Virus record (IMG/VR): IMGVR_UViG_3300020043_002259
Coordinates: 1-31,739 of that record
Reading direction: 5' to 3' (one strand)
Length of the DNA stretch: 31,739 bases
Source of the DNA: a virus
Taxonomy: Duplodnaviria; Caudoviricetes
Both the position numbers and the translations under genes were made by a program. Each line of letters starts with the position of its first letter. The stretch's first letter is position 1. Below are positions 1 to 31,739 of the stretch, piece by piece. Below the pieces are notes generated by a model. It did no database searches, had not been told where the DNA came from, and saw only the letters and a list, made by a program, of their open reading frames with translations.

Positions 1-225
1 GTTTCCATGCTTAATCAGGTTAGCGATCCTGGCAGTCTTGTCATCGCACCTGACCAACACTCCAACCTGGCCATGCCTGCTGATGTTCTGGCTGCCGTAA
101 TCCTGCTGCTTGCGGTCTAGCGTCTGGATGTTCTCTAGCCCGATCCTGAGAGCCTCAAGTCCGATCTCGGTCTCAATTCCAATAGCGTTGGCAATATCGG
201 TCAGCATTTGGTCAGTCAGTGTCAT
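1..225 (-). CDS. Nucleotide-modification-associated domain protein (DUF1599/Nmad1-like), truncated at window edge
   Basis: Not in the ORF track. Manual translation from ATG 225 (AAGGAG upstream): MTLTDQMLTDIANAIGIETEIGLEALRIGLENIQTLDRKQQDYGSQNISRHGQVGVLVRCDDKTARIANLIKHGN...; KxxDYG...GxxVRxxDKxxRxxNL is the family pattern. Confidence 0.75.
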   Translation of the reverse strand, partial: MTLTDQMLTDIANAIGIETEIGLEALRIGLENIQTLDRKQQDYGSQNISRHGQVGVLVRCDDKTARIANLIKHGN

Positions 226-385
226 GGTCTGTCTCCTTTTGATAGTCTAGCCAAGCTTCTAGTGCAGCGTACTTGGCATTCTCCTGAGCTGGTGTCAGCA
301 CTGGACATTTACAAAGAGCTACTGAGAGTTGCTGAGCAATAGCTTCAGCCTTCTCTAGTCGTTCTTCTAGCTTTGCCTTGGTCAT
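212..385 (-). CDS. Hypothetical protein
   Basis: ORF 212..424. Likely start is ATG 385 (MTKAKLEERL), 5 nt after a TAGAGT -10 box; the longer start runs into the promoter. Confidence 0.6.
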   Translation of the reverse strand: MTKAKLEERLEKAEAIAQQLSVALCKCPVLTPAQENAKYAALEAWLDYQKETDHDTD

Positions 386-390
386 ACTGC

Positions 391-417
391 ACTCTAGCGC
401 AGGCTGGGCAGCGTCAA
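391..417 (-). promoter_or_regulatory. Sigma70-like promoter TTGACG-N15-TAGAGT, probably leaderless
   Basis: Minus strand cTTGACGctgcccagcctgcgcTAGAGTgcagtATG; a near-identical copy sits at 29890-29916. Confidence 0.6.
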
Positions 418-422
418 GGCAC

Positions 423-450
423 AAAAAAGCCTAGCGGGTTAGGCTAGGCT
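423..450 (-). terminator. Intrinsic terminator
   Basis: Minus strand AGCCTAGC-ctaaccc-GCTAGGCT-TTTTT just after the stop of ORF 471..695. Confidence 0.8.
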
Positions 451-470
451 CAGTTGAGTGTGGATGTTAA

Positions 471-695
471 TTAAAAGTAAAATCCCCGTGTCATGATGCG
501 CTCGTCTCTAGCAAGAATTGCCCCTTCGTAGTCAAAGCCGCAGCGTTTCGATTCGTTATCTGCGGCAGTTGTGTTAACTTTGCGAACGGGAAGTGCTGGG
601 ACTTCGGCCATCCAGTCAATTAAGTTCGCAAGGCGTGTAGCCTCTTGGGTGTTTCCTGCCTCAAGTGCGATATGATATTGTTCCAAGTTCGTCAT
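471..695 (-). CDS. Hypothetical early protein
   Basis: 74-aa ORF with its own promoter (730-757), A/C-rich leader and downstream terminator. Confidence 0.7.
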   Translation of the reverse strand: MTNLEQYHIALEAGNTQEATRLANLIDWMAEVPALPVRKVNTTAADNESKRCGFDYEGAILARDERIMTRGFYF

Positions 696-715
696 AGTGT
701 TGTTTGGTTAGTGTT

Positions 716-757
716 TCTCTGACCCCACTAGTATAGTTAATTGCGGAAACATTGCAA
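716..757 (-). promoter_or_regulatory. Early-type promoter TTGCAA-N16-TATACT followed by GTCAGAGA
   Basis: -35 at 752-757, -10 at 730-735, AT-rich upstream tract; paralogous to 2193-2234. Confidence 0.7.
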
Positions 758-806
758 ACGGAAAGTGCAAAAAAACGAAAATAGTTGTAAAGCGTTGATT
801 TTAAAC

Positions 807-834
807 AAAAAACCCAGCGGTTTAGGCTGGGTTT
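807..834 (-). terminator. Intrinsic terminator
   Basis: Minus strand AAACCCAGC-ctaaacc-GCTGGGTTT-TTT; paralogue of 423-450 with compensatory stem changes. Confidence 0.8.
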
Positions 835-873
835 AGTTGAGTGTGGAGTGTTGGCAAGTTGTTTAACGGAAAC

Positions 874-1374
874 TCACTCCGCACACCCTTTCTTGGCGGC
901 GGGCTGGCGGGCAGCTTTGGCAACTGATTCAAGCGCGGCCTCAAGTCGTTGGCGGGCTTGGCGCTTGCCGGAGGCGGCATTTACGCCCTGCATTCCTTCC
1001 CAACGGGCAACTTCAGTTTCTGCCGCATCGTATTCGGGCGTGCGGTATTTCGGGCTTACCTCAAACCTTTGAGCCGCTGGATTCAAACGGTTGCCTGCCG
1101 TTTGAAGAATGTAAAAATCCTCAGGAAGATTGTAGGATTTTGCCACCTCTGCTGAATTGGTGCCGTATGCTGGCAGCGTCATTGGCGGCCTATCGTATCC
1201 AGCTGGCTTCTGGCTGGGAGCCTCGCTAGGCTCTGGCGCAGGGCTGGCCTGGCTTGTGGCTGCCTGGGCGGCGGTAGCTCGTTCGTCGCCTGTCCAACTG
1301 AGAAGGCCGTAGTGGTCTTCGCAGATGAGGAAGGATGAGGTATTCATGGATGGAAGGGTGTTGGTGGTGGTCAT
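874..1374 (-). CDS. Hypothetical early protein
   Basis: 166-aa ORF with an Ala/Pro/Ser-rich linker; alternative in-frame start at 1347. Confidence 0.65.
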   Translation of the reverse strand: MTTTNTLPSMNTSSFLICEDHYGLLSWTGDERATAAQAATSQASPAPEPSEAPSQKPAGYDRPPMTLPAYGTNSAEVAKSYNLPEDFYILQTAGNRLNPAAQRFEVSPKYRTPEYDAAETEVARWEGMQGVNAASGKRQARQRLEAALESVAKAARQPAAKKGCAE

Positions 1375-1396
1375 GGATGGAAGGGTGTTGGTGGTG
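1344..1396. repeat. 26-bp perfect direct repeat (27-bp period)
   Basis: tcatggatggaagggtgttggtggtg at 1344-1369 and 1371-1396. Confidence 0.95.
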
Positions 1397-1439
1397 TTTA
1401 GGTTGTGGTTGGTAAAGTTCCGATGGGAAGTTGGCAGAA

Positions 1440-1652
1440 TTAGAACCTGCCTTCAGCTACCTGCTCTGCTTGCATGAGGTCGTATTCGTCAACCTTGTGG
1501 CCGTCTTCGGTGATCTCATAGGTGATATAAGCTCCCTTGCCGAATCGGCGTTCGACTGCCAAGGAGTGTTTGTGCTTAGCCTTTGCAGCAGCCTCAAGGC
1601 TGCGATGCTTGCTGATTGCGCGTCCGTTGAATGTATCGTTAAGTGTGAACAT
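1440..1652 (-). CDS. Hypothetical early protein (70 aa)
   Basis: C-terminal part of ORF 1440..1898. ATG 1652 (MFTLNDTFNG) follows the leader ...aacaacactATG, the same ending as before ATG 695. Confidence 0.7.
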   Translation of the reverse strand: MFTLNDTFNGRAISKHRSLEAAAKAKHKHSLAVERRFGKGAYITYEITEDGHKVDEYDLMQAEQVAEGRF

Positions 1653-1674
1653 AGTGTTGTTATTTGTTGTTTTT

Positions 1675-1726
1675 AGGCTCGTCAGTGACGGCATTACCGC
1701 CAGACTCCCTTTCGGGAGTTTCGCCT
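1675..1726 (-). ncRNA. Hammerhead ribozyme, type II topology
   Basis: Minus strand AGGC GAAA CUCCC gaaa GGGAG UC^ UGGCGGU aau GCCGUCA CUGACGA GCCU. Core CUGAnGA and GAAA, GUC cleavage triplet and stems I, II, III are all present. Predicted cut between 1703 and 1702; intergenic. Confidence 0.93.
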
Positions 1727-1737
1727 TGGGAGAGGGG

Positions 1738-2160
1738 TTACTTCTCACAAAAGAGGATGGCCTCAAGGTCTTTGGTGTCGGATGCTGCCCACGCTCCGCT
1801 AATTGCGAGGTTTTCCTCGCCTGAGGAGATTGGGGAGCATGAGAAAACTCCAGTGCAGGCCCCGTCCTTGTGCCACATGACCCTGCGGCGGGCAGCAATG
1901 GGGAGTCTGATGATCCCTTGGATCGTGCGCCCTTGGCACTGTCCGCTTACACGGACAAGCTCGGAAGGGAGCTTCCTAAGGGCTTCTACAGCCCAAGTCT
2001 TGGAGAATGGTACTGTGACTCCGTGCCTCAGGCAGGTGATATTCCCAGACTCGGCCACGCATGGGCCAAGGATGGGGACATGGCGAAACCAGGAGCCTGG
2101 TTTCTTTCCTGCCCTCCAGCGTGATCCAGGGCAAGGCATTTGGGAGGTGAGAGTATTCAT
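1738..2160 (-). CDS. Hypothetical early protein
   Basis: ORF 1738..2208. Likely start is ATG 2160 (MNTLTSQ), after the promoter and a CA-rich leader. Confidence 0.6.
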   Translation of the reverse strand: MNTLTSQMPCPGSRWRAGKKPGSWFRHVPILGPCVAESGNITCLRHGVTVPFSKTWAVEALRKLPSELVRVSGQCQGRTIQGIIRLPIAARRRVMWHKDGACTGVFSCSPISSGEENLAISGAWAASDTKDLEAILFCEK

Positions 2161-2192
2161 GGCAGTGTGTGTGTTGTTGTTTGTTGTTGTTG

Positions 2193-2234
2193 TCTCTGAC
2201 GCGCTCATAGTAGTTGAGTGTGGAAATAGTGCAA
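2193..2234 (-). promoter_or_regulatory. Early-type promoter TTGCAC-N16-TACTAT followed by GTCAGAGA
   Basis: -35 at 2229-2234, -10 at 2207-2212; same spacing and GTCAGAGA motif as 716-757. Confidence 0.7.
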
Positions 2235-2246
2235 CAACTAAAACGA

Positions 2247-3542
2247 TTATTTTTTCTGCCTATTCCTAGACTGCTCATTCTCAACGCTTTCTGCCTGCAA
2301 AAACTTGTAGGATTTGCCAATAAACCTTAGCGGACAGTCCCAAAATCGTTCACCTGTGCGGTTTTTGAGGCATTTTGCCGTCCTGACAGAATCGTCACCC
2401 TCTGTCTTGTCGAGCTGGATGATATGGTCAGCATCTTGGCCAATTGCTCTAGACTCTCGCAACTGACCTGCATCGTTAAGTTGTGAAGCGGTTAGAATGC
2501 ATTTTCCACTCCTAACAGCGGTTCGCTTAATCATTCTGCTGATTCCAGCAACGATTTCTTCACGGCTTCCCTTTGTAGGCCCATCTGATTCCATTAGCTG
2601 GATGTAGTCAACCAAGGCAATGTCGCAGTCTGATTGCTCAACATCAGCGAGAATGTCCTTAGCTGATGCTCCATGCGTGTCAACGATGGTTGCCTTCATC
2701 TTCGCAAGCCTTGCGATGCTTAGGCCAAATGCATCGTAGTCACCTCGATTCATCAAGCCACGCATCACCACTTGATTGTCCAAGCCTGCGTCACTGCAAA
2801 GGATTCGATAGGCTTGCTCTAGCTGGGTCATTTCAAGCGGGTAAATCCTGACGCTTTTACCCTGTGCCATTGCAGCTTCGCAGAAGTTCTGGATCAGAGT
2901 TGATTTGCCATCACCTGGCTTTCCAGCCACTACCCAAACCCTGCCTGGCTGCATTCCACCAGTCTTAGCGTCAATCATGTCAAAACCTGTGCTGATGCCT
3001 GGAAGTTTGCCACCAGACTCAACTCGCTTCTGGATTTCATCAACCAAGTCAGCGCAAAGAGTTCCTAGCGTTTTGCTTTCAAGCGGCTTGCCAACTACCT
3101 TTCCTGCGCCTTCAATTGCTTTCTCTGCTTCAAGAATTAACTCTGCTGTTGAATCCACAGGAAGCGTAACAGCTTTGCTGTAAATCTCAGCGGCAATCTT
3201 GTAAGCCTCTGCCTTGCGCTCCATCTCGGAACGCATTCTGAGGCGGTTCAAAGCCTCTTTGAAGATGGCAGGACTGGCGAACAGGGTGAAGACCTCGGTA
3301 AGCCTGTAAGCCCCTCCAATGTCCTCAAGAATGCCATCTGCTCGGAGCTTAGCCGTGATGCTTATCAGGTCAGGAGGAACCTGAGCATCAATGCTGGAAG
3401 CGATCTCCCTGAAGATGGGCCGATTCATTGGGCTGAACATCTCAGCCGAAATGCCGTTAAGTTGTGAAGCATATCTGTCTGGATGCTGAGCTAGGATGCT
3501 CAGAACCAAATCTTCGTCTGTTTTTCGTAGGTCGTTAGTCAT
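2247..3542 (-). CDS. dnaB: Replicative DnaB-like helicase
   Basis: Walker A GKPGDGKS, LVDYIQLM, SQLN, LRESRAIGQDAD, KNRTG and a DnaB N-terminal domain. Start 3542 forms an ATGA overlap with the upstream gene. Confidence 0.93.
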   Translation of the reverse strand: MTNDLRKTDEDLVLSILAQHPDRYASQLNGISAEMFSPMNRPIFREIASSIDAQVPPDLISITAKLRADGILEDIGGAYRLTEVFTLFASPAIFKEALNRLRMRSEMERKAEAYKIAAEIYSKAVTLPVDSTAELILEAEKAIEGAGKVVGKPLESKTLGTLCADLVDEIQKRVESGGKLPGISTGFDMIDAKTGGMQPGRVWVVAGKPGDGKSTLIQNFCEAAMAQGKSVRIYPLEMTQLEQAYRILCSDAGLDNQVVMRGLMNRGDYDAFGLSIARLAKMKATIVDTHGASAKDILADVEQSDCDIALVDYIQLMESDGPTKGSREEIVAGISRMIKRTAVRSGKCILTASQLNDAGQLRESRAIGQDADHIIQLDKTEGDDSVRTAKCLKNRTGERFWDCPLRFIGKSYKFLQAESVENEQSRNRQKK

Positions 3543-4231
3543 AGTGTATTCCTCCAATCAATTTTCGGTTTGTCTAGTGCAGCCTGCTTCTGGCTAGGAA
3601 GCCAGCCTTGTCTTTGCCAAGAACGGAAGGCAGCTTTCCAGCATTTGATCTGTTGGTTGCCTCGTTTCCATCCTCCTGCTTCCCAGTGATCCCACATTAC
3701 TTGGCCATCAGATCGAGTTGCACCGACTTCTTTGGCGTAGTCTTCAACTTCTTCCATTGTAGGTTTTCTGAATCTTTTAACAGGAGCAGAAGAAAAAAAG
3801 TCATCTTCTTCATTACTCTCTGGATCTTGGTTGGTGGTTCTTGGATCATGGTTCTTGGTTAGGATCTGATCCGCATCTGATCCGCATCTGACATCGTTCT
3901 GATCCGCATCTGATTTCAGAAGCTTTTTAGACCACCTGGTTGCATTTGCTGACCTGGCACGGTCTGCCTTTGAGTGATACTTAGCAATCTCAGCTTCGCA
4001 TCTGTTGTGAGTCCAAGCTCCATCAGCCTTGTGAAAGTACGCTTGCAGGATCAATTCAATCGTGCCCTGATCGCTGCCCGACTTCATAGACAGAATAGCA
4101 AGATTATCTTGTAACGGCTTTTCCGTTTCATAGTAAATCCAAAGAAGTCTCAGGTATGTCATTGTTTGGCTATCGGTTAGCCTGGATGTTTCCCTGATGA
4201 AGTCTCCAATGTGATGTGGGTAGAAGTGCAT
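3539..4231 (-). CDS. YdaU/DUF1376-family replication initiator (lambda O-like role)
   Basis: N-terminus MHFYPHHIGDF...YLRLLWIYY...W.H.RC..EI; C-terminal F.KPT.EEV..Y...W..G...IK.WKAA domain; internal iterons; adjacent to dnaB. Confidence 0.85.
   Translation of the reverse strand: MHFYPHHIGDFIRETSRLTDSQTMTYLRLLWIYYETEKPLQDNLAILSMKSGSDQGTIELILQAYFHKADGAWTHNRCEAEIAKYHSKADRARSANATRWSKKLLKSDADQNDVRCGSDADQILTKNHDPRTTNQDPESNEEDDFFSSAPVKRFRKPTMEEVEDYAKEVGATRSDGQVMWDHWEAGGWKRGNQQIKCWKAAFRSWQRQGWLPSQKQAALDKPKIDWRNTL
3865..3919. repeat. Five 11-bp phased repeats (TCTGATCCGCA consensus), probable origin iterons
   Basis: Exact units at 3865, 3876 and 3898; TCTGA-initiated variants at 3887 and 3909; inside the initiator gene. 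Confidence 0.75.
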
Positions 4232-4238
4232 AAGCAAT

Positions 4239-4332
4239 AAAAAGCCCCCCTTGTGTCAGACCCCACAGGCTTAACCTGTGGCACAAGGGAGGCAAATTCG
4301 TTTAGAGGTTAGGATGCGGTCTGAAGACATCC
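4239..4332 (-). ncRNA. Structured leader/attenuator upstream of the replication operon
   Basis: 12-bp outer stem (one G-U) + 7-bp inner stem + U-tract; the bulge GGUCUGA (4256-4262) is complementary to upstream UCAGACC (4318-4324). Confidence 0.55.
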
Positions 4333-4338
4333 ACCCAC

Positions 4339-4366
4339 AATTTCAGCCATGAAGGCTGCGTGTCAA
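4339..4366 (-). promoter_or_regulatory. Promoter TTGACA-N16-GAAATT for replication genes
   Basis: Perfect -35 at 4361-4366; weak -10. Confidence 0.45.
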
Positions 4367-4367
4367 G

Positions 4368-4592
4368 TCACTGGGCTGGGTCAGGCTTTCTGAACTGGTC
4401 GTAAGCTTCCTTGAGCATATCAACGGCATCCTCCTTCTCAAGGCTAGTCTGAATTAACACTTTAGTCTTTCCAGAAAGCTTTGGAATGATGCAGACGACA
4501 ATTGCACCGCAGTTATTTTCGGCCATCTCGTCCATTACATCCAGGCCAAGTTCGCGCATATCAGCGCACAGTGCGTCAAATTCGGTTCTCAT
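4368..4592 (-). CDS. Hypothetical protein
   Basis: 74-aa ORF in the minus-strand run. Confidence 0.6.
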   Translation of the reverse strand: MRTEFDALCADMRELGLDVMDEMAENNCGAIVVCIIPKLSGKTKVLIQTSLEKEDAVDMLKEAYDQFRKPDPAQ

Positions 4593-4782
4593 GGTGTTTT
4601 TGGTGTCTTCGTTTTATCCTTTCTCTCTTTACCTCTGCGTACAGCGTAGAATCGAATTGGTCAACTGCCAAAAGAGCGTACTCAATCGAGTTTATGACCT
4701 TTTCGTTTGCCTCTAGGTTTTCCTGTAGCTTCATCCTGATCATGTGCAGGTGAGCTTTTACCGTCTCTTTGTTTACTCTCAC
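4576..4782 (-). CDS. Hypothetical protein
   Basis: 68-aa helical ORF, GTG start after a CA-rich leader; overlaps the resolvase 3' end. Confidence 0.5.
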   Translation of the reverse strand: MRVNKETVKAHLHMIRMKLQENLEANEKVINSIEYALLAVDQFDSTLYAEVKRERIKRRHQKHHENRI

Positions 4783-5131
4783 TGTTGTTGTGTGTGGAAA
4801 TTAATGGTTGATTGGTTTCCCGAATCAACTGGAAGAAGTCTTCTGCTCTCAGGATGCAAAGCCAGTCCTCACCGTTACGCTTGTGAGCGACAACAGGCAT
4901 CTTTGAATCGCCAGCATCTCTCCTGGCCTGCATCATCCAGTCGTATAGGTTTCCACGCTCAACACGCTTTACCTCCCAATGAATGCCTGGCAGTGATTCG
5001 CAGATTACATCTGGCGATTCTGCACCACCTGAGAACTGTTGTCCTCTGCGGGCATCAAAGCCTTCGTTTCGTAACTGGTCGCGCCATTCTCGCTCACCTC
5101 TTGCCCCTTTCTGTCTTGAGTTGATCGGCAT
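4682..5131 (-). CDS. Holliday junction resolvase, Hjc-like PD-(D/E)xK nuclease
   Basis: NSRQKGARGERE...RRGQQFSGG...SPD...EVKR...P.V.HK.N...W pattern of phage Hjc-type resolvases. Confidence 0.8.
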   Translation of the reverse strand: MPINSRQKGARGEREWRDQLRNEGFDARRGQQFSGGAESPDVICESLPGIHWEVKRVERGNLYDWMMQARRDAGDSKMPVVAHKRNGEDWLCILRAEDFFQLIRETNQPLISTHNNSESKQRDGKSSPAHDQDEATGKPRGKRKGHKLD

Positions 5132-5208
5132 CGGAAGATTCGGTCAAAGTTAGATTCGTACTTTTCGAGATTAACTGGCCTTGGTTTGTCACCCTTTCCT
5201 GCGCTCAT
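5005..5208 (-). CDS. Small phage protein (GKGDKPRP...NFDRIF type)
   Basis: N-terminal ~26 aa resemble a recurrent small phage peptide; ATGA overlap with the upstream gene; 3' part overlaps the resolvase. Confidence 0.5.
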   Translation of the reverse strand: MSAGKGDKPRPVNLEKYESNFDRIFRCRSTQDRKGQEVSENGATSYETKALMPAEDNSSQVVQNRQM

Positions 5209-5390
5209 AGGTCTTCGTCAAGGTCGTAAGGTTCAACATGATCTGGAACCATTTGGTCAATCTCGCCAAAGCTAAATCCCATGGCAAGCAATACTGCGCG
5301 GAAGGTTTCAACGATTACTTCCCTGTCAGCGGTAAAGACCTCAAAGGAGTAAAGACGGTCATCAGAACGATCAACTGTGATTTTTAGCAT
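5205..5390 (-). CDS. Hypothetical protein
   Basis: ORF 5205..5441; likely start ATG 5390 (MLKITVDR), just after the upstream stop. Confidence 0.55.
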   Translation of the reverse strand: MLKITVDRSDDRLYSFEVFTADREVIVETFRAVLLAMGFSFGEIDQMVPDHVEPYDLDEDL

Positions 5391-5395
5391 GGTAA

Positions 5396-5566
5396 TTAAG
5401 GTTTTAGGGCTTCGTAAATGTGCTTGCTGACTTTTTCCCATTTGCTCTTAGGCTCAGAGGTTTGACGCTGGTGAACCTTAAGCTGTTCTTTGAGGTTAAG
5501 GATTTCCTGTTTTAACTGACGATTCTCGGCTAACAAGTAAGCAGAGTTAAGGTCTTCGATTTGCAT
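5396..5566 (-). CDS. Hypothetical coiled-coil protein
   Basis: Start ATG 5566 (MQIEDL) after ...cacactATG; heptad pattern. Confidence 0.55.
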   Translation of the reverse strand: MQIEDLNSAYLLAENRQLKQEILNLKEQLKVHQRQTSEPKSKWEKVSKHIYEALKP

Positions 5567-5581
5567 AGTGTGGAAGTTAGA

Positions 5582-5680
5582 GAGACTGCTGGGCAAGGTT
5601 GCTTCTTGGCTAGGCGCGCGGCAACTGGTGACACTATTGGGGACAACAACGAACCCTTGCCAATACCACCCAGCAGTCTC
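5582..5680 (-). ncRNA. Candidate structured ncRNA (three-way junction)
   Basis: Perfect 12-bp terminal stem GAGACTGCTGGG/CCCAGCAGTCTC enclosing two further hairpins; fills the intergenic gap. Strand assumed from flanking genes. Confidence 0.6.
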
Positions 5681-5688
5681 AAAATGGT

Positions 5689-5937
5689 TTAGAACGGAAT
5701 CTCGTCTGAGTCGTCAAGATCAATGTTCTTGTTGACCTTGGTAACCTTCATTGGTTCACCTTCCTTCGGCTTGAAGCTAAGGCTCATAAACTTGGTTCCA
5801 GACTTGGACTCTTTGAGCCAGGCTGCAATCCAGTAATCCACTCCGTTGATCAGAACGCTTCCGTTGTAATCAGGATGCGTTTCTTTCTCCTTCTTGGTGT
5901 TCTTAAAAAGCGCACCGCTGTTATCTCGTTGTTCCAT
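5689..5937 (-). CDS. Small SSB-like protein (DUF736-like) with acidic DEIPF tail
   Basis: G.LFKN......PDY.G......AAW pattern; DDSDEIPF C-terminus; lies in the recombination module. Confidence 0.7.
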
Positions 5938-6292
5938 ATTTCTTGTTCTTTGGTTTTGGTTTTCTTCTTGCTATCTCGGCCTTCACCAAGGCAATTAGCC
6001 TAGACGGTTCCAGCCTAATCTTTCCTTCGCTCCACCGAGCGATGTAACCGCACAGATCGCGGCAAGTCTTTGTTTTGATCCACTCAGCACCGTGGATTAG
6101 GTCGAGCATATCGGAAATGATTGGTCGTCTCTGTTCAATGGGTTCCAGTGTATCAGGATCAATCAGGCCCAAGTCTGCTGCTTTAACAGCGTCAGCGCAG
6201 GCAGTTTTGATGATCTCGATGTAGACCCATGCCTCCTTATTAGCGGCAATGTCTTCGGGACTTCCCTCAGTGAACAGTGGCGAGTCAGTCAT
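5921..6292 (-). CDS. Hypothetical protein
   Basis: 123-aa ORF overlapping both neighbours. Confidence 0.65.
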
Positions 6293-7100
6293 TCTTCATC
6301 CAATTTGGCATCTCAAGCTCAGTCCAGAAATTGTAACCAGGCCAAGTGTCGTTTCGCAGGCATTTGGAATAGATTTCAAGGTCTGCTTTGTAGGCATTCC
6401 TTCCAGCCAATAGAAATTCAGGAGGTAGAATGTAAACTGCAAGCAGGTAAGGAGCCTTTTTCTCCTGAGCGATCAGGATGAACTTCTTCGCCTTCTCGCC
6501 AATCGTCCGCAGGCCGTCCAAATAGAACGCTCCCTGGACATGATAACGGAAGTTGCAGACTGTCCTCAGGAAAGCCTGTGGTGAAGCATCCTCCGTGGTC
6601 TTGTAGTCAATGATCGTGCCATCGTGCAAGAGTCCATCAAGCCTGCCTCGGCAGTCTGTGAAGGTGTCTTCGTCCTGCCAGAAGGCAGACGCTTCAACGC
6701 AACGCAGGTCATCAAACAGCTTTTTAGCTGTGTGATTGTGTACTGCATCACGCATGGCCGTTACCTGCTGCCATTCGTCAGGGCTGACGATCTGCTTGCC
6801 AGTAGCCTGCTGCTGGTGATACTCGTACTCAGACTTTCCTTCCTTGGTGCGCCTGTCCAGTTTAGGAAGCACATAAAAGGAGTCTTCGTCACCTTCCATG
6901 ATAACCTTGTGGGCTAGGCTACCGAACAGCATTGCAGGAGTTGGAGGTTCCTTTGGAGCCGTCCTGCTGTAGTGAAACAAGGCAGGACATTTGTGGATCA
7001 AGTCGAGGCCGTGCTTGCTGACCTCGAAACGGGAATGGTATTCATTCTCGTCCAGGTTGAGGACAAGCCCATTGAGTTTTGGCTGAATTAGCTCGTCCAT
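6285..7100 (-). CDS. RecE/exonuclease VIII-like PD-(D/E)xK nuclease (DUF3799-like)
   Basis: EYH...S...L....CPA, AM.FGSLAH, DRRTKEGK, RGRLD, DYKTT, YHVQGAFY, EK.APY motifs. Confidence 0.88.
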   Translation of the reverse strand: MDELIQPKLNGLVLNLDENEYHSRFEVSKHGLDLIHKCPALFHYSRTAPKEPPTPAMLFGSLAHKVIMEGDEDSFYVLPKLDRRTKEGKSEYEYHQQQATGKQIVSPDEWQQVTAMRDAVHNHTAKKLFDDLRCVEASAFWQDEDTFTDCRGRLDGLLHDGTIIDYKTTEDASPQAFLRTVCNFRYHVQGAFYLDGLRTIGEKAKKFILIAQEKKAPYLLAVYILPPEFLLAGRNAYKADLEIYSKCLRNDTWPGYNFWTELEMPNWMKND

Positions 7101-7102
7101 AA

Positions 7103-7969
7103 TCAGAGTTTGTTGAGGTAGTTAAGGATGCGAGAAAGCTCTTTTTCGTTGCAGTCTGTAACCAGTTCCTTGTTAAGTTTGGAAAGCAAGGCTGGGACAT
7201 GATCACCACCTTGAGGGTGGGCAACAATCTGGTCAATCAGGTCAGCTTTAGAGCCAAATGGACTGTCAGCAGGAGCGGCAACAGGCTCAGGAGCAGCTTC
7301 GCCAGTGGAAAGCCATTGAGCGATGGATGATCCAGTTTCCTCTGTGATCTGGAAGATTTTGTCAGTAAACATTCCAGTTCGATCCTTTGATGCGCTTACC
7401 TGATGAGACATATCACAATCAAAAACAGTTGTGAATTCGTACTCAATACCATCTCGCATGATCGGGGCCATCCCAACCTTCTTAATCGTTGCCCTTCCGT
7501 TGCTGTCTTTATCAATGACATGATCCATCTTTGAGCGCAAACAGCAGATGACATGGATTTTAGATTGTAGAACAGCATCAAGGATTCCCTTGAATTTGTT
7601 TCCTGCGTCTGCCCAATTTGTGTAGGAATTTCCTCCACGGGCATCAAGCTTTGACTTGTACTCAAGAATTCCTTCCCAAATATGGGAGGCAGAATCAATC
7701 ACAAGAACCTCATAAGAAGCGTCCTCTGCTGCTTTAATTGCAGAGATAAACTTGTCGTGAGTGAATGGGGGAGACAGGTCGAGCGTGTCAAAGTCAAACC
7801 TGTCTGAGTACAGGCTTGCTGACCCGTTTTCTGTGTCAATTACTGCGACCTTTCCTCCGTTTGCCAATCCCTTAGCTAGACGGAGACTGCTAAACGTTTT
7901 CCCAGAACCAGAGGCTCCAGTAACGGCCAATTTGATTTTGGCTTGTTTGCGTGTTGCTTTCTTAAACAT
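7103..7969 (-). CDS. AAA_24 / Sak4-like ATPase (putative ssDNA annealing recombinase)
   Basis: GASGSGKT Walker A, IDTE, VIDSASH.W, R.G.EYEF, KDRTG; next to exonuclease and SSB. Confidence 0.85.
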   Translation of the reverse strand: MFKKATRKQAKIKLAVTGASGSGKTFSSLRLAKGLANGGKVAVIDTENGSASLYSDRFDFDTLDLSPPFTHDKFISAIKAAEDASYEVLVIDSASHIWEGILEYKSKLDARGGNSYTNWADAGNKFKGILDAVLQSKIHVICCLRSKMDHVIDKDSNGRATIKKVGMAPIMRDGIEYEFTTVFDCDMSHQVSASKDRTGMFTDKIFQITEETGSSIAQWLSTGEAAPEPVAAPADSPFGSKADLIDQIVAHPQGGDHVPALLSKLNKELVTDCNEKELSRILNYLNKL

Positions 7970-7982
7970 AGTCGTGTTGTAT

Positions 7983-8225
7983 TTAGTGTTGGGAGTTGAG
8001 GTAAGCTGCGATCATGTACAGAGACACAAGCAGGAATGCGGCAAAAGCAATCGCTTGCCAGAGATTGCTGAAGGTGTAATCAACCTTGCGATGGAAGTCC
8101 TTGTAATACTCAGAGGCCGCAGCCTCCGCAGTATTGTGAAGGTGTTCTTCGTACTCTCGCCTCCAGTTGGAACGGTTGTCGGTGATTCTGGTCAAAGCCA
8201 GAGGTTGGTATGTGTTGTTGTTCAT
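7983..8225 (-). CDS. Hypothetical protein with C-terminal TM helix
   Basis: Hydrophobic stretch LWQAIAFAAFLLVSLYMIAAYL. Confidence 0.6.
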   Translation of the reverse strand: MNNNTYQPLALTRITDNRSNWRREYEEHLHNTAEAAASEYYKDFHRKVDYTFSNLWQAIAFAAFLLVSLYMIAAYLNSQH

Positions 8226-8231
8226 ATTGTG

Positions 8232-8283
8232 TAGTGCCGTTGTGTGGCGGCACTAGTTGTAAAGAGGTTTCAAACCGCTGCAA
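8232..8283 (-). promoter_or_regulatory. Possible promoter (TTGCAG-N16-TACAAC) with adjacent 8-bp hairpin
   Basis: TAGTGCCG/CGGCACTA inverted repeat 8232-8255; -35-like box 8278-8283; heads the recombination operon. Confidence 0.4.
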
Positions 8284-8610
8284 CTACTTTTTTATACAAT
8301 AGTACAAAATCGTATAATAACGATTGATCAAAAACACCTTAAAAGCCTTACGCTCAATCTTTCCTGCCAAATAGAGGTCGAGCAGTTTTTTCTGCGCTCT
8401 GGTGTTTGTCACGCCCCAAATCAGGGAGATTTCACGGGCAGTCTTCCAGCCTGGAGGCACTTCCGTGTCCTCGGCTTTGACGGTTGAAATCATGCTCAAC
8501 CATTCGCTCTCTTCAGAAGTCTTTGAACCCTGTTGGGAGGTGGAATTTGCCACCCTCTTTGAGAGCGTGCCAAGCTTGCCACTCTCCTGTTTTCTCGTTG
8601 ATGTTGCCAT
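8284..8610 (-). CDS. Hypothetical protein, possible winged-HTH
   Basis: PPGWKTAREISLIWGV....AQKKL..L...GKIER is HTH-like; start uncertain (8610 or 8493). Confidence 0.5.
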   Translation of the reverse strand: MATSTRKQESGKLGTLSKRVANSTSQQGSKTSEESEWLSMISTVKAEDTEVPPGWKTAREISLIWGVTNTRAQKKLLDLYLAGKIERKAFKVFLINRYYTILYYCIKK

Positions 8611-9232
8611 AAATCCACCCATTAGAGTGCCTTAGGGTACTTGTAAAGGCCGAATTATAGTCCATATCAAGTTGGCAAAGCGCACCTGACGACATTGCAA
8701 TTCGCCTTTCAAGGCCAGGAGAGGTCACCGTGTCAGCAGTGTGAACATGACCGAAGATGCAACTGCCGTAAATTTGAGCGTGTTGCCTACAGGCGTTGAG
8801 TCCGTGGTGATAGCCATGCAGGAATCTGACCTTCCCTAGCTGTAAAACTCCGTTGCGCTTATGGTAGCGGAAGGAAGTAATGTTAAGTTTGGAATATAGC
8901 TTTCGCAGTTCCTCGATCCCCTTTGATGCATAATCAGCTTTTAGGCCGTTGTTGCTCTCAGCTAAGTGATAAAGCCTTTGGTCGTGGTTGCCTTCTAGGA
9001 CATACTTAGGCTTCCATTCCCGAAGGAACTGGCAACCGTCCTGCCAGTCAACCATCATTGACTCAGCTTGTTCTTCGGCTGAAGCTCCACGGCGAATTGC
9101 ACGAAGGTCAAACAGGTCACCTCCAAAAATGCGGACATGAGGCTTAAACGCCTCTGTAAAGTCCAGAAGACTCTTTACGGTCTTAGAGTCCTGCTTGTCT
9201 CCATGCAGGTCTGTGGCGAATATGAAGCGCAT
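8513..9232 (-). CDS. Calcineurin-like metallophosphoesterase
   Basis: DLH, GDLFD, GNHD, HG and GHVH motifs in order. Confidence 0.9.
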   Translation of the reverse strand: MRFIFATDLHGDKQDSKTVKSLLDFTEAFKPHVRIFGGDLFDLRAIRRGASAEEQAESMMVDWQDGCQFLREWKPKYVLEGNHDQRLYHLAESNNGLKADYASKGIEELRKLYSKLNITSFRYHKRNGVLQLGKVRFLHGYHHGLNACRQHAQIYGSCIFGHVHTADTVTSPGLERRIAMSSGALCQLDMDYNSAFTSTLRHSNGWIYGNINEKTGEWQAWHALKEGGKFHLPTGFKDF

Positions 9233-9381
9233 TATGGCTTGCGTTTGCCTGCCTTCTTGAGTGCCTGTTTCTGTACGGCGTAAGCAATGGCAACACTCTG
9301 CTTCTGAGGCTTACCATGCTTCATCTCAAGGGCGACATTCTTTCCGAAGGTCTTTTGCGAGTATCCTTTTGTGAGTGGCAT
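9232..9381 (-). CDS. Small basic phage protein (49 aa)
   Basis: Manual translation MPLTKGYSQKTFGKNVALEMKHGKPQKQSVAIAYAVQKQALKKAGKRKP; MPL.KG.S...GKPQKQA.AIA is a recurrent phage peptide pattern; TAATG coupling to the next gene. Confidence 0.8.
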   Translation of the reverse strand: MPLTKGYSQKTFGKNVALEMKHGKPQKQSVAIAYAVQKQALKKAGKRKP

Positions 9382-9388
9382 AATGGTT

Positions 9389-9416
9389 AGGCTAGGTTAA
9401 GGTTGAGAATGGTCAA
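9389..9416 (-). promoter_or_regulatory. Promoter TTGACC-N16-TAGCCT, probably leaderless
   Basis: -10 lies 7 nt before ATG 9381. Confidence 0.55.
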
Positions 9417-12400
9417 GGCTTTGATGCCAACTTCTCTGCGGCTTGCTGGGTGTCACGGATGCCAAGCAATGCGCCAGTTCCAGAATAAACACGGAACTTG
9501 CCTGAGTTTGACTTGATGATCCTAGTTCCGTTGCTGCCGTTAAGTACGGAAGGCATGGATGGATCAGGCTGGAAACGAATATCGTTAGAGCCTTGGTTGA
9601 ACCGCTGGGACAGGGGAATCACATTGCCAGCGTTGTCGTATGTGATTGGGTCGGCTTGTTTAATCACACGGATTCGATCTGAATATGGATAAGGAATCCA
9701 AAACGAAGGCTGTTTAACATCTTGATTTGGCCCTCCATAAGCCGAATCATCCCAAATCTGAACGGCATCAAAACCACGCGCTGCCAAATCTCTGGCCATT
9801 TTGCGCGCATCAAAAACTTGACCAACCATTCCAGGTGACAAAAACGCATACACTGGTTCTAAAAAATTCGAGTCATTGTGCACTTCAGCGTTTTGCAGTG
9901 CCTTCAAGACGATTCCAGTTTTTGTTTCAATTTCATTTTTGAAGGCTTGCGGCGTATAACCTTCCATGTCTAAAATGACTGGATTTTGAATCTTAACGCC
10001 AAGCGTTTTGATTACATCTCCATATCCTTTAACCGCGTCTTTTGTTGTTCCAAGAAAAAATCCTGCAATTCGTGATCCAGGACGCTGAATGCTTACTCGG
10101 TCAGAAAAGCGATCCCCTGGATCTACATCTGACATAATGGAGTTATAAAGAAGTGTTTCACTTGGTTGCAAGGACGCCTCATCAACCATCCTCTGCGCTG
10201 TTTCTGAATCTCCACTCTTAACAGCGTTAAGGTAGGCTGCATCTTGCTCAGGAGTAATTTGCTGGAACCTCACATTCTCAGCCTTCTTCTCTGACTTGAG
10301 GAAGTTGTCCTGAGCCTTCTTGATTGCAGCATCTTGGCTGGAAGCCACTCCAATTTCAGCCCCATCTTTGTCGTAAACCTTGTAAAGCTTGCTGCCAGCG
10401 TTCTTTAGGATGCGATAGCCGTCTGGATTCGTCCAAGCTTCACCGTTTGGCAGGGTTTCTGGAGTAAATGAGTCTGGCTGGAAACGCTGAACCAGCTTAT
10501 CGTAGGCGTTCTCTTGGACTACCTTGAGCCGTTCATTGGTGGGGGTGATCTCTGTGACTCGTTCAATGCGGAAATCACGAAAGGCACTGCCTCCAATACG
10601 CCGTTCCTTCCCCTTCGGCGTAATCATTGACAAAGGATCAATGGTTGGTTGGTTAATGTAATCCAAACGCTTCGGAAGCGTGACATTCATTGCGCTTGCA
10701 ATCAAATCACGCTTGGTTTCTCCCAACTTAACATTGCCATTGCCTAGCAATTCTGCGCTTGGGATAGCGTTTTCTGTGGATAGATTTCGCATTGAACGCT
10801 TAAAATCGTCCATAAAGGCATCCATGCTTGGCCATACGCCTTTGTGCTTAGGATCGCTCATAATCTTCTGAGCGTTCTGCTTCAACCTGCTCAAATCAAT
10901 GTATTTGGCATTGAAACCACCAGCAGAGTTTACATGAATGAACAGTGGATAAATCTCCTGTCTAGTTGGAGGTCTGACTGTTGACTCCATCTGGCCAGTT
11001 CGCTTTGAATACTTCCACACAGGGTTATTAACAGTGTCGAAGGTTGGCCCTTCTGGTGAAACCATTGAGGCGTAAAGCTGGCGCATGGTAGCCAACTGCT
11101 GATTTCCCATTCCTCGATCCTTGGCGACTTGCAGGAATCTCTCAAAGACAGGCGCAGGAGTTGCAGATGTGATCTGAATTTGAGAGTCTTTGTCAGTGAT
11201 TGAGACTGGTTCACCTTTACGGTTCACCACTCTAACTGTTGCCTGATCGTCAGGACTCAACTGTTGGAAAGCCTGAACCGCTGCCTCGTAATCTGCCTTG
11301 GCAACATCCTGGTGTTCCTTCTCGGTTAGCAACCTTGGATTTCCGTTCTCGTCAGTTCCAAGAATGTCACGGGTTGCTCCGAATGTGGCCTGAGCAAACT
11401 TTGCAACATCAACTGGATTCTTTGGAATTGGAACAGTCTTTGGCGCAGCTTGCTTAGGCACTGCTCCGCCGCTTTTAGGATATTTACCACTTAACGCTTT
11501 ACGCAGAATTACATCGAGTTGCGGAATGCGAACAGGACGACCATTTGCGTCAGTGAAAGCCTTTGAAGGCGTGTTCAGATTGGTCTGTCCAGAATAAAGT
11601 TCTGTGGAAAGCTTATCAAGAACCCGCTGATCAATCTGCTCAAGCAGGTTGCGATGCCACATTGGAAGGCGATCAGGGTTAAAAGCCCCAGGTCGAGAGC
11701 GACCCATAAGTCTTTCAGCATAGATTGCAGTTGCCTCATCAAGCACAAAGTCCTTGGCTTCTTGAATAGCCTCTGGACTGTAACCAGCAGGATTATCAAG
11801 TTTATTGGCATAATCCAATGCCATCTTATAACCTATTGGGTTGTTCTTATAGGACTCTGCCAACTCCTTAGCCTTTGCTGACCAATCTGCCTCAGTGTAA
11901 AGACCAGGCTTAAGAATGTTTCCATCGGCATCCCTGATGCCATCGTAAAGATTACGCAACTCAGGAAGCAAAGAAGCCCTGATTCCAACATTAACTAGCT
12001 GGTGAGTTGTTTCATGGAACACAGTTCCAGCGTTAAGTCTGGAAGGATTGATAGAAATCGTGTTTCCAACAATGTCAAAGGCGTTTGGGCTGTTCTTTGG
12101 CCCAACGACAACGGTTGCCCCATGAGCTTCAGCCAACCTCAGAGCATCCAGCATATCCGCTGCTCTCTCAGGCCCAGCAACCTTAATGGCCTGATCCATG
12201 ATCTGAGCATACTCAATGCGGCTCTTTTCGTCAGGAATGGCGTTTACAAAGGTCTTAATGTCACCCAAGGCATTTGCATCGCCTCTAGCTGTGGGAGCCT
12301 TAGCAAGCGTTTTAACGGCACTTACAGAGGCTTTAATTGGCCCTGTCAGAGAAGAAACTCCAAGGGCAGACCCAACACCAGCGGCAGCACCTTCTTCGCC

Positions 12401-13699
12401 TCCTGCCATGTAGCCAAGTCCTGCTCCAATTCCAGCGGCAGGAATGAAGTCCTTGGCAGTTTCCTTGGCAACCTGACCAGCAAACTGGAACGCAGGTTGG
12501 GTAGGAAGCAACGCCTTGGCAATGTTCCTTGCAGATTGGCTAATTCCAGAATCAACTGCCATCTTTTCAAACAGACCAGAACGAGATGCTCCAGTTTTAG
12601 CCACCTTTGCGGCTGAGCCAATGAAGTCTGCTCCTGCTGCAATGCCTTTAAGGGTAGCAGAAGCGGCTCTCAGGCCAACTGTAGCTCCAAGCGTTCCTGC
12701 AACAGCGCCTTCAATGTCTCCTTGCCTGTAACCAAGTCCAGCACCAACCAAAGCCTGAGCAGTTTCATTCTTAATCAGGTTTCTGGCAAGGTTAATTGGA
12801 GCGTTTGCAACTTTGGCTGCTGTTTCAACAGTCTTTGCAGCGGCTTGAACGCCAGTTGCGCCAAGATTGCCAGCAGTTTCAGCGGCTTTTGCAGTAAACT
12901 CAGCGGCTTTGGTTGCGGCAGGAAGCTTGGCGGCAGACTCATAAAAGCCCTTCTTTGCAATTCCCTTGCCAACTCCTTTAGCCAAGCCTTTAGCAAGTCC
13001 TGTAATCGTAAAAGCATCAATAAACCTTGCTCCCTTGGCAACATCCTCAAGAGCAGCACCTTGGACAAGTTTATCAGCAGCCTCAACCATTTCCAATGCT
13101 GCCAATTCCTTCTTGCGTTCAGAATCAATCAGATTCTTGTAATCATCTGGCGTTGCAGCCCTAGAGGTAACGCTAGGAGCAGGCCCATAGGCGTAACCGT
13201 AGTCGGTCACAGACTGCTTTGCGAACTCGTCAAAGGTTGGGATTCGCTGGGTTGGGTCAATCAGCTTTAGACCAAGCTGAGCAAGGTCAATGGCTCCTGC
13301 GCCAACACCTCTTGCAGCAGAACTGATAACCTTGGCAGTAGCTAGGTTATCGCCCTTTGCAGGAGCCTCAACCATGGTCTTGCCAGCAGCATAAGCACCC
13401 TTCAGAACATCTTTAACAAGCGTTCCAGCTGCATCAAGAGCAATGCCACCCATTTCAGCGGCGGTCATCTTCTTGTCGCTGCGGAAGTTGTTCAGCTTGA
13501 TGTAATCATCATCTGAAATGTTGGCGATGAAGTCTTTAACATCGCCTCCTTCTTGCTGAAACTTCTGCAAATCAAAGGCAACATCTTGACCTTCTCTTGG
13601 GAAGGCTTCAGAAACAGCCTGATTGATTTCCTCCTGAGTCGCATCATCAGGAAAAGTCAGGGTTTGATTGCGAGACTCAACAAGGATTTGTTTGGGCAT
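9413..13699 (-). CDS. Large internal virion/ejection protein of polyvalent type (HExxH peptidase-like and ART-like domains)
   Basis: 1428 aa at the end of the virion module. N-terminal FPDDATQEEI motif, Gly/Ala-rich hydrophobic segments, FHETTH...DEA zincin motif, C-terminal DAAYL.AV..GD...AQRMVDEA...IK.ADPITYD..GNVIPLSQRF block. Confidence 0.75.
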   Translation of the reverse strand: MPKQILVESRNQTLTFPDDATQEEINQAVSEAFPREGQDVAFDLQKFQQEGGDVKDFIANISDDDYIKLNNFRSDKKMTAAEMGGIALDAAGTLVKDVLKGAYAAGKTMVEAPAKGDNLATAKVISSAARGVGAGAIDLAQLGLKLIDPTQRIPTFDEFAKQSVTDYGYAYGPAPSVTSRAATPDDYKNLIDSERKKELAALEMVEAADKLVQGAALEDVAKGARFIDAFTITGLAKGLAKGVGKGIAKKGFYESAAKLPAATKAAEFTAKAAETAGNLGATGVQAAAKTVETAAKVANAPINLARNLIKNETAQALVGAGLGYRQGDIEGAVAGTLGATVGLRAASATLKGIAAGADFIGSAAKVAKTGASRSGLFEKMAVDSGISQSARNIAKALLPTQPAFQFAGQVAKETAKDFIPAAGIGAGLGYMAGGEEGAAAGVGSALGVSSLTGPIKASVSAVKTLAKAPTARGDANALGDIKTFVNAIPDEKSRIEYAQIMDQAIKVAGPERAADMLDALRLAEAHGATVVVGPKNSPNAFDIVGNTISINPSRLNAGTVFHETTHQLVNVGIRASLLPELRNLYDGIRDADGNILKPGLYTEADWSAKAKELAESYKNNPIGYKMALDYANKLDNPAGYSPEAIQEAKDFVLDEATAIYAERLMGRSRPGAFNPDRLPMWHRNLLEQIDQRVLDKLSTELYSGQTNLNTPSKAFTDANGRPVRIPQLDVILRKALSGKYPKSGGAVPKQAAPKTVPIPKNPVDVAKFAQATFGATRDILGTDENGNPRLLTEKEHQDVAKADYEAAVQAFQQLSPDDQATVRVVNRKGEPVSITDKDSQIQITSATPAPVFERFLQVAKDRGMGNQQLATMRQLYASMVSPEGPTFDTVNNPVWKYSKRTGQMESTVRPPTRQEIYPLFIHVNSAGGFNAKYIDLSRLKQNAQKIMSDPKHKGVWPSMDAFMDDFKRSMRNLSTENAIPSAELLGNGNVKLGETKRDLIASAMNVTLPKRLDYINQPTIDPLSMITPKGKERRIGGSAFRDFRIERVTEITPTNERLKVVQENAYDKLVQRFQPDSFTPETLPNGEAWTNPDGYRILKNAGSKLYKVYDKDGAEIGVASSQDAAIKKAQDNFLKSEKKAENVRFQQITPEQDAAYLNAVKSGDSETAQRMVDEASLQPSETLLYNSIMSDVDPGDRFSDRVSIQRPGSRIAGFFLGTTKDAVKGYGDVIKTLGVKIQNPVILDMEGYTPQAFKNEIETKTGIVLKALQNAEVHNDSNFLEPVYAFLSPGMVGQVFDARKMARDLAARGFDAVQIWDDSAYGGPNQDVKQPSFWIPYPYSDRIRVIKQADPITYDNAGNVIPLSQRFNQGSNDIRFQPDPSMPSVLNGSNGTRIIKSNSGKFRVYSGTGALLGIRDTQQAAEKLASKP

Positions 13700-13700
13700 A

Positions 13701-14966
13701 TTACCTTTGAATAATCAGCTTACCAGTTTGAGGATCACGAACGAATTGAAGCCCACCTGGGCTTGGAATAGTAACAGGGTTAACAGCTTGTCCAGCAGTA
13801 GGAGGCTCAACAGAAATGATTGGCCTGCCGTCATTTGAAATCGCAGCAGATGGAGGAAGGCTTTGCGTTTGTTCTTGTTGATTTGAAATTGGGACATTGC
13901 GAATGTCAAAATTCTGCAAATCAATTTGAGGTGCTTGATATGATGAAAGTTCCTTTTTCTTTGATGCAATAAGACTGTCCATCAGTGAAATAAACTCATC
14001 CAACCGCTTCTGATATTGTTCGGGGCTTTGTCCCAAATTATCAACATCTGTTAATGCGTTTGTAATAGCTGCCCCTTCAGCATTACTAAGCGCACCCATT
14101 CCTTTAAGCATTGTAACCGCTTGAGCAAAAGCTGCGCTTTTGAGCCTTTTAGCATTGGCAGCAAAGTTATATTGAGGTGTTCCTTGAATGTTCCTATCGA
14201 AAGCCTTCTTTGCCACAGCTAACGGATTGCCTCCGCCTACGGTTTCAAGAAGTGCTGGACTTTCTCTCATTTCCTTTGCTAGGCTAAGTGCGTTGTCAAA
14301 AATTTTGACACTCAAACCCAAGCCCGTGGCAGCACTGCTAGACTCTTGTTTTGTTTTACTTGCCTCAGTGGAGGCTTTTTGTTCGGTTTGAGCAAGTTCA
14401 GCTTGAGCTTTTTTCAATGCAAGTTCTTCAGCTTGCTTTTCAAGTTCAGTCTGAAGCTTCATTGGTTGACCCTTTGGGCCAATAGCAAAGTTAACACCTT
14501 CAACAGACTCAACACGCATAGGCTGAACAATCTCAGGCTTGCCATAAATTAGGTCAATATCCTGAGCCGCTTTGTTCCTAAATTGATCTAGGAGTTTATA
14601 TTTAACAACATTCTCAACACCACCAACCTTGTTAGCCAGTTCGTTAAACCGTTGCTCAATAAGTTGAGCGTATTGAAGGCGACCTTGGTCTGGCTTAATT
14701 TGCTGAGACTGTTGCTGAACTGGTGCAGCTTGCTGCATTTGAGGTTCTGCAAAACGCTCAACTGGAATGTTTGCAGGCTGAATCTGCTGCTCGTAGTACC
14801 TTTGCAATACATCAGGAGACAACGATCCAGATTGAAAGTAACCAGCATTCGGCATCACTGCAACATCTACAGGTTGAGCGTAGCGTTGAATTGAGCTTGG
14901 AGAGATTGTTGGCTGAATGCCCATAGAAGCACCCAATCCAAACTGTTGAGGTGAAAATTCAGCCAT
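13701..14966 (-). CDS. Internal virion / DNA ejection protein (P22 gp20-like position)
   Basis: Gln-rich N-terminus, coiled coil, LKGMGALSNAEG motif seen in podovirus DNA-transfer proteins; synteny. Confidence 0.6.
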   Translation of the reverse strand: MAEFSPQQFGLGASMGIQPTISPSSIQRYAQPVDVAVMPNAGYFQSGSLSPDVLQRYYEQQIQPANIPVERFAEPQMQQAAPVQQQSQQIKPDQGRLQYAQLIEQRFNELANKVGGVENVVKYKLLDQFRNKAAQDIDLIYGKPEIVQPMRVESVEGVNFAIGPKGQPMKLQTELEKQAEELALKKAQAELAQTEQKASTEASKTKQESSSAATGLGLSVKIFDNALSLAKEMRESPALLETVGGGNPLAVAKKAFDRNIQGTPQYNFAANAKRLKSAAFAQAVTMLKGMGALSNAEGAAITNALTDVDNLGQSPEQYQKRLDEFISLMDSLIASKKKELSSYQAPQIDLQNFDIRNVPISNQQEQTQSLPPSAAISNDGRPIISVEPPTAGQAVNPVTIPSPGGLQFVRDPQTGKLIIQR

Positions 14967-14977
14967 AATGTTAATTG

Positions 14978-15550
14978 TTAAAACCCAGCAGAAGTTCCAA
15001 TCGTGTATCTGTACGCTTCAGGACTTACATAACGCGGAACTGCCACAGGAGCAGGCTGCGCTGGTTGTTGATAAACTTGAGGTTGAGAAACTGGCATTGA
15101 TGGTGTTAAGCCAATTGCGCTCATCATTGCAGCTTGAGTTGCGGCAAATCTCTGCGCTTCAGCAGCCTTAGCTGCGGCAGCCTGCTGTTGAGCAAACTGC
15201 ATATAGCTTCCCAAGCCTTGGTTAAAGCCTTGCAACTGCTCAGGAGACATTCTGCCAATGTTTTGAGCAGCGGCAGCAAGACTCTCAGGCATTGGAACGC
15301 CAGACTGTTGAGCGTAGCGTTGGGCGATCTCAAAGGAAGGCTGAGTTGCCATTTGCATTCCTGCAAGTTGCTGAGCCTCTTTTGTTGCGAGTTGTTGAGC
15401 TTCCTGGCCCTTAGCGTATCCAGATGCAGCTTGTCCAACCATGCCCTTAAAACCTTCAATAATATTCTGCGTTGGCTGGGTAAGCATCTGATAATAGTTG
15501 CTAGGAACCCACTGGTAGCCTCCTGAGTATTGTCCAAAGTATTGTGCCAT
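14978..15550 (-). CDS. Putative internal virion protein
   Basis: Q/A/G-rich 190-aa ORF within the ejection gene cluster. Confidence 0.55.
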   Translation of the reverse strand: MAQYFGQYSGGYQWVPSNYYQMLTQPTQNIIEGFKGMVGQAASGYAKGQEAQQLATKEAQQLAGMQMATQPSFEIAQRYAQQSGVPMPESLAAAAQNIGRMSPEQLQGFNQGLGSYMQFAQQQAAAAKAAEAQRFAATQAAMMSAIGLTPSMPVSQPQVYQQPAQPAPVAVPRYVSPEAYRYTIGTSAGF

Positions 15551-15568
15551 GATGTAGTTAAGTTGAAT

Positions 15569-16369
15569 TTATGCCTTGCCCATTGCTGCGCCAGCAACAG
15601 CACCACCAAGTTGCATTGCAGAACCAATTAGAGCAGTTCTGTTAGCGGCAGAAGCAGCAGCGGCTTGAGTTCTAGCCATTTGGTTTTGTGCTGCAATGTC
15701 TGCTGCCATTTGGCTCTCAGGCTGGAACTGGCGACCTGCCATAAGTCCGCTTGATTGGCCAAGAACTCCACCCAAGGTTTGCAGGGTAGTTGGAGCATAA
15801 ACGCTTTGATAATACTGAGGAACGCCAGAGGCTTCCATTTGTGCGGCAATGTTCTGAGCCTGCGACAATCGTTGCTGCTCACGCATCTGGCCAAGGTTGT
15901 ATTGGTTAAGAATCTCAGAACCAATAGCTCTGTTGCTAGTTCCCATTCCACGGGAAGCATACGCTGCCCTAGCCTGTTGCTGAGCAATACGCTGTTCCTC
16001 TGGACTAATTTGGCTACCAAGGGCGAGACCTTGCTCTGCCTGACGCTGCAAACCTTGAAGCAAAGCCTGCGATCCTGCTGCTTCACGGAAACCTTGCACA
16101 AACCCAGGCATTTGAGCCTGCTGCATGGCAATGTTCTGGTCTGACAACTGACGCTGAAGGTCAATAATTGGCTGGGACTGCTGCCCGTAAATGTCAGTCA
16201 TTCCTCTGGCAGCTTGGCCAAGTTGAGCAATGTTAAGCTCAGTAAACTGAGGCTGATATTGCCGTTCTGCTGCCAAAACGCGAGGCATCAACTTGATCTG
16301 AGTCTTTAGAGCATCGCTCATGATGCTGCCATAACTAGGTGGCTTAGGAGTATCAACTTTTGTTCCCAT
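15569..16369 (-). CDS. Putative internal virion / DNA transfer protein (P22 gp7-like position)
   Basis: MG...PKPP N-terminus, Q/A-rich helices, ASRGMGTS motif, Gly/Ala hydrophobic C-terminus. Confidence 0.6.
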   Translation of the reverse strand: MGTKVDTPKPPSYGSIMSDALKTQIKLMPRVLAAERQYQPQFTELNIAQLGQAARGMTDIYGQQSQPIIDLQRQLSDQNIAMQQAQMPGFVQGFREAAGSQALLQGLQRQAEQGLALGSQISPEEQRIAQQQARAAYASRGMGTSNRAIGSEILNQYNLGQMREQQRLSQAQNIAAQMEASGVPQYYQSVYAPTTLQTLGGVLGQSSGLMAGRQFQPESQMAADIAAQNQMARTQAAAASAANRTALIGSAMQLGGAVAGAAMGKA

Positions 16370-16374
16370 GATTT

Positions 16375-16707
16375 TTACTTGTTAAGTTTAGAAAAGAATT
16401 GTTTTGAGTCGTAGCACCTAAAGCTGTCTTGCCCATGCCTTTGGAATACTAGCTTATCCATTGGCTCAGGGCAATGCTTAACCATATCGGAAAGATCGCC
16501 TGCTGCCAAATGAACAAACCAAGCGTTAGGATGCTCTGCAAAGAAGTCTGGAAACTCACCGTCCCAAAGGCACTTCCTGATTAGGAAAAAGCACTTCTGC
16601 GAGCTGTAAACAATCCCACAGTTAAGATAGGAACCAATGAGGCTTTCAATGCTCTCTGAATCAGGGAAGCATTGCAGCCACAAAGATGCCTTTTGCCAGG
16701 GAAGCAT
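16375..16707 (-). CDS. Hypothetical protein, possibly degenerate GNAT fold
   Basis: Sits between tail and internal proteins, where podoviruses often carry a GNAT-like gene; AWFVHLAAG strand; TAATG coupling. Confidence 0.5.
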   Translation of the reverse strand: MLPWQKASLWLQCFPDSESIESLIGSYLNCGIVYSSQKCFFLIRKCLWDGEFPDFFAEHPNAWFVHLAAGDLSDMVKHCPEPMDKLVFQRHGQDSFRCYDSKQFFSKLNK

Positions 16708-18014
16708 TACCAAATTGCAGTAAAGTGCATTTCACCAAGAGTCAGATCGGATGCAAATGATCCAGTTTGCGCCCACACTCCGAATCCGTTTACAGTTTTG
16801 AGCAGGGAAGCAGAAAGATAACCGCTTTGTGAGCTATTTTGCAATGCCGATGTTGATGCTCCTCCTGTTTGTTTCATTACATTTCCTGTAACAATATAAG
16901 AATCAGCAGACGGAGGCTTGTTTGTAAAGTTAACTTGAACTGATCGCATATCAGTTCTTCCGTAAGCAGAATAAACATTGTTGCCAGCTAAGACTGCGTA
17001 CTGATACCAATATATGTCAATGTTAGTTTGCGCCGTAGTCGTTGCTGTTGTGATTGTGAAAGTGTTAGCATCAATAACGCTGGCAACAGCATACCATGCA
17101 GAGGTGATTCCACTTCCAACAAACCAGGCAACATCGTTAACACGGAATCCGTGATTTGTATAGGTGATTGTTGCTGTACTTGATCCAGTTGCCCTAGTAT
17201 ATTTTCCGTTAATTGTGGTTGGAGTTGCAAACGAAATGTTACCCCAAGCCATAATCACTGAGGCGTTAACTGAACGAAGCTTTCCAGAATCGCTAGAGTC
17301 CTTAATCAACACTTCATCGCCAGCACCCTGATTGATCGTCTTGGTTTTAACTGCAATGTCGCCTTGGATAGTTCCAGCCAAGGTTGACTGAACTGTTGCA
17401 GTGCGCTCATACCAGGAGACATTTCCAGAGGTTTCCCCACTGTCCGCAACGGTAATGACAAAGGTGTTCGTTGTTACGCTGGAAACTGCGTAAGAACCAC
17501 TCAAAGCGGTATTGTTGTCAATGACAAACCAACGGGTGTTGCCATTGCTCAGTCCGTGACCATTTGAGGTTACAGTGAGTGTAGTGGTCGTCCTGCTGTA
17601 TAGTCCAGTGACAGCAGCAGTGCCAATAGTGGAATTGTTGTTAAAGGCAGCAATTCCTCCAACTGTCATTGCAGCGTTAACGGTTGCGGTATCTGTGGAA
17701 GCATCTCCAAGCGTGGTGTTGCCGTTAACCGTTAAATTGGTTCCGATTGTAGCGGTTCCAGTAGTGGAAAAATCAACTGCCGTTGTTCCGCTAGGAAGAC
17801 CAGCAGCAAGATTAGTCACGCTTACCTTCCTAACTGATCCTGCGCTAATGTCATTGATCAGAAGCTCATCTTGACCTTCAATGCCAGTGGTAAGGTCAGA
17901 CCTTGCACCAATGAAATCTGGAAGCGGAGTAGCGTCAACAACATGGTTGGTTAGCGCAGATGCGGTGAGAACATCACCAGTAACAAAGGATTGAGTGGAA
18001 TGTAGAGTTGCCAT
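16707..18014 (-). CDS. Tail fibre protein
   Basis: Thr/Ser/Gly-rich; G.LTV.GNTTLGD fibre repeats; two TxT...HG....G.Y.V..V....TF.I modules. Confidence 0.7.
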   Translation of the reverse strand: MATLHSTQSFVTGDVLTASALTNHVVDATPLPDFIGARSDLTTGIEGQDELLINDISAGSVRKVSVTNLAAGLPSGTTAVDFSTTGTATIGTNLTVNGNTTLGDASTDTATVNAAMTVGGIAAFNNNSTIGTAAVTGLYSRTTTTLTVTSNGHGLSNGNTRWFVIDNNTALSGSYAVSSVTTNTFVITVADSGETSGNVSWYERTATVQSTLAGTIQGDIAVKTKTINQGAGDEVLIKDSSDSGKLRSVNASVIMAWGNISFATPTTINGKYTRATGSSTATITYTNHGFRVNDVAWFVGSGITSAWYAVASVIDANTFTITTATTTAQTNIDIYWYQYAVLAGNNVYSAYGRTDMRSVQVNFTNKPPSADSYIVTGNVMKQTGGASTSALQNSSQSGYLSASLLKTVNGFGVWAQTGSFASDLTLGEMHFTAIW

Positions 18015-18016
18015 GA

Positions 18017-19882
18017 TTATTCAGAAGAGACAAAGTTGCGTCCAGCGATCACACCGTCAACAGTTAAGCCACGAATTGTTGGCCTGCCAGAGTTGACTTG
18101 AAACTTAATGTCAATTGCATAAGCACGATGGGCAATCTTTGCCCTAATGCTCTTTTCCTCAACGGAATTGCTGTTAACCGTAAGCAGTTTAGTTGACTGG
18201 TCTGGATTGTAGCTTAGTGCGGAAATGTCAATCGAGGATGATGCGTCAAGGATTCCATCAACCTGCAATCCGCTGAACCGTTTTTGGTCTAAAGACTTGA
18301 AAGTGTAACGCCTGGTGATCAATTGCCCGTCAACATTCGCTGTTGCTGCTCCTTCGGTAAAGGTGCAGGTTACAGGATCATCAAGCTGTCCAGTGCCAAG
18401 AATCGGCGTTCCGCTTCCATCATTAACAAAGTCCTTGGCAGCAGATTCACACAAGAAGAAATGCCTGAGGCAAATGGCGTACATCTGCCGCTTGTTCTCA
18501 AAGGTTGCTTGCAGGAAAAGCTTCGGGCTAAATGCCGTTGGGTAAATGTCAATAGACTCCCAAGCCTTGTTAAGCAGGGAATACACTAGAACAGCGTTGT
18601 TCGTAGTGTCTGAATCAAGCGGCACTGAGATGTAGTAACGGTTATTGAAGAACAAACCACAGGATGCCGAAACATAATTGGTATTGATCCTCTCGATAAT
18701 GTCGCTAATTCCATCGGAAAGAGGCATTTGGTCTCCAACCAGCTTGAGGTCAAGCGCAGTGTTAAGTTGGTAAACGCCACGATCTGACAGGAAAAACACG
18801 CTTTGGCCTGCAACTTGAATGGTTCTACGAGCAGAGCAACCAAACTGAGTTGTCAGAGTGTTAATCTCGGAAGAAGTATCAATTCCCCTGTCAATCGTTG
18901 TCGTTGTAATCGCAGGAGGCGGAAGGAAAGCATAGTAAATGCTATTCCTCTTGAAAATCAGGAAGCTGTTCTCTTGGTATGGAGTAAACCCTACGATGTA
19001 GTCATTGTCACCTTGGTTAATCTTGAACTGGTCAAGACTCACATCAAAGACATTTGACTCATAGTAGTTTGATGCTGCGATTTCGTCCCTGCTGACGCAA
19101 AGGACAATGCGACCTTGGAAATACAGCCCAAAGTCTGCTGGAGGCATACAAACCGAATCTCCACCTTGAAGGTAAGGGTACTGAGTTGCTGTTTCTTGAG
19201 GAACTACGCTAACTGTGCTGCCATCAAACACCAACGGAGCTTTAGCCTTAACGCAAGTAAATGTGTCATGGTTGATGCTTCCGCTTCCATTTGAGGTGTA
19301 TGTAAACACCGTTGAGCTTGTGACGGTAATCACATACGATCCGCTTGCCGTGTGGTGGCCTGGGACATAGATGATGATTTCATCACCAGTTGCATATCCA
19401 TGCGGATTAGTGCAGGTAATTGTTACAACAGCACCAGTCCTAGAAACACATCCAGATACACCAGATTGAGAAATCTCAGCATTCCTGCTATAACCTCGCA
19501 GGATGTAAACCTTGTTTTCGGCTTGGAAGCAATCAACTGGATCAGTTGTTGAGATCGTCCTTCCAGTAGGGAAGTTAATCTTGGAAGAAGTAAGCTTCGT
19601 TCCTGTGGTGTAGGTGTAAAGCCCGTCAGTTGATACCAGAACGATTTGCTGCGTTCCGTCAGTCTTGGTGTATTCGCAGCCTCCAAGGATTTGAACATTG
19701 CCTGTTACTAGGCTTGGAACAGTCAAATCAGTGCAACCAGAGCGAACCTTAGCTTCCCCACGGTCAAAGCGGAAGTTTTGAGCATACCTAGCAACACCAG
19801 CAGTGAGAATCGTAGGGTTTTCTCGGCTATTAAAACCGATAAATCCCTGCTCTCCGTCAATCTGGAATGGTATGTTTGCCAT
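18017..19882 (-). CDS. Tail tube/nozzle protein (tail tubular protein B / P22 gp10-like)
   Basis: 621 aa, beta-rich; F.G.N...N.RF..G....R.G N-terminus, LIFKRNSIY, GC.A..TI...G..VFFLSDRGVY motifs. Confidence 0.75.
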   Translation of the reverse strand: MANIPFQIDGEQGFIGFNSRENPTILTAGVARYAQNFRFDRGEAKVRSGCTDLTVPSLVTGNVQILGGCEYTKTDGTQQIVLVSTDGLYTYTTGTKLTSSKINFPTGRTISTTDPVDCFQAENKVYILRGYSRNAEISQSGVSGCVSRTGAVVTITCTNPHGYATGDEIIIYVPGHHTASGSYVITVTSSTVFTYTSNGSGSINHDTFTCVKAKAPLVFDGSTVSVVPQETATQYPYLQGGDSVCMPPADFGLYFQGRIVLCVSRDEIAASNYYESNVFDVSLDQFKINQGDNDYIVGFTPYQENSFLIFKRNSIYYAFLPPPAITTTTIDRGIDTSSEINTLTTQFGCSARRTIQVAGQSVFFLSDRGVYQLNTALDLKLVGDQMPLSDGISDIIERINTNYVSASCGLFFNNRYYISVPLDSDTTNNAVLVYSLLNKAWESIDIYPTAFSPKLFLQATFENKRQMYAICLRHFFLCESAAKDFVNDGSGTPILGTGQLDDPVTCTFTEGAATANVDGQLITRRYTFKSLDQKRFSGLQVDGILDASSSIDISALSYNPDQSTKLLTVNSNSVEEKSIRAKIAHRAYAIDIKFQVNSGRPTIRGLTVDGVIAGRNFVSSE

Positions 19883-20361
19883 TAAACTAGTTTATTTACA
19901 TCAAAGTTAACTGCTTCCATCTTTGCCCGCAACTCAGCCAAGGTCTTCCCAAAGGTGACTTGGAAGTGTGGGGTATCCTTAAACTTAACCCAAGTTCCAC
20001 CCCACTCAATACCATGTTTTGCTGCTATTTTGCCAATCTCGGCGTAAAGCTTGTCTGCCTGAGCTGGGCTAGAAGAATCGAGGTACTTGCCAGCCTTGAA
20101 CAGCCCAAGGTCAATGGCTAGACCGTAGTTGTGCCAAGAGCTTCCTGGCTTAGCGTTTGTCACGATTGGCCCAGGCTTAGTCCGTCCTTGAGCGTATAAC
20201 GCTGCCTGAGCCTGCCAAGACCTAAGACCACTGATTACCTCCACAGACACGCCTTGAGGGGCTAGAAACGCTTCTACAGCGCAAATAAACGGCTCAAAAG
20301 CCTTCTGAGCCTTCTTGTTTAGGCTACCAAGGTTTTCAATAGTTCTTTTTGTCCTTGGCAT
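19882..20361 (-). CDS. Endolysin, M15 family L-Ala-D-Glu peptidase (CwlK/Ply500-like)
   Basis: RS...Q..LYAQGRTKPG.IVTNA.PG.S.HNYGLA.D and WGG.W..FKD.PHFQ zinc-peptidase motifs. Confidence 0.92.
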   Translation of the reverse strand: MPRTKRTIENLGSLNKKAQKAFEPFICAVEAFLAPQGVSVEVISGLRSWQAQAALYAQGRTKPGPIVTNAKPGSSWHNYGLAIDLGLFKAGKYLDSSSPAQADKLYAEIGKIAAKHGIEWGGTWVKFKDTPHFQVTFGKTLAELRAKMEAVNFDVNKLV

Positions 20362-20443
20362 TGGGATCAATTAAGTAAAAAACGGCACAGACAAACAACA
20401 GCAAACCAAGGAACTCGAAAACGGCAAGCAGTAGTGCTGCCAT
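20336..20443 (-). CDS. Small single-TM protein in the lysis cassette (35 aa)
   Basis: Manual translation MAALLLAVFEFLGLLLFVCAVFYLIDPNAKDKKNY; starts immediately after the upstream stop. Confidence 0.5.
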   Translation of the reverse strand: MAALLLAVFEFLGLLLFVCAVFYLIDPNAKDKKNY

Positions 20444-20614
20444 TTACTTGTCCTTGGCTGCAATCAGGCCCAAACCAGCAAGGATTGCGGTGACCTGAGC
20501 AACAGGCTCAACGAGGCCAGGAACCCAAAATGTTGCGACAACAGAAAGGATGGAAGCAATGCCACCAATGGTAGTTTTCCAATTAGACTTAGCGTTAAGT
20601 AGGAATTTGCTCAT
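20444..20614 (-). CDS. Putative holin (2 TM, 56 aa)
   Basis: Manual translation MSKFLLNAKSNWKTTIGGIASILSVVATFWVPGLVEPVAQVTAILAGLGLIAAKDK; NWKTT...GL..AKD pattern; next to the endolysin. Confidence 0.65.
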   Translation of the reverse strand: MSKFLLNAKSNWKTTIGGIASILSVVATFWVPGLVEPVAQVTAILAGLGLIAAKDK

Positions 20615-20778
20615 TTTCGTAAGGATTTAATTGCTGAAAGACAACCTAGAACACCAGCGAATAGGCCGACTGTCATTGAGGCTAATTTAAGCCACATTTC
20701 AATGTCGGCAAGGCTCAGAGCAGCACCAAGAAGGGCAGCAACAGAACCAAGGAAAGGTTGGTGATCGTGATTATTCAT
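20611..20778 (-). CDS. Putative holin/antiholin (2 TM, 55 aa)
   Basis: Manual translation MNNHDHQPFLGSVAALLGAALSLADIEMWLKLASMTVGLFAGVLGCLSAIKSLRK; coupled on both sides. Confidence 0.6.
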   Translation of the reverse strand: MNNHDHQPFLGSVAALLGAALSLADIEMWLKLASMTVGLFAGVLGCLSAIKSLRK

Positions 20779-21668
20779 TACCACCAGTTGATCGGAGTTG
20801 TTGGGAAGGTCACATTCGTGCCTGCCGTGTGAGAGGAAAGATTAGTTGCAGAAGTTGCACTGAGGTTTCCTGAGCCTCCTCCAATTACACCAATGCGGCA
20901 AGTTCCGTTGTTGGTTGAAATCGTTCCACTGTTTGCGTAAACACTTCCAGATGACGAGTTAGTGACAATTGTGGCCGTATTGGTCGAAACAATTGAATCA
21001 TTTGTTGTCACCGTTCCTCCGTTGCTAGTAATCGAGCCAGAGTTAGTTGTGACTACACCACCGTTAAAACCAAGTGTGCAGCCACTATGAACAGTGGCAA
21101 TCGTTCCATAATTGTTATCAATGCTGGCGTAAAGATTGGTCACAGTGTAACCACCTGGAATATCAGCAATTTGATACTCGTTGGTAGTACTACCACCAGT
21201 GTAACGAGTTGAAATTGTGCCGCTGTTTGTGACAACATTTCCATAATTGTCAACAATTAGTGAACCAGATTGGTTGTCGTTTACAGTTGCGCCTCCTTGG
21301 TTAGAAGTGATAGTAGCACCGTTTTTATTATTGGTTACAGTTCCAAAATTAGCTGAAACAAAAGCTCCAGACTCATTATCGTGTACTGTTCCTTGGTTGT
21401 CGCTAACTGTGCCTGAGTTTGATGTGACAACTCCTGATGAATTGTTTGTTACTGTCTTTGATGAGACATTGTTAGACAAAACGCCATTAACATAAAGTGT
21501 GGAATAGCTGAAATTACTTGTTGAACAAGTCTGCCCAGCGTCAATGTAGCAATCATCTGACGAACTTGGCGTGTAACCATTTGTTCCAGACCCACCAGAA
21601 CTATCCCACCAGTTGTTGGTGTTGAAAGGGTCTTGGTCTGCTGCGGAGTCGTAGAAGTATAGATTCAT
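20778..21668 (-). CDS. Beta-solenoid repeat protein, putative tailspike/receptor-binding protein
   Basis: Many NxG(T/S)(V/I)TT-type repeats; Asn/Thr/Ser/Gly-rich. Confidence 0.6.
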   Translation of the reverse strand: MNLYFYDSAADQDPFNTNNWWDSSGGSGTNGYTPSSSDDCYIDAGQTCSTSNFSYSTLYVNGVLSNNVSSKTVTNNSSGVVTSNSGTVSDNQGTVHDNESGAFVSANFGTVTNNKNGATITSNQGGATVNDNQSGSLIVDNYGNVVTNSGTISTRYTGGSTTNEYQIADIPGGYTVTNLYASIDNNYGTIATVHSGCTLGFNGGVVTTNSGSITSNGGTVTTNDSIVSTNTATIVTNSSSGSVYANSGTISTNNGTCRIGVIGGGSGNLSATSATNLSSHTAGTNVTFPTTPINWW

Positions 21669-22135
21669 TATGCGAACTCCAGGTTAGAGGTTAGCAACCA
21701 AGCACTTCCGCTGTAATACAGTTTCAACCTTCTAACGCTGCCAGATGCAACGGTTCCAGTGAAAGTCACGCCAGTTGGAACTGTAATTCCACTCAGCGTG
21801 ATGGTTCTTGCTCCACCGCTTGCTGTAAGCTGCACAGACATTTCCATGCCTTCCACAGGATTACTAGGAGCAGCAAGAGTAATGTTGCCAGTCATCGCAG
21901 CCTTCTGCGTGATGCCATTGTTGAGGTTCAGCGTGACTGTTCCAGTGCCAGTGTTTCCGTAGTCATAGACTACATTCAGCAAAGAACGAACCGTTCCAGC
22001 GTTATCTGCCTCAATAATAGAAGCACCAGTAGAAGTCAGAGTAAACTTCCTGTCTGCTCCCGATTGAGTCCCGTAAAACAAGCCACCAGTGGCAGCGGTT
22101 GCAGCCGTAAGGCTTGCTAGAGTTGAGTTTGGCAT
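21668..22135 (-). CDS. Tail fibre-associated structural protein
   Basis: TGNITLAAPSNP..G....QLT..GG.RTIT motif typical of fibre C-terminal beta domains. Confidence 0.6.
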   Translation of the reverse strand: MPNSTLASLTAATAATGGLFYGTQSGADRKFTLTSTGASIIEADNAGTVRSLLNVVYDYGNTGTGTVTLNLNNGITQKAAMTGNITLAAPSNPVEGMEMSVQLTASGGARTITLSGITVPTGVTFTGTVASGSVRRLKLYYSGSAWLLTSNLEFA

Positions 22136-22137
22136 GG

Positions 22138-22287
22138 TTAAGAGATGATCAGTTTAGAGGTTCCATCAGCAAGCAAAAGGAAGCTAGACCCATCTGCCAA
22201 CAGCAGAAAGAAGTCAGTAACAGGAGGCGGAGGATTGCTTGTTGCAATTCCAACAGAGTTTAGAGACAGAAAGCTTCCTAGAATCAT
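22138..22287 (-). CDS. Small structural peptide (49 aa)
   Basis: Manual translation MILGSFLSLNSVGIATSNPPPPVTDFFLLLADGSSFLLLADGTSKLIIS; duplicated FLLLADG motif; fills the gap. Confidence 0.65.
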   Translation of the reverse strand: MILGSFLSLNSVGIATSNPPPPVTDFFLLLADGSSFLLLADGTSKLIIS

Positions 22288-22293
22288 GTCTGA

Positions 22294-22557
22294 TTAAGGC
22301 AGCTTGTATGCACGAACCTTGCCACTGGTAAGGGTAAAGGCAGTGATGCCAAGACCGTTATAGATAACAGTGCCAGCAGGGATGGCAAAGCCAGTCATCA
22401 CATCACCAGACGACCCGTTTTCAGTGAATGCGCTAAAAGTAGCGTCAGAAAGGACTTGGATGGCATAGAACTTGCCAGTTACGGCATCGGTTCCAGTTTC
22501 AACGACTACTCCGTGACAGGCACCAGCGGCACCAGTGATGTTTACATTGTTAAGCAT
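22294..22557 (-). CDS. Small structural protein
   Basis: 87-aa beta-rich ORF; IPAG.VI.G...T..TLTSG.V.AY pattern. Confidence 0.65.
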   Translation of the reverse strand: MLNNVNITGAAGACHGVVVETGTDAVTGKFYAIQVLSDATFSAFTENGSSGDVMTGFAIPAGTVIYNGLGITAFTLTSGKVRAYKLP

Positions 22558-22569
22558 GATTTTATTTGG

Positions 22570-23331
22570 TTAATAGGTAAAAACTTGCATTCTGCGAACC
22601 TGACCCTCACTGCGAAGAACGCGATCAACCTGCATCATTTTTGCAGCTTCCGCTTCCTGCTCAGCAAGTGCAGCAGAATCAAACTGAGACTCAGAACGCA
22701 GATAGTCAGAAAACACTCCACGAACAAGCCAATCAGCGGTAAAGTATGGAATCTCGATCTTGCTCCACTTTGCAGCGGCAGTGTTTGGGCTTTCGCCTTG
22801 CGAGGTTGCTGCCAGGCAGGTGTAAAAGTTGCCAGTGCTGGCAGAAGTAGAGGAAGGCAAATAGCTTCCTGAGTTGGTTCCAGTGTCAAAGTAAACCTGT
22901 GCGCCAACAGAGTAATTTGCGGTTCCGCTAAACGGTTCACCGAACAGATTGATCACAGGCAAGCGGTACTCAATGAAGACTGGATCAACGGAGTCCATTA
23001 CAATCACTCTATCATTGGTTCCATCATTGTCCAAGTACCAGCGGACATTCGTTGCCCTTGAGGTCACCCTTGGATTGTATCGGTAAACATTCAGAATGTC
23101 TCCAAATCCAGCAGGGATGTTTACATACCTAATGTTGTCAACATCGGTCAAAACCGATTGCTGCGAGATTCGGCAAATGTCAGGCCAAGCCTCTTGTTCC
23201 CAAATGTCAGCAATTCGTTGGTTTGAAAAGTCACGAACCATGCGAAAGGTCGAGTCCTGGATGACAGTGCGATCCATTCCGCACAATGTCACTGCCCGAT
23301 AGAGAATCTCGCTGAAGTCAGTGGTTTTCAC
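22570..23331 (-). CDS. Head-tail adaptor (tail tubular protein A / P22 gp4-like)
   Basis: Position after the capsid gene; helical ends around a beta insert, including a Y.VG..V....NFY.C.......P....W carbohydrate-binding-like segment. Confidence 0.6.
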   Translation of the reverse strand: MKTTDFSEILYRAVTLCGMDRTVIQDSTFRMVRDFSNQRIADIWEQEAWPDICRISQQSVLTDVDNIRYVNIPAGFGDILNVYRYNPRVTSRATNVRWYLDNDGTNDRVIVMDSVDPVFIEYRLPVINLFGEPFSGTANYSVGAQVYFDTGTNSGSYLPSSTSASTGNFYTCLAATSQGESPNTAAAKWSKIEIPYFTADWLVRGVFSDYLRSESQFDSAALAEQEAEAAKMMQVDRVLRSEGQVRRMQVFTY

Positions 23332-23693
23332 GCAAACACCTTACGATACTTTACATTCCGTGTCGAGCTTTCTAGTCCAGAAGTCCAGCCAATCGAAATC
23401 TCTTTTGTTCCTCCAGAATTAACTTTGCAGTAAGGATTGGCTTTTGCGTAGTCTTTCCGAAACTGCTTGTCATTCCAACAATCATAACCAAGACGCTGGC
23501 CCCAATAGTGGAAGGAATCAGGGTCAATTCGCATCTCAAGTTGGCCAATTCCGTCAATTGACTTAGCTTTGCGTTGGTTAAGTTGACCAACGGCTTGAGC
23601 GTTAGCCTCTGCCATCACCTTCTGAAAGTTCCAACCCGTTCTAAATTCACGAATCAACTGATCGTGAAGTTCATCGGGTATTAGATCAATCAT
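23328..23693 (-). CDS. Hypothetical protein downstream of capsid gene
   Basis: 121-aa ORF; ATGA overlap with the next gene. Confidence 0.65.
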   Translation of the reverse strand: MIDLIPDELHDQLIREFRTGWNFQKVMAEANAQAVGQLNQRKAKSIDGIGQLEMRIDPDSFHYWGQRLGYDCWNDKQFRKDYAKANPYCKVNSGGTKEISIGWTSGLESSTRNVKYRKVFA

Positions 23694-23729
23694 AGGGTGA
23701 CGGCAGAGGGGTGTTACGCGATGCTAGGA

Positions 23730-24710
23730 TTACGAGGCGGCAGAGAACTTGCCCAGGCCAAGAGGGTTCTTGACCACCAGGCCAGCCACGGCCTTGATGA
23801 GCCGCGCAGGCCCGCCACCAGCATCAGGAAGTTCCGTCACTTCGGGCATATTGGTATAGCGAAGTTCCAGCAAGTCCATATCCAGCACATAGCCACGGAA
23901 GGCGTTAGGCAGGAAGGTGGAAGGGTGCAGGCGCAGGCTACCAAAGTCACCGTTGAACACATCAACCGAGGCGGAATACACATCGGATGAAGCGTCACGG
24001 TTCAAGGTACGGATGCTCTGATACTGGTTGGTTCCAGAAGCGGTGGTCGTGTACAGCAGGTTGCTGAAAGCGCGCTTCAGGCTAGTTCCAACCACGGTGT
24101 CATAGGTCTTGAACTGACCAGTCTGACCGTAGATGCTGGTCAACACGCCCTGAGCATCGGTTTCAGCGAAGGAACCAGTGGCAGTGGTGTTGATGCTGGC
24201 CGAAGGAGTGCGGAAAGCAGAGGGGACAGGGTTAAGAGCCTGCGCACCGTTCTGAATCCAGCTTCCAAGACCACGGGTAAGGTAAGGAACCGTACCGTTG
24301 TCAGCCTGCATATCATTGTCAGAGCTAACAGTAAGCTCCATGTCACGCTTCAAGAGCTTGATGCCCTTGGCGATCATGCCAGCGAGTTCATCGCGCAGAC
24401 CTGCAACGATCGAGACATCAACAGCCAGAGGCGAAACGCGGATAGCGCGTTGAAACACCTGGATGTAGTTGTTGATCAGCGCACGACCACTGTTAAGGTT
24501 TTCATAGCTGGAAACATCCACGCCGTCCACAGAACCAGTGGACTGAGGGGAAGGCATATTGTCAGCCTGCCACTGGAGCAGGGTGTTACCTGGCTTGGAA
24601 CCCTTGGGAACCATCGAGACGATGGGCGTATCCTTGGCATCAACCAAGGAGATGTAATCGGCAAGGTCTTCGCGCTTACCGACCTGACTGCGTTCAAAAA
24701 GAGCGGGCAT
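23730..24710 (-). CDS. Major capsid protein (DUF5309/SU10-like)
   Basis: G.REDL.D.I..V....TP, WQ.D, N..Q.F, ELA..I.K....LKRDME, DFG.L motifs; follows the scaffold gene. Confidence 0.88.
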   Translation of the reverse strand: MPALFERSQVGKREDLADYISLVDAKDTPIVSMVPKGSKPGNTLLQWQADNMPSPQSTGSVDGVDVSSYENLNSGRALINNYIQVFQRAIRVSPLAVDVSIVAGLRDELAGMIAKGIKLLKRDMELTVSSDNDMQADNGTVPYLTRGLGSWIQNGAQALNPVPSAFRTPSASINTTATGSFAETDAQGVLTSIYGQTGQFKTYDTVVGTSLKRAFSNLLYTTTASGTNQYQSIRTLNRDASSDVYSASVDVFNGDFGSLRLHPSTFLPNAFRGYVLDMDLLELRYTNMPEVTELPDAGGGPARLIKAVAGLVVKNPLGLGKFSAAS

Positions 24711-24744
24711 AGTAGTTTATTGAGTTGAGTTTTTTGGGTTTTGA

Positions 24745-25770
24745 TTACAGGAACTTTTCGGCAATTAGTGCTTTGAGACTCCTTTCATCGGGTGATTTTC
24801 TGAATTGCGCTTCGGCGTTCATAGCCTTGGCTTTAGAAGATGTGACTTCTACTGGTGTTGCTGCTGTTTTAGGAGCTTTCGGAGCAACCTTGACCACCTG
24901 TTTAGCCTTGCCTTTTAGCTTGCTTTCCCTGAGCTTCCGTCCTTCGATCAGGTCTCCAAGGGAAACTTTATAATCTGGGAACTTCTTAATTTCAGGGAAC
25001 TCACGCAAAAGAGCGTTGGCGTACTGGTACTCCTGGCTGCTACGATCCTTCCAAAACGGATAAGCCTTGTCTGCTTCAGCATCAAACTGCTTTTTGGCGG
25101 CAAGATACTGCAACTGAGCAGGCAAATGTTCTTCAATGGCATCAACAGCGTTCATTTTAATCCTTCGCATATCTTCTGCGGAGTATTCAACTTCTTCACC
25201 ATCCTTGCCTTTGACAACAGCACCGTCTGGATTTTCCTCTGCCCATCTGCGTACTTGTCGGGCGTTTCTGATCTCCTGATGCACATCAGCCTCGTCTTGG
25301 AGATTGAAGTACGGATTCAAATCCTTTCCGACTGGAACAACTTCCTTCTCAGGCTTTTCAGCCTTTGACTTCAGTTCTTCCGTTTGCTCAGATAGTTCGT
25401 GAAGTTTTGCTTCCAGTTCCTTCTTCTGCGCAACGAGTTTATCAATGCGCTTCTGAACTCCCTTTGGCATCTTCTTGAGGTCATCCTTGGCCTCATCTTC
25501 CTTGTCCTCGTCTTCGTCCGCTTCTTCAGCGTCTTCTGTTTCGGTTTCGGGAGATTCGGTTTCTGATTCCTCCGACTCGGTTTCCTCTGCTTCTTCAGCC
25601 TCAGGAGCTTCGTCTTCGGTTTCATCCTGTGTTTCAGCCTCAGGTTGCTGCTTTTCTTCGTCAGCGAAAAGTGACTGCCTAAGAAGTTGACTCAGGGCGG
25701 CTTCGTCCAGAGGCTTCATCGGTTCCGTGATTTTGGAAGGTTCACTAACCTCGGTTTGGGGTGTTGGCAT
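24745..25770 (-). CDS. Capsid scaffolding protein
   Basis: Acidic N-terminal tract, GVQKRIDKL coiled coil; between portal and capsid genes. Confidence 0.8.
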   Translation of the reverse strand: MPTPQTEVSEPSKITEPMKPLDEAALSQLLRQSLFADEEKQQPEAETQDETEDEAPEAEEAEETESEESETESPETETEDAEEADEDEDKEDEAKDDLKKMPKGVQKRIDKLVAQKKELEAKLHELSEQTEELKSKAEKPEKEVVPVGKDLNPYFNLQDEADVHQEIRNARQVRRWAEENPDGAVVKGKDGEEVEYSAEDMRRIKMNAVDAIEEHLPAQLQYLAAKKQFDAEADKAYPFWKDRSSQEYQYANALLREFPEIKKFPDYKVSLGDLIEGRKLRESKLKGKAKQVVKVAPKAPKTAATPVEVTSSKAKAMNAEAQFRKSPDERSLKALIAEKFL

Positions 25771-25841
25771 AAGCAGAAGGTTTAATGACCATTCAGAGGT
25801 CTAAGAAGGACAGAGTTTGAGATACTCAGAAACTATGTGAA

Positions 25842-25869
25842 AAAGTAAGTTACTCTTGAGGTGCGTCAA
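25842..25869 (-). promoter_or_regulatory. Promoter TTGACG-N16-TACTTT for scaffold/capsid genes
   Basis: Same 16-bp architecture as the other promoters; -10 about 70 nt upstream of the scaffold ATG. Confidence 0.55.
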
Positions 25870-26101
25870 GGGTCAATTCAACAAGGGCTTTTTCGGCGTA
25901 TGTTTCAATGACTGAACGAAGGTCAATGATAGCAGCAACCTGTCCTGCGTACCAAGCACGGGTTTCCCCAGTGTTTCCAACATCAACAGCGTTTGCTAAA
26001 GCGTGGTTTTGTTCGGTCTGCATTACTGCCCACAAAGCCTCAAAGAAAGCCTTTGGGCCTTGTTTAAGTGTGAAAGCCTCGATTACTTTATTCTCGTTCA
26101 T
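25850..26101 (-). CDS. Small protein after portal (Bbp19-like position)
   Basis: 83 aa; R...AGQ..AI..L helix typical of small post-portal genes. Confidence 0.6.
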   Translation of the reverse strand: MNENKVIEAFTLKQGPKAFFEALWAVMQTEQNHALANAVDVGNTGETRAWYAGQVAAIIDLRSVIETYAEKALVELTLDAPQE

Positions 26102-28230
26102 GCTGTTGGTTGTCCTGGTTGCTGCTGTCCAAACTCAACTGGCGAGACTCCAAGCCTGCCAATTTGAGCGTTCTGCTGCTGCATCATGGACATTTGAAGG
26201 TTCTTGACATAGTTCTGCATCAGGGCTTGGAACACTGGGTCTTGCTGGGCGGCAGCCTGGGCCTTTGGGTTCTTCGCCATAATGTCTTGAGCGTACTGCA
26301 AGCGAATCTGAGCAGAAGGATCGTTTTCCTTGTAAAGAGGCTCATTGCCAAGCATCATCTGCCCAATGTCAGACTGAACCTCTCTGAACATTTGCTGACT
26401 TGCGTCTGCTTGGTTCATAATCAGATCACGGGCAGACTCAGGCGCAATAGCTTCAATGATCATTTTGATCATAGCATTGCGGTTGAGAACACCACCAGAA
26501 TCAAGAGGAACAACGAACTGTGCGATTGCTTGCAACTTCTTGGCAACCAAGTCATTATCAAGACTTTGGATGTTGAAGCGAAGCATGAAATCAAACCCGC
26601 TTCCGATCTCGCTCATGCTGCTAGGAAGCTGAACTCCGCAAATGCGGAAAACTTCTTCTGGCGGCATATACTGCAAGCAAAGGGCAAACATCTGATTATA
26701 AATCTTCGCCCAAGCTGTAAGCCAGCGATTGACCAACTGCTGCTGCATGAGTTGTGACTTAATCTGAGGAACAGTCACCCTGTTAAGTCCGAAATAGTTG
26801 GCGTGGTTGTTTTCAACTCGCTCAATCAGGTTGAAAGCAGTGGTCGGCGCACGACTAGGAGCCTCAAGCCAAGTATAATCATTGGCGTTGGTGACAGGGA
26901 GTTGAACCCCTGGGCCAATCTTGTTGATCTGGCCGATGCGCTTAACCACCTTCATCGGCGGCAGCGTTTCAAAGGCAGTCCGATCTCGGATTGAGTCGTG
27001 TTGAGCCTTGATTTCGTCCTGATCCGTCATTGAAATCTCAGGGATTCCACGGCTTTCAGTGATTGGTCGGCGCAGAACCTCACGCTTGAACTCTACAAAC
27101 GGATACTCGCCATGAGCATAATCCAGCAGTTCATGCTTGGCGTACAGTTCCTGCTCAACCAGAGGAGAGAAAACGGTGCAGTAGATGGCAGGAACGCCAT
27201 TCTCGTCTAGCTGGCGAGTGTAGGCATACACAATCTCGATCAGGTTGTCTTGACGGATCACTGGACTAGCAGTCAGGCTAGTTATCGTATCCATTGGGTT
27301 AGTGTACCAAGACTGCTTTCCAGCAGTGGTTGCAGCTTGCTCAACGAAGTCCTTATCCCAACCATCCTCATTGATGTTTGACCGAAGCTCTACCTCGGTC
27401 ATGTAAATTCGGCGGAAGATGACGCGAGCTTTTTGCAGGTCAATCGTCTCAGGAGGAAAAGCAACCTCATCAAAAGGTTTCAAAGCAGTTACGCTAGGAA
27501 GATTGCGGCTCACATAGCTTTCTTCAATCTCTCCTTCGCCAGTTTCGCGCAGGTCTTTGACGAACTTCTTAATGTCCTTGATCTTGAAGTCTGGTAAGAC
27601 CATTGAAATCAACTGAACCGCCTGATCCTGAGCCTCTGGATTCGCAATTAACTCAGGAAGTTGCAATAGAGTCTCGCTGCCAGACTGTTGAGCAAGACCA
27701 GCAATTTCTTCCATGCTGATCTTTTGCATACGCTTGCTGATCTGCTGATCCCAGCCAACATTGAACACTGTCCAGCCGTATTGATTGGCATACTGCGCCC
27801 CAAGTTCAGCCTCACGAAGCATATCGTTGCGAAGCTTCTGCTGTGTGACCCAATTCATCAGGGTATTGGCCCCAGAAGCGGTTGCCATATCGTTCATCTC
27901 TGTTGCAGAGACAGTTAACTGGCTACGCTCAAAGCTGGTCGTCATCAAACAAGATAGCTCATTGATCGTTGAATCAACAAGGCGATTGCGAACATCCGAT
28001 GCTCCCTCAAAAGGAAATGCCTGACGGTTATTTGGCAGATTCTCAGAGTGTTTCTTGCCATCGTCAGACTGTCCAGCCCAACGGCAAAAACGAATGTCAT
28101 CAGCAGAGTTAAGAGCTTCAAGCTCACTGGTTGTATAAAGACTGCGGGTTAGTTCCCTCGACAACTCGCCTACATCTGGCGTAGGCGAATAGAACGCAAG
28201 TTTGTCTCCGTTGGTGTACTTTTTTTCCAT
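26098..28230 (-). CDS. Portal protein
   Basis: 710 aa after the terminase; Y.HG.YPFV, SRGIPE, Q.EIK...D...DR motifs; Gln-rich C-terminus. Confidence 0.85.
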   Translation of the reverse strand: MEKKYTNGDKLAFYSPTPDVGELSRELTRSLYTTSELEALNSADDIRFCRWAGQSDDGKKHSENLPNNRQAFPFEGASDVRNRLVDSTINELSCLMTTSFERSQLTVSATEMNDMATASGANTLMNWVTQQKLRNDMLREAELGAQYANQYGWTVFNVGWDQQISKRMQKISMEEIAGLAQQSGSETLLQLPELIANPEAQDQAVQLISMVLPDFKIKDIKKFVKDLRETGEGEIEESYVSRNLPSVTALKPFDEVAFPPETIDLQKARVIFRRIYMTEVELRSNINEDGWDKDFVEQAATTAGKQSWYTNPMDTITSLTASPVIRQDNLIEIVYAYTRQLDENGVPAIYCTVFSPLVEQELYAKHELLDYAHGEYPFVEFKREVLRRPITESRGIPEISMTDQDEIKAQHDSIRDRTAFETLPPMKVVKRIGQINKIGPGVQLPVTNANDYTWLEAPSRAPTTAFNLIERVENNHANYFGLNRVTVPQIKSQLMQQQLVNRWLTAWAKIYNQMFALCLQYMPPEEVFRICGVQLPSSMSEIGSGFDFMLRFNIQSLDNDLVAKKLQAIAQFVVPLDSGGVLNRNAMIKMIIEAIAPESARDLIMNQADASQQMFREVQSDIGQMMLGNEPLYKENDPSAQIRLQYAQDIMAKNPKAQAAAQQDPVFQALMQNYVKNLQMSMMQQQNAQIGRLGVSPVEFGQQQPGQPTA

Positions 28231-28232
28231 GT

Positions 28233-29882
28233 TTAATAACTCCCGATTTGTCCTTGAGGTTGGTAAGTAAGGTTATTGGCGTGGGTCGGATTCATGACAG
28301 CAAGATAACGCAGAACATCTACAGGGTCTTTAGTAGCACCCTTGTCTCCGTCTGCTCCTGTCCACTCTCGTAAAGAGTAGATGATGTTCTTGCATTCTTC
28401 ACTGACATACAGCTTAGGCTCATTCTCAATGGCAAGCAAGGGTTGGTCTTTGTCCCAAGCAAGCCAGTCGTTGATGATGCTAACTCCATCTTCAACTCTT
28501 AGTCCTGCGGCAGGAGTAAACCACATAGGCTCAGGGTCTTCCTGCAACAGGTCAATCAGGCTTGTTCCGCCTTCCTTGCCAATGGCCTGCGTTCCGCCTG
28601 CTCTTGGGTCAATAAATCGGTCTGATATATCTTCGTCTCCTTCTAGTTCACGAATTAACGCTTTGTAATCGTTGATTCCTCGGCCTGCTCCGTTTCGTTG
28701 TGCAGTTCCAGGCTTTCCGTCTGTCTTGTCACCTGGAATTGCCCATTCACCAAGGTCAATCCCTGGCCACTCACGATAAATGAACTTTCTGCCGTGTTCG
28801 TCCACTCTTAACCAGAGCATGAACCAGTTTCTTGCTCCTGCTGGGTCAACTGCCATGTAATTCGTTCCCTTCTCAGGGATTTGGCTTGCTGGGATGATAT
28901 TCCACTCTCCAAACTTAGGGAACTGTGACCCTGCCAAGCTCTCAGCATATCCGTAAGCACGAATCTTGACCTCGTAGTTAGTTCTGCCATGCAATGCTCT
29001 CTTGATTTCATCAAAAGGGCTGTATTTGTTAAGCTCGGAATGAAACCAAATCACCCTGCTTGAAGGATTTCTGCATTTAGCAACATGGGGCATTTCTCCC
29101 TTTGGTAGCCCTGGTACATTGATCGTGTCCTTGAGCATTGAGGCTGGCAGAGACTTTGTAATCATCATGCCAGACACAAACTCCTTAACCACAGAGGTAT
29201 AACCTGAGATGGGCGTAAAGGTAAGAATGATCTTGCCTCGCCTTGTGGCAGTACGATAGCGCAGAGTTCTGAGCCAATCGGCGTTGATTTCCTCATCAAT
29301 CCAGATCAAGTCAACTTCGCCACCTTCGATAACCTTAATGTCCTGCGATTGGTTCAAAAACCAGCACTGAGAACGGTTTGGAAGGACAAAAGTGTTATCT
29401 GTAAAGCCGTTTTTCTGCGTGAAGCCAATGTTTGTGATCTTTGACTTTTTAGCATTCTTAAACTCAGCAGGCAGGTACTTGTAAACAATTGGTTGCTGCA
29501 TCTGCACGCTGCTCATGTTGGTCGTATGAACGCACCAAGCACGCTTGCCAGGGTTACGACTCAAGAACTGAGCAACTCTTTTAGCTGCGTATTCGGTCTT
29601 TGAGGCTCGGTTACCTCCAAAGATCATTAGCTCAGAGGCAGCAGGGTCTTCAATCAGCTCGTCTGCCGTCTTCCAGTGCGGAGGCTCATAGCCGTGCCGA
29701 AACGGATCCATGTGTTCCGCAAGTATTTTATCCTCACGCAACTGCAAAAGCTCACAGGCTCGTTCAATTCCCTTGTTTTTGACGATTGCAGCGATCTGCT
29801 CTGCCGTAGGCGCAACCATAATAGGATGCGGCGTTGGCTGATAACCCTTTAGGGTTTCCTTGGTGACCTCTTTGAAGAACAT
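28233..29882 (-). CDS. terL: Terminase large subunit
   Basis: GGNRASKT Walker A, IWIDEE Walker B, TFTP coupling motif, nuclease domain AVDP...KDPVDVLRY. Confidence 0.92.
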   Translation of the reverse strand: MFFKEVTKETLKGYQPTPHPIMVAPTAEQIAAIVKNKGIERACELLQLREDKILAEHMDPFRHGYEPPHWKTADELIEDPAASELMIFGGNRASKTEYAAKRVAQFLSRNPGKRAWCVHTTNMSSVQMQQPIVYKYLPAEFKNAKKSKITNIGFTQKNGFTDNTFVLPNRSQCWFLNQSQDIKVIEGGEVDLIWIDEEINADWLRTLRYRTATRRGKIILTFTPISGYTSVVKEFVSGMMITKSLPASMLKDTINVPGLPKGEMPHVAKCRNPSSRVIWFHSELNKYSPFDEIKRALHGRTNYEVKIRAYGYAESLAGSQFPKFGEWNIIPASQIPEKGTNYMAVDPAGARNWFMLWLRVDEHGRKFIYREWPGIDLGEWAIPGDKTDGKPGTAQRNGAGRGINDYKALIRELEGDEDISDRFIDPRAGGTQAIGKEGGTSLIDLLQEDPEPMWFTPAAGLRVEDGVSIINDWLAWDKDQPLLAIENEPKLYVSEECKNIIYSLREWTGADGDKGATKDPVDVLRYLAVMNPTHANNLTYQPQGQIGSY

Positions 29883-29889
29883 CTAGGTC

Positions 29890-29916
29890 ACTCTAGCGCA
29901 GGATTCAGGCCGTCAA
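29890..29916 (-). promoter_or_regulatory. Promoter TTGACG-N15-TAGAGT, probably leaderless terL mRNA
   Basis: cTTGACG-N8-cctgcgcTAGAGTg, shared with 390-418; 7 nt to ATG. Confidence 0.6.
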
Positions 29917-30566
29917 GACCTGCTCTGTTCACCACTTAACTTTACCCTTTCCCACTTTAATCCTGCACATAATCCATTTGATTTTAATGATCTAGCTACT
30001 GCTCCTTTATTTAATCCATATGCTAATGATGCTTGTTTTGTGGTTTTAAACAACTCTCCATTGTTGTTTTTTACCATTATTGATGACGGATGGCTCTTGT
30101 TATTGCAATTTTCTGCATGAGTAACAAACCTACAATTATCAGGACTGTATCCTGCATCATTATTGATTCGATCAAGCTCAAGATTTGGATCAAATCCATT
30201 TAACTTTGCCCAGTTCTTGAAATTCAAGTAATCTTGCCACTCTGGACAAACTGTAATTCCTTTTTTGATATAATTTTTGTTTTTGTCCTTACATCTAGAC
30301 CGCATTTGAGTCCATTTCTTGTAAATCTGATGATCAATTGTTCCATTAGCATGACTGTCACCATGCTTTAAAGATGCTTTACTAATTTTTAAAGGTTTTT
30401 GGCATCCACAATCAGTGTTATTTCCTGACTTTAAATTAGGCCTGGCGATTATCGCAGTTCCATTGCAAAGTAAACATTTGCAAACCCATTTGGAGTTATG
30501 GCCAGCAACTGGATGTTTGTGTAAGACAACAAGATTTCCAAATTTTGTTCCTGTAAGATCACTCAT
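29913..30566 (-). CDS. Free-standing HNH-type homing endonuclease
   Basis: DLTG.KFG.L.V...W.C.C..C......NL.SG...CGC, W..M..RC, GI.VC.EW, LDRINND.GYSPDNCRF motifs; visibly more AT-rich than flanks. Confidence 0.8.
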   Translation of the reverse strand: MSDLTGTKFGNLVVLHKHPVAGHNSKWVCKCLLCNGTAIIARPNLKSGNNTDCGCQKPLKISKASLKHGDSHANGTIDHQIYKKWTQMRSRCKDKNKNYIKKGITVCPEWQDYLNFKNWAKLNGFDPNLELDRINNDAGYSPDNCRFVTHAENCNNKSHPSSIMVKNNNGELFKTTKQASLAYGLNKGAVARSLKSNGLCAGLKWERVKLSGEQSRS

Positions 30567-30595
30567 GTCTTACCATTCCACCCATTTAACCCCTG

Positions 30596-30883
30596 TCAAC
30601 TGTTTTTCCACTTTGTGGCAGCCCAATATGCGGCAGACATTTTTCCTTTAGCAATGTTTTTTCCGTGTCTAGCAAAAAATGACTCTCGTCTATTTTTATC
30701 AGCCTCACTCTCGCCCTTCTTGTAAGGGCTTCCAGAGACTCCCTGTTGGCCAAAGCGGATGGTTTTCACCTGATCACCAGCCTTGGCGACTACAACATGG
30801 CTTTTGGTGGGATGGCTAGGGGTGCGTTTAGGCTGGTTATAGCCCGAAACACCTGCGTTCTTGAGCCTGGGGTCAGTTTTCAT
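30596..30883 (-). CDS. Small basic phage protein (DUF5754-like)
   Basis: YN.PKRTP.HPTKSH.V......K.IRFGQQG...RR.SF.ARH...SAAYWA pattern. Confidence 0.7.
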   Translation of the reverse strand: MKTDPRLKNAGVSGYNQPKRTPSHPTKSHVVVAKAGDQVKTIRFGQQGVSGSPYKKGESEADKNRRESFFARHGKNIAKGKMSAAYWAATKWKNS

Positions 30884-31052
30884 CGTTTCTCAGTAGTCCT
30901 GTGTTCAGCTTTTCAAACAAATCTTCGGCAAAGTCCGTGTCATGGCCCATATCAACGAGGCAATCTAGCCAGTCGTTCCAGTAAATGTCAACGAACTGCG
31001 CCAGTGCATTCAACTCCTGCACTGAAAAACGGTTCTGGTCGTTTGCTTTCAC
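30873..31052 (-). CDS. Hypothetical acidic protein (59 aa)
   Basis: Manual translation from GTG: MKANDQNRFSVQELNALAQFVDIYWNDWLDCLVDMGHDTDFAEDLFEKLNTGLLRNDEN; starts 6 nt after a -10 box. Confidence 0.6.
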   Translation of the reverse strand: MKANDQNRFSVQELNALAQFVDIYWNDWLDCLVDMGHDTDFAEDLFEKLNTGLLRNDEN

Positions 31053-31058
31053 GACTGA

Positions 31059-31101
31059 AAGCTAGATCAACCCTTGACGCTGGCAAGAGTTGGGTTAAAA
31101 T
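31059..31101. promoter_or_regulatory. Overlapping divergent promoters
   Basis: Minus: TTGCCA(31081-31086)-N16-TAGCTT(31059-31064). Plus: TTGACG(31074-31079)-N16-TAAAAT(31096-31101). Confidence 0.65.
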
Positions 31102-31164
31102 CTTTAGTAAATCAAAAGGTTTTACTTGAGAAGAAGTCAAAACCGACCTAGGTAAACAAGCTCA

Positions 31165-31200
31165 GGTCGAACTGTATTCTTCTCTACAGTTCGGCCTTTT
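31165..31200 (+). terminator. Terminator/attenuator hairpin
   Basis: GGTCGAACTGTA-ttcttctc-TACAGTTCGGCC-TTTT. Confidence 0.65.
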
Positions 31201-31495
31201 GCTTTTGTCCAATCCCTCTGGGCGACATAACGGTAGAACTCCTAAGAAGACAATTCGGGCCGTTGAGGATTTCGGCGTGTAATGGACAGCAGATCAGTTA
31301 CACGAAAGGCGCACCAGCAATGGTGGGTTGCTTTTACACCGTTCGACCTGTGTGCTACTGAGCCAGCCGAGCAGGAAGGTGTAATGACAATGCGAAAGAA
31401 ACTCCCGATTCCCGACAGAATGAGAGTCTCTAGAGCATAGCAGTTATCCAATAATGGGATTGCTATGCTCTGAAACAGCCCTCAAGCCCTCTAGA

Positions 31496-31739
31496 ATGAG
31501 TAGCCTACCAACAATTCCAGTGCCAAGTAAGCCTTCCGAGTTTGAGCTACAGGCTGAACTCTACTTTGAGCTAAAGCGAAAGGGCTTAGATGTAAGAGGC
31601 GAAGTTTCTTCCAGACTTAACGGAAGGAAAAGCATCTTCGACCTTGCGATCTTTGTTAACAAGCAAGCAGCAGTGATTATCGAAGTCAAAAACTCGCCAT
31701 GTTTAGCACTGTTAAATGGGAAACAGACCAGGCAAGCCA
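31496..31739 (+). CDS. PD-(D/E)xK nuclease-like protein, truncated at window edge
   Basis: Manual translation MSSLPTIPVPSKPSEFELQAELYFELKRKGLDVRGEV...IFDLAIF...IIEVKNS...; E...Q, D and EVK catalytic pattern. Confidence 0.7.
   Translation, partial: MSSLPTIPVPSKPSEFELQAELYFELKRKGLDVRGEVSSRLNGRKSIFDLAIFVNKQAAVIIEVKNSPCLALLNGKQTRQA

Follow-up and report, generated by a model that had tools for sequence, protein, structure and literature searches.

Background

Natural type II hammerhead ribozymes cluster in prophages around single genes of changing identity, and in 2011 their proposed role was to cut long transcripts into gene-length messages (PMC3088659). Fourteen of the 18 consensus hammerheads tested there were active. 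Tandem hammerheads of prophages underwent cleavage in vitro and, for one arrangement, in E. coli as well (PMC3088659). The same study notes many hammerheads without known tertiary contacts and allows that other contacts may exist (PMC3088659), and reviews call the function of phage hammerheads open (PMC6155905, PMC6765202). For a different group, the extended hammerheads of solved structure, a U adjacent to residue 1.6 is described as taking part in an A-U Hoogsteen pair (PMC2553840), and a U seven nucleotides behind the cut is also stated (PMC9217987).

Results

A type II hammerhead motif in a tailed-phage contig

The window, that is, the whole stretch of 31,739 nucleotides analysed here (IMG/VR record IMGVR_UViG_3300020043_002259, positions 1 to 31,739), is a contig of an uncultured tailed phage in which capsid, exonuclease, resolvase, SSB and DnaB families were found. 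In a search directed at the host, the best match of the capsid was at 29.6%; leaders that are rich in A and C and have no Shine-Dalgarno motif presumably suggest certain host phyla.

On the minus strand, positions 1726 to 1675 form a type II hammerhead in which stems I and III have closing loops and stem II is open. A preliminary description of the DNA had claimed an intact hammerhead of this type here, and the sequence reads as claimed, with the core intact and a three-way fold. All core bases are canonical (C3 U4 G5 A6 N7 G8 A9, G12 A13 A14, the pair A15.1-U16.1, and H17). The cleavage triplet is GUC, and from the consensus position the cut is predicted at 1703/1702 (C17 = 1703), 50 nt ahead of the ATG at 1652; both the predicted position and the length of the leader agree with what had been described. 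The parts of the motif, all on the minus strand, are as follows.

1675 to 1727, minus strand: type II hammerhead motif including the A 5' of stem II (sequence, fold, descriptor, orthologues)
1727, minus strand: A directly 5' of stem II, candidate Hoogsteen partner of U1696 (five of five orthologues; 62/63 examples with U at position 1.7)
1723 to 1726, minus strand: strand 1 of stem II in transcript order, pairing with 1678-1675 (fold; all four pairs invariant in five orthologues)
1719 to 1722, minus strand: core G12 A13 A14 A15.1 (invariant in five of five orthologues)
1704 to 1719, minus strand: stem III, made of A15.1-U16.1, 5 bp and a GNRA (GAAA) loop (fold; hairpin strands 1718-1705 and U1704)
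1702 to 1703, minus strand: predicted cleavage site after GUC (hammerhead consensus position)
1686 to 1702, minus strand: stem I, probably 6 bp with a 5-nt loop whose first base is U1696, position 1.7 (orthologues and class statistics)
1679 to 1685, minus strand: core C3 U4 G5 A6 N7 G8 A9, reading CUGACGA (only N7 varies in five orthologues)
1675 to 1678, minus strand: strand 2 of stem II (fold, orthologue pairing)
1653 to 1674, minus strand: A/C-rich leader without a Shine-Dalgarno motif, ahead of the 70-aa gene (sequence)

The segment 1660-1745 has the three-way junction as its minimum-energy fold (-22.9 kcal/mol, z -2.07), and 7 of 200 shuffles of it fold equally well. A descriptor for all three hammerhead permutations found a single site in the whole window; in dinucleotide shuffles of the window a loose match arose in 2 of 150, and stems of 7, 4 and 5 bp in none of 150. 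Rfam at its gathering thresholds gave no match anywhere in the window. In E-value mode, RF02276 reached 33.1 bits (E 1.4e-4) under a gathering threshold of 37; in this comparison with Rfam hammerhead models, which the preliminary description had suggested, the alignment covers the full model. A pseudoknot of at least 4 bp between loop I and the 3' tail is absent, since the loop can form no more than 2 bp with either the tail or the 5' flank. Because the score is under 37 and this pseudoknot is absent, the motif is not filed as a curated member of RF02276, the pseudoknotted type II consensus. It is a further example of a known ribozyme class and an ordinary member of it: a real and well-conserved hammerhead motif that is probably active.

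A variable cassette slot beside the DnaB gene

The motif lies between small genes, downstream of a replication gene. The elements of this neighbourhood, in transcript order, are listed here.

2247 to 3542, minus strand: DnaB-like helicase, constant neighbour to the left of the variable cassette region (phrog_19, E 1.6e-57)
2207 to 2234, minus strand: putative early promoter, with -35 at 2234-2229, a 16-nt spacer, -10 at 2212-2207 and a start at about 2200 (conserved in loci L153 and L154)
1738 to 2160, minus strand: upstream gene of 140 aa, a small conserved family, accompanied by the ribozyme (12 homologues, 58-91% identity)
1440 to 1652, minus strand: downstream gene of 70 aa (homologues in L191, 87%, and L001, 53-55%)
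1414 to 1436, minus strand: short conserved hairpin-like intergenic element at cassette junctions (blastn in L154; by eye in L153 and twice in L191)
874 to 1374, minus strand: second downstream ORF of 166 aa, a putative gene (ORF list)
810 to 834, minus strand: hairpin resembling an intrinsic terminator, which would end the unit (scan; the same element stands 62 nt behind the L154 ribozyme)

Behind the putative promoter the order is thus ORFs of 140, 70 and 166 aa, then the hairpin at 834-810. The preliminary description had set a promoter at 2193-2234. Conservation in L153 and L154 speaks for it, as does its resemblance to a promoter-like site at 757-730, which a consensus promoter scan of the window listed; the 2234-2207 site was itself not among the sites listed by that scan.

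Thirty-eight DnaB loci were compared. Two are close, L153 and L154, at 97-98% identity, and the other 36 stand at 23-31%; within the fetched flanks the type II motif is absent from 37 of the 38. In L153 the whole block from the 140-aa gene to a 73-aa ORF is missing, and another small ORF is found instead. In L154 both the 140-aa gene and the hammerhead are retained, with the terminator following almost at once. Because gene content differs in these two loci despite their 97-98% identical DnaB, the region between promoter and terminator is a variable cassette slot. L153 does without the motif, which is therefore not essential to this phage group. A search with the terminator repeat for more members of the group returned only the L153 and L154 contigs. 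Among the sequencing runs listed as matching, none was from RNA. Three small-share runs consist of contigs, probably DNA, that cover DnaB and the promoter, not 1470-2111, and have no bearing on expression; joins across the cassette in the runs, with 27-letter sides at 85% likeness, were excluded as evidence.

Several repeats occur in and around the slot. The element at 1436-1414 recurs in L153 (8545-8562), in L154 (1315-1337, as a perfect 7-bp hairpin) and twice in L191. A 14-nt repeat is found at 2224-2211, 847-834 and 464-451, once in the spacer of the putative promoter and once immediately ahead of each terminator hairpin. L153 and L154 have it too, and it might serve as an operator or for recombination, or be what remains of a promoter. 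The terminator modules at 424-464 and 807-847 measure 41 nt each and are 85% identical. Because L153 and L154 have only one such module, the 73-aa ORF, with its own promoter-like site at 757-730, looks separately inserted. Two alternative start codons of the 166-aa ORF lie within a tandem duplication of 27 nt at 1392-1339. Finally, at 2208-2161 an upstream in-frame ATG inside the putative -10 box would give a 156-aa protein on transcripts reading through from the replication genes, and two homologues of the 140-aa protein (P0003 and P0004) are annotated with an extension of this kind.

The motif stays with the upstream 140-aa gene

The 140-aa ORF is a genuine gene, to judge from its 12 homologues; its protein had no Pfam or PHROG match and no usable Atlas match. 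Of ten representatives examined, five are full-length relatives without names. A structure model built from 14 sequences (pLDDT 63) gave no Foldseek match at E 0.001 in PDB or BFVD, and the best VIA Z was 4.0.

Outside the window, the gene was found in four distinct loci (L154, L191, L192 and L193, of which L191 and L192 share a record prefix); L194, L195, L198 and L202 are L154 again. Two candidates for more distant loci of the gene, L197 and L199, gave partial, weak matches with no hammerhead core near and were rejected as non-homologous. A hammerhead stands behind the 140-aa gene in all four other loci, and so in five of five with the window. Measured from the stop codon, stem II starts at 11, -1, 7 and 8 nt in L154, L191, L192 and L193, respectively, and at 11 nt in the window. 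In L191 (2649-2654), the A that flanks stem II and the stem's first base both belong to the stop codon of the 140-aa gene.

Among these five orthologues, N7 is the sole core change, and the U at the position of U1696 is kept in all. Twelve pairs were counted, with only the outer two pairs of stem III included, MAFFT having misaligned stem III in A4. All 60 of the 60 helix cells are paired, against 23-40% in slid controls, and two of the 12 pairs, both in stem I, are altered on both sides. Column shuffles gave a less decisive result, with 9 of 500 reaching the pairing score and 242 of 500 the number of pairs altered on both sides; the set consists of five sequences only, and these are close kin. 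One U-A pair of stem III is missing on both sides in L154 and L193, and the stem III loop is GAAA or GCAA throughout. The preliminary description had pointed to related phages, in which the core should be kept and stem changes compensated, and the relatives bear it out.

What follows the motif is not constant. The 70-aa gene stands behind it in two of the five loci, the window and L191; L192 and L193 have unrelated ORFs there, and in L154 a stretch of 62 nt, free of any ORF of at least 30 aa, separates the motif from the terminator. Because four further loci keep the motif while its downstream partner varies, it travels with the upstream gene, and we conclude from the sequence comparison that it is tied to the 140-aa gene and not to genes 1652 and 1374. 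The earlier proposal that the cut serves those two genes is weakened accordingly, as the 70-aa gene follows in two of five loci and the upstream gene is present in five of five. Simple co-inheritance of gene and motif as one DNA block can also explain the linkage.

Phage type II hammerheads as a class

A core pattern matched at least 150 viral loci, and about 590 stretches are estimated from 14 of 64 parts. Among the matches listed, 173 were distinct; 169 of these form all three helices and four were dropped. Removing identical cores left 160 examples in 105 sequence groups, grouped on shared 60-mers. The set is a biased sample because the search pattern fixes three stem II pairs and one stem III pair.

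An ORF of at least 30 aa ends no more than 60 nt upstream in 146 of the 160 (opposite-strand control, 58), with a median of 2 nt from stop codon to stem II, and one starts no more than 70 nt downstream in 151 (control, 79). The median distance from cut to start is 57 nt, compared with 50 nt in the window. Up to five motif matches were found in one 4.2-kb locus. A tighter pattern matched nine loci, including the L154 contig and L206, where a stem I identical to that of the window is located between unrelated genes.

Two observations from this survey concern other members of the class. A tail behind stem II that is complementary to the CUGANGA start follows N7 in its sequence, with 21 matching and two mismatched cases among the 160 (for example L005, L015, L016, L040 and L045, within loci L003-L152); being complementary to the core start, it could form a hairpin competing with the core. 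The window has no such tail. Weak blastn matches to the motif, with E values of 0.2-8 among those listed, occur in 33 records of the phage collection. Of these records, 30 are Streptomyces phages, among them cultured ones such as R4 and Hank144, and the matches fall mostly in unannotated gaps.

Stem I redrawn and a candidate A-U contact

The preliminary description had drawn a stem III capped by a GNRA loop, an open stem II of 4 bp and a stem I of 7 bp. The first two hold. At the place of the seventh stem I pair (U1696-G1692), Watson-Crick pairing is found in only 26 of the 83 phage examples with a stem II of at least 4 bp, compared with 73-82 at positions 1-6. U1696-G1692 is therefore probably not a helix pair, and stem I would consist of 6 bp followed by a loop U.

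This U goes together with a base on the other side of the motif. An A directly precedes stem II in 62 of 63 examples with U at position 1.7 (50 of 51 groups), compared with 66 of 97 examples without it (32 of 54 groups). A pseudoknot of at least 4 bp is possible in 6 of 62 members of the U1.7 class (permuted mean 10), and in 82 of the 97 remaining examples (permuted mean 57, maximum 67), the rows of all these statistics being related sequences. The upstream stop codon provides the A in 33 of 63 members of the U1.7 class, and the A is still there in 29 of the other 30. Stop triplets at the place of the flanking A end an ORF of at least 30 aa in 33 of 45 cases, against 11% of stop triplets generally. 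The window belongs to this class with U and A: it has U1696 and A1727, and no pseudoknot. Because these positions match the A-U Hoogsteen pair of the solved extended hammerheads, we redrew stem I and infer, by analogy, a U1696-A1727 Hoogsteen pair through which the ribozyme would dock without a pseudoknot.

In searches thin on subscription journals we found no description of a U-plus-A subclass of type II hammerheads or of its overlap with stop codons; the supplements of PMC3088659 may cover both, and the accessible portions of PMC13738344, PMC11300833 and PMC7761336 hold nothing on the subclass.

Cutting of a shared early transcript as the proposed role

Kept with its upstream gene while the next gene changes, the motif likely cuts a shared transcript into separate messages. 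We consider it reasonably likely that the conserved motif behind the 140-aa gene would cut itself at 1703/1702 soon after transcription, splitting the early transcript in two. The RNA would fold during transcription and then cleave constitutively, docked through the U1696-A1727 pair with no need of a pseudoknot. Of the two products, the 5' one would measure about 500 nt (498 from the putative start) and have the stem III hairpin and a 2',3'-cyclic phosphate at its end. The 3' one, of about 900 nt, would begin with a 5'-OH, the stem I hairpin and the standard 50-nt leader. Terminal hairpins generally slow exonucleases, and ends of this kind would resist host RNases. The ribozyme would in effect work as a natural insulator, giving both messages fixed ends whichever genes are shuffled into the early cassette. 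Insulators of the RiboJ type work in this manner, fixing the downstream 5' end whatever lies upstream. Transcript processing, which the preliminary description had suggested, is thus the likeliest role, and the separation of messages is not a new proposal, having already been made in PMC3088659.

In naked RNA, the active fold is predicted at 0.02 with flanks of 300/150 nt and at 0.16-0.51 with shorter flanks. Long naked flanks disfavour the active fold, and fast co-transcriptional folding or ribosome cover must therefore be assumed. In line with constitutive folding, the penalty that the natural 60 nt upstream impose on the active fold is smaller than the median for shuffled flanks in five of five orthologues. 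Access to the start codon gated by cleavage was rejected, as the predicted access of the downstream start region (mean unpaired, 1674-1640) is 0.82 cut and 0.82 uncut, with no change.

As first proposed, the cut might instead exist chiefly to supply genes 1652 and 1374 with a 5'-OH message that has a leader of 50 nt. Its leader length is correct and near the class median of 57 nt, L191 has the same pair of ribozyme and 70-aa gene, and 151 of the 160 class members have a nearby downstream start. This reading nevertheless seems unlikely, since the 70-aa gene is behind the motif in only two of five loci and the motif of L154 is intact with no ORF of at least 30 aa before the terminator; moreover, L001 has a homologue of the 70-aa gene (53-55%) without a hammerhead, and a homologue of the 166-aa ORF is absent from all fetched loci.

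By analogy with glmS, whose cleavage leads to degradation by host RNases (PMC6765202), the cut could be a decay trigger that lowers or time-limits one product, rather than a protection of messages. Such a trigger would account for the retention of the motif in L154 a short way ahead of a terminator, because the cut would strip the terminator hairpin from the 140-aa message. We regard it as improbable: both new ends are predicted to carry hairpins, and arrays of motifs between successive small genes fit the separation of messages better than silencing.

A main use in cassette mobility appears very doubtful, whether the motif were a short repeat on which DNA recombines or the terminus of an RNA unit that undergoes cutting, joining and re-insertion. 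In its favour, a 3' half-hammerhead before the 140-aa gene of L191 (2160-2190) starts about at the cut site and lacks the GAAA and stem III half; the identical stem I between unrelated genes in L206 and the hypervariability of the region also fit. Yet the 5' half is missing at only 4 of 185 core sites in the fetched loci (by eye, a hairpin before the core is found only in L191 and perhaps L125, and most loci had been picked because they hold complete motifs). Conservation of core and pairing is not what recombination by itself would produce, a single copy is present in the window, and PMC3088659 reports, as data not shown, that no spliced or circular products were detected. The L191 half is composed of part of stem I, a CUGAUGA core, a stem II strand and an A/C-rich leader.

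Gating of cleavage by translation of the 140-aa gene, whose coding RNA would block the fold unless cleared by ribosomes, is scarcely credible and was rejected, for although the stop codon is very close to stem II (class median 2 nt) and holding the coding region single-stranded lifts the active fold, predicted at 0.00-0.43 in the five orthologues, to 0.45-0.55, masking any flank is expected to give such a rise, and natural flanks are no more inhibitory than shuffled ones (29-33 of 40 shuffled 60-nt flanks cost as much or more in each orthologue; class-wide p 0.92 over 62 rows and 0.33 over 93 rows, 155 of the 160 rows having enough flank).

Discussion

The locus offers a natural comparison, in which the motif remains behind its upstream gene even where another gene, or none, comes next. 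It directs attention to the formation of 3' ends and to insulation as much as to the release of a 5' leader. More tentatively, the motif may represent a distinct and common subclass of hammerheads with a 6-bp stem I, a loop U, a 4-bp stem II and no pseudoknot, docked by a Hoogsteen pair to an A of the 5' flank that often belongs to a stop codon. Such a subclass might act as the 3'-end module of a mobile cassette and as a natural insulator for the shuffling of early genes, and the half-motif of L191 would then be a scar of shuffling. The U-plus-A subclass would be a concrete answer for type II hammerheads without a pseudoknot, and neither point would surprise ribozyme specialists.

Several described systems are close to this one. 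The bacterial and prophage type II hammerheads (Perreault et al. 2011, PMC3088659; RF02276) share its permutation, its core, its setting among small, variable phage genes and its proposed role. Compared with their published consensus, the motif has no pseudoknot between loop I and the 3' tail, occurs as a single copy in the window and scores 33.1 bits, less than 37. HHphage of the haloviruses HF1 and HF2 likewise lies in an early phage transcript near a start codon and has a mapped 5' end near the cut (PMC3088659). It is, however, a variant of the core that lies at the head of a transcript, 13 nt upstream of a helicase gene, whereas the motif described here has a canonical core in an intergenic position.

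The extended hammerhead of sTRSV (Chi et al. 2008, PMC2553840) has the same U beside residue 1.6 and the same A before the stem II strand that leads to GAAA. In sTRSV this A is the last base of the GNRA loop closing stem II, whereas the motif in the window has an open stem II and takes its A from the 5' flank. Because its stem II is open and no GNRA loop supplies the A, the window motif works like the A-U extended hammerheads at most and is not one of them. With insulators of the RiboJ type (PMC12857756) it would share the proposed role, that of a self-cleaving RNA giving a fixed downstream 5' end. RiboJ-type insulators are engineered, whereas the element described here is natural, is tied to the 3' end of its upstream gene and would insulate, as we infer, the messages on both sides of its cut.
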